Assembly: GCA_963751275.1 (NCBI GenBank)
Contig: CAVVTZ010000011.1
Span: 32,001 to 96,000 of the forward strand
From: an uncultured Gemmatimonadaceae bacterium
GTDB lineage: Bacteria; Gemmatimonadota; Gemmatimonadetes; Gemmatimonadales; Gemmatimonadaceae
Reading direction: 5' to 3'
Length of the DNA: 64,000 nucleotides
Under the pieces are notes generated by a model. It searched no databases. It saw nothing but the letters and a program-made list of their open reading frames with translations, and was not told where the DNA came from. Below are positions 1-64,000 of the stretch, piece by piece (position 1 is the stretch's first letter; every line of letters starts with the position of its first letter). The position numbers and the translations under genes were made by a program.

Positions 1-441
1 CGCGATGTCGGCGGTCTGCTTCGCGGCATCGCGCGGCAGCTCGGTCATCGCGCGCACCGTGAGGCCGTCCACTTTGCGGCCGATCTTGGCGGGATCGTCA
101 TCGTAGATCGCGAGGATCGTGAAGCCGCGCTCGCGAAAGCCGCCGTATTGCGCGAGTGCGACGCCGATCTTGCCGGCGCCGATGATCACCACGCGCCATT
201 CGCGCTCGAGACCGAGTATGCGGCGCAGCCGGCGCTCGAGCTCCGGCACCGAATAGCCGAGCCCGCGCTTGCCGAAGGAGCCGAAGAAGGACAGGTCCTT
301 CCGCACCTGGGCCGACGTGGTGCCGCCGCGCGCCGCGAGCTCATTGCTCGAGACGGTCGCGAGCCCCTTCGCCTCGAAATCCTCGAGGAACCGGAGATAG
401 AGCGAGAGGCGGCGGACGGTGGAATCGGCGATGCGCTTCAA
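1..441 (-). CDS. rex: Redox-sensing transcriptional repressor Rex (truncated by window edge; absent from ORF track)
   Basis: Manual translation from TTG at 441: MKRIADSTVRRLSLYLRFLE...TSAQVRKDLSFFGSFGKRGLGYSV...VVIIGAGKIG, i.e. the Rex winged helix plus Rossmann motif. Confidence 0.95.
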   Translation of the reverse strand, partial: MKRIADSTVRRLSLYLRFLEDFEAKGLATVSSNELAARGGTTSAQVRKDLSFFGSFGKRGLGYSVPELERRLRRILGLEREWRVVIIGAGKIGVALAQYGGFRERGFTILAIYDDDPAKIGRKVDGLTVRAMTELPRDAAKQTADIA

Positions 442-454
442 GGCAGGGAAGGGT

Positions 455-472
455 TTGTGAAATTGTTCACAA
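455..472. promoter_or_regulatory. Rex operator
   Basis: TTGTGAA-ATTG-TTCACAA, exact match to the Rex consensus TTGTGAAnnnnTTCACAA; overlaps a minus-strand -10 box TAACTT (476-471). Confidence 0.92.
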
Positions 473-573
473 GTTAAGAGACCAGCGCCCGCTTTGCCAG
501 CCGTGAACCCGCCGCCCGCGCCCGCCGCCCACCAACTCGTTCCGAACACCCCGCCTCCGGATTATCTTCGGTG

Positions 574-1812
574 ATGCCCGTCCACATCACCTCCGAGATC
601 GGCCGCCTCTCGTCGGTCCTCGTCCATACCCCCGGGCCCGAGCTCCTCGCCGTCACTCCCGCCACCCGCGACGACTACCTCTACGACGACATCATCGACG
701 TCGAGGCCGCGCAGCGCGAGCACCGCCGCTTCGTCGCGATCCTCGAGCGCTTCGCCAAGGTCCACCTCGTCACCGACCTGCTGGGCGAGGTCGCCGCGAA
801 CGCCGAAGCGCGCGAACTGCTCATGCGCGAGACCGCCGAGATCGTCGGTCCGTCGTCGCCGCTCGCCGCGAAGATCGCGCAGCGCCCACCCGCCGAGCTC
901 GTGCAGATGCTCATCGAGGGCGAGGCCGAGGATCCGGGGCCGCTCGCACGGTCGCTGAACGAGGTGGGCTACATGCTGCCGCCGCTGCCCAATCTCTTCT
1001 TCACGCGCGACACCGCGATGGTGGTCGGCGAGCACGTGATGATCGGCTCCATGCGCTACGGCGCGCGCTGGTCCGAAGAGCTGCTCATGAAGGCGCTCTT
1101 CCGCTATCACCCGGCGCTCGCGAACAAGGGGATCCTCTACGACGGCGCGGCCGAACGCCGGCACAACTACACGCTCGAAGGGGGCGACATCCATCCCCTC
1201 CGCTCGGACACGGTGCTCCTCGGCTTCAGCGAACGCACCAGCCCCGCCGCGATCGACACGATCACCGAGAAATTCTTCACGGAGACGACCGTCACCGACG
1301 TGATCATCGTGATCATGCCCACGGAGACGACCGCCATCCATTTGGACATGATCTTCACGCAGCTCGATCTGGAACTCTGCTCGATCTTCGCGCCCGCGTT
1401 CGTGGGCGCCGAGCGGCTCTCGATCCTGCACCGCCGCAAGGGGCAGCAGCAGATGAAGGAGATGCCGAACATCTTCGCCGCGCTGCAGGCGGTGAGCCTG
1501 CCCATGGAGCCGGTGTTCTGCGGCGGCGAGCGGCGCATCGTGCAGGAGCGCGAGCAGTGGGCGAGCGGCTGCAATTTCTTCGCGGTGCGTCCGGGCGTGG
1601 TGCTCTCGTACTCGCGCAACGAGACGACGCTCGGCGAGCTGGAGAAGATGGGCTTCCGTGTCGTGACCGCCGCGTCGTTCCTCACCGGCGACGATCGCTT
1701 GAAGGACGGCGACCGCGCGGTGATCAGCTTCGAGGGCGCTGAACTCGTGCGCGCCGGCGGCGGCGCGCGCTGCATGACGCTCCCCCTGGAGCGCGCCGAT
1801 CCGTGGGCCTGA
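574..1812 (+). CDS. arcA: Arginine deiminase
   Basis: SEIGRL, NLFFTRD, LEGGDI, HLD and C-terminal GGGARCMTLPL motifs. Confidence 0.92.
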   Translation: MPVHITSEIGRLSSVLVHTPGPELLAVTPATRDDYLYDDIIDVEAAQREHRRFVAILERFAKVHLVTDLLGEVAANAEARELLMRETAEIVGPSSPLAAKIAQRPPAELVQMLIEGEAEDPGPLARSLNEVGYMLPPLPNLFFTRDTAMVVGEHVMIGSMRYGARWSEELLMKALFRYHPALANKGILYDGAAERRHNYTLEGGDIHPLRSDTVLLGFSERTSPAAIDTITEKFFTETTVTDVIIVIMPTETTAIHLDMIFTQLDLELCSIFAPAFVGAERLSILHRRKGQQQMKEMPNIFAALQAVSLPMEPVFCGGERRIVQEREQWASGCNFFAVRPGVVLSYSRNETTLGELEKMGFRVVTAASFLTGDDRLKDGDRAVISFEGAELVRAGGGARCMTLPLERADPWA

Positions 1813-2724
1813 GCACGCGTCCCGCCGAAACGCTGCTGACGGAGCGTGCGCTCGAACTCCTCGCCCGCGGCCCCGCACACGCTGTGCCGCTCATCGAATA
1901 CGTGTGCCAAATGCCCGGCGCGCCCAAGGTGGTCGCCGAACAGAATGGCGCTCGCCCTGTTCGCCGACCGCGCGGAGTTCACGCGCGATGAGGACGGCCG
2001 CTGGCAACTGGCTGAAGGCGCGGTCGTCCCCGTCGTGGCCGTTCCGCAGGCCTCAGTCGTCAGTCGTCAATCGAGATCCGCCGTCCGCCCTTTGAAGGAT
2101 CTCACCTACGCCGTGATCGACGTCGAGACCACCGGCATGGCCGCCACCGACGGCGACCGCGTCACCGAGATCGCCGTCGTCGTCGTGCGCGACGGCCAGA
2201 TCGCCGAGACCTTCGACTCCCTCATCAATCCCGAGCGCCCGATCCCGCCGTTCATCACGTCGCTGACGCACATCTCGTGGGAGATGGTGAAGGACGCGCC
2301 GCGCTTCGCCGACATCGTGGACGATCTGCTCCAGGTGATGAAGGGCCACGTCTTCGTCGCGCACAACGCCGACTTCGACTGGCGCTTCGTGCGCGCCGAG
2401 GTCGAGCGCGCCACCGGGCGGCGCCTCACCGGCCCCAAGCTGTGCACGGTGAAGCTCGCGCGACGCGTGCTGCCGCACCTGCCCAGCCGCCGGCTCGACG
2501 CGCTCGCGCACCACTATGGCGTGGCCAACGACGCGCGCCACCGTGCGATGGGCGACGCCGCCGCCACGGCGCAGATCCTGCTGCGGCTGCTCGGCGCGGC
2601 GCGCGAGCGCGAGTGTCACACCTGGGCCGATCTGCAGGAATTCCTCGGCGCGCGCGCTCGCGGCAACCGCCCGCAGGGCCGTTCGGGGATGCCGGGCCCC
2701 GTGCGCGAGGATGGCTCCGCATGA
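1803..2724 (+). CDS. DEDDh 3'-5' exonuclease (DNA pol III epsilon-like); apparent frameshift near 1944; start uncertain
   Basis: DVETTG, AHNADFD and HRAMGDA motifs; N-terminal part lies in ORF 1803-1991. Confidence 0.85.
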
Positions 2725-3605
2725 GCGCGCCCACGCCGCTCGTCGAGCGCATCACCGTGGGCGCCTACACCGTGCACCTGCTGCAGGCCGGCGGACAGCG
2801 GTTGGATGGCGGCGCAATGTTCGGCGTCGTCCCCAAGCCGCTCTGGGAACGCCGCATCGCGGCCGACGCGCGCAACCGCATCCAGCTGGGCATGCAATGC
2901 CTGCTGATCGAGCACGACTCGGGGCTGATCGTGGTCGACAATGGGGCGGGGAACAAGGAGAGCGAGAAATTCCTCGACATCTACGGCATCGAGAACGTGG
3001 GCGAAGGCGGCCGCACGATGTTCGAGGCCGCGCTCGCGCAGACGGGGCACAAGGCCGAGGATGTCGTGCTGGTGATCGACAGCCATCTCCATTTCGATCA
3101 TGCGGGCGGCAACACGTACCGCGATGCGGAAGGAAAGGTGCATCTCACCTTCCCGAACGCGCGCTACGTGGTGCAACGCGGGGAGTACGCGTACGCGACG
3201 CATACGAACGAGCGCACGGCCGCGAGCTATTTCCCGCACAACTTCGTGCCCGTGCTCGAGGCCGGGCGCTTCGATCTCGTGGAAGGCGAGAAGGAGATCG
3301 TGCCCGGCGTGCGTGTGATCCCCACGCCCGGGCACACGCCGCACCATCAGGGGATCCTGCTGTCGTCGCGCGGCGAGCACGCGTTCTTCCTCGCCGATCT
3401 CGTGCCGACCTCGGCGCACCTCCCGCTGCCGTGGATCATGGGCTACGATGTGGAGCCGCTCGTCACGCTCGAGACCAAGCGCCGCGTCCTGAAGCGCGCG
3501 CTGGATGAAGGCTGGCGGATGATCTTCGAACACGACGCGACCGTCTCGAACGGGCGGCTCGCGCATGATGGCAAGACCTACTCGCTCGCTCCGGAGGCTC
3601 CATGA
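2721..3605 (+). CDS. MBL-fold metallohydrolase (YtnP-like)
   Basis: LDGGAMFGVVPKPLW, HLHFDHAGG and TPGHT motifs; ATG overlaps upstream stop. Confidence 0.9.
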   Translation: MSAPTPLVERITVGAYTVHLLQAGGQRLDGGAMFGVVPKPLWERRIAADARNRIQLGMQCLLIEHDSGLIVVDNGAGNKESEKFLDIYGIENVGEGGRTMFEAALAQTGHKAEDVVLVIDSHLHFDHAGGNTYRDAEGKVHLTFPNARYVVQRGEYAYATHTNERTAASYFPHNFVPVLEAGRFDLVEGEKEIVPGVRVIPTPGHTPHHQGILLSSRGEHAFFLADLVPTSAHLPLPWIMGYDVEPLVTLETKRRVLKRALDEGWRMIFEHDATVSNGRLAHDGKTYSLAPEAP

Positions 3606-4951
3606 TGGTCCGCGTCCGCACTGCGCTCGCACTCGCCGCCGTACTCGGCACGTCGCCGCTCAACGCACAGAACCCCGACACGGCGCAGCTGCGCGCCATG
3701 GTCGACAAGGCGACGGCGACGGTGATGCCGCAGGTGGTCGCGTGGCGGCGCGACATCCACGAGCACCCGGAGCTGGGCAACCGCGAATTCCGCACGTCGG
3801 CGCTCGTCGCGGCGCAGCTCACGAAACTCGGCCTCTCGGTGCGCACCGGCGTCGCGCACACCGGCGTCGTCGGCGTGCTCGTGGGCGGCAAGAAGGGCCC
3901 GGTGGTCGCGCTGCGCGCCGACATGGACGCGCTGCCGGTGACGGAGCAGGTGGACCTGCCGTTCAAGTCCACCGTGAAGACGCAGTACAACGGACAGGAA
4001 GTGGGCGTGATGCACGCATGCGGGCACGACAATCACGTCGCGATCCTGCTCGGCGTGGCGACGGTGCTCGCGGGCATGAAGGCCGATCTGCCCGGCACGG
4101 TGGTGTTCATCTTCCAGCCGGCCGAGGAGGGCCCGCCCGCGGGCGAGGACGGCGGTGCATCGCTCATGATCAAGGAGGGCGCGCTGCAGAACCCCGCGCC
4201 CGAGGCGATCTTCGGCCTGCACGTGTGGACCAACACCACCGGTGACATCGATCTGCGCCCCGGTTCGCTCATGGCGAGCGCGGCCGGCCTCAAGATCGTG
4301 GTGCACGGCAAGCAGACGCATGGCGCGCAGCCGTGGCGCGGCGTCGATCCCATCGTGGTGGCGTCGCAGATCGTGCTCGGGTTGCAGACGATCACGAGCC
4401 GCGAGCTCGACCTGCGCAAGGGCGCCGCGGTGATCACCGTGGGTTCGATCAACGGCGGCAACCGCGGGAACATCATCCCCGATAGCGTCGTGATGATCGG
4501 CACCGTGCGCACGTTCCAGCCGGGGATGGAGAAGCAGATCGCCGACCTCGTGAAGCGCACGGCGGAGGGGATCGCGGCGAGCGCGGGCGCGACGGCCACC
4601 ACCGAAGTGGAAGGCGGCTACGAGCCGACGATCAACGATCCGGCGCTGGTCGCGAAGATGCTCCCCTCGCTGCGGCGCGTGGCCGGCTCGAAGGTGAACG
4701 CCGACATGACGCCGCTCACGCCGTCGGAGGATTTCTCGGCGTACGCGGAGAAGATCCCGGGGATGTTCTTCTTCCTGGGCGTCGTGCCGCCGGGCACCGA
4801 TCCGCTCACGGCGCCGCCGAACCATTCGCCGTATTTCTTCGCGGATGAGGCGGCGCTGCCGGTGGGCGTGCGCGCGCTGGCGAGCCTCACCGTGGACTAC
4901 TTGGCGAGCGGCGGGATGAAGAAGGGCGGGGTGAAGATCAGCGGGCGTTGA
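3602..4951 (+). CDS. Secreted M20D-family amidohydrolase
   Basis: Signal peptide; HEHPEL, RADMDALP, MHACGHD, FQPAEEG and SEDFS motifs. Confidence 0.9.
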   Translation: MMVRVRTALALAAVLGTSPLNAQNPDTAQLRAMVDKATATVMPQVVAWRRDIHEHPELGNREFRTSALVAAQLTKLGLSVRTGVAHTGVVGVLVGGKKGPVVALRADMDALPVTEQVDLPFKSTVKTQYNGQEVGVMHACGHDNHVAILLGVATVLAGMKADLPGTVVFIFQPAEEGPPAGEDGGASLMIKEGALQNPAPEAIFGLHVWTNTTGDIDLRPGSLMASAAGLKIVVHGKQTHGAQPWRGVDPIVVASQIVLGLQTITSRELDLRKGAAVITVGSINGGNRGNIIPDSVVMIGTVRTFQPGMEKQIADLVKRTAEGIAASAGATATTEVEGGYEPTINDPALVAKMLPSLRRVAGSKVNADMTPLTPSEDFSAYAEKIPGMFFFLGVVPPGTDPLTAPPNHSPYFFADEAALPVGVRALASLTVDYLASGGMKKGGVKISGR

Positions 4952-4975
4952 CTTCGAGACGGAGCGCGCTAAATT
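4948..4975 (+). promoter_or_regulatory. Sigma70-type promoter of the infC operon
   Basis: TTGACT-N16-TAAATT. Confidence 0.55.
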
Positions 4976-4989
4976 CCGCCGTCACAACA

Positions 4990-5140
4990 GAGTAAGTAGA
5001 GCGGCGACCACCGCTCTCACCCTCCGGCCCTCGCTCTGGCGAGGTGTGCTGCAGGAGTCGTCGGTCGGCCGCCGCCCGCGTTTTCGGGGCGCAGTGCCGT
5101 CCATCGCGGACTCCGGAGAGTGGTGTCCGCGATTTTTTTG
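4990..5140 (+). ncRNA. L20-leader-like cis-regulatory RNA with intrinsic terminator
   Basis: AAGTAGAGCGG..CCGCTCTCACC hairpin resembling the Firmicute infC/L20 leader; ends in stem ATCGCGGAC/GTCCGCGAT followed by a T run; upstream of infC-rpmI-rplT. Confidence 0.65.
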
Positions 5141-5164
5141 TCTCTTTGATTAGGAGCAGCGCCC

Positions 5165-5680
5165 ATTCAGGACAGCACGAAGCGCGTACGCGTGAACCGG
5201 CAGATCCGCATCAGTCCCGTGCGTGTGATCGGCGCCGATGGCAGCCAGTTGGGGATCCTCGAACTCGAAGCAGCGCTCGCGCAGGCCGAAGCGGCCGGAC
5301 TCGATCTGGTCGAAGTCGCGGCGACGGCGCGGCCGCCGGTGGTCCGGATCATGGACTACGGCAAGTTCAAGTTCGAAGCAGCGAAGCAGGCGCGGATCGC
5401 GAAGAAGAAGCAGCACGTCATCCAGCTGAAAGAGGTGAAGTACCGGCCCGGCATCGACGATCACGATTTCGATACCAAGACCCGGCACGCGCGCCGCTTC
5501 CTGGGGGAAGGCAACAAGGTGAAGGTGACGATGATGTTCCGCGGGCGGCAGATGGCCCACCCCGAGCTCGGCAAGGTCGTGCTCGACCGGGTGGTGAAGG
5601 ACCTGGCGGACATCTCGAAGATCGAGACCGATGCGAAACTCGAAGGCAAGAACATGACGATGATCCTGACGCCGAAGTGA
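5165..5680 (+). CDS. infC: Translation initiation factor IF-3 (ATT start)
   Basis: IF-3 motifs ([21 protein letters not shown]); AGGAG followed by in-frame ATT at 5165. Confidence 0.95.
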
Positions 5681-5693
5681 GGCGAATCGACCG

Positions 5694-5888
5694 ATGAAGA
5701 TGAAGACGCACAAGGGCGCGAAGAAGCGCTTCAAGCTGACCGGTTCCGGCAAGGTCAAGCGCGGCAAGGCCGACAAGAGCCACATCCTGACCAAGAAGAC
5801 ATCCAAGCGGAAGCGGCACATGCGCCGTGCCGGCGAGATCGCGACGCCGGGCGACCAGAAGCGCATCAAGCGCCTCATTCAGGCGTAA
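5694..5888 (+). CDS. rpmI: 50S ribosomal protein L35
   Basis: [19 protein letters not shown]; synteny. Confidence 0.97.
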
Positions 5889-5898
5889 GGAGACTCCC

Positions 5899-6261
5899 AT
5901 GCCTCGCGTCAAATCGAACGTCGTGCGCCTGAAGCGCAAGAAGGGGATCATGAAGGCCGCGCGCGGCGGGTTCGGCGCGCGCACCAAGCTGTGGAAGGCC
6001 GCCAAGGAGACCGTCGAGCGCGGCTGGAAGTACGCGTACCGGGACCGCAAGAACAAGAAGCGCGAGTTCCGGAAGCTCTGGATCATGCGCATCAACGCCG
6101 GCGCGCGGCAGCACGACATGAGCTACAACGTGTTCATGAACGGGCTGAAGAAGGCGGGCGTCGAAGTCGACCGGAAGATCCTCGCCGATCTCGCGGTGCA
6201 GGATCCCGTCGCGTTCGGGGTGCTGGCGGATAAGGCGAGGGCGGCGGTGACGGCTGCGTAG
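5899..6261 (+). CDS. rplT: 50S ribosomal protein L20
   Basis: MPRVK...YAYRDRKNKKREFRKLWIMRINA. Confidence 0.97.
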   Translation: MPRVKSNVVRLKRKKGIMKAARGGFGARTKLWKAAKETVERGWKYAYRDRKNKKREFRKLWIMRINAGARQHDMSYNVFMNGLKKAGVEVDRKILADLAVQDPVAFGVLADKARAAVTAA

Positions 6262-6354
6262 TTGTCGTACTAGACGCCATACGCTAGACGCTTTGCTTTG
6301 CGGCGGTAGGCGCGACTATGTCGCGACTGCCGCCGTGACGTATCTTGGAGCATC

Positions 6355-7383
6355 ATGACTCTCGGGGAATTCCAGGAGGCGGCGAAGGACCTCGAAGGGG
6401 ACGGGCTCGCGATGATCGCGGCGGCGCAGGATGCCGCGGCGCTCACGGCGGCGCGCAACGCGCTCGTCGGCCGGAAGAGCGGGCGGCTCACCGAGCTCAT
6501 GGGGACGCTCGCGACGCTGCCGCCGGATGCGCGGCGCGAAGCGGGCGCTGCGGCGAATCGCGTGAAGCAGGCGCTCGAAGCGGCGCTCGACGAGCGCACC
6601 GCCGCGCTCGCGGCCGCGGCGCCGGCGGGTCCGGCGCTCGATCCCACGATGCCGCCGCGGCGCATGTGGCGCGGCGCGAAGCATCCGGTCACCGTCGTCC
6701 TCGAGGAGATCCAGGAGATCTTCCGCGAGATCGGCTTCACGATCGCGACGGGGCCCGAGGCCGAAACGGAGTGGTACAACTTCGGCGCACTCAATTTCCC
6801 CGCCGACCATCCGGCGATGGACATGCACGACACGCTGTACCTCGAGGGCGGCGCGCTGCTGCGCACCCACACCTCGCCGGTGCAGGTGCGCACGCTGCAG
6901 GGGTACGCGCCGCCGATCCGCATTCTCGCGCCGGGCAACGTCTACCGGCGCGACTTCTTCGACGCGTCGCACGCGCCGATGTTCGCGCAGCTCGAAGGGA
7001 TGGCCGTCGATGAGGGGATCTCCTTCGTCGATCTCAAGGCCACGCTCACGCATTTCGCGAACCGTTTCTTCGGCGCGACCAAGACGCGCTTCCGGCCGAG
7101 CTACTTCCCGTTCACGGAACCGTCCGCGGAGATGGACGTCACGTGCGGCGTCTGCCACGGCAGCGGCTGCGCGGCGTGCAAGGGCACGGGCTGGATCGAG
7201 ATCCTCGGCTCGGGCCTCATGCATCCGGCGGTGCTCGACAACGCCGGCATCGACTCGACGCGCTACAGCGGCTGGGCCTTCGGCATGGGCCCGGCGCGCA
7301 TCGCGCTCGCGCGCTACGGCATTCCGGACATCCGCCTGCTGTACGATTCCAATGTCGCCGTGCTGGAGCAGTTCGCCTCATGA
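6355..7383 (+). CDS. pheS: Phenylalanyl-tRNA synthetase alpha subunit
   Basis: HPAMDMHDT, LLRTHTSPVQ, FRPSYFPFTEPS motifs. Confidence 0.97.
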   Translation: MTLGEFQEAAKDLEGDGLAMIAAAQDAAALTAARNALVGRKSGRLTELMGTLATLPPDARREAGAAANRVKQALEAALDERTAALAAAAPAGPALDPTMPPRRMWRGAKHPVTVVLEEIQEIFREIGFTIATGPEAETEWYNFGALNFPADHPAMDMHDTLYLEGGALLRTHTSPVQVRTLQGYAPPIRILAPGNVYRRDFFDASHAPMFAQLEGMAVDEGISFVDLKATLTHFANRFFGATKTRFRPSYFPFTEPSAEMDVTCGVCHGSGCAACKGTGWIEILGSGLMHPAVLDNAGIDSTRYSGWAFGMGPARIALARYGIPDIRLLYDSNVAVLEQFAS

Positions 7384-9802
7384 ACGCGTCGCACGCCTGG
7401 CTGCAGTCGTTCATCGCGGCGCCGCTCACCGCGGAGCAGATGCGCGATCTCATCACCGCGCGCTGCTGCCCGGTGGATGAGCTCGTGAAGCTGCGCGACG
7501 ATCTGCGCGAAGTGGTGATCGGTCTCGTCGTGGAAGCGTCGAAGCATCCTGACTCGGATCATCTCTCGGTCACCAAGGTCGATGCCGGCACGGGCGAATT
7601 GCTCGACGTCGTCTGCGGCGCGCCGAACGTCACGGCGGGCAAGAAATATCCGTTCGCGCCGGCGGGCTCGACGCTGCCGGGCGGGCTCAAGCTCGAGAAG
7701 CGGAAGATCCGCGGCGCGGTCTCGAACGGCATGCTCTGCTCGGCGCGCGAGCTCGGCTTGTCCGACGAGCACGTGGGGATCCTCGAGCTCGACACCGACG
7801 CCGCGCCGGGCACGCCATTCCTCAAGGCGATGCCCATCGGCGACACGCGCATCGTCGTTGACGTCACGCCGAACCGGCCGGATCTCCTCTCGCATTTCGG
7901 CATCGCGCGCGAGCTCGCGGCGGCCACGGATGGCGAGGTGCACCTGCCGGAGCTGGCCGGTGTGGCGGCGATCGATGTCGCGGCGCCCGTGCACCATGTG
8001 GGCGGAGGCGGCGGCCGGGGGCGTGCGCGTGGCGCTCGAGGATCCCGCGGGCGCGCCGCGCTACATGGGCGTGGTCATTCGCGGCGTGAAGATCGGCGCG
8101 AGTCCGTCTTGGCTCGTGGAACGATTGGCCGCCGTTGGCAGCCGGTCGATCAACAACGTGGTGGATGTCACGAACTATCTGCTGCACGAGCTCGGGCAGC
8201 CGATGCACGCGTTCGACGTGAAGAAGCTCGGCGGCAACGCGGTGATCGTCCGGCGCGCGAAGCCGGGTGAGAAGCTCACCACGCTCGACGGCGTGGAGCG
8301 CGCGCTTACCGAGAGTATGACTGTGATCGCCGATGCGCAGCGCGCGCAGGCGGTGGCGGGCGTCATGGGCGGGCACGACAGCGAGGTGACCGATGCGACC
8401 ACCGATCTCTTCCTCGAAGTCGCGAACTTCGACGCCGCGAGCGTGCGCCGCACGCGCCGCGCGCTGAACCTCACGACCGACGCGAGCTACCGCTTCGAGC
8501 GCGGCGTGGATCCGGAATTGCCGCCTCGCGCGCTCGTGCGCGCCGTGCGCATGCTGCTCGCGCTCGCGGGCGGCGAAGTCGATGGCGCGCCGGTGGACCT
8601 GCATCCCGCGCCGCGTTCGCGCGTGCGCATCGAGCTCGACCCCGCGCGCGTGGGTGCGCTGCTCGGCGACGCGCTCCCCACGCCGCGCATCGCGCAGCTG
8701 CTGCGCAGCGTCGGGTTCGAGGTCGCGGATGGCGGCGCGAAGCAGCTCGCGGTGATCGTCCCCAGCTGGCGTCCCGAATGTGACGGGCGCGGTGGATCTC
8801 CTCGAGGAGGTCGCGCGCCTGCACGGCTACGATGCGCTGCCCGGCGACATTCGCGCGTTCCGTCCGGGCACGGTGCCCGATTCGCCGGTGGAGGTCGTGA
8901 GCCGCCGCGTGCGCGATGCGCTCGTGGCCGCCGGCCTGCTCGAGGCGCGTCCGCTCCCGTTCGTGAAGGGCGCGGCCACGGGCTACGTGCGCGTGATGAA
9001 TCCGCTCGCCGCCGACGAACCCTACCTGCGCCGCCACGTGCTCGAGTCGCTCGTGCGAGCGGGCGAGCACAACCTGGCGCAGATGCATCGCGATGTGCGG
9101 CTGTTCGAGATCGGCGCCGCGTTCGCGCCCGCGGACGGTCCGCTGCCGCGCGAGGAGATGCGCGCCGCTGCGCTGCTCATGGGCCACCGCCGTCCTCCGC
9201 ACTTCACGGAGCCCAAGCCGCCCGACTTCGATGAGTGGGATGCGCGCGCGATCGCCGAGCTGATGGCGCGCGAGGCGTTCCCCGATGCAACGATCGAATT
9301 CCGCGGCAGCACCGCGCCCGAGCTCTGGCAGATCATCGCGAACGGCGAGATGCGCGGCGTCGTCACGCGCCTCACGCTCGACGCGCCCGTCTGGGCGGCG
9401 CCGGCCTTCGGCGTGGAGCTCACGCTCATGCTCGTCGCGAATGCCGCTGTCGTTCGCGCCGAGAGTCGAGCGCCGGGCGCCGAGGTCCGCCGTTCCCGCT
9501 ATCGTCCGCTCCCCACCACCCCGGCCGCCGACTTCGATCTCAGCCTCCTGGTCGCGAACGACATGCCTGTCGCGCGCGTCGAGGCCGTGATGCGCGCCGC
9601 CGCCGGCGAACTGCTCGAGCGTCTCGAATTGCTCAGCGAGTTCCGCGGCGCCGGCGTTCCCGAGGGGATGCGCAGCGTCGCTTGGCGATTGACGTTCCGC
9701 CATGCGGAGCGCACTCTCAAGGAGAAGGAGATCGCCGGCCGGCGCGACAAGGTGATCAAATCCCTCGACGGAGAGCTCGGTGTCCGACAGCGAACGACCT
9801 GA
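7380..9802 (+). CDS. pheT: Phenylalanyl-tRNA synthetase beta subunit; apparent frameshifts near 7998 and 8778
   Basis: tRNA-binding (VVCGAPNV), B3/4 (INNVVDVTNY, SYRFERGVD), B5 (DLLEEVARLHGYD) and FDX-ACB segments spread over three frames. Confidence 0.93.
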
Positions 9803-10067
9803 CCAGGCCGCACTCAAAGAGCTCGACCAGCTCATCCAGGCACTTGGCGACGAGATGGCCGCGTGGCGCCGCCGCGCGCACGAGGCCGAGGCGCGGCTGA
9901 AGGAAGTCGCCCCCGGCGCCCTCAAGAACCTCGGCACCGGCCCCGGCATCGACGCGCTCGAGAAGGAGAACCGCGAATTGAAACACCGCCTCGACGCCGC
10001 GAAGAAGCGCACCAAGCAGCTGCTCGACCGCGTGCGCTTCCTGCGGCAGCAGGGAGCCGAGCGATGA
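9780..10067 (+). CDS. Coiled-coil protein, ZapB-like
   Basis: Short all-helical coiled coil between pheT and zapA. Confidence 0.6.
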   Translation: MSDSERPDQAALKELDQLIQALGDEMAAWRRRAHEAEARLKEVAPGALKNLGTGPGIDALEKENRELKHRLDAAKKRTKQLLDRVRFLRQQGAER

Positions 10068-10351
10068 GCAAGAAGAACTCGGTGAAGGTGACGATCGTCG
10101 GCGAGGACTTCACGCTGCGCAGCGACGATCCGCCGGAGCACACCATGTCCGCCGCCGCGCACGTGGACAAGACGATCCGCTCCGTGCAGAACGCCGGCGC
10201 CGCGGCCGACCCGCGCAAGGCGGCGATCCTCGCGGCGCTCCAGATCACGGATGAACTGCTCAAGGAGCGGGAACTGCGCGACCGGTTCGCCGATGAGCTC
10301 AAGGCGCTGAGCGCCGAGGTGAAGCGGATGCTGCCGCCGGCGAAACGCTGA
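10064..10351 (+). CDS. zapA: Cell division protein ZapA
   Basis: VKVTIVGEDFTLRS...AAILAALQITDEL; pheT-zapA-rny synteny. Confidence 0.88.
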   Translation: MSKKNSVKVTIVGEDFTLRSDDPPEHTMSAAAHVDKTIRSVQNAGAAADPRKAAILAALQITDELLKERELRDRFADELKALSAEVKRMLPPAKR

Positions 10352-10352
10352 C

Positions 10353-10566
10353 TGCAACGACCTAACGGCAGACTGTCGGCTGGCGGCTGTCGTTGCACGA
10401 CCTAACGGCAGGCTGTCGGCTGGAGGCTGTCGGCGGCGCCAGCGTGTGCAGTCGACAGCCGCCAGCCGACAGCCTGCCGTTAGGCTCTGCAACGACAGCC
10501 TTCAGCCGGCAATCTGCCGTTAGGCTTTGCGACGACAGCCCACAGCCGCCAGCCTGCTTCTAGGCT
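10353..10566. repeat. Composite palindrome of 40-bp units (2 direct, 3 inverted)
   Basis: CCTAACGGCAG at 10361 and 10401; GTTAGGC at 10479 and 10519, degenerate copy at 10559. Confidence 0.9.
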
Positions 10567-10567
10567 G

Positions 10568-10596
10568 TTGTGAAACCCGCCCCCTCCTCGTAGCTT
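10568..10596 (+). promoter_or_regulatory. Promoter upstream of rny
   Basis: TTGTGA-N17-TAGCTT. Confidence 0.55.
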
Positions 10597-10764
10597 CAAG
10601 AAGGTACCCGGCCGATTGGCTTGCCGGCCCGATCAGCATGCTGGACGTCCCATCCCGCGCCCTACGTCGGCGCCGGACCGGCCGTTCCGGTGCGATCGCG
10701 GCGAGTCGCCCGGCCGACGTGTGACCCCAATTTGCGCGGCTCGACCGCGCTGGAGTCGTATCGC

Positions 10765-12348
10765 ATGCAGAATGCCGCGCTCTTGGCCGCGCTCGGGACA
10801 GCATTTGTCGCCGCCGCGGTCTTTTTTTTCATCGGCCGGTCATCGGGCCGCCGCGCTGAGCGAAAGGCGCAGGTCGCCGCCCGCGCCACCGCCGAAGAGA
10901 CCTCCCGCCGGATCCTCGAGGACGCGAGCCGCGAAGCCGAGACGCTGCGCAAATCCGCGGTGGTCGCCGGCAAGGAAGAGACGATCCGCCTCCGCGAGGC
11001 GTGGGAGCTCGAGGGCAATAAGCGCCGCGAGGAGCTGAACGTCGCCGAGCGCCGGATCCAGGAGCGCGACACGACGCTCGACCGCAAGCTCGACCTGCTC
11101 GAGCAGCGCGACAAGGACATCGGCAAGCGCGCGACCGACCTCGGCCGCCGCGAAAAGTTCATCGAGGACCGCGCGCTGGAGCTCGAGAAACTGGTGGCCG
11201 AGGAACGACATCGGCTCGAGACGCTCGCCGGCATGTCCGCCGCGACCGCGAAGGCCGAGCTGATCGCGCGCCTCGCCGAGGAAGCGCAGGCCGAGGCCGC
11301 GAACCAGATCCGCGAGATCCGCGAGAACGCGAAGCGGAACGCCGAGCGCGAGGCGAAGAAGATCGTCGCGCTCGCGGTGCAGCGCATCGCGAGTGAGCAC
11401 ACGTCGGAGATCAGCGTGTCTTCGGTCTCACTCCCGAATGATGAGATGAAGGGGCGCATCATCGGCCGCGAGGGGCGCAACATTCGCGCCTTCGAGCTCG
11501 CGACCGGCGTCGACGTCATCATCGACGATACGCCCGATACGGTCGTCGTGTCCGCCTTCGAGCCGGTGCGCCGCGAGGTCGCGCGCAACGCGCTCTCCAA
11601 GCTCGTCGCCGACGGGCGCATCCACCCGGGCCGCATCGAGGAAGTGGTGGCCAAGGCGCGCAAGGAAGTCGATGCGCAGATCCAGGAGCTGGGCGAGCAG
11701 GCGGCGTATGAGCTCGGCGCGCACGGCATCCATCCCGAGCTCATCAAGCTCATCGGCCGCATGCGGTGGCGCACGAGCTACGGGCAGAACATCCTGCAGC
11801 ATTCGAAGGAGGTCGCGCACCTCGCGGGGATCATGGCCGCGGAACTCGGCCTCGACGTCGTGATGGCCAAGCGCGCGGCGCTGTTGCACGACGTGGGCAA
11901 GGTGCTCACGCACGAGCACGAGGGCACGCACGTGCAGCTCGGCGTGGAAGTGGCCACGCGCTACGGCGAGCATCCGCTCGTGGTGAACGCGATCGCGGCG
12001 CACCACGATGACGTGCCCCACGAGAGCGAGATGTCGGTGCTGGTGCAGGCGGCTGACGCGATCTCGGGCTCGCGCCCGGGCGCGCGGCGCGAAGCGTTCG
12101 AGACGTACGTGAAGCGGCTCGAGGGACTCGAGCGGATCGCGTCGAGCTACACCGGCGTCGAGAAGGTCTTCGCGATCCAGGCGGGCCGCGAGATCCGCGT
12201 GATCGTCAACTCCGATGCGGTGAACGAACAGCGCATGACATCATTGACCGAAGAGATCGCGCGGCGGATCGAGACCGAGCTGCAGTATCCCGGCCAGATC
12301 AAGGTCGTGACCATCCGCGAGCAACGGGCGGTGGACTTTGCCCGCTGA
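10765..12348 (+). CDS. rny: Ribonuclease Y
   Basis: N-terminal TM segment, coiled coil, KH domain ([14 protein letters not shown]) and HD domain (LLHDVGK). Confidence 0.96.
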
Positions 12349-13225
12349 GCGGATCGACGGGACCGCGATCGCGCTGGCGATCCGGACCGAAGCGGCGGAG
12401 CGGACGAAGGCGCTCGCGGCGCGCGGCGTGAAGCCCGGCCTCGCGGTGGTGCTCGTGGGCGAGGATCCGGCGAGCGCCGTGTACGTGCGCGCGAAGGGGA
12501 AGGCGTGCGAGGAAGCGGGCATGCACTCGGTGACGATCCGTCTCCCCGCCGAAACGACGCAGGCCGCGCTGCTCGCGCAGGTGCAGGCGCTGAATGCCGA
12601 CAAGGCGATTCATGGCATTCTCGTGCAGATGCCGCTGCCCAAGCACATCGATCCGGACGCGATCATCCGCGCGATCCTCCCTGAGAAGGACGTGGATGGC
12701 TTCCATCCGGTGAACGTGGGCAAGAACCTCATCGGTGAGCGCGACGGCTTCGTGCCGTGCACGCCGGCGGGCGTGCTCGAGATGCTCATCCGCAGCGGCG
12801 TGCAGACCAAGGGCGCCGAGTGCGTGATCGTGGGGCGCAGCAACATCGTGGGCAAGCCGATGATGGCGCTCATGGTGCAGCAGCGCGAAGGCGCGAACGC
12901 GACCACCACCGTATGCCACAGCGCGACGAAGGATCTCGCGTTCCACACGCGGCGCGCGGACATCCTGATCGTCGCGGCGGGCAAGCCGAACATGGTCACC
13001 GGCGACATGGTGAAGCCGGGCGCCGTGGTGATCGATGTCGGGATCAACCGGATCGCCGACCCCACGGCGAAGAACGGCACGCGGCTCGTGGGCGATGTGG
13101 ACTTCGCGGGCGCGAGCGCGGTGGCGTCGAAGATCACGCCGGTGCCCGGCGGTGTGGGCCCGATGACGATCGCGATGCTGCTGCAGAACACCGTGCGCGC
13201 GGCGGAGCGGAGCGCTCCGGCATGA
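12338..13225 (+). CDS. folD: Bifunctional methylene-THF dehydrogenase/cyclohydrolase
   Basis: [28 protein letters not shown]. Confidence 0.96.
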
Positions 13226-14383
13226 CCGCGTCCGCGTCGCTCCCCGGCGCGACCGCGGAGAGCGCGCTCGGTGTGTCGGCGCTCCTGTCCGTCGCCAAGG
13301 ACGTGCTCGAGGGCGCGTTCGAGCCGCTGTGGGTGCGCGGCGAGGTGACGTCGTTCATGCCGCACCGCAACGGCCATTGGTACGTGTCGCTGAAGGATGG
13401 CGACGCGACGCTCAAGTGTGTCGTGTGGAAGCGCGACGTGCCGCGCATCCCCGCGCCGCCGGCGGTGGGCGACCAGATCAGCGCGTACGGCCGCGTGTCG
13501 CTTCTACGCGGCGCGCGGCGAAATGCAGTTCTCCGTGACGGCCATGGAGGCCGCGGGCGAGGGACTCTGGCGCCGCCGCTTCGAGCTGGCGCGCGCGCGC
13601 CTCGAGGCCGATGGACTCCTCGCGCCGTCGCGGAAGCGGAGGCTGCCGATGATCCCGCGCATCGTCGCGGTGGTCACGAGTCCCGACGGCGCCGCGCTCC
13701 ACGACATTTGCACGGTGATCAAGCGGCGCTGCCCATCGGTGACGATCGTCGTCGCAGCGGCGAAGGTGCAGGGCGACGGATCGGTGGAGGAGATCATCGC
13801 CGCGATCGAGCGCGTGGGCCGATGGGGGATGGCGGACCTCGTGATCGTCGGGCGCGGCGGCGGTTCGCGCGAGGATCTGCAGGCCTTCAACGAGGAAGCG
13901 GTCGCGCGCGCGCTCGCCGCCTGTCCCGTGCCCACGATCAGCGCCGTGGGCCACGAGACGGACATTCCGCTCTGCGATCTCGTCGCCGATCTGCGCGCCG
14001 CGACGCCGAGCGCCGCCGCGGAGTCGGCGGTGCCCGACATCGCCGCGCTGCGACGCGACATGTCGCAGCGCGCATCGCGGTTGCGGGCGGCTCTCGTGCG
14101 GCGTGCGACGGCGATGCGCGAACGCGTCACGCGCGCGCAGCGCGACATTCGACATCGCCGCGACGCGTTGCTCGAACGCCGCCGCGCGGCGATCGGCGCC
14201 GCCGGCGGCCGCCTGCACGCGCTCAGCCCGCTGGCCACGCTCGAGCGCGGCTACGCCGTCGCGCGCGACGCGGTCACGCATCATCCGATCACCAGCGCCG
14301 CCGCCCTACCGCGCGGCGCCCGCTTCGATCTCGTGCTCCGCGACGGCGCGGTGCGCGCCACCTCCGACGGACCCACGGAGTAG
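13222..14383 (+). CDS. xseA: Exodeoxyribonuclease VII large subunit; frameshift near 13500
   Basis: [45 protein letters not shown]. Confidence 0.92.
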
Positions 14384-14386
14384 CCG

Positions 14387-14594
14387 ATGGCATTCGAAGA
14401 GGATCTCGCGCGCATTCGAGACGATCGTCGCCCAGCTCGAGCGGGAGGAGATGCCGCTCGACCGCGCGCTCAAGCTGTTCGAAGAAGGCGTGGAGAAGCT
14501 CCGTCTCGCCGCGGCCGCACTGGCCGACGCCGAAGGGAAGGTGCAGCGCCTGGTGGAGAAGGCCGACGGCGGCGTTTCGCTCGCCGGCGACTGA
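14387..14594 (+). CDS. xseB: Exodeoxyribonuclease VII small subunit; frameshift near 14414
   Basis: FEEDLAR / ETIVAQLEREEMPLDRALKLFEEG. Confidence 0.9.
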
Positions 14595-14598
14595 CCGC

Positions 14599-15480
14599 TT
14601 GACCTCGCTGGCCGGCGACCGCACCGCGGTCGATGCCGCGCTCAAGTCGCTCTGCGACCGCGCGCTCGGCAACGTGCCCCGCGTGGTGGGCGACGCCATC
14701 CGCTACAGCCTGCTCGGCGAGGGGAAGCGCCTGCGACCGCTGCTCGTGCTCGCGGCGTACCGCGCGGCCGGCGGTTCGGGCGACGCGACGCTCCTGGCCG
14801 GTGCGGTGGAGGTGGTGCACGCGTACTCGCTGGTGCACGACGACCTGCCGTGCATGGACGACGACGCGGTGCGCCGCGGCCGCCCGACCACGCACGTGGT
14901 GTTCGGCGCGCCGGTGGCCACGGTGGCCGGCGTCGCCATGGTGCCGCTCGCGGCGCGCGCGGCGCTCGAAGGCGCGGGGGCCCTCGGGTTGCCCGGTGCG
15001 GCGCGGCGCGCCATTGTTCGTGAGTTGATGAGCGCCTCCGGAGCGGGGGGAATGGTGGGCGGACAGTTGCTCGATCTCGAGACCGAAGGGCGCGACTTGA
15101 GCGTGCGCGAACTCGAGCGGATCCATCGCGCGAAGACGGGCGCGCTCATTCGCGCCGCGGTGCGCATTGGCGGGCTCGCGGGCGCGCTGCCCGCTGCCGG
15201 CATGGAGGCGCTCACGCGCTACGGCGAGGCCGTGGGTCTCGCCTTCCAGATCGCGGATGATGTGCTCGACGCCACGGCCACCACCGAGGCGCTCGGGAAG
15301 ACGGCCGGTCGGGATGCGGAGCGCGGCAAGCGCACCTATCCCGCCTTGCTCGGAGTGGATGGAGCGCGCGCGCGCGCGGCCGCGCTCGCCGAAGAAGCAT
15401 GCGCCGCGCTCACGGCGGGCGGTGTGCAGGCCGGGGAGCTCGCGTATCTCGCGCGCTACTCGGTGGCGCGCCCCAGCTGA
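14599..15480 (+). CDS. ispA: Farnesyl/geranylgeranyl diphosphate synthase
   Basis: GKRLRP, HDDLPCMD, FQIADDVLD, GKTAGRD; start approximate. Confidence 0.92.
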   Translation: MTSLAGDRTAVDAALKSLCDRALGNVPRVVGDAIRYSLLGEGKRLRPLLVLAAYRAAGGSGDATLLAGAVEVVHAYSLVHDDLPCMDDDAVRRGRPTTHVVFGAPVATVAGVAMVPLAARAALEGAGALGLPGAARRAIVRELMSASGAGGMVGGQLLDLETEGRDLSVRELERIHRAKTGALIRAAVRIGGLAGALPAAGMEALTRYGEAVGLAFQIADDVLDATATTEALGKTAGRDAERGKRTYPALLGVDGARARAAALAEEACAALTAGGVQAGELAYLARYSVARPS

Positions 15481-15498
15481 ACCCGAACCTCACGAGTG

Positions 15499-17380
15499 AT
15501 GTCCGTTCTCGACCGCGTCAACCTGCCCGCCGACCTCAAGCCGCTCACGCGCGACGAACTCCGCTCGCTCGCGGATGACGTGCGCGCGTCGCTCATCGAT
15601 TCCTGCTCGCGCACCGGCGGCCACATCGGCGCCGGACTCGGCGTGGTCGAGCTCACGGTGGCGCTGCATCACGTGTTCGACGCGCCGAAGGACCAGCTCG
15701 TGTGGGACGTCGGGCACCAGGGCTACCCGCACAAGATGCTCACCGGGCGCAAAGGGCAGTTCGAGACGCTGCGCCAGGAAGGCGGCATCTCCGGGTTCCT
15801 CAAGCGCGAGGAGAGCGAGTACGACGCGTTCGGCGCCGGCCACGCGGCCACCGCGATCTCGGCGGCGTTCGGTCTCGCGGTGGCGCGCGATCTCGCGGGG
15901 AAGGACTTCCGCGTGGTCGCGATCCTCGGCGACGGCGCGCTCACGAGCGGCCTCTCCTACGAGGGACTGAACAACGCCGGCGCGAGCGGGCGCGACATCA
16001 TCGTCATCCTCAACGACAACGACATGTCGATCGCGCCGAACGTCGGCGCCATCTCCGCTACCTCGGCAGCGTGCAGCGCAATCCCATCTACAACCGCCTG
16101 CGCGACAAGATCGGCAACATGGTGGGTGAGTTCCCCGCGGTGAGCCATTTCGTGAAGCGCTGGGAGGAGAGCGTGAAGAGCTTCCTCACGCCCGGCGTGC
16201 TCTTCGAGGAACTCGGCTTCCGCTATTTCGGCCCGGTCGATGGCCACGACATGGACGTGCTCGTGGACACGCTCTCCGCCGTGAAGTCGATGCACGGCCC
16301 GCGGCTCGTGCACGTGATCACGAAGAAGGGGAAGGGATTCCCCGCGGGCGAGCATCGACCGAGAAGTGGCACGCGCTGCCGGCGGGGCACGACCCGGCCA
16401 CCGGCAAGCAGAAGCTGCCCTCGTCGGCGAACCCGGCCTACACGGCGGTGATCGGCCAGGCGCTCACCGAGCTCGGCGCGATCGAGCCCGAGCTCGTGGT
16501 GATCACCGCCGCGATGCCCGCGGGCACGGGCGCGGGCATCTTCGCGAAGGCGTATCCCGACCGCTTCTTCGACGTCGGCATCGCCGAAGGCCACGCCGTG
16601 ACCTTCGCCGCGGGACTCGCCGCCGGCGGACAGCGGCCGGTGTGCGCGATCTACTCGACGTTCCTGCAGCGCGCGTACGACAACATCATCCACGACGTGG
16701 CGATCCAGAAGCTGCCGGTGATCTTCGCGATGGACCGCGCGGGTCTCGTGGGCGAGGACGGCCCGACGCACATGGGGCTCTACGACATCGCGTACCTGCT
16801 CGCGGTGCCGGGGATGATGGTGACGGCGCCGAAGGACGGCGCGGAGATGATCGGCCTCGTGCGCGCGGCGCTCGCGCACACGGGCGGTCCCTTCGCGCTG
16901 CGCTATCCACGCGACGCGGTGCCCGACGCTCCGCCGAAAGCGGCCGACGTGCCCGCCGTGCCCTTCGCGACGTGGGAGGTGTTGCGACAGGGGAAGGACT
17001 TCGCCGTGCTCGCGACCGGTACGATGGTGTTGCCGGCGCTCGCCGCGGCGAAGGCGCTGGCTGCCGAGGGGCTCGATCTCACCGTCGTGAACTGCCGCTA
17101 CATCAAGCCGTACGACGAAGTGACGCTGCACGCGATCGCCGCGACGCACCGGAACATCCTCACGGTGGAGGAAGGGACCGTCGTGAACGGCTTCGGCGCG
17201 TACATGTCGAGCATCATCGGCGCGATCGATCCCGCGATCCGCGTGAGCGTGCACGGCGTGCCCGACCGCTACATTGAGCAGGCGCCGCGCAAGGTGCAGC
17301 TCCGGTGGACCGGGCTCGACGCCGCCGGCATTGCCGCGCGCGTTCGCGCACTGCTCGAGAGCGAAGCGGTGGCGGGGTGA
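15499..17380 (+). CDS. dxs: 1-deoxy-D-xylulose-5-phosphate synthase; frameshifts near 16055 and 16360-16420
   Basis: [15 protein letters not shown]...[20 protein letters not shown]. Confidence 0.94.
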
Positions 17381-18234
17381 CGCGGATCGGCGTCGTCGGG
17401 AACCTCCGCTACGAGGGACTCCCGGCCATCATGCGGCTCCTCAAGGAACGCGCGCCGGCGCTCTCGATGACGCTCGTGCTGGAGAGCGATCTCGCGGACC
17501 TCGCGAAGGGCGCCGAGCGCCTGGACGCGGCCACGCGCATCGACGTGCTGCTCACGCTCGGCGGCGACGGGACGATGCTGCGTGGCGCGCGGCTCGTGGG
17601 CGCGCGGCAGATCCCGATCCTTGGCGTGAATCTCGGCCGCCTCGGCTTCCTCACCGCCACTGGCGGCGAGGACCTCGACCGCGCGCTCTCGATGCTCGCG
17701 GCCAACGACTACATCGTGGAGCCGCGCATGGCGCTGGAGGCGCGCACTAACCGCGAGCCCGATCAACGGTGGCGCGCGCTGAACGACGTCGTGCTGCACA
17801 AGGGCGGCCACGCGCGCGTGATCCGGATCCGCGCGACGGTGAACGGCGAATTGATCGGCGGCTTCGCCGCGGACGGCATCATCGTCTCGACGCCGACGGG
17901 CTCCACCGCGTACAGCCTGTCCGCCGGCGGCCCGGTGGTGGTGCCGACCCTCGATTCCATCATCATCACGCCGATCTCGCCGCATACGCTCGCGGTGCGG
18001 CCGGTGGTGTTGCCGCCGAGCGCCGAGGTGATGCTGCAAACGGATGATGCGGCGGAGGAGCTTTTGGTGACGATCGATGGCCAGGTGGGCAGTACGTTCG
18101 CGGCAGGCGACTCGCTCACTGTGCGCCGGGCGGACCGGCCGGTGCTGGTCGTCCGCTTTCGCGATGGATCGTTCTTCGCGCGCATGCGGCGGAAGCTGGG
18201 CTGGGGCGGACTTCCGGAACGCGACGAGGGCTAG
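17377..18234 (+). CDS. nadK: NAD kinase
   Basis: LGGDGT, NLGRLGFL, TPTGSTAYSLSAGGP. Confidence 0.95.
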   Translation: MTRIGVVGNLRYEGLPAIMRLLKERAPALSMTLVLESDLADLAKGAERLDAATRIDVLLTLGGDGTMLRGARLVGARQIPILGVNLGRLGFLTATGGEDLDRALSMLAANDYIVEPRMALEARTNREPDQRWRALNDVVLHKGGHARVIRIRATVNGELIGGFAADGIIVSTPTGSTAYSLSAGGPVVVPTLDSIIITPISPHTLAVRPVVLPPSAEVMLQTDDAAEELLVTIDGQVGSTFAAGDSLTVRRADRPVLVVRFRDGSFFARMRRKLGWGGLPERDEG

Positions 18235-18236
18235 CC

Positions 18237-19986
18237 GTGCTGATCGAACTCAGGATCCGCAATTTCGCGATCATAGATGGGCTCACCTTGCCCCTCGCCG
18301 GCGGATTCAACGTGCTCACCGGCGAGACCGGGGCGGGGAAGTCGATCATCGTCGGCGCGCTGGCGCTGCTGCTCGGCGAGCGCGCGAGCGCCGACCTCAT
18401 TCGCACGGGCGCCGACAAGGCCACTGTCGAGGGCGTGTTCGACGCCGAAGGCCGCCGCGAGCTGCTCGCGCTGCTCGATGAGCGCGGGATCGAGATGGAC
18501 GGCACGACGGTCGTGCTCAAGCGCGAGATCTCGGCGAACGGCCGCACGCGCGCGTGGGTGAACGCGGGCACCGTCACCGCGGGCGTGCTGGCCGAGGTCG
18601 GGCGCGCGCTCGTGAATCTCCACGGCCAGCACGAGGCGCAGTCGCTGCTGGATGTCGAGTCGCAGCGGAACATCCTGGATCTGTTCGGCGGCGCGGCGCC
18701 GCTGGCGCAGCGCGTGCGCAGCCGCGCACGAGACGCTCACCGGCGTGACCCGCGAGATCGAGCAGCTCACCGCGCGGCGCGCGGAAGCCGAGCGGCGGGC
18801 CGATTACCTGCGGCATGTCGCGCGCGAGCTCGAGGAGGCGAAGCTGGTTCCCGGCGAGGAGGCGAAGCTGGAGGATGAGGCGCGCCGGCTGGAGCACGCC
18901 GAGGAATTGCGGTCGCTCTCCTCGGGCATGGCCGCCGCGCTCGAGGGAGAGGAGGGCAGCGCACTCACGCAGCTCGCGCACGTCCAGCGTTCGCTCGCGA
19001 GCATCCAGCGCATCGATCCCTCGCTCGCGCGGCTGCAGGAGATGTTCGACGGCGGGTTCTACGCGCTGCAGGAACTCTCGCGCGAACTCGATGTCTACGC
19101 CCGCGGCGTGGATCTCGACCCGGCGCGCCTCGAGGCGGTGCAGGCGCGCCGCGATCTGCTCTTCAAGCTTCTCAAGAAGTACGGTCCCACGGTGGACGAG
19201 GCGATCGAGACCGCGCGCAAAGCGCGTGCCGAGCTCGACCTGGTGGACACCGCCTCGCTCGATCTCCGCCAGCTGGAGACCAAGCGCGACGCGGCGCGCG
19301 CGGCGCTCGCGACCGCCGCCGCGGCGCTCAGCGAGAAGCGCGCGGAGGCCGCCGCCCGCCTCGCGCGGGATGTGGACGCGATCCTCCCGGAGCTGGGAAT
19401 GCCCGATGGCCACTTCCGCGCCGCCCTCACGCCACGCGCGGAGATCTCGGCGGCCGGCGCCGAGGATGTGGAGTTCCGCGTGGCGCTCAACGTGGGCCAT
19501 GACGCGCGGCCGCTCGCGCGCGTCGCCTCCGGCGGCGAGCTGTCGCGCGTGATGCTCGCGCTCAAGACCATCCTCGCCCGCCTCGATGCCGTGCCCACGC
19601 TCGTCTTCGACGAAGTGGACGCCGGCATCGGCGGCGCCGTGGGACTCCAGGTGGGCGACACCATGCGGAAGGTCGCGGCGCATCACCAGGTGCTCGCGAT
19701 CTCGCACCTGCCGCAGATCGCGGCGCGCGCGCACCATCATATTGTGGTGCACAAGGGCGCGCGCGGCGGCATCACCACCGCCGACACGCGCGTCGTGGAC
19801 GGCGACGAGCGCGTCACCGAGATCGCGCGCATGTTGGGCGGCGATCCGGAGAGCGCGGTGAGCCGCGCGCACGCGAAGGAATTGTTGGAGAGCGCCGCGG
19901 CGCGCGGCGCCGCCGTTACTGCTTCGGCTTCGGCTTCCAGCCCCCCCAGAGCCTCGCCCAGAAGCGGATCGTCACCGCGTCCGTGA
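18237..19986 (+). CDS. recN: DNA repair protein RecN; frameshift near 18720
   Basis: TGETGAGKS, ASGGELSR, FDEVDAGIGG, SHLPQIAA. Confidence 0.94.
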
Positions 19987-21028
19987 TCTCCACCGGCGGC
20001 GCGGATCCCGTCGCGCTCACCGTCCAGGTGTGCTGGTAGCTGACCTCGATCGGGAATCCAGATCCGCGTTCGAGATAGCTCGACACCGTCGAGTAGGTGA
20101 TGAACCCCGAGAGCGTCTGCGCCGTGCCCGCCGTGCCGGCGTTGAGCGTGGACGCATCGACCACCACCGGCTCGCCGGCGATCGTGTCGGTCTTGCTACC
20201 GACGTACGAACTCTGCGCGCGATTGAGATACTGGTACTGCCCACCGATCATGAAGTACGGGCCGAGCACCGCGCGCGGCGTCGCTTCCAGCGTGTATGCA
20301 TTCCCGCCGCTCACCTGCGCATCCATCACGCCGTAGACGTTCGAGAGCGGCAGCCCCGGCGGATGCACGAGCACCGGCACCGTGGCCGGCTGCGGCATGA
20401 TGTAGCGCCCGGCCGCCGTGATCCAGAAGATCTTCCCGATCATGAGGTCGGTCTGCGACGCCAGCGTCGCCGCGGGACGCAGGCTGCCCGTGCCCACGTC
20501 GAAGGGCACCTCCGGATAATCGCCGGTGCCGGTGGGGAAGCGCCACGATCCGGAGAGCGAGCTGCGCACGTGGACACCCGTGAGCGCGAGGCGCTCGAAC
20601 TCGCTGGGTCCGCGCAGCCACGCGAATTTCGCGCCCACCTCCATGTCGCCGATCCCGTTGTGCGACGTGTTGACGAAGGAATCGGTCACGAAGCCATAGC
20701 TCGACGTCCACTGCGTGGCCGCGAGCGTGCCGGCCTCGGGCGCGACGAAGGTCAGCGAGAGGCCGGGCAGCACGCCGAATTCCGCGCTGAGCAGCGTGTA
20801 GCGCACCTGCACGTAGGCGGTGGCCGCCTCGCCGCCCTGCTGGAGGCTCTCGTAGTAGCTCGCCCAGCTGTTGGCGATCCGCGCGCGAATGACGCCCGGC
20901 GGCGCGACGGTCGCGTCTTCGGCGGGGCCGAGGCTCGCTTGCGCGGCGGCGGCCGACGCGGCGGCGGGCGCGGCGAGCGACAGGACGATGCGAATGAGCG
21001 CGCGCGCGGTGCGAGAGGGGCGAACCAT
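19916..21028 (-). CDS. Exported hypothetical protein, probably an outer-membrane beta-barrel (phenol MetA/transporter-like)
   Basis: Signal peptide; GIGDMEVGAKF and FPTG motifs; alternating beta strands with aromatic C-terminus. Confidence 0.55.
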   Translation of the reverse strand: MVRPSRTARALIRIVLSLAAPAAASAAAAQASLGPAEDATVAPPGVIRARIANSWASYYESLQQGGEAATAYVQVRYTLLSAEFGVLPGLSLTFVAPEAGTLAATQWTSSYGFVTDSFVNTSHNGIGDMEVGAKFAWLRGPSEFERLALTGVHVRSSLSGSWRFPTGTGDYPEVPFDVGTGSLRPAATLASQTDLMIGKIFWITAAGRYIMPQPATVPVLVHPPGLPLSNVYGVMDAQVSGGNAYTLEATPRAVLGPYFMIGGQYQYLNRAQSSYVGSKTDTIAGEPVVVDASTLNAGTAGTAQTLSGFITYSTVSSYLERGSGFPIEVSYQHTWTVSATGSAPPVEITDAVTIRFWARLWGGWKPKPKQ

Positions 21029-21086
21029 GAGCAGGAAGTGTAACGCGCGCATCGCACCGTGTACAACCGCGCGTTAACTTCGTTCC

Positions 21087-22895
21087 GTGACCTCGATCCC
21101 GATCCCCGATGTGCCGTGGCAGGTGACGGGCAATCATTGGCTCGCCCTGCCGTGCATCCATCCGGCCGACGCCTCCCTGCACGCGCTGGGCGTGCTCCAT
21201 CGCGGCGCCCGCGCCGCGCTCGAGTTCGCGGGCGGTCCCGACTTCCTCGCGGGTGCGGGCGTTCCGCTCATGCGCCCGGTGCTGCGCATCGATGGCGAAG
21301 AGCGCGTCCTGGGCGCGCAGGGGCTCGCGTGGGAGCGCGCGAACGGATGGCTGCCGACCTTCACGTGCACCGTGGACGGCCTCGTGCTGCGCGGCACCGT
21401 GTTCGCGCCGCACGGGCGCGACGCCAATGTGGCCGGGGCGGTGTACGCGCTGGCGGTGGAGAATCGCGGCAAGTCCGAGCGGCGCGTCACGCTCTCGCTC
21501 GAGGGCACGCTGGGGCACCGGCAGCTGCGCGTGCGGAGCGCGCGCGCGGCCGACGACGCGCATCGCGTCGTGGCCGCGCCCGGCGGCGTGGTCGTGCTCG
21601 AGGGGAGCGCGCAGCCCGGGCTCGCCGCGCTCGCGATCGCGGCCGACGGCGAGGCGCGGGTCGAGACCGGCACGGAGGCGCGTCCGCGCTTCGCGCTGCA
21701 TCGCGATCTCGTCGCGCCGGCGGGCGGGAGCGCGAGCACGGCGTACTACATCGCCGCGGGCCCCGAGCGCGACGGCGCCGAAGCGACCGTGGAGGTGATG
21801 CGCCGGCGCGGCTGGAGCGAGTTGCTCACGCTCACCCGCGATGCGCTGCAGGGGATGGAGCAGACCGTCGGCCACGACGGCATCGATCGCCTGATCAACC
21901 GCAACCTCCTGTTCGCGTATTTCTACGCGTGCGGCCGCGCGATCGACGACGCGCACTTCTATCTCGTGCGCTCGCGCGCGCCCTGGAACGGGCGCGGGAT
22001 CACGGTCACCGACTGGGAGTCGCTTTCGTGGACGCTGCCCGCGGTGCAGCTCGCGGACGCGCCCTTCGCGCGCGAACTCTTGTTGCGCTCCGGGGAGCTG
22101 CACGGCTATGCGCCGGGCAACGGCACGCACTACATGGACGGCACGTTGTTCGAACCCGGATTTTCTCTCGAGGGCGCCGCCGCGTTCGCGCTGGCGGCCG
22201 ACCGGTACATTCGGGACACGGGTGACGATGCGCTCGTCGAGGAGCCGGTGGTGGCCGACACGCTGTACAACGCGTGGGAAGATCTGAGCGCGCGGCGCGA
22301 CGAGCACATCCCGCTCTTTCGTACGGAAGTGACCCTCGCGGGGCAGCCCGCCTCGCACCCCTACCCGTTGCACGGCAACGCCGTGGCGGCGGTGGCGCTG
22401 GAAGTGTTCAAGCGCACGCTCGACGAGGAGACCGCGCGCACGGTGCAGGACCCCGAGGCGGTGCGCGCGGCGTTGCGGCGCCATTTCGCGGTGGAGCACG
22501 ACGGCAAGGTGGTGTTCGCTTCCACCGTGGACCTCGCCGGCGCGCACGATCTGCGCGAGGATGCGCACGCCTCCGCGTACTGGCTGCCGCTGTACGAGGC
22601 GGTGGAGCGGCACGACTCCGTGTACCGCCGCACGTTGCGCGGCGCATCGGAAGCGGGAGAGAGCGCGGTGCCCGGTGCCCCCGAGGCGCTGGCGCGTCGC
22701 TGCGCCATGCTCGTGGGGCCCGATGCCGCCGCCGCACTCAAATGGCTGCGCCGCGCGCCGCTCGACAACGGACTCGCCGCGGAATTCGTCGACGCCGAGG
22801 GACGAGCCCTGTCGAATGGCGGCGACGCCGCGCTCGCCGGCCTTGTGGCCTGGTGCGCGTGGTACGCCGTGCACGCGCTGGGCGCGCGGCCGTGA
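21087..22895 (+). CDS. Six-hairpin glycoside hydrolase-like protein (GH125-like)
   Basis: NRNLLFAYFYA..GRAID, HGYAPG..THYMDG..FEPGFSLE, APLDNGLAAE; resemblance from memory only. Confidence 0.55.
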   Translation: MTSIPIPDVPWQVTGNHWLALPCIHPADASLHALGVLHRGARAALEFAGGPDFLAGAGVPLMRPVLRIDGEERVLGAQGLAWERANGWLPTFTCTVDGLVLRGTVFAPHGRDANVAGAVYALAVENRGKSERRVTLSLEGTLGHRQLRVRSARAADDAHRVVAAPGGVVVLEGSAQPGLAALAIAADGEARVETGTEARPRFALHRDLVAPAGGSASTAYYIAAGPERDGAEATVEVMRRRGWSELLTLTRDALQGMEQTVGHDGIDRLINRNLLFAYFYACGRAIDDAHFYLVRSRAPWNGRGITVTDWESLSWTLPAVQLADAPFARELLLRSGELHGYAPGNGTHYMDGTLFEPGFSLEGAAAFALAADRYIRDTGDDALVEEPVVADTLYNAWEDLSARRDEHIPLFRTEVTLAGQPASHPYPLHGNAVAAVALEVFKRTLDEETARTVQDPEAVRAALRRHFAVEHDGKVVFASTVDLAGAHDLREDAHASAYWLPLYEAVERHDSVYRRTLRGASEAGESAVPGAPEALARRCAMLVGPDAAAALKWLRRAPLDNGLAAEFVDAEGRALSNGGDAALAGLVAWCAWYAVHALGARP

Positions 22896-24054
22896 GCCCG
22901 CCCGCCGGCGCGATCCGCGCGGCGGCGCTCTTCGCTTCCACCTTCGGCGGCCCGCCGGAGATCCTCGCCTCCGCGCCGGGGCGCGTGAATCTCATCGGCG
23001 AGCACACGGACTACAACGGCGGCGAAGTGCTGCCGATCGCGATCGAGCAGCGCACGTGGGTCGCGGCGCGCGCGAACGGCGGCGCCACGGTCCGCGCGGT
23101 ATCCGCGACGCAGAGCGAGGCGGGGGAATTCCCCGTCGCCGGCGCCGCGCGCGCGGGGCGGTGGTGGGATTATCCCGCTGGCGTCGCGATGCAACTCGCG
23201 CAGGAGGGCGTCTCCCTCGCCGGCGCCGATCTTGCCATCGCAACCGATCTGCCTGCCGGCGCGGGGCTCGCGTCATCGGCGGCGCTCGAGATCGCCGCCG
23301 GTCTCGCGCTCGCGCGCGTGGCGGGGCACGACGTGCCGCACCGGGATCTGGCGCTGCGCGCGCGCCGCGCCGAGGAGGAGTTCGTGGGCGTCGCGGTCGG
23401 GATCATGGACCAGCTCGCGTGCGCCCTGGCGGTGGAGGGCCACGCGCTCCGCATCTCGGTGCGACACGGCGGAGACGGAGCAGGTGCCCTACGCGGGCGC
23501 GGTGCTGGTGTTCGACACGCGCGTGGCGCGCCAGCTGCGCGGCGCGGCGTTCAACGAGCGCCGCGCCGAGTGCGAGCGCGCGCTCGCGGTGCTGCGCGAG
23601 ACGCGTCCAGGGTTGCGGTCGCTCGCGGCCGCCACGCCTGAGATGATCGAGGCGGCGCGCCTTCCCGCGCCGCTGGACCGTCGCGCGCGCCACGTGACCA
23701 CGGAGACGCGCCGCGTCGGCCGCGTCGTCGCGGCGCTCGAGCGCGGCGAAGCGCTTCCGGGCGGCGAGCTGCTCGCGTCGCACGAGTCGCTGCGCCGCGA
23801 TTTCGAGTGCTCCTGCGCCGAGCTCGACTGGTTCGTGGATCGCGTGATGCGCGAGCCCGGCGTGACCGGCGCGCGGCTCACCGGGGCGGGGTGGGGCGGC
23901 TGCGCGATCGCCGTCGGCGAGCGCGCGGCGCTCGAAGCAGGCGGCGTCGGCGAAGAGCCCGGAGTACGACGCGCGCTTCGGGCGCTCGTCGCGGTGGTGG
24001 ATCGCGCGGGCATCGGGCGGCGCGTCCGTAGGTGTTACTTCCCTGACACCGTAG
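22892..24054 (+). CDS. galK: Galactokinase-family GHMP kinase; frameshifts near 23458 and 23940
   Basis: APGRVNLIGEHTDYNGG, PAGAGLASSAA, GIMDQ, GARLTGAGWGGC. Confidence 0.88.
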
Positions 24055-24226
24055 GGGGTTTTACGGGTCTGTACGAACGGCTGGCCGAGAAGTACTGTTA
24101 TGCGCCGATGGTCGGCTGGGAGCGAGGTGCGTCCCCGCCGCTGCTCCATGTGAACGTTTCGCTCGCACGATTCCTTTCCCGATGGCCGCCATGGGGCGGC
24201 CCCTCGTCCCGCGAAGGAGGACGCAG

Positions 24227-25625
24227 ATGAAACTCGCCCGTGCTGCATGGTGTGTCGCGCTGCTGGCCGGCGTGATGCCCGCGGTCGTCAAGGCGCAGGG
24301 ATTCCAGCTGAACGAGATCGGTTCCTGCGCGCTCGCGCGCGGCCAGGCGGTGACCGCCGCGCCGTGCAACGACGCGTCGGCGATCTACTGGAACCCCGCC
24401 GCGACCACGTCGCTCTCCGGTTGGTCCGCGTACTTCGGCGCCGCGTGGATCAACGTCCGCGGCAGCTACACCTCCGATACGACCGGCACGTCGACGCCGG
24501 GCGCGGTGCCGCCGGCCTTCCCGCCGAACATCTTCGTCAATTACACGGCGCCGTCGCACAAGTGGGCCGCCGGACATCGGCGTGTACGCGCCCTTCGGAC
24601 TCACGTCGCAGTGGCCGAACGGCTTCCAGGGCAATTACATCGGCCAGAAGGCCGCGCTGGCGACGATCTACGTCCAGCCGAACTTCGCCTACTCGATCAA
24701 CAAGGATTGGTCGATCGGCGCCGGATTCATCTATGGCTATTCGACGGTGCAGTTGAAGGAAGCGCTCGATCTGTCGACGCAGCTCGCGAAGCCGGGCGAT
24801 CACGTTCGGCATGCTCGGCATTCCGCAGTTCACGCAGTTCGGGCTCGCCACCGTGAACGGCAGCGGCCACGCAGTACGGCTACTCGCTCGGCATGCACGG
24901 GAAGATCGGCTCGGACTGGCAGATGGGCGCGCGGTATCTCTCGCAGCTGAACTTCAAGTATAACAACGGCACGGCGAAGTTCACGCAGGTGACGACGGGC
25001 CTCGCGGTGCCCGAACTCCGCGGCCCGCCGCTCAACGTCCCGCCGGGCACGCCGATCGATGCACTGCTCACACCGCAGTTCCAGGTGGGCGGCCCGCTCG
25101 TCTCGCAGGGCGCGAACACGCAGCTCAATCATCCGTGGCAAGGTGAGCTCGGGATCGCGTACACCGGCTTCACCAACTGGACGCTGGAGCTCGACTACCA
25201 GGTGACCGGCTTCTCGTCGTTCAAGAACATCAATCTGCGCTTCACGGGTCCGGCCGCGGCCGACAGCCAGAACCTGATCGAGGACTACAACAATTCGTGG
25301 ACCATCCGCGCGGGCGCGGAGAAGGCATTCGCCTCGGGCGATCAAGGGCCGGATCGGCGCGAGCTACGTGAGCACGCCGGTGCCGGATGTGACCGTGACA
25401 CCGCTGCTGCCCGACCAGAACCGCGAGAACATCATGCTCGGTGTCGGCGTCCCGATGGGCGCCACGTGGTCGCTCGACGCGGCCTATGAGTTCGTGAACA
25501 CGCAAGGCCGGCGAGGGCGCGTGTTGAACCGCACGAGCGAATCGCAGACCGCCGCCGATTTGAATACGGGATGGTACGAACTGACCGCCAACATCCTGTC
25601 GGTCAGCCTCAAGGCCAATTTCTGA
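24227..25625 (+). CDS. FadL/OmpP1-family outer-membrane transporter; several frameshifts
   Basis: Signal peptide, QGFQLNEIG, DASAIYWNPA, YAPFGL, C-terminal SLKANF. Confidence 0.85.
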
Positions 25626-25656
25626 ACCCGCCACTCTGAATACGGGAGAATCGCCG

Positions 25657-26887
25657 ATGGCTCGCAAGCATTATCTCGTGGGTGGCGCGGCCGCGCTGGT
25701 CGCGGCGGCTGTGATCACCGGATGTCAGGATTCGAAGCAGATCATGAAGCAGGAGGCCGTGGACCCGCTCTTCCAGAACTATGCGGCGCTCGGGAACAGC
25801 GTCACGGCCGGCTATCAGTCGGGCGGCATTAACGACTCGACGCAGAAGCAGTCGTACGCGGTGCTGTTCGCGCAGGCGGCAGGGACGCGCTTCGCGATCC
25901 CGGCGATCGCGATGCCCGGTTGTCCGCCGCCGATCGACAATTTCCTGACCCTCCACCGCGTTACGCCGCCCGGCTACCCCGTGTCCATGTCCACAAGCTG
26001 TTATGCGCGTGACCCGGGCTCCGTCACACCGGTGGTGAACAATGAGGCCGTGCCGGGCGCGGCGTCGATCGATCCCGATGAGCCTGACCACCGTGAATTC
26101 GAACGCGCTCACGATGTTCATCCTGGGCGGCTCGACCCAGGTCGTGCGCGCGCAGATGGTGAACCCGACGTTCGTGTCGGTGTGGATCGGCAACAATGAC
26201 GTGCTCTCGAACGCGCTGAGCGGACTGCTCGGCGCGGTGCCGCCGTACCAGACGACGGCGATGACCAGCGTGCCGACGTTTACGACGAACTACAAGAACG
26301 ACGTGAACAATCTGCGCAGCTCGCCGTCGATCAAGGGCGGCATCCTGTTCGCCGTGCTCAACGTCACCAACCTGCCCACGCTCTTCCAGGCGTCGCTGCT
26401 CCACACGAATCCGGTGGACAGCGCGACCTTCGCGTTGGCCTCGGGCGGTCCGTTCGTGCTCGATCCGTCCTGCTACAACCCGGTGCCGCTCATTAACATC
26501 CAGATGGCGGCCTCGATCGCGAGCGGCGCGCTGCCGCACGTGGTCATCTGCAAGAAGGGCGTGCTCCCCGCCCCCGTGGGCGACTTGTTCGTGCTCGACT
26601 CGGCCGAGGTGCCGGTCGTGCTCGCGACGATCGCCGGCTACAACGCCTACATCCACGCGAAGGCCGATTCGATCGGCTGGGCGTACATCGACGTGAACCC
26701 GGCGCTGGCGGCGCTCAAGGCGAACGGCCAGGTGCCCGCGTTCCCCAACCTGTCGCCGACGAATCCATTCGGCGCCTACTTCTCGCTCGACGGGATCCAT
26801 CCGTCGGGGCTCGGACAGCAGACGGTGGCGGACTCGATGGTCTCGGTCGTGAACGCGTTCTATGGGACGTCGCTGACGCCTCCGTAG
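25657..26887 (+). CDS. SGNH/GDSL-type lipolytic lipoprotein; frameshift near 26077
   Basis: Lipobox ITGC; ALGNSVTAGY, WIGNNDVL and FSLDGIHP blocks. Confidence 0.8.
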
Positions 26888-26908
26888 GTTCGCGGTACGG
26901 GTGGAACC

Positions 26909-26942
26909 GGGGCGCGCCGTTCGATCGTGAACGGCGCGCCCC
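26909..26942. terminator. GC-rich hairpin after the GDSL gene
   Basis: GGGGCGCGCCGTTC / GAACGGCGCGCCCC. Confidence 0.55.
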
Positions 26943-26996
26943 GCGTGCGTTCGGCCCTCTTGTCGCGGTTTTCGCGCCGGACTAACTTGCTCTCAC

Positions 26997-27069
26997 GCGG
27001 GAATAGCTCAGTTGGTAGAGCACAACCTTGCCAAGGTTGGGGTCGCGGGTTCGAGTCCCGTTTCCCGCT
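26997..27069 (+). tRNA. tRNA-Gly (GCC)
   Basis: Cloverleaf GCGGGAA/TTCCCGC; anticodon arm CAACC-TTGCCAA-GGTTG; T-loop TTCGAGT; CCA not encoded; upstream TTGTCG-N17-TAACTT. Confidence 0.97.
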
Positions 27070-27134
27070 CTCGAGCGTCTGATGGAATGCGGGAGCGGTC
27101 GGATGCCGGCCGCTCCCGCTTCGTTCTTGCACCG

Positions 27135-27216
27135 GCCCGGGTGGCGAAAGGTAGACGCGGGGGACTTAAAATCCCCTTCCGGCAACGGAGTGCGGGTTCG
27201 AGTCCCGCCCTGGGCA
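27135..27216 (+). tRNA. tRNA-Leu (TAA)
   Basis: GCCCGGG/CCTGGGC acceptor stem; GGGGA-CTTAAAA-TCCCC; long variable arm. Confidence 0.96.
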
Positions 27217-27265
27217 TAGACGATTGCGCGCTGCACCTCGCCCGCTTCGTTTGACGGCGCCGGCA

Positions 27266-27306
27266 GAACGAAAGAGCGCAACCCGGGAGGGCTGCGCTTT
27301 TTCGTT
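27266..27306. terminator. Probable bidirectional terminator
   Basis: GAACGAAAGAGCGCAACCC / GGGCTGCGCTTTTTCGTTC between the convergent tRNA and lipoprotein gene. Confidence 0.6.
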
Positions 27307-27345
27307 CACGGTCAACGCGCTCGATGCCCGAATTGCTCCGCGTCG

Positions 27346-27801
27346 CTAGCGCACGATGAGCAACTGATTGGAGCCGTAGTATCGGGGCTGCCCGCTGGCG
27401 TGCGCCACGGTCCCGTCGGACCAGAGCTCGATCGAATCACCTTCGGCGACGTCGCCCGGCTTGGCACTCCACAAAGTCCCATTCCGCCAGCTTGACGAAC
27501 ACAGGGCTGACCCAGGCAGTCGTACCGATCTCGCCATCGATCAACCCGATTTCACCGACCGAGCCGAAGCCCGTCCTGAAATAGACGCTGTAGATGTCGC
27601 CATCGAATCCGTTCGGCTGCCCGCCGTTCGTATGGATGTCCCGGTGACGCTCCCCCCGAGATTCGGTGCGCTGGTGTCGGGGAGGGAGGTGACCCGCTGA
27701 CCACCGACGAGCAGAGGCGTTGGTGCAGCCGGACTACTACACGCAGCCACGATCGCGAGGCAGATCGCGGCCGGTAGGATGGAACTGGCGCCGAGTCGCA
27801 T
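27346..27801 (-). CDS. Hypothetical lipoprotein (island cargo); probably two compensating frameshifts
   Basis: Lipobox IVAAC, upstream AGGAGG; middle part reads best in another frame (DIHTNGGQPNGFDGDIYSVYF). Confidence 0.55.
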
Positions 27802-28231
27802 AGGCTATCCTCCCTTGAGACTTCTTCGACGTCGCGCGGCGCGGGGCTTCGTAATTCAGCCGAGCGCCTGGATGATGAGTATACCGCGCGGATCATGGTT
27901 GTTCCACGGTTTCGGGGCCGCCTTGTGCGGTAGGCTGGGAGTAGGCTGCAGTCGGTGCGTCTCGGTGCGTTTCCTTGCGCGTTGTTGCGTCGTAGCGCAA
28001 CGTAACTCCATATGGCACGGGGTCGAGAGGCTCTTGAAATCCCCTTCCGGCAACGGAGTGCGGGTTCGAGTCCCGCCCTGGGCATTGCACGACGCAGGTC
28101 GCGGCAGTCGGACCGCGCGAATCGCGCGGGACACCTGCGGTGCGAGCGCGTGACGCCCTTCCCGCGCGGCGCGTCGTCGTGGGAGGCGCGGTGATCCGCC
28201 CGCGCTGTGCGGACACCCACGGCCCGGTGCC

Positions 28232-28895
28232 ATGAAGGATCTCACGTTCGACCCCTACGATTACCTCGGCTACCTGATCATCGGCCTCGTGGCGCTTATC
28301 GGCTGCCAGGCGGTGTTCGGGGCACCGCAGATCCTCGGCCGGCACTTCAGAGCGGCGGACCTCACCGGGCTGGTGGCATCCGCGGTCATCGCCGGCAGGT
28401 TCATCGGGAAGGCCGGCGAAGTTCTTCATGGAAGACATCGCCGTCGGCAAGCTCATGCTCCCCCCGGGCGAGGTCCTCTGGGCCCAGCGCAGCAGGCCGG
28501 TGCTCGCACGACTGCTGCCTGGATACTACGCGCCGCTCGAGGCGTCGCTCCAACAGCGCGTCACGTCGAAGGTGCTCGCGGAGGGCGCGCCGGCCTTGGG
28601 CGGCGAGGAACTCCTGCAGCACATTCGTTCCCACGAGCGCATTCGGGCGGACAGCGCGCTCACGGCGAGGCTGCAAGCGTTCCTCAAGCGCTCCGGCTTC
28701 GCGCGCAATCTCAGCTTCGTCGCGGGAGCGTTCGGCGTGACCGTTCTGCTCGTCTCGCCCTTTCAGGCCGACGGCGCTCGAACGCTGCTCGCCCTCTTTG
28801 CCGTGATCGCCGCCGGTATGCTCTTCGTTCGCTTCATCAAGCTGTACCGTCGCCACGCGATGGAACTGTTCGAAGGCTACGCATCGCTGAGCTAG
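28232..28895 (+). CDS. Hypothetical membrane protein; frameshift near 28410-28425
   Basis: FDPYDYLGYLIIG N-terminal TM pair joins ORF 28428-28895, which has a C-terminal TM pair. Confidence 0.6.
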
Positions 28896-28921
28896 CGGCG
28901 GTCATAACCTCCTGTTGCGAT

Positions 28922-28949
28922 GAGGGGCCTCCCGACGGGGAGGCCCCTC
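28922..28949. terminator. Hairpin between convergent genes
   Basis: GAGGGGCCTCCC / GGGAGGCCCCTC. Confidence 0.65.
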
Positions 28950-28975
28950 TTCATTCACGGAACAGCAGCGTGCGG

Positions 28976-31900
28976 CTACGGATCGAACGGATCGAAGTCC
29001 TCGCCGCCCGCGGCTGACGCGCCATCGCCCACGTAATTCTCCACGCGCAGCACCTGATGCTGCGACGCGCCCTTCCACGTCAGCGTGACCAGGTAGTCGC
29101 CGGTCTCGACGAGGCCGGCACCGCGCCGGCCGAAGAACCCGCCGCCCGGCAGCGCCTTCGCCGCACGCAGCGCGCCCAGCACCTCGCGCACCACGTCCTC
29201 GCTCACCATTCCCTCGGGCGCGGCACCGCCGGGGCCACCAGCGCCACCCGCGGCGTGGGGCGCCTTCGTCGTATCTACGGCGCCGGCCTTGTGCGTCGTA
29301 TCCGCCGCGCCGCGACGTCCGCCGGCTCCCGGCACGCGCGGCAACGGGCTCTCGGCTGCGCGCTCGTTGAAGCGTCCACCACCACCGAAGCCGCCGCCGC
29401 CACCACCCTGCAGGAGATCGAAGATCGTGCCCTTGTCGAGGTGCTCACGGATGATCGCGATATCGGCCTTGCTCGCTGTCCCCGCCGTCTGGAGCGAGTC
29501 GAGCACGTGGTCCATCTTGCGCGCGCTGATCACGCTGTCGCGCAGTCCGGCCGGCGTGAGCGGCTTCGACTTGGCCGGTTTGGCCGCCAGGTTCCACGTC
29601 ACGGTGTGCATCCCCGCGCCGCCGCGGCCGTTCAGCGTCTGCATCGTGTCGCCCTTCATGTTCGTGATCACGATCTTCACGGTGTCCTTCGGCGTGCCGC
29701 CGGAGATGCGGTACGCGATCCCCGCGCCGAACGGCGCATTCCGTCCGCTCCACGTGCCCTGTCCCTCCGAGATCTCCGCGCCCGGCGCCTCGCCGAAGGC
29801 GTAGGCGGTCTTGGGCGAGAACAGGTAGGCGTCCTTCGACATCACGCTGTCATTGAGCTGCTGGAGCACCGAGACGTCCGCGATCCAGATGCCGCGGCCG
29901 TGCGTCGCCGCGATGAGGTCGTGGTCGCGCGGATGGATCTTGAGGTCGTGCACCGGCACTGTGGGCAGGCCGTTCATGAACTTCTGCCAGCTGGCCCCAC
30001 GGTCGCGCGAGATGTACGCGCCCACGTCGGTGCCCACGTAGAGCAGATCGCGGTTCACGGGATCCTCGCGGATCACGTGCAGGAAGTCGGGGCCGCCCGT
30101 GGGCAGATTCCCAACGATCGACTTGAACGTCTTTCCCCAATCGTTCGTGACGTACGACGTACGGCGCGAAATCGTTCGTGCGGTGGCCGTCGAACGCCAC
30201 GTAGAACGTCGCGCTGTCGAAGTGCGACGGCTCGATGCGCACCACGTACGTCTTGGCCGGCACGCCCGGGAAGCGGCCGGTGAGGTTCTCCCACGCGGCG
30301 CCGTCATTGTGCGTGAGCCAGACGTTGCCGTCATCGGTGCCCGCGAAGAGGAGCCCGGGCTGGATGTACGACTCCGCGAGCGCGGTGATCGTGCCGTACG
30401 TCTCCGCGCCGGTGACGTCGTTGCGTGATGCCGCCCGTGGAATCCATGCTCCAGCGGACCTTCGCGCATGTCGTGCGTGGAGAGGTCCGGCGAGATCGGG
30501 ACGAGGTTGTCGCCGCGATCGCTGGACCGGAGCACCCGGTTGCCGCCGATGTAGATCGTGGACGCCGAATGCGGGGAGATGAAGTACGGCGTGTTCCAGT
30601 TGAAGCGCATGTCGAGATCGGTCGAGTCCTTCAGCTGCATTGCCCGCAATTCGGCGAGCGCGCTTCTTCATCGCGGACGGTTCCGGCTTCGTGGTGTCGC
30701 CGCGGTCGGCGAGGATCGAATCCTCCACCAGCAGATACGTCGGGCGCCACGAGGGCTTCACGATCGGCTTACTCTCGCCCGTGCGATAATCGAGCCGGCG
30801 GATGTTGCCGCCCTGCGACTCGGCGTAGATGATGTTCGGGTTCGTCGGGTCCTGCGCCGTGTAGAATCCGTCGCCGCCGCCCACCGTGAACCAATCGAAG
30901 TTGGTGATCGGATTGCGCACCTTCCGGCTCGGCCCGCACCAGCGCCGTTGTCCTGCAGGCCGCCGCACACGCGGTACGGCACCGCGAAGTCGTAGCTCAC
31001 TTCGTAGAACTGGCCGATCACGATCTTGTTCAGGAAGTCGAAGTTGCCGCCGCGATCCCACGTCTGCGACACGCCGCCGTCATCGCCGACGAGGAAGTGT
31101 TCGCCATCGTTCGGGTCGATCCACATCGCGTGGTGGTCCACGTGGATGCCGATCGTGCCGTTGCCCACGGTCTTGCCGCCGTCATCGGAGAACTTGAACG
31201 GCGTGCTCGACCAGTACACGCGATCCGGGATTCTGCGGGTCCACGCGCACCTGCGAGTAAGTAGAACGGGCGCACGTCGCTGTCGTTCATCCATCGTCCA
31301 GGTCTTGCCGCCGTCCTCGGAGCGATAGAGGCCGCTGAGCAGCCGCTGCTTGACCGGCGCCTTGGTCTTCGCGCCCGCCGAGTCGCTGCCGGCGCGAGCA
31401 TGGGTGCTGCTTGGTGCGCATCGAGTCCGCCTCGACCAGCGCGTACACGATCTTCGGATCGCTGCGCGCGATGGCGATGTTGATGCGCCCCATCATCGTC
31501 GCCGGGAAGCCGCCGCCCTCGATCTTCGTCCACGTCTCGCCGGCGTCGGTGGTCTTCCAGAGCGCCGGAGCCGGGGCCGCCGCTCTTCAGGAAGTACGGG
31601 CCGCGCACGCGCTCGTAGCTCGACGCCTACAGCGACGTCGGGGTTCGACGGATCCATCGCGACGTCGACGAAGCCCGCCTTGTCGCTGATGAACTTCGAT
31701 GAGCTTCCACGTCTTGCCGCCGTCGGTGGTCTTGTACGAGGCCGCGCTCCGGGTTCGCGTCCCACGCGTGGCCGAGCGCCGCGACGTAGACGATGTTCGG
31801 ATCGGTCGGGATGCACGACGATGCGCCCGATCTGCTGCGTCTTCTCGAGGCCCATGAACTTCCAGGTCTTGCCGCCGTCGGTGGTCTTGTAGACGCCGCC

Positions 31901-32281
31901 GCCCGGGGAGATCGAGTTGCGCGTGTTCTGCTCGCCCGTGCCGGCCCACACCTGATTCGTGTCGCTCGGCGCGATCGCGAGCGCACCCATCGACACGACG
32001 CGTTCGCTGTCGAACACCGGGCGGAAGGTCGTGCCGGCGTTCGTCGTCTTCCAGATGCCGCCGCCCGCCGCCGCGACGTAGAACGTCTTCGACGGACTCG
32101 GGATGCCGGCGATGTCGGCGACGCGGCCGCCCATGTCGGCGGGGCCGATGTTGCGCCAGCCGAAGATGGTCATGCTCGTGGAATCGAGCGGCGCGGTGCG
32201 CTGTTGCGCGTGGACGGAGGCCGGGAGCACCAGCAGCCCGGCCGTGAGAGCCACCAGGGCGATCGAACGATGTGGATTCAT
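28976..32281 (-). CDS. Large secreted BNR/Asp-box (VPS10/sortilin-like) glycosyl hydrolase-like protein; many frameshifts
   Basis: Signal peptide, WRNIGPADMGGRV, repeated xTTDGGKTW Asp-boxes, LIAATHGRGIW. Confidence 0.85.
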
Positions 32282-32514
32282 GGGGTCGCGCTTCTCCGAG
32301 AGGTGTCGCAGCCGCCAGCGAGGAATGATCTGCGGCGTGGGGAACGCCCGAGATGTGGGCGAACCTGTCTTTACGCGCAAGCCCGCCGCTCCGTTGCGCG
32401 AGAGCTTCGGGCCGCGAGCGGTTTGGGGCACTCCCGGCCGGGTCGTTTGTGGCGTAGCATTCTCCGGGTGGGCCCGAGCGGGGTCGGCTGTTGCCTTCAG
32501 CGAGGTGATCGAAG

Positions 32515-33126
32515 ATGAGCGGCACTGCTCCCATTCCACCCGCTCCGGCGGCATTGCCCGCGCCACCCATCGGGTGGACGCCGTCGCGCGTGCTCGCGCT
32601 GATCGCGGGCGCGATCCTGCTCGTCCTGGCCGTCCGCTTGTCACGCGGCTTGGCGCTTGGCGGCGTCCTCGCGATGCTCCTGCTCGTTCGCGTGCAGAGC
32701 GGCCGCGGGCGCCGCGCGGGCCGGGCGGGCACGTGGCTGGCGTGCTGCGCCGCGTGTGCGGCCGCCCTCATCGTCGTCATGGCCATCTGGCGTCTCGAGG
32801 CTGCCACCCGGCATGATGGAGCAGGTGATGGATTCGGTGCGTGCGCAGCAACAGCGCACGCCGCCGCCCGTGCTGCCGCCCGCGCTCGAGCGGCTGCAGC
32901 CGCACGATTCCGCGTCGCGTGCGGCGCAGCGGGCTGCGCAGCAGCAGGCCATGGCGATGGTGCAGTCTCCCGCGTTCATGCGGTACATGATGGTCGCCGG
33001 CATCTCGATCGGTTCGGCGATCCTTGGGACGATCCTGGGCACCGCGGCATGGGCCGCTGCGTTCCTCCTGGCGCGCGGTTTCTCCGGCGCGTGGCCGCTC
33101 GCTGCCCCGCCGCCGGCGCCGGAGTA
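32515..33126 (+). CDS. Hypothetical membrane protein; frameshift near 32800
   Basis: Hydrophobic segments in ORFs 32515 and 32657. Confidence 0.5.
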
Positions 33127-33177
33127 GATCGCGCGCCGCGCTTGGCGAATGAAGTCGCGCGTCGGTAGCTTTCCCCC

Positions 33178-34182
33178 ATGACCGACGTCGTCGCTCTCGC
33201 CGCCGAGTTGATCGCGCTCGAGTCGCCCACCGGTGCCGAAGGGCCCGCCGTCGATTTCGTCACCCGCTGGCTGGTGGCGCGCGGCTGGAACGTGCACGTG
33301 CAGGAAGTGACGAACGGGGCGCGGCAACGTGTGGGCCACGCGCGCCGGCGGGCGGATCGTCACGCTCTCGACGCATCTCGACACGGTGCCGCCCTTCATC
33401 GGCCCCGACGCGGACGGGAATCAGCTCTACGGGCGCGGCGCGTGCGACGCCAAGGGGATCGCCGCGGCGATGCTGGCGGCGGCCGACCGACTCGTGGCCG
33501 ACGGGGAGGAGCGCGTCGATCTCCTGTTCGTCGTCGGGCGAGGAGAAGGGATCCGACGGCGCGCGCGCGGCGAACCATCTGCCCGCCGACCAGCCGGTTT
33601 CTCGTCAATGGCGAGCCCACCGAGAGCCGGCTCGCCGAGCGGCGCGAAGGGCTCGCTCCGCGTCACGCTGCGCACGAAGGGACGCGCCGCGCACTCCGCG
33701 TATCCGCAGCTCGGACAGTCGGCGATCGAGCCGATGCTCGACCTGCTGCCTACGCTCAAGGAAGCTGAAGCTCCCCACCGACACCGTGCTCGGCGACACG
33801 ACGGTGAACATCGGCACCATCCACGGCGGCACCGAGGCGAACATCATTCCGGACCGCGTGGAGGTCGAATTGATGTTCCGCCTCGTGGGCGATGTGCACG
33901 AGGTGAAACGCAAGCTCGAGGAGTGGGCCGGCGGGAAGGCCGAGATCGAATACGGCTCGTTCATCCCCGCGCAGAACTTCCATACCATCCCGGATTTCCC
34001 CTCGGCGCCTGTGGCGTACACGACCGACATTCCGCTGCTCGGCCGCTGGGGAACGCCACTGTTGTTCGGGCCGGGATCGATCCACGTGGCGCACACGCCG
34101 GACGAATTCATTGACGTGCGTCGAACTCCGCGCCGCGGTGGATGCGTACGTGAAGATCGTGCGCACGCTGCTCGCGACGTGA
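33178..34182 (+). CDS. M20A metallopeptidase (ArgE/DapE-like); multiple frameshifts
   Basis: STHLDTVP, GRGACDAKG, NGEPT, GRAAHS, GPGSIHVAHTPDE; heads the DAP cluster. Confidence 0.82.
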
Positions 34183-35240
34183 ACGCGCCCAAGCGCGCAA
34201 GATCCCGGTGGCCGTGCTCGGCGCCACCGGCACCGTGGGGCAGTCGTTCGTGCGCCTGCTCGCCGACGCATCCGTGGTTCGAGCTCGTGGAGCGTCGCGG
34301 CGTCGGAGCGGTCCTGGGCAAGACGCTACGCCGACGCGGCGCGCTGGCTCACGGCGAGATGCCGGCGAACGCGGCGCACCTCGAGGTGCTCGCCTGCGAT
34401 CCGGCCGCGGTCAAGGCGCCGCTCGTCTTCTCGGCGCTCGACGCCGTACCGTCGCGGGCGACGTGGAGCCCGCGTTCGCGCGCGCCGGACGCTGGTGCTC
34501 AGCAACGCGCGGAATTTCCGCATGGAAGCGGATGTGCCGCTGGTCATTCCGGAGAGTGAACGCTCGATCACTTCGCGCGCTGCCGCGTCCAGCGCAAGCC
34601 GGCGGGCTGGAGCGGCGCGCATCATCACCAACGCCGAACTGCGCCGCGACCGTCGTGGCGTGGCGCTCGCGCCGTTGCACCAAGCGTTCGGCGTGGAGCA
34701 GGTGCTTCGTCACGACCCTGCAGGCCGTGTCGGGGGCCGGCTATCCCGGTGTGCCATCGCTCGACATCCTCGGCAACGTGATCCCGTTCATGGCGGCGGC
34801 GAAGAGGAGAAGATCGAGACGGAGACGCCGAAGATGCTCGGCGCGTGCGAACGGCGCGCTTCGTGCGGCGTCGATTCGCGTCAGCGCGCAGGCCGACCGC
34901 GTGCCCGTGGAGCATGGGCACATGACCGTGCCTGTCGGTGACGCTCGCCAAGCGCGCGACCGCGGACGAGGCGATCGACGCGCTGAGCAGCTGGAAGGGC
35001 GAGGTGCACGCAGCTCGGGATTGCCCAGTGCGCCGGAACGGGTGGCTCGTCGTCACGCGACTGGTGAGCCGTCCGCAGCCGCGGCGGGATGTGAACGCGG
35101 GCAGCGGCATGACGGTCACGGTCGGCCGCGTGCGCCGCGATCCGATCCTCGATCTGCGCCTCGTCGCGCTCGGCCACAACATGATGCGCGGCGCCGCCGG
35201 CGGGTCGGTCGCTGAACGCGGAGCTGCTGGCGGGATAGCG
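34179..35240 (+). CDS. asd: Aspartate-semialdehyde dehydrogenase; heavily frameshifted; end approximate
   Basis: VAVLGATGTVGQ, FRMEADVPLVIPE, QAVSGAGYPG, RVPVEHGH, HNMMRGAAG. Confidence 0.88.
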
Positions 35241-35264
35241 CGCCCGCGGGACTCGTGCGCACTC

Positions 35265-36622
35265 GTGATCGTCATCAAGTTCGGCGGCACGTCGGTCGCA
35301 GGACGCGACGGCGATCGACCGGCGCGGCGGAGATCACGCGGTCGCCGCCCCTCGCGCGCCGGTGGTCGTGGTGTCGGCGCTGGCGGGCATGACGAATGCG
35401 CTGCTCGCGATCGCCGAGCAGGCGACCGCTGGCCAGCTGCATTGTCGGCGCTTCCGGCATCGAGGGCTGCGCACGCGGCACCTGTCCGCCGGCGATGCGC
35501 TCCTCGGCACCGCGTCGCGCGCGAGATCGGCGCGGAACTCAGCGCGCTGTGCGATGAGCTCGCGCACCTCGCGGAGGCGCTCTCGGTGCTCGGGCGACCT
35601 GACGCCACGCACTCGATGCGATCGCCGCGCCGGGGGAGCTGCTTGAGCAGCGTCCTGGTGCACGCGGCCTTTCGCGAGCGCGAACTCGCGGTGGAGCTCA
35701 TCGATGCCCGCACCGTCATGGTCACCGACGACGTTCACGCACGCCGAGCCACGGATGGACGCCATCACGCGCCAGGCGCGCGACGTGCTGCTCCCGGTGG
35801 TGCGCGAGTCGCGCATCCCGGTGCTGGGCGGCTTCGTGGGCCGCGACCCGCGGCGGCGTCACGACCACCCTCGGCCGCGGCGGCGGCGACTTCACCGCGT
35901 CGCTGCTCGGTGCGGCGCTCGGCGCCGAGGCGATCGAGATCTGGACCGATGTCGACGGCATGTTGAGCGCCGATCCGCGCGTCGTGCGCGGCGCGCGGCT
36001 GATCGAGGAGATCCGCTTCGACGAAGCGGCCGAGCTGGCGGCATTCGGCGCCAAGGTCCTCCACCCGAGCACGATCGCGCCCGCGGTGCAGCGCGGCATC
36101 CCGGTGTTCGTGCTCAACTCGCGGCGCCCCGAGGGGAAGGGGACGCGCATCACCGCCGAGGCGCCGCGGCGCGCGGTGACCGCGATCGCGGGCAAGTCCG
36201 GCGTGTCCGTCGTGAAGGTGCGCACGCCGCGCATGCTCTTCGCCACCGGCGTGGTGAAGACGATCTTCGAGGTGTTCGAGCGGCATCGCACGGCGGTGGA
36301 TGTCGTCGCGACGTCGGAGGTCTCGGTGTCGGTCACGACCGATGATGCGACGCACCTCGACGCGATCCTGGTCGAGCTGCGCGCGCTGGGCGACGTGGCG
36401 CTGGAGCGATCGCGTGCGATCGTCGCGATCGTCGGCGCCGGGCTCGGTGACGGCGCGACGACCATGGCGCGCGCGCTAGCCGCGCTGGGCGGCACCGCCG
36501 TGCACATGATCTCGCTGAGCGCTACCGGCATCAATCTCACGCTCGTGGTGGACGCGGCCGCGCTGGAGCCGGCGATGCGCGCGCTGCACGCGGAATTCTT
36601 CGGCGCGGAGAAACCATCATGA
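35265..36622 (+). CDS. lysC: Aspartate kinase; frameshifted in the N-terminal half
   Basis: VIKFGGTSV, VVVSAL, TTLGRGGGD, WTDVDG, FGAKVLHP, ACT domains. Confidence 0.9.
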
Positions 36623-37314
36623 CGAACCCTCGCATTGCGCTCATCGGCGTCGGCAAAATGGGACGCGCAGTGATGCAGCTCGCGGAGGAACGCGGCTGGC
36701 CGGTGGTCGCGGCGATCAATGCCGCGGCGGGCGGCGTGACGCGCGATCTGCTGATGAGCGCCGATGTCGCGATCGAGTTCACGACGCCGGCCGCCGCGCC
36801 CGCGAACATCATCGCCTGCGCTCGCGCGGGCGTGCCGGTCGTCTGCGGCACCACCGGGTGGGACGCCGAGCGGCATCACGTGGAGCGCGAGGTGCGCGAG
36901 CACGGCGCGGCGCTGCTCGCGTCGCCGAACTTCTCGCTGGGCGTCGCGGTCTTCTTCCAGGCGGCGGAGACGCTCGCGCGGCTGATGGCGCACACGCCGG
37001 GGTTCGCGGCGCAGATCATCGAGACGCACCACGCGGGGAAGCGCGACGCGCCATCGGGCACCGGGCTCGAGCTCGCGCGCCTCGCGGGCGCGGCACTCGG
37101 CGCCCCGGTGCCGGTCACGAGCGTGCGCATGGGCTCGGTGCCCGGCACGCACGAGCTGATCTTCGACGCGGCGTACGAGCAGCTGCGGCTCACGCACGAG
37201 GCGCGCGACCGCCGCGTGTTCGCGGAGGGCGCGCTCACGGCGGCGGCGTGGCTCATTGGCCGGCGCGGTATATTCACCATGCGCGACCTGGTGGGAGGGG
37301 AGATCAAGCGATGA
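36619..37314 (+). CDS. dapB: 4-hydroxy-tetrahydrodipicolinate reductase
   Basis: GKMG, GTTG, ETHHAGKRDAPSGT. Confidence 0.93.
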   Translation: MTNPRIALIGVGKMGRAVMQLAEERGWPVVAAINAAAGGVTRDLLMSADVAIEFTTPAAAPANIIACARAGVPVVCGTTGWDAERHHVEREVREHGAALLASPNFSLGVAVFFQAAETLARLMAHTPGFAAQIIETHHAGKRDAPSGTGLELARLAGAALGAPVPVTSVRMGSVPGTHELIFDAAYEQLRLTHEARDRRVFAEGALTAAAWLIGRRGIFTMRDLVGGEIKR

Positions 37315-38204
37315 CCACGGCGAAGCGGATCTTCGGATGCGGCACGGCGCTCGTCACGCCCTTCCGCGCGGATGGCGCAGTGGACGAGCCGGCGTTGCGC
37401 GCGCTCATCGATTGGCAGATCGCGGAGGGAATCCACTATCTGGTGCCGTGCGGCTCGACCGGCGAAGCGGCGACGATGACGCCGGCCGAGCACCGCCGCG
37501 TGGTGGAGATCACGGTGGAACAGGTGCGCGGCCGCGTGCCGGTGATGGCCGGCGCCGGCGCGAACGACACGAAGCGCGCGGTCGCGATGTCGAAGGACAT
37601 GCAGGCCGCGGGCGCGACGCACTTGCTGCACGTGAGCCCCATGTACAACCGGCCGCCGCAGCGCGGGATCATCGAGCACTACAAGGCCATCGCCGACGCC
37701 ACCGATCTCCCTGTGATCGTGTACAACGTGCCGGGCCGCACCGGGAGCAACATCGAGGCGAAGACGACGCTCGCCCTCGCGCTGATCCCGCACATTGTCG
37801 CGGTGAAGGAAGCGTCGGGGAACCTCGGCCAGATCCAGGACATCCTGCGCGACCGGCCACCGGAATTCTCGGTGCTCTCCGGCGATGACGGCCTGACGCT
37901 CGCGGTGATGGCGGCCGGCGGCGACGGGATCATCTCGGTGATCTCGAACGCCACGCCGAAATTGATGGCGCAGCTCTGCGAGCGCGCGCGCGACGGCGAT
38001 TTCGCGGCGGCGCGCGCGATCCACGAGCGGCTGCTCCCGTGGATGCACGCCGCCTTCGTGGAGTCGAATCCGCTGCCGGCCAAGGCCGCGCTCGCGATGA
38101 TGGGGCGCATCCAGAACGTGCTGCGCCTGCCGCTCGTGGCGATGCTCGCGTCCCACGAAGCGGTGGTGCGCGCCGCGCTCGTCGCGGCGGGAGCGCTCGC
38201 GTGA
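37311..38204 (+). CDS. dapA: 4-hydroxy-tetrahydrodipicolinate synthase
   Basis: GSTGE, YNVPGRTG, AVKEASG, SGDD. Confidence 0.95.
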   Translation: MTTAKRIFGCGTALVTPFRADGAVDEPALRALIDWQIAEGIHYLVPCGSTGEAATMTPAEHRRVVEITVEQVRGRVPVMAGAGANDTKRAVAMSKDMQAAGATHLLHVSPMYNRPPQRGIIEHYKAIADATDLPVIVYNVPGRTGSNIEAKTTLALALIPHIVAVKEASGNLGQIQDILRDRPPEFSVLSGDDGLTLAVMAAGGDGIISVISNATPKLMAQLCERARDGDFAAARAIHERLLPWMHAAFVESNPLPAKAALAMMGRIQNVLRLPLVAMLASHEAVVRAALVAAGALA

Positions 38205-39049
38205 GTTCCCCCGCCGCGCTGCAGCGTGCGGTGGAAGCGCTGGCCGCCGCGGGCGACCGGCCGCCGGCCGATGCGGAGCGGACGATCGCCGCGCTGCTCG
38301 ACGCGCTGGAGCAGGGCGAGGTCCGCTCGGCGGAGCGGAGCGCGAACGGCGAATGGCGAGCCGTGCCGTGGGTGAAGCAGGGGATCCTGCTCGCGTTCAA
38401 GCTGGGCACGGTGGTGGACATGTCGCCGATCGAGGGATCCCCGTTCCAGTTCTACGACAAGGACACGCTGCCCACACAGGACATTCCGATCGACCGCGGC
38501 GTGCGGCTGGTGCCGGGCGGCTCGACCGTGCGGCGCGGCGCATATGTCGCGCGCGGCGTGGTGTGCATGCCGCCGATGTACATCAATGCGGGTGCGTGGG
38601 TGGGCGCGGGAACGATGGTCGATTCCCACGCGCTCGTCGGTTCCTGCGCGCAGATCGGCGAGCGCGTGCACCTGAGCGCGGCGGCACAGATCGGCGGCGT
38701 GCTCGAGCCGGTGAACGCGGCGCCGGTGGTCGTCGAGGACGACGCGTTCGTCGGTGGCAACTGCGGCGTGTACGAGGGCACCGTGGTTCGCCGCCGCGCC
38801 GTGCTCGCGCCGGGCGTGCTGCTCACCCGCGGCACGCCGGTGTACGATCTCGTGCACGAGCGGATCTACCGCGCCGAGGGCGCGCGCCCGCTCGAGATCC
38901 CCGAGGGCGCCGTGGTGGTGCCGGGCGCGCGGCGCATTGCGTCGGGCTGGGGCGCGGAGCAGGGGCTGTCGCTCGCGACGCCGGTGATCGTGAAGTACCG
39001 CGACGGGTCCACGAACGCCGGCACCGCGCTCGAGGGGGCACTGCGATGA
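38201..39049 (+). CDS. dapD: Tetrahydrodipicolinate N-succinyltransferase
   Basis: WVKQGILL, VGSCAQIG, IGGVLEP, hexapeptide repeats. Confidence 0.94.
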   Translation: MSSPAALQRAVEALAAAGDRPPADAERTIAALLDALEQGEVRSAERSANGEWRAVPWVKQGILLAFKLGTVVDMSPIEGSPFQFYDKDTLPTQDIPIDRGVRLVPGGSTVRRGAYVARGVVCMPPMYINAGAWVGAGTMVDSHALVGSCAQIGERVHLSAAAQIGGVLEPVNAAPVVVEDDAFVGGNCGVYEGTVVRRRAVLAPGVLLTRGTPVYDLVHERIYRAEGARPLEIPEGAVVVPGARRIASGWGAEQGLSLATPVIVKYRDGSTNAGTALEGALR

Positions 39050-39885
39050 CCACCGCCGGCCCGGTCGCGGTGGTCGGGCTCGGCTGCATTGGAGGCTCCC
39101 TCGCGCGCGCGCTCACGGCGCAGGGCGTGACGGTGCACGCGTGGAGCGAATCGGCGGCGGATCGCGAACTCGCCGCCGCGGCGGGGATCAACGTGAGCGC
39201 CGACCTGCGCGCCGCGCTGCAGGGCGCGACCGCGGTCATGGTCGCGGTGCCGCTGCTCAAGATCGCGCCGATCGCGGCGGACGCGATGGTGCTCGCGCCG
39301 CAGGCGGCGGTGATGCACACGGGCAGTCTGCAGCGGTCCAAGGCGCTCGACCTGAAAGTGTCGCCATCGCTCAATCTGCGCGTCATTGGCACGCACCCGC
39401 TGGCCGGGTCGCACGAGACCGGCTTCGCCGCGTCGCGCGCGGATCTGTTCGCCGGCTGCGCGGTGAGCATTGAGACGCGCGCCAGTGATCGCGTGCGCGC
39501 GACGGCGGAATCGCTCTGGCGCGCCGCGGGCGCGGCGCGCTTCGACTACCGCACCGCCGATGAGCACGACCGGCTGATGACGTGGGTGAGCCATCTCCCG
39601 CAGCTCGTCGCCACCGCGCTCGCGGGATCGCTTGACGCGGCCGGCATCGATCCGTCGGCCGCGGGCCCGGGGGCGCGCGATACGTCGCGGCTCGCCGGCA
39701 GCGCGCTCGATCTGTGGGCGCCGTTGCTTGCGGCGGCGCCCGAGGACCTCGATCTCGCGCTCGCGGGCTACGCGGCGCGATTCGGCGAACTCCGCGCCGC
39801 CGTGACGGCGCGCGATGCGAAGCGATTGGCCGCCCTCTGGGAGCCCGCGCGCGCCTGGCGCCGCCGCGCCGGAGGGGCGTCATGA
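39046..39885 (+). CDS. tyrA: Prephenate dehydrogenase
   Basis: GLGCIGGS, HPLAGS, HD...SHLPQL, RDTSRLA. Confidence 0.85.
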   Translation: MTTAGPVAVVGLGCIGGSLARALTAQGVTVHAWSESAADRELAAAAGINVSADLRAALQGATAVMVAVPLLKIAPIAADAMVLAPQAAVMHTGSLQRSKALDLKVSPSLNLRVIGTHPLAGSHETGFAASRADLFAGCAVSIETRASDRVRATAESLWRAAGAARFDYRTADEHDRLMTWVSHLPQLVATALAGSLDAAGIDPSAAGPGARDTSRLAGSALDLWAPLLAAAPEDLDLALAGYAARFGELRAAVTARDAKRLAALWEPARAWRRRAGGAS

Positions 39886-41141
39886 TCGTCGGCGGCATCG
39901 TGCACGTGCCCGGCGACAAGTCGATCTCGCACCGCGCGCTGATCCTCGCGGCGCTCGCCGACGGCGAGTCGCACATCCACGGGATCCTCCAGAGTGCCGA
40001 CGTCGAGAGCACCGCCGGCGTGCTGCGCGCGATGGGCGTCGCGATCCCGCCGCTCGGACCTTCGATCGCCGTGGCGGGCCGCGGCCGCCGCGGACTCACC
40101 GCGCCCGCGCGCGATCTCGACTGCGGGAACAGCGGCACCACGGCGCGGCTCGTGGCCGGCGTGGTCGCGGGACAATCGTTCGCCGCGCGCTTCACCGGTG
40201 ACGCGAGCCTCAGCCGCCGCCCCATGGGTCGCATTGCGCGCCCGCTCGAAGCGATGGGTGCACGCGTGACGTTCGAGGACGGCGAGCATCTGCCCATGAC
40301 GGTGCAGGGCGGCACGCTCAAGGCGCTCAAATGGGAGAGCGAGACCGCGAGCGCACAGGTGAAGAGCGCGGTGCTGCTCGCCGGACTCGTCGCCGGCGTG
40401 CCGGTGGTGCTGCGCGAACCGGGCCGCTCGCGCGATCACACCGAGCGCCTGCTGCGCGCGACCGGCGTCGATGTCGATGTGGTGGGCGACGTCGTGCGGC
40501 TCGAGCCGGTGACGCGCCTCGCACCCTTCGACCTCCACGTGCCGGGCGATCCGTCGTCCGCCGCGTTCATGACGGCGCTGGCGGTGCTCGCCGGCGGCGG
40601 CGCGCTGTCCGTGGCCGACGTCTGCCTGAACCCCACGCGCGTCGGGTTCTATCGCGCGCTGCAGCGCATGGGCGCGCACATTGATTTCCACGTCAGCGCG
40701 CCGCAGGGCGGGGAGGACGTCGGCTCGATCTTCGCGTGGCCATTGGCCCTGCACGCCGTGGACGTGGGCGCCGACACGGTGCCGTCGATGATCGATGAGC
40801 TGCCGCTGCTCGCCTGCGTCGCCGCGCGCGCCACCGGCACCACGGTGATCACCGGCGCCGCCGAACTGCGCGCCAAGGAGAGCGACCGGATCAGCGCGGT
40901 GGTCTCCAACCTGCGCGCGATCGGCGTGAGGGCCGAGGAGCGGCCGGACGGCATGACCGTCACCGGAACCGACGCGCCGCTCAGCGGCGCCGTGATCACG
41001 CACGGCGACCACCGGATCGCCATGGCCTTCGGCGTGCTGGCGGCGCTCCCGCAGAGCACGATCTCGATCGATGACCGCGATTGCGTCGCCGTCTCGTACC
41101 CTTCGTTCTGGGAAGACGTGCGCGCCGCGATCACCGCATGA
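39882..41141 (+). CDS. aroA: EPSP synthase
   Basis: PGDKSISHR, GNSGTT, SAQVKSA, RDHTER, KESDR, DHRIAM. Confidence 0.96.
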   Translation: MIVGGIVHVPGDKSISHRALILAALADGESHIHGILQSADVESTAGVLRAMGVAIPPLGPSIAVAGRGRRGLTAPARDLDCGNSGTTARLVAGVVAGQSFAARFTGDASLSRRPMGRIARPLEAMGARVTFEDGEHLPMTVQGGTLKALKWESETASAQVKSAVLLAGLVAGVPVVLREPGRSRDHTERLLRATGVDVDVVGDVVRLEPVTRLAPFDLHVPGDPSSAAFMTALAVLAGGGALSVADVCLNPTRVGFYRALQRMGAHIDFHVSAPQGGEDVGSIFAWPLALHAVDVGADTVPSMIDELPLLACVAARATGTTVITGAAELRAKESDRISAVVSNLRAIGVRAEERPDGMTVTGTDAPLSGAVITHGDHRIAMAFGVLAALPQSTISIDDRDCVAVSYPSFWEDVRAAITA

Positions 41142-41845
41142 CGTCGCCCACGCCGCCGTTCTCGCCGCGCATCCGCGAGCCGGGCAAGCCGTTCGTCGTC
41201 GCCATCGACGGGCCCGCCGCGTCGGGCAAGAGCTCCACCGCGCAGTGGGTGGCGAACGAGCTCGGCTTCCTGCACATTGACTCCGGCTCGCTCTATCGCG
41301 CGGCGACCGCCGCGGCGCTCGAAGCGGCGCCGGGCGCCGCGCTGTCGGAAGACGCCGTGCTTCGCGCCGCCGCCGCGATCACGCTCGCGCCCGCGGGACG
41401 ATCGTTCGTGCCCGTGCGCGACGGCCACGCGATGGATGAGGCGCTGCGCGACAGCGGCGTGACGACGCGCGTGTCCGAGGTGGCGCGCATGCCGCGCGTC
41501 CGCGCCTGGGTGAACGCGCGGGTCCGCGACGCCGCGGCGCAGCGCGACGTGGTGGTCGATGGCCGCGACATTGGGACCGCGGTCTTTCCCGATGCCGCCG
41601 CGAAGATCTATCTCGTGGCCGATCCGTGGGAGCGCGCGCGGCGCCGGCTCATCCAGCGCCTGGGCCGCGCGCCGCACGATGCCGAGATCGCCGAGGAGAC
41701 CGAGCGCCTCGTGGAGCGCGACGCGCGCGACGCGGCGCAGTCCGCGCCCGCGGCGCGCGCGATGCTCATCGACACCACCTACCTCACGCAGGAAGAACAG
41801 GTGAGCCGCATCGTCGCGTTCGCCCGGGCGGTGCACGGCCGCTGA
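41138..41845 (+). CDS. cmk: Cytidylate kinase
   Basis: IDGPAASGKSS, DSGSLYR, DGRDIGTAVFP. Confidence 0.95.
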   Translation: MTSPTPPFSPRIREPGKPFVVAIDGPAASGKSSTAQWVANELGFLHIDSGSLYRAATAAALEAAPGAALSEDAVLRAAAAITLAPAGRSFVPVRDGHAMDEALRDSGVTTRVSEVARMPRVRAWVNARVRDAAAQRDVVVDGRDIGTAVFPDAAAKIYLVADPWERARRRLIQRLGRAPHDAEIAEETERLVERDARDAAQSAPAARAMLIDTTYLTQEEQVSRIVAFARAVHGR

Positions 41846-42690
41846 TGGTGGAGCACGGTCAGCCGAGCCGCACCGCACTCGGCGCGGCGGGTCATCGCGC
41901 GGCTCACCAGGTGCTCGAGGGGGGACGGATCTTCACGGATCCGCTCGCGCTGCGCATCCTGGGTGGGTACGCTGAGGAACTCATCAAGAAAGCGGAGGCC
42001 GAGCCCGAGCGCCGCGGCCTGCGGATCTTCATCGCGATCCGCACGCGGTTCGCGGAGGACGCACTGGCGGTGGCCGTGGCGCGCGGCGTGACTCAGCTCG
42101 TGGTGCTCGGCGCGGGCCTCGACACATACGCCTATCGGTCGCCCCCCGATCCACGGCTGCGCGTGTTCGAGGTCGACCACCCCGCGACGCAGGAGTGGAA
42201 GCGCGAACGCCTCGCCGAGGCGGCGATCGCGGTCCCGAAGACGCTCACCTTTGTGCCGATCGATTTCGAACGGGAGACGCTCGCCGGCGAGTTGGCGGCC
42301 GGAGGATTCGATCCGACGCAGCCGGCCTTCTTCACCTGGCTCGGTGTCGTGCCATACCTCACCGAGCAGGCGGTCGATGCGACACTCTCGTTCATCGCCG
42401 GGCTCCCAGGCGGCGCGCACGTCGTGTTCGACTACGGCAATCCGCCCTCGGCGGAACGCGGCGGCGAGGAGTACGCGGCGCGACATGAGGCGCTCGCGGC
42501 CCGGGTGGCGGCGCTGGGCGAGAGTCTCAAGAGTTATTTCGAGACGGACGCGCTGCACGCGAAGTTGCGCGGATTCGGCTTTCGCGAGATAGAGGATATA
42601 GGGCCGCTCAAGATGCGGGAGCGATACTTCCCGGACCGCGCGGGAGCCCTCACGGACCGTGGAGGGCATGTGGTGCATGCTGCGACCTGA
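41845..42690 (+). CDS. Class I SAM-dependent methyltransferase (LCM/YktD-like)
   Basis: SRTALGAA..RA, RTRFAED, QLVVLGAGLDT, FEVDHPATQ, WLGVVPYL. Confidence 0.88.
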   Translation: MVEHGQPSRTALGAAGHRAAHQVLEGGRIFTDPLALRILGGYAEELIKKAEAEPERRGLRIFIAIRTRFAEDALAVAVARGVTQLVVLGAGLDTYAYRSPPDPRLRVFEVDHPATQEWKRERLAEAAIAVPKTLTFVPIDFERETLAGELAAGGFDPTQPAFFTWLGVVPYLTEQAVDATLSFIAGLPGGAHVVFDYGNPPSAERGGEEYAARHEALAARVAALGESLKSYFETDALHAKLRGFGFREIEDIGPLKMRERYFPDRAGALTDRGGHVVHAAT

Positions 42691-42865
42691 ACGGCGTACT
42701 TAGTCCCCCGAACTCCGTTGCTAGCAGCTGAGGCGTGGTCACGGCTCGGGCGTACTTAGCATTTGCCAAGTACGCCAAAGCCGTGACCACGCCTCAGCTG
42801 CTAACAACGGAGTTCGGGGGACCAATGACGCCGTTCGAGGTTCGAATGACGCCGTTCAGCAGTTC
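42689..42865. repeat. ~150-nt near-perfect palindrome, family A copy 1
   Basis: Arm GTCCCCCGAACTCCGTTGCTAGCAGCTGAGGCGTGGTCACGGCT and its inverted copy; homologous to 51176-51314. Confidence 0.9.
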
Positions 42866-42870
42866 CCCCG

Positions 42871-42899
42871 TTGCGAGAAGTCACTGCGGCTCCTACCTT
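42871..42899 (+). promoter_or_regulatory. Promoter of rpsA
   Basis: TTGCGA-N17-TACCTT. Confidence 0.5.
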
Positions 42900-42998
42900 T
42901 AACGGCTCTCCCGGCCCGTTCACGGGACCGGACTGTAGGCTCACCTCATCCTCGGCGCGGCGACCGCAAATATCCGCGATTCTGGAGAACCGCATTTC

Positions 42999-44786
42999 AT
43001 GCCCGAACTCGAAGAGAAGTCCGTCGACATCGACACCCCGAAGAAGGATCCGCTGAAGGGCCAGCTCCGCCTGCTCGCGCACGGCGACAATCGCTGGGAC
43101 GACGACGAATATTCCGCCGACGAAGAAGCGGCGATGATCGAGTTGTACGCCGGGACCCTCGCCTCCATCGATGAAGGCGAGATCGTCAAGAGCACGGTCC
43201 TGGAGATCCGCGACAACATGGTCATCCTCGACATCGGCTTCAAGTCCGAGGGCGCGGTGCCGTTGGAGGAGTTCAAGGACTTCCCCGACCTCAAGCCCGG
43301 CGACGAAGTCGAGGTCCTGCTCGAGCATCTCGAGGACAACGAAGGCTCGGTCGTCCTCTCCAAGAAGAAAGCCGACTTCATGCGCGTGTGGGAGAAGATC
43401 CGCATGGCGTACGAGTCGGACCAGCCGGTGGAAGGCACCCTGGTCAAGAAGATCAAGGGCGGCGTGGTCGTGGACCTCATGGGCGTCGACGCGTTCCTCC
43501 CCGGGTCGCAGATCGCGCTCCGCCGCGTGCCGAACATCGACGAGCTCCTCGGCCAGAAGTACGAGTTCAAGATCATCAAGCTCAACAAGCGCCGCCGGAA
43601 CATCGTCGTCTCGCGCCGCGTGATCCTGGAAGTCGAGCGCGCCGGCAAGCGCGAGCGGCTCATGAAGGAGCTGCAGAAGGACCAGATCCGGAAGGGCGTG
43701 GTCAAGAACATCACCGACTTCGGCGCGTTCATCGATCTCGGCGGCGTGGACGGACTCCTCCACATCACCGACATGTCGTGGGGCCGCATCTCGCACCCGT
43801 CGGAGATGGTGCAGATCGGCGCTGAGCTCGAGGTCAAGATCCTGGATATCGATTGGGAGCGCGAGCGCATTTCGCTCGGCCTCAAGCAGCTCCAGAGCTA
43901 TCCGTGGAAGGACGTCGCCGAGAAGTACCCGGTGGGCACACGCGTCCAGGGCAAGGTGGTGTCGATCACGAACTACGGCGCGTTCATCGAGCTCGAGCCT
44001 GGCATCGAGGGGCTCGTGCACATCAGCGAGATGAGCTGGACGCGCAACGTGCGCCACCCGAGCAAGCTCGTGTCGATCGGGGAAGTGATCGAGGCGGTGG
44101 TGCTCAAGGTCGATCCGAACGAGGAGAAGATCTCGCTCGGCATGAAGCAGACCGAGCAGGATCCGTGGGTCGTGCTGCCGTACAAGTACCCGGTGGGCAC
44201 GCGCCTCAACGGCAAGGTGCGCAACCTGACGTCGTTCGGCGCCTTCGTGGAGATCGAGCCGGGCATCGACGGCCTGATTCACATCTCCGACATGAGCTGG
44301 ACCAAGCGCGTCCAGCACCCGTCGGAAGTCGTGAAGAAGGGCGATGCGGTGGATGTCGTCATCCTCAACATCGACGCCGACAACAAGCGGATCTCGCTCG
44401 GCCTCAAGCAGGCCGTGGAGGATCCGTGGCTCAAGATCGGCGAGACCTACCCGGTGGGCACCGATCTGCCGGGCAAGGTCGTTCGCTTGATGGACAAGGG
44501 CGTGGTCGTCGACATCGGCAACGATATCGAAGGCTTCGTGCCGATCTCGCAGTTGAGCGTCGGCAAGCCCGTCACGAATCCGGCGGACGCGGTGTACGAG
44601 ACGATGAATCTCGACCTGCGCATCCTCGAGGTGGACCCGATCCACCGCCGCATCGTGCTCGCCGTCACCAACGTCCCCGAAGACCAGCCGCCGCGCCCGG
44701 AGACGCCATCGAAGGTGATCCCGATGGAGTCCGAGGAAGCGATCGTGGAAGTGCCGGCGGATGCGATGGACCAGATCGACGAGTAA
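42999..44786 (+). CDS. rpsA: 30S ribosomal protein S1
   Basis: Six S1 domains (DIGFKSEG, FLPGSQI, DGLLHITDMSW). Confidence 0.97.
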   Translation: MPELEEKSVDIDTPKKDPLKGQLRLLAHGDNRWDDDEYSADEEAAMIELYAGTLASIDEGEIVKSTVLEIRDNMVILDIGFKSEGAVPLEEFKDFPDLKPGDEVEVLLEHLEDNEGSVVLSKKKADFMRVWEKIRMAYESDQPVEGTLVKKIKGGVVVDLMGVDAFLPGSQIALRRVPNIDELLGQKYEFKIIKLNKRRRNIVVSRRVILEVERAGKRERLMKELQKDQIRKGVVKNITDFGAFIDLGGVDGLLHITDMSWGRISHPSEMVQIGAELEVKILDIDWERERISLGLKQLQSYPWKDVAEKYPVGTRVQGKVVSITNYGAFIELEPGIEGLVHISEMSWTRNVRHPSKLVSIGEVIEAVVLKVDPNEEKISLGMKQTEQDPWVVLPYKYPVGTRLNGKVRNLTSFGAFVEIEPGIDGLIHISDMSWTKRVQHPSEVVKKGDAVDVVILNIDADNKRISLGLKQAVEDPWLKIGETYPVGTDLPGKVVRLMDKGVVVDIGNDIEGFVPISQLSVGKPVTNPADAVYETMNLDLRILEVDPIHRRIVLAVTNVPEDQPPRPETPSKVIPMESEEAIVEVPADAMDQIDE

Positions 44787-44795
44787 CGGAACTTC

Positions 44796-44903
44796 GCGGG
44801 AAGCGGGAAGCGGGAAGCGCCGCGGGACGCGAGAACGAACGAGGAGCCCTCGTCTGTTCTCGCATTCCGCGGCGCTTCCCGCTTCCCGCTTCCCGCTTCC
44901 CGC
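44796..44903. repeat. Palindrome with (GGGAAGC)n heptamer arms
   Basis: GGGAAGC x3, internal stem, GCTTCCC x4. Confidence 0.9.
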
Positions 44904-44957
44904 ATTCGTGAGGCGCACGCTCGCGGCCAACAGGCTCCCTCGCTAGGTTCTAGCTCC

Positions 44958-46509
44958 ATGAGCATGCGAGAAAAGCTCGATCTCCTCGAGAAACGCCGCG
45001 CCGAGTCCGAGCTGGGCGGCGGCGCGCAGCGCCTCAAGGCGCAGCACGACAAAGGCAAGCTCTCCGCGCGCGAGCGGCTCGATGTGCTCCTCGATGAAGG
45101 GTCGTTCGTCGAGCTCGACCGCTTCGTCGTCCACCGCTCCTCCGATTTCGGCCTCGAGGACCAGCGCCCCTACGGCGACGGCGTCGTCACCGGCTATGGG
45201 CGCATCGCACGGGCAGCTCGTCTACGTCTTCTCGCAGGACTTCACCGTCTTCGGCGGCTCGCTCTCCGAGTCGCACGCCGAGAAGATCTGCAAGGTGATG
45301 GACCTCGCGGTGCGCAACGGCGCGCCGGTGATCGGGCTCAACGATTCCGGCGGCGCGCGCATCCAGGAGGGCGTCGTGTCGCTCGGCGGCTACGCCGAGA
45401 TCTTCAAGCGCAACACGCTCGCGAGCGGCGTCGTGCCGCAGATCTCGGCGATCCTCGGGCCCTGCGCCGGCGGCGCGGTGTATTCGCCGGCGATCACCGA
45501 CTTCGTGTACATGGTGCGCGGCACGTCGTTCATGTTCGTGACCGGCCCCAACGTGGTGAAGACGGTGACGCATGAGGACGTGACCATGGAGCAGCTCGGC
45601 GGCGCCGATACCCACGCCAGCATGTCGGGCGTCGCGCACTTCGCGCACGATTCGGAGTTCGCCTGCTTGAACGCAGTGCGCGAGATACTGCGGTTCATTC
45701 CTCCGAATAACCTGGCCGAGGCGCCCCGAGGTCCCGGGAGCGATCCGCGTGATCGTCGCGATGAAGCGCTATTGGACATTGTGCCCGATAATGCTGGTAA
45801 GCCGTACGACATGCACGAGGTGCTGCGCCGCGTGGTGGATGACGGCGAGTTCTACGAGGTGCATCGCGACTACGCGCGCAACATTCTCTGCGGCTTCGCG
45901 CATCTCGGCGGGATATCGGTGGGCATCGTGGCGAATCAGCCGGCGGTGCTGGCCGGCGTGCTCGACATCGACGCGAGCGTCAAGGCGGCGCGCTTCATCC
46001 GCTTCTGCGATGCCTTCAACATCCCGATCATCACGTTCGAGGATGTGCCCGGATTCCTGCCGGGGGTCGCGCAGGAGCATCACGGCATCATCCGTCACGG
46101 GGCCAAGCTGCTCTACGCCTACTGCGAGGCGACGGTCCCGAAGCTCACGGTCATCACGCGCAAGGCGTACGGCGGCGCCTACGACGTCATGAGCAGCAAG
46201 CACATCCGCGGTGACTTCAATCTCGCGTGGCCCACCGCCGAGATCGCGGTGATGGGGCCCAAGGGCGCGGTGGAGATCCTCTTCCGCAAGGAGATCGCCG
46301 AGAGCAAGGACCAGGACGCCGCCACCGAACAGAAGATCAACGAGTACCGCGAGAAGTTCGCGCATCCGTACATCGCGGCCGGCCGCGGCTATCTCGATGA
46401 CATCATCGACCCGCGCGAGACGCGGCCGCGCCTGATCGATGCGCTCGAGACGCTGCGTGCCAAGCGCGACCGCAATCCGCCGAAGAAGCATGGCAACATC
46501 CCGCTCTGA
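44958..46509 (+). CDS. pccB: Acyl-CoA (propionyl-CoA) carboxylase beta subunit; frameshift near 45208
   Basis: [43 protein letters not shown]. Confidence 0.93.
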
Positions 46510-47015
46510 TGCCGCGTCCCAGCAGCACGCTCCACATCGGCGACACCGCACCGACCTTCAGGCTCACGGACGCCCAGAACGGGGAACCGACATTGCTCGC
46601 GGAGCTGCTGCGTGAGCGCAGCGGTCTGCTGCTCGTGTTCCATCGCGGCTTCTGGTGACCCAATTGCCGCGGGCAGCTCGGGGAGCTGCGTGACGAATGG
46701 CCGCAGTACGAGCGCGCGACGATCGGCATCGCGGCGGTCCTGCCGCAGGCATGCGATCGCATGGCCGAGGCCATCAGGGAATCGAAGAAGGGCTACCCCT
46801 TCCCGATGCTGTGCGATGAGGATCGCGCCGTGATCAAGAAGTACGGCGTATGGCATCCGGTCGGGATCGACGCGTTCAATACGGCGCACCCCGCGTGCTT
46901 CCTCATCGACGCCAAGCGGAAAGTGCGCTTCAGCTTCGTGGGTCGCACGCAGTTCTCGCGCGCCCCGCTCGAGAAGATCCTCGCGACCGCCCTGGAGCCG
47001 CGCGGTGTTCGATAA
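46509..47015 (+). CDS. AhpC/TSA (peroxiredoxin-like) selenoprotein, 168 aa, Sec at codon 50
   Basis: ATG 46509 reads [19 protein letters not shown]...LLVFHRGFW-TGA(46656)-PNCRGQL and continues in frame into ORF 46761-47015. Confidence 0.85.
46659..46692 (+). promoter_or_regulatory. Candidate bacterial SECIS element
   Basis: Stem GCAGCTC(46673-79)/GAGCTGC(46683-89) with a G-rich apical loop about 22 nt after the UGA. Confidence 0.65.
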
Positions 47016-48516
47016 GGTCCTGATCGCCAACCGCGGAGAGATCGCGCTGCGCATCGTGCGCGCCTGCCAGGAGATGGGGCTGCGGTCGGTGGCGGTGTAC
47101 AGCGAACCCGACGCCGGCGCGCCGCACGTGCGCGAGGCCGACGAAGCGGTGGCCATCGGCCCGGCGTCGTCGAGCGAGAGCTATCTGCGCGCCGACAAAC
47201 TGATCGAGGCGGCGAAGCGCACCGGTGCGGGGGCGATCCACCCGGGCTACGGATTCCTCGCCGAACGCGAGCATTTCGCGCGCGCGGTGCGCGACGCGGG
47301 CCTGGTGTTCGTCGGTCCGCCGCCGGAAGCGATCGCGGCGCTCGGCAGCAAGACGGCGGCGCGCACGCTGGTGACGCAGGCCGGAGTATCCGTCGTGCCC
47401 GGCACGGCGGAACCGCTGCGCGACGCGGCGGAAGCCGCGCGCATCGCGAAGACATTCGGGTACCCCGTGTTGCTGAAGGCGGCGGCGGGCGGCGGAGGGA
47501 AGGGCATGCGCGTCGTGAAGACGGAAGGCGAACTCGCCGGCGCGCTCGACAGCGCGCGGCGCGAGGCGAAGAACGCCTTCGGCGACGATGCGGTGTACGT
47601 CGAGAAATTCATCTCGGGGCCGCGCCACGTGGAGATCCAGGTGCTCGGCGACACGCACGGCACCATGCTGTCACTCGGCGAGCGCGAATGCTCCGTGCAG
47701 CGGCGCCACCAGAAGATGATCGAGGAGGCGCCCAGCGTCGCCGTCACGCCCGAGCTGCGGAAGCGGATGGGCGAGACCGCGGTGAAGGCGGCGCGCGCGG
47801 CGGGTTACGTGAACGCCGGCACGTGCGAGTTCCTGCTCGATCGCGACGGCAATTTCTACTTTCTGGAGATGAACACGCGGCTCCAGGTGGAACATCCGGT
47901 CACCGAACTCGTGACGGGTATCGACATCGTGCAGTGGCAGCTGCGCATCGCGCGCGGCGAGCGGCTGCCCTTCACGCAGGAACAGTTGGCGCCGCGCGGC
48001 TGGGCCATCGAGTGCCGCATCACGAGCGAGGATCCCTCGAACGACTTCCTGCCGTCCACGGGCCGCATCTCGTACTTGCGTCTCCCCGGCGGACCGGGCG
48101 TGCGGTGGGATGGCGGCATCGGCATCGGCACCGAAGTGGGCCTCCATTACGACCCCATGCTCGCCAAGCTCATCGTGTGGGCGCCCACGCGCGATGCCGC
48201 GATCGCGCGCATGCACCGCGCGCTGCTCGAGTTGACGGTGGAAGGCGTCGAGACCTCGCGCGATTTCCATCTGCGCGTGATGGAAGATGACGACTTCCGG
48301 AAGGGCGCGATCGACATCCAGTGGCTCGAGCGCCGCCTCGCTTCGCTCACCGGTGTTGCGCCTCCGCCCGGCGGCGATCTCGCCGCCGCGATCGCCGCCG
48401 CGCTGTTAGCGGAGGAGGAGCGCACGATGCGGCGTATCCCTTCTACGTCCTCATCTCCGGACGCTGGCAGTGGCGCCTGGCAGCTCGCCGCCCGCCGCGA
48501 GGCCCTGCGCGAATGA
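47005..48516 (+). CDS. accC: Biotin carboxylase
   Basis: KVLIANRGEIA, HPGYGFLAE, GGGGKGMR, EMNTRLQVEHPVTE. Confidence 0.95.
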   Translation: MFDKVLIANRGEIALRIVRACQEMGLRSVAVYSEPDAGAPHVREADEAVAIGPASSSESYLRADKLIEAAKRTGAGAIHPGYGFLAEREHFARAVRDAGLVFVGPPPEAIAALGSKTAARTLVTQAGVSVVPGTAEPLRDAAEAARIAKTFGYPVLLKAAAGGGGKGMRVVKTEGELAGALDSARREAKNAFGDDAVYVEKFISGPRHVEIQVLGDTHGTMLSLGERECSVQRRHQKMIEEAPSVAVTPELRKRMGETAVKAARAAGYVNAGTCEFLLDRDGNFYFLEMNTRLQVEHPVTELVTGIDIVQWQLRIARGERLPFTQEQLAPRGWAIECRITSEDPSNDFLPSTGRISYLRLPGGPGVRWDGGIGIGTEVGLHYDPMLAKLIVWAPTRDAAIARMHRALLELTVEGVETSRDFHLRVMEDDDFRKGAIDIQWLERRLASLTGVAPPPGGDLAAAIAAALLAEEERTMRRIPSTSSSPDAGSGAWQLAARREALRE

Positions 48517-48557
48517 GGACCCACCGCCGTTCACCTTCAGTCGTCAGTCGTCAGTCG

Positions 48558-49786
48558 ATGTCCGCCGTCATGGACGTCACCGCCATCGCCGCCGGCGGCG
48601 ACGGCGTCGCTCGCCACGAGGGACTCGTGGTCTTCACACCGCGCACCGCGCCCGGCGACCGCGCGCAGATCGACTTCCTGCCGGGTCCGCGATTCGCGCG
48701 CGGCGCGCTGCGCTCGCTCGAGACACGCGTCGGCCGGATCGCGTGGAGCCGGCCTGCGCGCACTACACGCGCGACAAGTGCGGCGGCTGTCAGATCCAGC
48801 ATCTCGCGTACGACGCGCAGCGCGCCGTGAAGGCGCGCATCGTCAGCGATTCGCTTCAACGCATCGGCCATCGCGACGTGGCGCCGCCGGAAGTGCGCCC
48901 GTCGCCGTCGCCCTGGCGCTACCGCGACAAGCTCACCCTCGCGATGCGCCGCCGTGGCGCGCAGTGGTACGCGGGGCTGCACCCGTACGACGCGCCGGGC
49001 CGGGTGTTCGCGCTGGCCGATTGCCCGATCACCGACGAGCGGGTGCTGGCCGTGTGGCGCGACGTGCTCGCGCACGGCGCCGATCTCCCGGACGCGCTGG
49101 AGCTGCGCGGCGCCGTGCGGCTCGAAGGCGACGCCGCGTCGTTCGCGCTCGAGGGCGGCGTGTCGTGGCCGGCGAGCGAGAAGTTCTTCGCGCGCGTGGC
49201 GTCCATCGCGTCCCTCTGGTGGACGCCGGAGGGCGGAGCGCGGCGCCGGATCGGCCATCGCGGCGCCGATGCGGCGCCAGGCGCATCGTTCGCGCAGGTG
49301 AACGCCGCGCTGGCGCCGGCGCTGCAGCGCCACGCGCTCGAGCGCGCCATGGCGCATCGGCCCGCCACGCTCGTGGATGCCTACGCCGGACTCGGCGACA
49401 CCGCCGCGGGTGCGGCGCAGGCGGGGGTGCGCGTGACGGCGATCGAGCTGGACGAGGACGCCGCCGCGTGGTGCGCGAAGCGTCTCCCGCCGGGCTCGCG
49501 CGTGGTCGCGGCCCGCGTCGAGGACATGCTCGAAGGCGCGCTGCCGGCCGACGTCGTGGTGCTCAACCCGCCGCGCGCCGGCGTGGACGCCGCGGTGACC
49601 GCGCTCCTCGAGACCGGCGCCGGCGCGACGCGCGCCGTGATCTATGTGAGCTGCGATCCCGCGACACTCGCGCGCGACCTCGCGCGCATGCCGCGCTGGC
49701 GCATCGCGTCGCTGGTCTGCTTCGATATGTTCCCGCAGACCGCGCACGTCGAGACCGTGTGCGAACTCGTGCCGGAGGTCGCGTGA
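48558..49786 (+). CDS. RlmD/TrmA-family RNA (m5U) methyltransferase; frameshift near 48727
   Basis: TRAM domain, C..CGGC, SFAQVN, NPPRAG, YVSCDPATLARD, DMFPQTAHVE. Confidence 0.9.
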
Positions 49787-50283
49787 AGTACATCGTGGAC
49801 GTGCGCGGCACGCGGATCACCGTCGATCTCGAGCCCGGCCTCGCGTCGGTGGATGGCGTTCAGTCTCCCGCCGCATTGCGCGCCGTGGAGGGCACGCCGG
49901 TGCGGCTCGTCACGATCGGCACCGCGGTGCACCGCGTGGTGGTGCGCCGCCGCGCCGGCCGCGGCGCCTACACGCTCTGGATCGATGGATTCAGCTATGA
50001 CGTGGAGGCGCTCGACGAGCGCACCCGCACGATCCGCGATCTCACCGCCGCCGCCGCGGGACCCGCCGGCCCCGTGCCGCTGCTCGCGCCGATGCCGGGT
50101 CTCGTCGTCCGCGTCAATGTGAAGGCCGGCGACACCGTGGAGGCCGGCCAGGGGCTCATCGTGATGGAAGCGATGAAGATGGAGAACGAACTCCGCGCGC
50201 AGGGTGCCGGCGTCGTGAAGGCCGTGCGCGTCGCCCCCGGCGATGCGGTGGAAAAGGGCGCCACTCTCGTGGAAATGGAGTGA
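49783..50283 (+). CDS. Biotin carboxyl carrier protein
   Basis: APMPG and EAMKM biotinylation motif. Confidence 0.92.
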   Translation: MKYIVDVRGTRITVDLEPGLASVDGVQSPAALRAVEGTPVRLVTIGTAVHRVVVRRRAGRGAYTLWIDGFSYDVEALDERTRTIRDLTAAAAGPAGPVPLLAPMPGLVVRVNVKAGDTVEAGQGLIVMEAMKMENELRAQGAGVVKAVRVAPGDAVEKGATLVEME

Positions 50284-50380
50284 GCCGCGGGCCGCAACGT
50301 CCGAGCCGTCCGCCGCGTTCTATTGATATCTTTCAGCGCTTCATCGCACTGCCCAAACTCCAAACGCTCCGGAGCCACAC

Positions 50381-51163
50381 ATGAAGGTCGGACGCACCGC
50401 CGCTGTCGCTCTCGCGCTCACCGTGCTCGCGAGTCTCGCTCCCGCGCAGTCCGCGTTCGGCGGATTCTATGTCGGAGCGACCGCCGGCTATGGCTACGGG
50501 TCGATGAAGACGACGGAGCAGGTGAGTGACACCGGCGGGGACTACTTCGCCGAGTCCAGCCTTGGCGCGATCAACGCGGCCGGCGCGCACAGCGCGAACC
50601 CCGGGAGCGTCACCGGCGGGATCACCGCGGGCTACAGCCTCGTCGCCAAGAACTGGCTGCTCGGCTTCGAAGTGGACTACAGCGCATTGAGCATGAGCAC
50701 GTCGTCGAGCACGACGCAGACCTATCCCTGCTGCGACGCGCAGTTCACCATCGACCAGTCGGTGAAGGCCAGCTCACTCGGCACCGTCCGGCTCCGCTTT
50801 GGCTACGTGGAGCCCCAGTGGCTGTTCTACGGCACCGGCGGGATCACCTTCGGCACGGTGAAGTACACAGAGCACTTCACCGATACGTACGCGGACGCCG
50901 ATGAGTCCGCGTCGAAGTCCTCGGCGCAGACGGGCTGGACGGCCGGCGCCGGCGCCGAGTACCTCCTCGCGCCCGCGAGCAAATGGTCGGTGAAGGCGGA
51001 GTACCTGTACGCCAGCCTCGGGACCATGACCGGCACGAGCAACAGCCTGACCGCGTCTGACGGTGAGGACGGCCGGACTTCCTTCCCGGCCGTGACGTTC
51101 ACGCACACGGCCGCAGTGAGCATGAACCTGATCCGGGTGGGGATCAACTACCACTTTCGGTAG
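50381..51163 (+). CDS. Outer-membrane beta-barrel protein (Omp25/Omp31-like)
   Basis: Signal peptide, GFYVGATAGYG, GWTAGAGAEY, WSVKAEYLY, RVGINYHF. Confidence 0.85.
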   Translation: MKVGRTAAVALALTVLASLAPAQSAFGGFYVGATAGYGYGSMKTTEQVSDTGGDYFAESSLGAINAAGAHSANPGSVTGGITAGYSLVAKNWLLGFEVDYSALSMSTSSSTTQTYPCCDAQFTIDQSVKASSLGTVRLRFGYVEPQWLFYGTGGITFGTVKYTEHFTDTYADADESASKSSAQTGWTAGAGAEYLLAPASKWSVKAEYLYASLGTMTGTSNSLTASDGEDGRTSFPAVTFTHTAAVSMNLIRVGINYHFR

Positions 51164-51175
51164 CCCCGGGGAGTA

Positions 51176-51314
51176 GAACCCCGAACGCCGCTATTCGAAC
51201 CTCGAACCGCGTCATTGGTCCCCCGAACGCCGTTAGTAACGAGGGGTTCGTAGTAACACGAACCCCTCGTTACTAACGGCGTTCGGGGGACCAATCACGC
51301 AGTTCGGGGCGTTC
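51176..51314. repeat. Long palindrome, family A copy 2
   Basis: ATTGGTCCCCCGAACGCCGTTAGTAACGAGGGGTTCGT and its inverted copy. Confidence 0.9.
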
Positions 51315-51316
51315 CG

Positions 51317-51345
51317 TTGACACGACCTAACTCCTTAACTAGCTT
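51317..51345 (+). promoter_or_regulatory. Promoter of rplM-rpsI
   Basis: TTGACA-N17-TAGCTT. Confidence 0.75.
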
Positions 51346-51380
51346 AAGTGTCTGTAGAAAAAAGGCCCCTAAGGAACTTT

Positions 51381-51830
51381 ATGAAGACTTTCTCCGCTAA
51401 ACCGACCGATATCACCGCGAACTGGTTCGTGGTCGACGCCGAGGATCTCGTCCTCGGACGCCTGGCCACCGAAGTCGCGCGCATCATCCGCGGCAAGCAC
51501 AAGCCGATCTTCACGCCCCACATGGACACCGGCGATCACGTCATCGTGATCAACGCCTCCAAGGTGAAGGTCACCGGCCGCAAGGCGGAGCAGAAGCGCT
51601 ACTTCCGGCACACCGGCTACATGGGTCACGAGCGCTTCACGCCGTACGCGTCCATGCTGGCCAAGCACCCGGAGCGCGTGATCGAGAAGGCGGTGTTCGG
51701 CATGCTGCCGAAAACCGCGCTCGGCCGCCAAAAGCTCCGTCTCAAGCTCAAGGTCTACGCGGGCGCCGAGCATCCGCACGTCGCGCAGCAGCCGAAGGTC
51801 CTCAACCTCAAGAACAGCGAGAGCAAGTGA
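51381..51830 (+). CDS. rplM: 50S ribosomal protein L13
   Basis: [27 protein letters not shown]. Confidence 0.97.
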
Positions 51831-52219
51831 TGGCTGACGTCACGCACGCGATCGGACGGCGCAAGGAAAGCGTCTGCCGCATCTATCTTCGGCCGGGTTC
51901 GGGCAAGTGGGATGTCAACGGGCGCACGCTCGGCGATTACTTCCCGCGGCCCACGCTCGTGTCGTCGATCCAGCAGCCGTTCACCATCACCGACAACCTC
52001 GGCCGCTGGGACGTGAAGGCGACCATCGAGGGGGGCGGGGTGAGCGGTCAGGCGGGTGCGCTGCGGCTCGCCGCCGCGCGCGCGCTGGTCAAGATCGACG
52101 AAGTGCACCGTCGCAAGCTGCGTGACCTCGGGCTCCTGACGCGCGATGCGCGCGCCGTGGAGCGCAAGAAGCCGGGCCGTCCGAAGGCGCGCAAGCGGTT
52201 CCAGTTCAGCAAGCGGTAA
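51830..52219 (+). CDS. rpsI: 30S ribosomal protein S9
   Basis: GRRK, GGGVSGQAGA, RKRFQFSKR. Confidence 0.97.
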   Translation: MADVTHAIGRRKESVCRIYLRPGSGKWDVNGRTLGDYFPRPTLVSSIQQPFTITDNLGRWDVKATIEGGGVSGQAGALRLAAARALVKIDEVHRRKLRDLGLLTRDARAVERKKPGRPKARKRFQFSKR

Positions 52220-52266
52220 CCAGTTCACTCGCGGAGAGCGATGGACTGTCCATCGCTCCCGCGCAT

Positions 52267-52348
52267 CTCACACGTTCCCCGAGCTGCGGTGGGGGTGCCG
52301 GGTTCCGCCCGGTCCACCAAGGCGCCGACGGGAACGGCGGACTCAACC
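52267..52348 (+). ncRNA. rpsB (S2) leader, t44-like RNA
   Basis: CACACGTTCCC...GGGGTGCC...GGGAACG..AACC matches the t44/S2 leader architecture; directly upstream of rpsB. Confidence 0.75.
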
Positions 52349-52367
52349 AGGAAGGAAGAAAACCAGA

Positions 52368-53282
52368 ATGACGTCACCCACCCTCGAGCAATTGCTCGCT
52401 GCCGGGGTCCACTTCGGGCACCAGACCCGCCGTTGGAATCCCAAGATGCGCCGGTTCATCTTCGCCGAGCGCAACGGCATCCACATCATCGACCTGCAGA
52501 AGACGCTCCGTCAGATCGACCTCGCGCAGAAGATGTGCCGCGACACGATCCTGAAGGGCGACAGCGTGCTCTTCGTCTGCACCAAGAAGCAGCTGAAGGG
52601 GATCGTGCAGGCCGAGGCCGAGAAGTGCGGCGCGATGTTCGTGACCGAACGCTGGCTCGGCGGCCTCCTCACCAACTTCCAGACGGTGAAGAAGCAGATC
52701 CGCCGCCTGAAGGACCTCGAGGCGGGGAGTGAGGAAGGCGGCGAGTTCGGGAACTACACGAAGAAAGAGCAGCTCATGATGAACCGGGAGAAGGAGAAGC
52801 TGGCCAAGTATCTCTCGGGCATCAAGAACATGGGCCGCCTGCCGGGCCTCATGATCGTGATCGACTCCCGCAAGGAGAAGATCGCGGTCACGGAAGCGAA
52901 CAAGCTGCATATCCCGATCGTCGCGATCGTCGATACGAACGCGGATCCGGACCTGATCACGGTGCCGATCGCGGGCAACGACGACGCGATCCGGAGCGTG
53001 GAGCTGATCACGCAGACGCTGGCCGACGCGATCGGGGATGCCCGCCGCGAGGCGCCGAAGCACGATGAGCTCGAGGATGAAGAAGGCGCGACGACGTACA
53101 GCTCCGACCGCGGCAGCGAGCCGGCCGACGAAGGCGACCGCAAGCGCCGCAAGCGCACGCGCCGCCGCCGGGCCAAGCCGGAAGCGATCGCCGCGCGACT
53201 GAAGACGGGAGAGCCGGGTGAGCCGGCCGCGGATGCGGCCGATTCCTCCGAGGCTGGAACAACCGAAGACGCAGCCGAGTAG
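52368..53282 (+). CDS. rpsB: 30S ribosomal protein S2
   Basis: AGVHFGHQTRRWNPKM, RWLGGLLTNF, GNDDAIRS. Confidence 0.97.
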   Translation: MTSPTLEQLLAAGVHFGHQTRRWNPKMRRFIFAERNGIHIIDLQKTLRQIDLAQKMCRDTILKGDSVLFVCTKKQLKGIVQAEAEKCGAMFVTERWLGGLLTNFQTVKKQIRRLKDLEAGSEEGGEFGNYTKKEQLMMNREKEKLAKYLSGIKNMGRLPGLMIVIDSRKEKIAVTEANKLHIPIVAIVDTNADPDLITVPIAGNDDAIRSVELITQTLADAIGDARREAPKHDELEDEEGATTYSSDRGSEPADEGDRKRRKRTRRRRAKPEAIAARLKTGEPGEPAADAADSSEAGTTEDAAE

Positions 53283-53438
53283 ACGCGGCTGCACCCGGGG
53301 ACTCGTGCCGGGCCGACTTATTTGGTAAACTGTCTACGCCGCCGGCCTCTCGCCGGCGGCGTTCTCACGAGGAACCACGCGGCGCCGCCGGCTCGGCCGG
53401 CGCACCGCTTCGCATCACGCCACGGGCGTGCAGGACGA

Positions 53439-54053
53439 ATGGCAATGACGAAGAAGGAATTCACCGCGAAGGACGTGCAGGACCTCCGCCAGCGCACTGG
53501 CGCGGGCATGATGGACGCCAAGAAGGCGCTCACCGAGATGGGCGGCGACATGGACAAGGCCGCCGACCATCTCCGCGCCAAGGGCATCGTGAAGGCCGAG
53601 AAGCGCGCGGGCCGCACCGCGAGCGAGGGCTCGATCGGCCACTACATCCATCACAACGGCAAGGTCGGCGTGATGGTGGAAGTGAACTGCGAGACGGACT
53701 TCGTCGCGCGCACCGATGAGTTCAAGCAGCTGGTGAAGGACCTTGCGATGCACATCGCCAGCGCGGCGCCGATCGCGGTGGACAAGGACGGCGTGTCGGC
53801 CGATCTCGTCGCGCACGAGCGGAAGGTGTACGAGCAGCAGGCGCGGGAGAGCGGCAAGCCCGAGAATCTCCTCGAGAAGATCGTGGAGGGAATGCTCGAC
53901 AAGGGGTTCTACCAAGAAGTCGTGCTCATGTCGCAAAAATGGATCCGCGAGCCGAAGAAGACGATCGGCGACCTCGTGAAGGAGACGTCGGCCAAGCTCG
54001 GCGAGAACGTCGTCGTGAAGCGGTTCGTGCGCTACCAGATGGGCCAGGAGTGA
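53439..54053 (+). CDS. tsf: Elongation factor Ts (short form)
   Basis: LRQRTGAGMMDAKKAL, EVNCETDFVAR. Confidence 0.96.
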   Translation: MAMTKKEFTAKDVQDLRQRTGAGMMDAKKALTEMGGDMDKAADHLRAKGIVKAEKRAGRTASEGSIGHYIHHNGKVGVMVEVNCETDFVARTDEFKQLVKDLAMHIASAAPIAVDKDGVSADLVAHERKVYEQQARESGKPENLLEKIVEGMLDKGFYQEVVLMSQKWIREPKKTIGDLVKETSAKLGENVVVKRFVRYQMGQE

Positions 54054-54781
54054 TCAAGAAGAAGCCGGCGCCGGCGCTGCGCTACCAGCGGGTGCTGCTC
54101 AAGCTGTCCGGGGAAGCGCTCGCCGGAGGGCGGGGCAATGGCTTCGACTTCGCCGTGCTCGACCGTCTCGCGAACGAGATCAAGCTCGTTCGCGAGATGG
54201 GCGTGCGCATCGGCCTCGTGATCGGCGGCGGCAACATCGTGCGCGGGCAATCGCTCTCGCAGATGGGCATGGACCGCGTGGGCGCCGACTACATGGGCAT
54301 GCTCGGCACGATCATCAACGCGCTCGCGCTGCAGGATGTGCTCGAGCGCAAAGGGGTCGAGACGCGCGTGATGACCTCGATCCGGATGGAGGAGATCGCC
54401 GAGCCGTACATCCGCCGGCGCGCACTGCGCCACTTCGAGAAGGGGCTCACGATCATCTTCGCCGGCGGCACCGGCAACCCGTACTTCTCCACCGACACCG
54501 CCGCCGCGCTGCGGGCCATCCAGATGAAGGCCGATGTGATCATCAAGGCCACGAGCGTGGACGGCGTGTATTCCGCCGACCCCAAGAAGGACAAGAAGGC
54601 GAAGCTCTTCGAGGAGATCACGTACCGCGATGTGATCCTGCAGCGGCTCGGCGTGATGGACCAGACGGCGATCACGCTCTGCGACGAGAACAAGCTGCCG
54701 CTGATCGTGCTCAACATTAAACAGGAGGGCGCGGTGGCCGGAGCGATCCGGGGCGACCGCGTCGGGACATTGGTGCGATGA
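54050..54781 (+). CDS. pyrH: UMP kinase
   Basis: LLKLSGEAL, GGGNI, GTGNPYFSTD. Confidence 0.97.
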   Translation: MIKKKPAPALRYQRVLLKLSGEALAGGRGNGFDFAVLDRLANEIKLVREMGVRIGLVIGGGNIVRGQSLSQMGMDRVGADYMGMLGTIINALALQDVLERKGVETRVMTSIRMEEIAEPYIRRRALRHFEKGLTIIFAGGTGNPYFSTDTAAALRAIQMKADVIIKATSVDGVYSADPKKDKKAKLFEEITYRDVILQRLGVMDQTAITLCDENKLPLIVLNIKQEGAVAGAIRGDRVGTLVR

Positions 54782-55332
54782 GCACGATACCGGAGATCCT
54801 CAAGGACTGTCGCGTCTCGATGGACAAGGGGCTCGAAAGCTCCAAACGCGAACTCGCCTCGATCCGCAGCGGTAAGGCCACCACGTCGCTGCTCGACACG
54901 GTGCGCGTGGACGCCTACGGCCAGATGCTGCCGATCTCCCAAGTGGCGAGCGTCGCCGCGCCCGAGCCGCGCCTGCTCGTGGTGACGCCCTGGGACAAGG
55001 GGCTCACGAGCGCGATCGAGAAGGGGATCCGCGAGTCACACCTCGGCCTGGACCCGGCCACGCAGGGCGGGATCATCCGGGTGCCGCTCCCTTCGCTCAA
55101 CGAGGAGCGCCGCAAGGACCTCGTGAAGGTGATCCACAAACTCGCCGAGGAAGGCCGCGTGGCGATCCGCCACGCGCGCACGAACGCCCGCGACGCGCTC
55201 AAGAAGCTCGAGAAGGTGGCCGAGGACGACAAGAAGCACGCCGAGAAGGACCTGCAGAAACTGCACGACGATCATATCGCCAAGATAGACGAGCTGGTGA
55301 AGACGAAAGAAGCGGAACTGATGGAAGTTTGA
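54778..55332 (+). CDS. frr: Ribosome recycling factor
   Basis: IRSGKA, LNEERRKDLVK, E(E)GRVAIR. Confidence 0.96.
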   Translation: MSTIPEILKDCRVSMDKGLESSKRELASIRSGKATTSLLDTVRVDAYGQMLPISQVASVAAPEPRLLVVTPWDKGLTSAIEKGIRESHLGLDPATQGGIIRVPLPSLNEERRKDLVKVIHKLAEEGRVAIRHARTNARDALKKLEKVAEDDKKHAEKDLQKLHDDHIAKIDELVKTKEAELMEV

Positions 55333-55345
55333 GCTAAGGCGGACA

Positions 55346-55422
55346 AGGGAAACGGGATACGGGAAACGGGAGTGAGTGGTCCGTAGAGACCACACGCTCC
55401 CGTTTCCCGTATCCCGTTTCCC
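55346..55422. repeat. Palindrome with (GGGAWAC)n heptamer arms
   Basis: GGGAAAC-GGGATAC-GGGAAAC-GGGAG, stem-loop, CTCCC-GTTTCCC-GTATCCC-GTTTCCC. Confidence 0.9.
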
Positions 55423-55483
55423 CTGTGGCAGTTGAAGCCGTTCGTTTGACTTCACCATAGCGCCCCGTCAAATTCAAAAAGCC

Positions 55484-56227
55484 ATGGAAATCGACGAATT
55501 GCTCTCGCGCATCAAGGTCAACGGCAGTATCCCCCGCCACGTCGCCATCATCATGGACGGGAATGGCCGCTGGGCGCGAGAGCGGAATCTGCCGCGCCCC
55601 CTCGGCCACCGGTCGGGGATGAAGGCGGTGCGCGAGGTGGTCGAAGGGTCGATCGAGGCGGGGCTCGAAGTGCTCTCGCTCTTCGCGTTCTCGCAGGAGA
55701 ATTGGCAGCGCCCCGCGATGGAGATCCAGGCGCTCATGTCGCTCCTGGAGGAGTACATCGCGCGCGAAGCGAGCGAGCTGGCGGAGCAGGGGGTGCGCGT
55801 GAAAGTGCTCGGCGACACCGCGCGGCTCACCCCCGCGGCGGGCGCGGCGGCCGCGACGCTCGTGGAGCGCACCGCGCACAACGACCGCCTCACGCTCAAT
55901 CTCTTCATCTCCTATGGCAGCCGCGCCGAGATCGTGCGCGCGGCGCAGCGGATTGCGGAGGATGTTCAGGCCGGCCGGATGCGCCCCGAGGATGTGGACG
56001 AAGAGGCGATCCGTTCGCGGCTGTACACGGCCGACTGCCCCGACCCCGATCTGCTCATTCGCACGTCCGGCGAGCAGCGCATCTCGAACTTCCTGCTCTG
56101 GCAGATGGCCTACGCGGAGCTGTTCATGTCGCCCGTGCTCTGGCCGAACTTCGGCCGCCGCGAGTTGTACGAGGCGATCCTCGATTTCCAGAATCGCGAC
56201 CGCCGGTTCGGGCGCGTCACGGCCTAG
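55484..56227 (+). CDS. uppS: Undecaprenyl diphosphate synthase
   Basis: IMDGNGRWA, FSQENW, IRTSGEQRISNFLLWQ. Confidence 0.97.
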   Translation: MEIDELLSRIKVNGSIPRHVAIIMDGNGRWARERNLPRPLGHRSGMKAVREVVEGSIEAGLEVLSLFAFSQENWQRPAMEIQALMSLLEEYIAREASELAEQGVRVKVLGDTARLTPAAGAAAATLVERTAHNDRLTLNLFISYGSRAEIVRAAQRIAEDVQAGRMRPEDVDEEAIRSRLYTADCPDPDLLIRTSGEQRISNFLLWQMAYAELFMSPVLWPNFGRRELYEAILDFQNRDRRFGRVTA

Positions 56228-57099
56228 TGGCGCTGTCGAATCTCGCGACGCGCGTGCTCTTCGCGGTCGTCGCGATCCCGGTGATCGGCGCCGCCATCTG
56301 GTTCGGCGGCGGCACGCTCGCGATCCTCATCGCGGTCGCGTCCGCGATTGCCGCGTGGGAGTTCTGCCGGCTCGCGACGGCCGCCGGGTACGCGCCCTTC
56401 ACCGGCGTGACGGTCAGCCTGTCCGGGCTCACGCCGCTGGCGCTCCACGGCTACCTCACCGGGAACTTCGCGCCGCCGGTGCTCTCGCTGGGCGCGATGA
56501 TCGTGCTGTTCTTCCTCGCGGCGTCGCTCTTCCGGCGCGCGCCGGGGCGCCGGCCGCTCGGCGCGGCCGCCGCGAGCGTCTTCGCCATCCTCTATACCGG
56601 CGGGATGCTCTCCTTCGCGTACGCGCTGCGCTATCACGACTACGCGATCGGCGCGCGCGCGGGCACCTCGCTCCTGTTCTATCCGCTCATCATCGCGTGG
56701 GCCACCGACACGGCGGCGTATTTCGCCGGCCGCGCCTTCGGGAAGCGGAAGCTGATGCCCACCGTGAGCCCCGCGAAGACCGTCGCCGGCGCCGTCGGCG
56801 GCATCGTCGCCGCGATGCTCGTGAGCTGGGGCTACATGCAGTGGGTGCTCGTGCCCAACGCGAGCCTCGCGATGATCCCATGGGTGGCGCTTGCGGCCGG
56901 TGCGGCGCTCTCCGTCGCGGCGCAAACGGGCGATCTCGCCGAGTCGCTGCTCAAGCGCGAGGCGGGCGTGAAGGACAGCTCACGCATCATCCCGGGGCAC
57001 GGCGGTGTACTCGACCGGCTCGACAGCCTGCTCTTCGTCATCCCCGCGGCGTATTTCCTGTTCACCTTCCCGCACGTGCTCCTTCCGGTGGTGCGATGA
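56227..57099 (+). CDS. cdsA: Phosphatidate cytidylyltransferase
   Basis: DTAAYFAG, SPAKT, GDLAESLLKR, PGHGGVLDRLDS. Confidence 0.95.
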   Translation: MALSNLATRVLFAVVAIPVIGAAIWFGGGTLAILIAVASAIAAWEFCRLATAAGYAPFTGVTVSLSGLTPLALHGYLTGNFAPPVLSLGAMIVLFFLAASLFRRAPGRRPLGAAAASVFAILYTGGMLSFAYALRYHDYAIGARAGTSLLFYPLIIAWATDTAAYFAGRAFGKRKLMPTVSPAKTVAGAVGGIVAAMLVSWGYMQWVLVPNASLAMIPWVALAAGAALSVAAQTGDLAESLLKREAGVKDSSRIIPGHGGVLDRLDSLLFVIPAAYFLFTFPHVLLPVVR

Positions 57100-58226
57100 C
57101 CACGCGCGGCGTCGCCATCCTCGGCTCCACCGGTTCCATTGGCACGACGGCGCTCCGCGTCCTCGCGCGCCATACCGACCGCTTCCACGTGGCGGCGCTC
57201 ACCGCGTTCTCCAACGCGACGCTGCTCGAGGAACAGGCGGCGATCTACCACCCCTCGTTCGTCGGCGTGGTGCGCAACGGCGCGGTGCACCCGGCCGGCT
57301 GGCGCGAGGGAACGGCGTGTCTCGTGGAGGCCGTGCAGCGCGACGACGTTGCGATCGTGCTCAACGCGATCGTCGGCGCCGCGGGGCTCGACGCGACGCT
57401 GGCCGCCGTGCGGGCGGGGAAGCGCGTGGCGCTCGCGAACAAGGAGACGCTCGTGGTCGCCGGCGAGCTGGTGGCCGAGGCGTGCCGGGCCGGCGGCGGC
57501 GAGATCGTGCCGGTGGACAGCGAGCACAGCGCGATCCTGCAGTGCATCGCGGGGCGGCCGGCCACCGACATCCGGCGGTTGCTGCTCACCGCGAGCGGCG
57601 GCCCCTTCCGCGACTGGTCGCGCGAGCGGCTCGAGCGCGCGACGGTGGCCGACGCGCTGCAGCACCCGACGTGGCGCATGGGCCGCAAGATCACGATCGA
57701 CAGCGCGACCCTCGCGAACAAGGCGCTCGAAGTGATCGAGGCGCATTTCCTGTTCGGGCTGCCCTACGACCGCATCGAGATCGTGGTGCATCCGCAGAGC
57801 GTGGTGCATTCGATGGTGGAGTTCGTGGATGGCAGCGTGCTGGCGCAGATGGGCGCGCCGAGCATGGAACTGCCGGTGCTCTACGCGCTCACGCACCCGA
57901 ACCGCGTGGCCGATACCGGCGTGCCGCCCTTCGACCCGGTGGAGTTGTCGCCGCTCACGTTCGAACGGGTCCGGGTGAGCGATTTCCCGGCGCTGCGGCT
58001 GGGCGTCGAGGCGGGGCGCGCCGGCGGTGCGCATCCGGCGATATTCAATGCAGCGAACGAGCAGGCGGTTGCGCTCTTCCTCGAAGGGCGCGCCACGTTC
58101 GGCGACATCCCGCGCGCGATCGCGCGGGCGCTCGAGACACTCAGCGGCTCTCCCGGCGGCTCGCGTGAAGCGCTGCTGGCGGCCGACCAGGAGGCGCGAC
58201 GCGTGGTGCGCGAGGTGTTCACGTGA
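57096..58226 (+). CDS. dxr: DXP reductoisomerase
   Basis: LGSTGSIG, LANKE, PVDSEH, TASGGPFR, MGRKITIDSA. Confidence 0.97.
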   Translation: MTTRGVAILGSTGSIGTTALRVLARHTDRFHVAALTAFSNATLLEEQAAIYHPSFVGVVRNGAVHPAGWREGTACLVEAVQRDDVAIVLNAIVGAAGLDATLAAVRAGKRVALANKETLVVAGELVAEACRAGGGEIVPVDSEHSAILQCIAGRPATDIRRLLLTASGGPFRDWSRERLERATVADALQHPTWRMGRKITIDSATLANKALEVIEAHFLFGLPYDRIEIVVHPQSVVHSMVEFVDGSVLAQMGAPSMELPVLYALTHPNRVADTGVPPFDPVELSPLTFERVRVSDFPALRLGVEAGRAGGAHPAIFNAANEQAVALFLEGRATFGDIPRAIARALETLSGSPGGSREALLAADQEARRVVREVFT

Positions 58227-59659
58227 CGGATGTGCTGCGTTCCGCCGGCGCGATCGCGCTGGTCTTCGGACTCGTCGTGTTCATCCACGAGCTCGGGCAT
58301 TTCATTGCCGCGAAGCTCATGGGGGTGTACGCGCCGCGCTTCTCGATCGGCTTCGGCTCCGCGCTCATCAGCCGCAAGTGGGGCGAAACGGAATACATGA
58401 TCGCCGCCGTTCCGCTCGGCGGCTACGTGCGCATGGCGTCGCGCGACGACGAGACGATGGCGTTCATCGAGGGTGGCGCCGAGCAGCCGGTGGCGGAAGG
58501 CGACGCGAAGAAGCCGCGCTTCTGGGATCCGAACGGAATGGCGCCGTTCGGGCCGCATCCCGTGCCGGCCGACCGGTGGTTCGAGTCGAAGAATTTCTTC
58601 GCGCGGTTCTTCATTCTCGTCGCCGGCGTGACGATGAACGTCGTTTTGGGGTTCGTGCTGTTCACGGGACTCGCGAAGGCCGAGGGCCGGCCGATCCTGC
58701 TCACGCACGTCGTGGGCGGCGTGAACGCCCCCGCGTCGATGCCGCAGCTGGCGGCGCTCCAGGCCGGCGACACCATCCTCGCGGTGGGCGCGCGTCCGGT
58801 GGCGAGCTGGAACGATTTCGCGGCGGCGGTGGAATCGCTGCCGGCCGACACGCTCGTCCTGCGCACGCAGCGCGGCACGATCGCGGTGCCGGTGGGCCCG
58901 CCGCTCGATTCGTCCCGCATCCTGCTGATCACCTCGATCGATTACTTCATTCCGCCGGTGATCGACGATGTCATGCCGGGCCAGCCGGCGCAGCGCTCCG
59001 GCCTCGATGGTGGTGACAGTATCGTCGCCGTGAACGGGCGGCCGGTGTTGTCGTGGCGTGAGGTGGTCACGCAGATCGAGGGTTCGCCGGGGAAAGAACT
59101 GCACATGGATGTGATCCGCGCCGGCAAACCGATCGCGCTGGTCATGCGTCCCGACAGCGTGAAGAAGCAGCGCGGCGTGCCGAAACGCGACACGGTGGTC
59201 GGTCAGATCGGCGCGCTCGCGCTCACGCCCACCAGCCAGACACCGCTCGATTGGGGCGGCGCGATCCAGCAGGGCGCGGCGCTCACGTGGAACGCGGGCG
59301 GTCTGGTGCTGCGGTCGCTGCGCCAGCTCGCCACTGGCGGCGCCTCGTTCAAGGAGCTCGGCGGCCCGATCGCGATCGGCGGCGCGGCCGCGCACGCCGC
59401 GAAGCGCGGCTGGGCGGACCTCATCACGCTGCTCGGGCTCCTGAGCATCAATCTCGCGGTGTTCAATCTGCTGCCGGTGCCGCTGCTCGACGGCGGCCAG
59501 ATCGTGGTGCTCGTCGCCGAGCAGGTGAAGGGCGGCGCGCTGAGCCTGCGCACGAAGGAGTACCTGATGCGCGCGGGACTCGCGTTCATTCTCCTGCTGC
59601 TGGCAGTCGTGATGTTCAACGATATCCCGCGCCTCTTCCGGATGTTCATGAAACAATGA
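58223..59659 (+). CDS. rseP: RIP metalloprotease RseP
   Basis: HELGH, two PDZ domains, NLLPVPLLDGG. Confidence 0.95.
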   Translation: MTDVLRSAGAIALVFGLVVFIHELGHFIAAKLMGVYAPRFSIGFGSALISRKWGETEYMIAAVPLGGYVRMASRDDETMAFIEGGAEQPVAEGDAKKPRFWDPNGMAPFGPHPVPADRWFESKNFFARFFILVAGVTMNVVLGFVLFTGLAKAEGRPILLTHVVGGVNAPASMPQLAALQAGDTILAVGARPVASWNDFAAAVESLPADTLVLRTQRGTIAVPVGPPLDSSRILLITSIDYFIPPVIDDVMPGQPAQRSGLDGGDSIVAVNGRPVLSWREVVTQIEGSPGKELHMDVIRAGKPIALVMRPDSVKKQRGVPKRDTVVGQIGALALTPTSQTPLDWGGAIQQGAALTWNAGGLVLRSLRQLATGGASFKELGGPIAIGGAAAHAAKRGWADLITLLGLLSINLAVFNLLPVPLLDGGQIVVLVAEQVKGGALSLRTKEYLMRAGLAFILLLLAVVMFNDIPRLFRMFMKQ

Positions 59660-60051
59660 CGCGACGACTCCTGTTCCTGCTCGCCGCGGCGGCGGCCGCG
59701 ACCGCCGCGCTGCCGCATGCCGCGGCCGCGCAGCAGGGTGCGTACCGTTTCGAGATCACCGCGGTGGGCGACAGCACGATCAGCTTCCGCGTGGGCGACG
59801 CGTCGTGGGTGAAGCCGGGAATGACGGGGATCGCGGTGGACCCGACGCACCACGATGCCCTCATCGCGCGCATCGCGGTGCTGCGCGTGAGCGGCTCGCT
59901 CGCCACCGCGGTGGTGACGGGACAAACGGCGCGGCTCACCACCGACTATATGGCGCTGCTGGAGGCGCCATCGAAGCACTGGTACCAGCAGCCGGCCACG
60001 TGGATCGCGGCGGGGGCGGGGATCATACTGGGCGTGGTGATCGCGCACTGA
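59656..60051 (+). CDS. Hypothetical exported or membrane-anchored protein
   Basis: Signal peptide, beta-rich core, C-terminal TM segment; ATGA overlap with rseP. Confidence 0.65.
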   Translation: MTRRLLFLLAAAAAATAALPHAAAAQQGAYRFEITAVGDSTISFRVGDASWVKPGMTGIAVDPTHHDALIARIAVLRVSGSLATAVVTGQTARLTTDYMALLEAPSKHWYQQPATWIAAGAGIILGVVIAH

Positions 60052-60065
60052 CTACAACCGCTCAC

Positions 60066-60212
60066 GGCAACTGCCGGGAACCGATTGCCGGGAACCGATG
60101 AAGCATGACAATGCATGGTGTTACGACATCGCGCGGTCGTGATGTTGTAACACCATGCGTGGCCATGCCACACCGGTTCCCGGCAATCGGCTCCCGGTAG
60201 TCGCGGTAGCAG
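60066..60212. repeat. Palindrome with 14-nt (2x7) repeat arms between convergent genes
   Basis: TGCCGGGAACCGAT x2, inner stem GCATGGTGTTACGACATC/GATGTTGTAACACCATGC, inverted arm. Confidence 0.85.
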
Positions 60213-61769
60213 TTACTTACAGATGAGCCTGACCCGCTCCCGTCTCGTCGTCCCGACCGCAATCGTCGCCGTTCCCCGGAACTCCGCGCAGTACGGCGCC
60301 GTCACGTGCAGCGTGTATCTCCCCACCGGGATCACGAGCGGTTTGAGCTTGCCGACTACGCCATGCGCGAGAACATTGCCATTCGCGCCGGCGAGCATGA
60401 AGTTCGCCGTCGCCGGCAGCGCATCGAGCGAGAAGTACCCGCACTGCTTCGGCGAGACGGATACCGTCGTCGTGCCGCTCGCTGCGACCGTGGTCTTCAG
60501 CTCCTGGCGCGCCGACGCACAGCCGGGGAGCGCGTGCACTGAGGCGGCGATCACGTGCGGGCCCGGCGCCACCGAGTCGCTCTTCCAGCTGCCGCTGCCG
60601 ACCACGGCGCCATCGAGCGTCACCTCCGCACCCGCAGGCGCGCGCACGCGCAGCAGGTGGGCGCCGGACTTGCCGACGGGCGCCGGCGCGGAATCCGACG
60701 CGCTCATCGCGGGCACGCTCACGGTCACCGGGGGCAGGGTGTCGCCCGCCGCGGCGGCAGTGGCCGGCGCGCCGTTGCGCAGCGCATTCACCACGAGTGC
60801 GCCCACGCCGATCACCGCGGCCACGCCCATCGCGATCGCGCCGCGCCGGTAGCTGCGCCAGCGCTTCTTGTTGTGCGTGGTGTCGAACGCGGCGCTGTTG
60901 TCGAGGTCGCCCAGCGAGGCGAGCTGCGCCACCGGCGTGCTCGCGCGGCCGAGCAGCTGCACGAGTTCGGTGCGCAGCGCGTCGCCGGTGGGATACCGGT
61001 CGTCCGGGTTCTTCTGCAGGCACTTGAGGATGATGCGCTCGATCTCATCGGACAACGCGGGATTGAACTCGCGCGGACGCGGCGGCTTGTCCTCCACGTG
61101 CTGGCGCGCGATCTCGTACCAGTCGTCCCCGCGAAAGGGGAGCACGCCGGCGCTCGCGCGGAAGAGCGTCACGCCCAGCGAGTAGATGTCGGCGCGGCCA
61201 TCGAGCGTCTGGCCGCGCGCCTGTTCCGGGGAGAAGTACTGAGGCGTCCCCACCACCATGTTCGTGCCGGTCTGTTCGACATAGTTGCTCACGGCGCGCG
61301 CGATGCCGAAGTCGGCCACGATCGCGTTGCCGTGCTCGTCGAACATGATATTGTCGGTCTTGATGTCGCGGTGGATCACTCCTTCGCGGTGCGCGAACGC
61401 GAGCGCCGCGGCCACGTCCATCCCCATGCGAATGAGCAGCGTCTCGGGCAGCGTGCCCAGCATTTGGAGCCGGCTGTCGAGCCCCGTGGGAAGGAAATCC
61501 ATGACGAAGAACACCGCCGTCCCCTCGCGCCCCACGGCCAGGATCCGGATGATGTTCGGGTGCCGGAGCTTGGCGGCGATCGACGCCTCGTGGCGGAAGC
61601 GCGTCTCGAAGGTCTCCTCGCCCGCGAACTGCGGCTTGAGGACCTTGATGGCCACGGGGATGTCGAGTTCGGGGTCGTACCCCTTGTAGACCCAGGCGAA
61701 GCCGCCGGACCCGACGATGGCATCGACCCGGAAGCGGCCCAGATGGCGTCCCAAGTAGCGATCAGGCAC
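60213..61769 (-). CDS. Hanks-type Ser/Thr protein kinase with TM segment and PEGA-like C-terminus
   Basis: GSGGFA, VAIK, HRDIKTDN, DFG, YFSPEQ. Confidence 0.92.
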   Translation of the reverse strand: MPDRYLGRHLGRFRVDAIVGSGGFAWVYKGYDPELDIPVAIKVLKPQFAGEETFETRFRHEASIAAKLRHPNIIRILAVGREGTAVFFVMDFLPTGLDSRLQMLGTLPETLLIRMGMDVAAALAFAHREGVIHRDIKTDNIMFDEHGNAIVADFGIARAVSNYVEQTGTNMVVGTPQYFSPEQARGQTLDGRADIYSLGVTLFRASAGVLPFRGDDWYEIARQHVEDKPPRPREFNPALSDEIERIILKCLQKNPDDRYPTGDALRTELVQLLGRASTPVAQLASLGDLDNSAAFDTTHNKKRWRSYRRGAIAMGVAAVIGVGALVVNALRNGAPATAAAAGDTLPPVTVSVPAMSASDSAPAPVGKSGAHLLRVRAPAGAEVTLDGAVVGSGSWKSDSVAPGPHVIAASVHALPGCASARQELKTTVAASGTTTVSVSPKQCGYFSLDALPATANFMLAGANGNVLAHGVVGKLKPLVIPVGRYTLHVTAPYCAEFRGTATIAVGTTRRERVRLICK

Positions 61770-61780
61770 GGAGGGGAGAC

Positions 61781-61809
61781 TTTACAGGGAAGGCCAAGGG
61801 GAGTAAATT
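61781..61809 (+). promoter_or_regulatory. Promoter of rpsO-pnp
   Basis: TTTACA-N17-TAAATT. Confidence 0.55.
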
Positions 61810-61872
61810 CCTATGCTACAACGGATTCGGCGCACAACGCGCAGTGGAAATACCGGCGGAGAAATTCGAGTT

Positions 61873-62133
61873 ATGGCGTTCGAAAAAGCAGCGCTCATCG
61901 AGAAGCATCGTACCCACGAGACGGACAGCGGCTCCACGAAACTGCAGGTCGCGCTTCTGACCGAGCGGATCAATTACCTGACGGAGCACTTCCGCGCCCA
62001 CAAGAAGGACAACCACGGCCGCCGCGGGCTGCTCAAGATGGTCGGCAAACGCCGCCGTCTTCTCGACTACATGAAGCGGACCGACGTGACGGGATACCGG
62101 AAGCTCATCGACGAGCTTGGTCTCCGCCACTAA
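61873..62133 (+). CDS. rpsO: 30S ribosomal protein S15
   Basis: [37 protein letters not shown]. Confidence 0.97.
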
Positions 62134-62151
62134 TCCACCGGCCTTTAGGCC

Positions 62152-62188
62152 AGCGCGCGGGCGCACCATGCGGTCCCCGCGCGCTTTT
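62152..62188 (+). terminator. Terminator or processing hairpin between rpsO and pnp
   Basis: AGCGCGCGGG / CCCGCGCGCT followed by TTT. Confidence 0.6.
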
Positions 62189-62214
62189 GCACATTCCTGA
62201 GACGAGAACACGAA

Positions 62215-64000
62215 ATGCAGCGCATTGAAACGGAATTCGCCGGACGGCAAGCTCATCATCGAGACCGGCCGAATGGCCAAGCAGGCCGCCGGCTCCGCCT
62301 CGTCCAATTCGGCGAAACCATGGTGCTCGCCGCCGTCACGGTCAGCGACAACGCTCAGTCATCTTCCGTTCTTCCCCTTGACGGTCGAGTACAAGGAAAA
62401 GACCTACGCCGCGGGCAAGATCCCCGGCGGCTTCATCAAGCGCGAAGGGCGTCCGCACGACGACGAGATCCTCTCCGCGCGCATCATCGACCGCTCGATC
62501 CGTCCGCTCTTCCCGGAAGGCTTCAAGAACGAAGTCCAGGTCTTCGTCTACGTCGTCTCCGCCGACCAGCAGAACGACGCCGACGTGCCGTCGCTCCTCG
62601 CGACGTCGTTCGCGCTGAACGCCTCCAAGATCCCCTTCAGCCAGCCCCATCGCCGGCGTCCGCGTCGGCCGCGTGCGGAAGGGAAGTGGGCCATTCAACC
62701 CGACGTTCCAGCAGCTCGAGTACACCGACATGGATCTCATCATCACCGGGTCGCAAGGACTCGATCGTGATGGTCGAGGGCGGCGCGCTCGAAGTGACGG
62801 AAGAGGACGTCGTCGACGGCATCACGCTCGCGCACAAGTCGATCCAGGAACTGATCGCGCATGCAGGAATGAGCTCCTCGAATCAGCACCGCGCCCCCAA
62901 GATGGACTGGATGAAGGCCGCGCCCTCCGCAGAGCTCGTGGCCAGGTCGCGCTCCTCGTCCAAGGAGCACGATTCGCACCGCGATCAACCAGAAGGACAA
63001 GCACGCGCGCATTCGAGGCGGTCGAGGCCGTGAAGAAGGAAGTGATCACGGCCGCTCACGATCGAGTTCCCGCGAGAGCACCAAGGACATCGGCAATCTC
63101 GTCGGCGACATCGAGTACAACGACTGCGCGCCCAGGTGCTCGACACCGGACGAGCGCGTCGACGGCCGCAAGCCGAACGAGGTGCGGCCGATCACGATCG
63201 AGACCGGCATCCTGCCGCGCGCCCACGGCTCCGCGCTCTTCACGCGCGGCCAGACGCAGGCGCTCGTCGCCGTCACGCTCGGCACCGCCAACGACGTGCA
63301 GCGCATCGACTCGATCGATGAGACCGGCGAGACCACGAAGTCGTTCATGCTCCACTACAACTTCCCGCCGTTCTCCACCGGCGAAGTGCGTCCGATGCGC
63401 GGCACCAGCCGCCGCGAGATCGGCCACGGCAATCTGGCCGAGCGCGCGATCCAGGCGCTGCTGCCGCACGATCGAGGAGTTCCCGTACACGATTCGCATC
63501 GTGACCGACATGCTCGAGTCGAACGGCTCGTCGCTCGATGGCGTCGGTCTGCGGCGGCTCGCTCGCGCTGTTCGATGCCGGCGTGCCGATCCGGGCGCGG
63601 TCGCCGGCGTCGCGATGGGACTCATCAAGGAAGGCAAGCAAGTACGCGATCCTCACCGACATCCTCGGCACCGAGGACCACCTCGGCGACATGGACTTCA
63701 AGGTCGCCGGCACGGAGCCGGGGATCACGTCGATCCAGATGGACATCAAGATCGAGGGCCTCGATCTCCAGATCATGACGCGAGGCGCTCGCGCAGGCGA
63801 AGGAAGGCCGCCTGCACATCCTGGGCGAGATGGACGAAGGCGCTGCCGGCAGCCGCGCGCGGAGCTGTCGCCGTGCGCGCCGCGCATCGTGACGGTGAAG
63901 ATCAACCCCGAGAAGATCGGCGACCTGATCGGACCGAAGGGCAAGACGATCCGCGGGATCCAGGACGAGACGGGCGCGGAGCTCACGGTCGACGACACCG
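62215..64000 (+). CDS. pnp: Polynucleotide phosphorylase (runs off the window; many frameshifts)
   Basis: [70 protein letters not shown]. Confidence 0.95.

Follow-up and report, generated by a model that had tools for sequence, protein, structure and literature searches.

A predicted UxxC selenoprotein encoded between pccB and accC in one clade of Gemmatimonadaceae

Peroxiredoxin-like thiol:disulfide oxidoreductase selenoproteins that carry a UxxC motif in an AhpC/TSA domain (PF00578) were described in PMC1088965 and are tabulated in PMC9312934 and PMC13188914; the latter table gives the family itself as predicted. In a survey of bacterial genomes, reversion of selenocysteine (Sec) to cysteine was the rarer direction of exchange (PMC1794560). 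As for the effect of selenium on the expression of such genes, selenium shortage truncates the fdhF-Sec mRNA of Treponema primitia near its SECIS element, an effect not seen for the fdhF gene of E. coli (PMC3892789). Our literature search, with supplements and most subscription journals outside its scope, turned up no paper that deals with a pccB-accC cluster containing a selenoprotein or with the Gemmatimonadota subfamily described here, and the words "carboxylase" and "Gemmatimon" do not occur in the main text of PMC13188914 or PMC9312934. Large selenoproteome tables in supplements or subscription journals could already list proteins of this type.

The DNA analysed here, referred to as the window, is a stretch of 64,000 nucleotides from an uncultured Gemmatimonadaceae bacterium (contig CAVVTZ010000011.1 of GCA_963751275.1). 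Its features are collected in Table 1. The initial annotation had proposed that an ATG overlapping the pccB stop opens a frame with a lone TGA at 46656, which runs on to 47015 and overlaps the accC start. These coordinates hold: the gene, called X here, starts with ATG at 46509, contains its single in-frame TGA within FHRGFW-U-PNC and ends with TAA at 47013-47015. The Pfam model AhpC-TSA (PF00578) spans the TGA, matching residues 10-141 of X with an E value of 2.3e-23 and 82.9 bits against a gathering cut-off of 26. A 7-bp hairpin with a G-rich loop had also been noted after the TGA, and it is found there, the loop beginning 21 nt past the TGA. The hairpin has seven Watson-Crick pairs, a 3-nt GGG loop and a folding energy of -10.1 kcal/mol, and it satisfies the published bSECIS model (PMC13188914). 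By itself, this hairpin is weak evidence, because the 81-nt region around it folds like its shuffles (z 0.23) and because a comparable 7-pair Watson-Crick hairpin under the same spacing rule follows 90 of 3660 random TGAs of the window genome (438 of 3660 when G-U pairs are allowed). Whole-region folding was dropped as SECIS evidence on the basis of this z score. A genome-wide scan for further selenoproteins by UGA plus hairpin was also rejected; 380 of 2687 sites passed, which is too noisy in DNA of 68% GC.

Table 1. Coordinates of X, its elements and the neighbouring genes in the window.
Feature	Position	Strand	Remarks
rpsA	42999..44786	+	5' of pccB; a 49-bp inverted repeat comes after it
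pccB-like acyl-CoA carboxyltransferase	44958..46509	+	PF01039, E 9e-179; one extra base near 45206
TGATG stop-start overlap, pccB to X	46507..46511	+	without Shine-Dalgarno
X, selenoprotein gene (predicted)	46509..47015	+	168 aa; AhpC/TSA (thioredoxin) fold; RGxW-UxxC
Sec codon U50 (predicted)	46656..46658	+	TGA alternating with TGC/TGT among ortholog loci
Bacterial SECIS apical stem-loop (predicted)	46673..46689	+	7 bp; GGN loop 21 nt past UGA
accC-like biotin carboxylase	47005..48516	+	GTG start 11 nt inside X; weak GGAG upstream
RlmD/TrmA-family RNA methyltransferase	48545..49786	+	start approximate, 5' part apparently frame-shifted; below curated cut-offs
Biotin carboxyl carrier protein (accB-like)	49783..50283	+	GTGA overlap with rlmD

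The pccB gene has one extra base near 45206 (45206-45208) relative to relatives and public contigs, so that two frames result; this places the real pccB start at 44958/44964. Because most genomes of the family have a second accC-like gene, the carboxylase cluster may be of the propionyl-CoA type rather than the fatty-acid enzyme. Two further observations concern the surroundings of the cluster. A 260-aa ORF at 50381-51163, 3' of accB, has a signal-peptide-like start and no NCBIfam match at E 1e-8; judged by eye, it looks like an outer-membrane beta-barrel protein. In addition, near-perfect intergenic inverted repeats lie at 42689-42836, 44796-44896, 51200-51309 and 55343-55426, with arms of 39-73 nt that are 90-94% complementary. 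The repeats at 42689 and 51200 have sequence in common, and those at 44796 and 55343 contain short tandem units; our guess is that they are REP- or MITE-like.

We compared X across 53 ortholog loci, namely the window and 52 loci from species-representative genomes, a set that partly overlaps the 151-genome family set used below and was not de-duplicated against it. Codon 50 is TGA in 35 loci, TGC in 12 and TGT in 6, so that 35 TGA forms stand against 18 Cys forms; the Cys/TGA alternation to be looked for among homologs is thus present in this column. In the family set, a close ortholog was found in 15 of 151 genomes (E <=2.6e-54, the next best match being 8.9e-18), 12 with TGA and 3 with TGC. 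All seven pairs of the SECIS stem are intact in 35/35 TGA forms versus 0/18 Cys forms, and the loop reads GGN in each of the 35 TGA forms. Two loci show a compensatory swap from G-C to C-G at a SECIS base pair; the remaining six pairs are invariant, so that the covariation support amounts to one pair. Furthermore, Leu57 and Leu60, both of which lie in the stem, are the sole fixed codons among 39 conserved degenerate sites, at 33/33, where 3 of the 53 loci were excluded for truncation or frameshift. In 9/9 pairs of TGA forms, dN was lower than dS on either side of the TGA, and dS over codons 51-61 was 0-0.30 in TGA pairs versus 0.49-1.43 in three Cys pairs. Purifying selection on X persists after conversion to Cys, and X is retained across eight genera. 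These ortholog statistics are patterns and not P-values, kin being not independent. On this comparison of sequences, the predicted SECIS hairpin is lifted above chance.

Across the window and loci L039-L090, a third cysteine, Cys83 (window codon 46755-46757), is present in 35/35 TGA forms, and 16 of the 18 Cys forms have Trp in this column; Cys83 is a possible extra resolving cysteine. Among the 35 TGA forms, we found no conserved Met that would serve an internal restart after the UGA, the commonest position being shared by 14. In two predicted proteins, P0038 and P0145, the Sec column is occupied by Ser or Trp; these are possibly natural variants or a read-through annotation of TGA. Among public runs, 24 DNA runs have shares of <=0.12 and hence represent relatives only; there was no RNA run among those listed. 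Contigs from three public runs cross the TGA at about 92-93% identity, with 46656-46658 unchanged among the matches listed, an observation not counted as evidence.

Given the alternation, the SECIS pattern and the machinery described next, X is almost certainly a real selenoprotein gene. The view that gene callers had split a 168-aa selenoprotein is in accord with these data, and databases indeed hold fragments of 90-130 aa beside full-length Cys forms. That the TGA instead ends translation or stems from faulty sequencing, making X a pseudogene or a split gene, is hardly credible. The assembly does have indel errors (in pccB and selB) and selA was not found in the window genome, but the same TGA recurs in 35/53 loci with a conserved SECIS and with purifying selection on each half, and the absence of selA fits an assembly gap.

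A search for selA, selB, selC and selD in the window genome (G000, 83% complete) gave selD adjoining a tRNA-Sec with a TCA anticodon and a selB split by a frameshift (C4:19112-19114), whereas two models detected no selA in this assembly. The split of selB and the extra base in pccB are probably assembly indel errors. In the same genus, selA is present in two of three genomes, and for about 40 kb around selA in one of these relatives (G041) we found no syntenic counterpart in G000, as would be the case with a gap in the G000 assembly. Across the family genomes, 12/12 TGA carriers have selB (that of G000 split) and 10/12 have selA, the two without selA being 82-83% complete. Neither selA nor selB was matched in two of the three Cys carriers, whose genomes are 91% and 100% complete; the third, G024, keeps both. 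In total, selA was found in 107 of 151 family genomes, 11 of which have X and 96 of which do not. The unpublished genome G007 is included among the 15 orthologs and the 12 TGA carriers, and the counts for selA, selB, gaps and the phylum contain it as well; no conclusion hinges on it or on the unpublished G034 (gap counts) and G134 (selA tally). As a separate observation, G000 carries a second AhpC/TSA gene with an in-frame TGA (C8:19779-20168), a BCP-type sequence with PGNNTPG-U (TxxU), which is a probable second selenoprotein. One in-frame TGA also occurs in many weaker AhpC/TSA paralogues of the family genomes, and judging from these and from the 107 genomes with selA, the Gemmatimonadaceae look rich in uncatalogued peroxiredoxin-like selenoproteins.

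The order pccB-X-accC, whose conservation the initial annotation had left to be checked, is indeed conserved: of the 53 loci, 51 have pccB directly 5' of X and 52 have accC 3' of it, the rest ending at contig ends. Further downstream, rlmD was found in 47/53 loci and accB in 39/53, with 40 loci extending far enough. No ortholog locus with flanks has X away from the pccB-accC junction. By record title, 51 of the 52 ortholog records belong to Gemmatimonadaceae or Gemmatimonadota. The remaining one (L090), titled Candidatus Melainabacteria, carries a Gemmatimonadaceae-type pccB-X(Cys)-accC-rlmD block and is probably a misbinned contig. Among 401 genomes of the phylum, the subfamily occurs in 11, all from the window's family, and in 0/307 from the other 11 families. 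In 132 family genomes, pccB and accC lie on one contig (137 genomes used, counted among the accC matches listed); X is present in 15 of these, and the gap without X is <=200 nt in 97 and 280-7787 nt in 20. Many of the longer gaps (L091-L110, 20 X-less genomes, 0.3-7.8 kb) hold unrelated ORFs on either strand, and the junction therefore tolerates insertions.

A quick, unrooted tree of joined parts of PccB and AccC (99 rows) groups 41/41 X rows with seven X-less rows in a single clade of 48 rows (SH-aLRT 94). The tree requires a minimum of six changes in X presence, of which the starred branches force only one. Six of the seven X-less clade members have selA, and in none of the seven was an ortholog of X found elsewhere in the genome. 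The simplest reading of this tree would be one gain of X in one Gemmatimonadaceae clade followed by several losses, and the perfect synteny then counts as about one event. Cys forms occupy two places on the PccB-AccC tree and form one group (88/89) on X's own tree; with the direction taken from nesting, one or two reversions from Sec to Cys would account for them. Outside this clade, 80 metagenome loci with distant Cys-form relatives of X had no pccB, accC, accB, rlmD or rpsA in their flanks (up to 3 kb; 38 of the 80 loci are at least 4 kb long), and a plasmid search returned distant relatives only, the best at 34% in an unrelated Brevibacillus context. The RGxWCxxC, A-x-P and Gln motifs recur in the wider relatives. 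Two of these relatives, P0136 and P0143, are fused to methyl-accepting chemotaxis signalling domains and are candidate thiol-redox chemoreceptors. As relatives in other contexts, these fusions included, share the motifs of X, the motifs predate the carboxylase context.

At the pccB-X junction, stop and start overlap in 51/51 loci (TGATG in 45, TAATG in 6), and an anti-SD duplex of <=-5 kcal/mol before X was found in 0/51. Because the overlap is invariant and X has no Shine-Dalgarno of its own, X depends on pccB translation. One explanation of this arrangement is that X serves the acyl-CoA carboxylase as a dedicated redox partner or putative accessory subunit, for instance by holding cysteines of AccC or PccB in the reduced state. 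In actinobacteria, epsilon-subunit genes take this position beside carboxylase genes. Tight coupling to pccB would fix the stoichiometry of X, and pccB-X overlap in 51/51 loci versus direct pccB-accC overlap in 10 of 59 X-less genomes suggests that selection holds X to pccB translation as it would a partner subunit, which is the strongest argument for this role; moreover, X always lies at this junction, is kept in eight genera under purifying selection even after Cys conversion, and stands between enzymes with conserved cysteines. However, those cysteines are equally conserved without X, and no Cys column linked to X was found in the C-terminal 300 aa of PccB or the N-terminal 380 aa of AccC, the parts aligned. 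Three PccB/AccC columns do separate X-bearing from outside rows; two of them are present in 7/7 X-less clade members, and the three look like clade markers. X has also been lost repeatedly within the clade, its conserved surface motifs are older than the insertion, and any gene that lacks a Shine-Dalgarno requires such an overlap, irrespective of what it encodes. A dedicated partnership is accordingly regarded as unlikely.

The junction with accC differs from that with pccB. The initial annotation had suggested that the overlap of X with both neighbours could tie selenium supply or thiol redox state to carboxylation. This suggestion finds no support, since X and accC overlap in only 7/34 Sec forms versus 16/18 Cys forms, the synteny fits a single inherited insertion, and most Sec-using relatives run pccB-accC without X. 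Among the 34 Sec forms, 7 overlap, 1 lies within 10 nt, 19 lie at 11-50 nt and 7 at more than 50 nt, the range being -19 to +226 nt. A strong Shine-Dalgarno before accC was found in 8/34 Sec forms, 2/18 Cys forms and 8/60 X-less genomes; as it is equally rare without X, its absence is the baseline.

These data bear on the idea that the UGA is a selected selenium sensor, in which scarce Sec-tRNA would make ribosomes stop at codon 50 and leave about 350 nt bare. Transcription or coupled translation of accC-rlmD-accB would then drop, with pccB still made. We consider such a sensor quite improbable. Several findings would suit it: the precedent in T. primitia (PMC3892789), the presence of two Rho-like genes in G000 (C9:106815-107879; C9:524704-525950, the latter in pieces and with a match that includes a TGA), the strong accC Shine-Dalgarno in just 8/34 Sec forms with accC within 50 nt of the X stop in 27/34, and a crude scan of the cluster that gave 0 promoter-like sites. 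The same scan gave no terminator on the + strand, both results being at the level of shuffles. Against it stand the variable spacing to accC and its overlap mainly in Cys forms. Furthermore, the window accC has its own GGAG (-5.6 kcal/mol), and no Rho-loading (rut-like) bias was found after the UGA: the mean C-G skew, a crude proxy, was 0.016 in 32 Sec forms, compared with 0.026 in the pccB tails of Sec forms and 0.029 in 17 Cys forms, and YC was not enriched relative to the pccB tail or the Cys forms. E. coli fdhF shows no such effect (PMC3892789), X is missing from 96 of the 107 relatives that have selA, and in G024 a Cys form coexists with selA and selB. The fdhF-Sec gene of T. primitia is alike in that an early Sec codon with a SECIS could uncouple translation from transcription, but there the effect falls on its own mRNA, whereas in X it would putatively hit downstream genes without selenium. 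Because this precedent cuts both ways, incidental selenium-dependent polarity of X on accC-rlmD-accB is possible by analogy; the sequences examined give no sign of selection for it.

Taken together, X is more likely than not a translationally coupled passenger, co-expressed with its neighbours, rather than a selenium switch, and the operon context of X is probably incidental. In this model, X would have been inserted between pccB and accC a single time, in an ancestor shared by one Gemmatimonadaceae clade, and would have taken over the stop-start overlap behind pccB, on which its translation would rely for want of its own Shine-Dalgarno. It would be co-expressed with the housekeeping cluster rpsA-pccB-accC-rlmD-accB, its substrate not being specifically the carboxylase. 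Several losses and one or two conversions to Cys would have followed. The bolder proposal, that selenium supply sets the balance of carboxylase subunits through the need of accC-rlmD-accB for read-through at UGA50 and/or that X is a bound redox regulator, is doubtful. If true, selenium would control a central-carbon enzyme that contains no selenium, and lineages losing Sec would have escaped by Cys recoding or deletion of X. The locus offers a natural series of Sec forms that keep the SECIS intact, Cys forms in which it has decayed, and empty sites. This series is suited to studies of Sec-to-Cys reversion, and the locus also lends itself to testing for polar effects of an internal Sec codon on housekeeping genes further downstream.

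As to the activity of X, a structure model (pLDDT 84.8) was made with Cys substituted for Sec. It shows a thioredoxin/peroxiredoxin fold in which residue 50 begins helix 51-62 and Pro128 precedes strand 129-133. The best structural and profile matches are BCP/PrxQ, AhpE and 1-Cys peroxiredoxins (TM about 0.77), followed by ResA. The peroxiredoxin motif PxxxT/SxxC (2cx3, 2ywn, 7kuu) aligns to R46-x-x-x-U50-x-x-C53 of X, so that PxxxT/SxxC(U) is not found in X. In three alignments, the distal Arg before the strand, which we take to be the catalytic Arg of peroxiredoxins, corresponds to Pro128 (invariant in 15/15), and this Arg is likewise missing. X thus has UxxC at the thioredoxin active-site position (U50-P-N-C53) and not TxxU. 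The description "UxxC peroxiredoxin-like" therefore stands for the AhpC/TSA domain and the UxxC motif and fails for the peroxiredoxin catalytic Pro, Thr and Arg. A Sec-dependent peroxidase, that is, a BCP/AhpE-like antioxidant and passenger, would agree with the top fold and profile matches, and Sec could conceivably make up for the missing activating residues. With these three residues replaced, a score of 49 bits against the cut-off of 140 for the curated BCP model and a separate TxxU BCP-type gene in the same genome (C8:19779), we regard this possibility as very unlikely. From motif and fold, X is probably an oxidoreductase rather than a peroxidase, with predicted thioredoxin-like disulfide chemistry. 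SelB bound to the GG loop would, from established knowledge, deliver Sec at UGA50; U50-x-x-C53, at the start of helix 51-62 and facing Pro128, would then reduce or isomerise protein disulfides or other oxidised thiols, as in thioredoxin/TlpA-type proteins and not as in a classical peroxidase.

In comparison with known systems, X shares the fold of BCP/PrxQ, AhpE and Sec-containing peroxiredoxins (PxxxTxxU), and its Cys53 aligns with their peroxidatic Cys, but Pro, Thr and the catalytic Arg are replaced by Arg46, Sec50 and Pro128, respectively. With ResA/TlpA/DsbE (profile match to ResA at E 5e-9), it shares the WCxxC-type motif at a helix N-terminus and the Pro ahead of the next strand; it differs in having no membrane anchor, a longer peroxiredoxin-like insert and Sec, and it scores below the curated cut-offs. 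The best NCBIfam match is NF040769 (SelL-related redox protein; E 2.2e-14), which is confined to residues 13-114 and reaches 53.5 bits against a cut-off of 120. Failing the peroxiredoxin test, X fits the peroxiredoxin-like thiol:disulfide oxidoreductase family with UxxC, in which it was placed by domain and motif from the description of the family (listed representative WP_010940744.1). It resembles that family in the AhpC/TSA domain, in UxxC rather than TxxU, in its Cys homologues and in the in-frame SECIS, and differs by its fixed pccB-accC site and by C83 in the Sec forms. The next-best matches within the family are about 35% identical, and X is a distinct Gemmatimonadaceae subfamily. X accordingly adds a well-supported, lineage-specific member to the selenoproteins, namely a new subfamily within a known family at an unreported genomic place.
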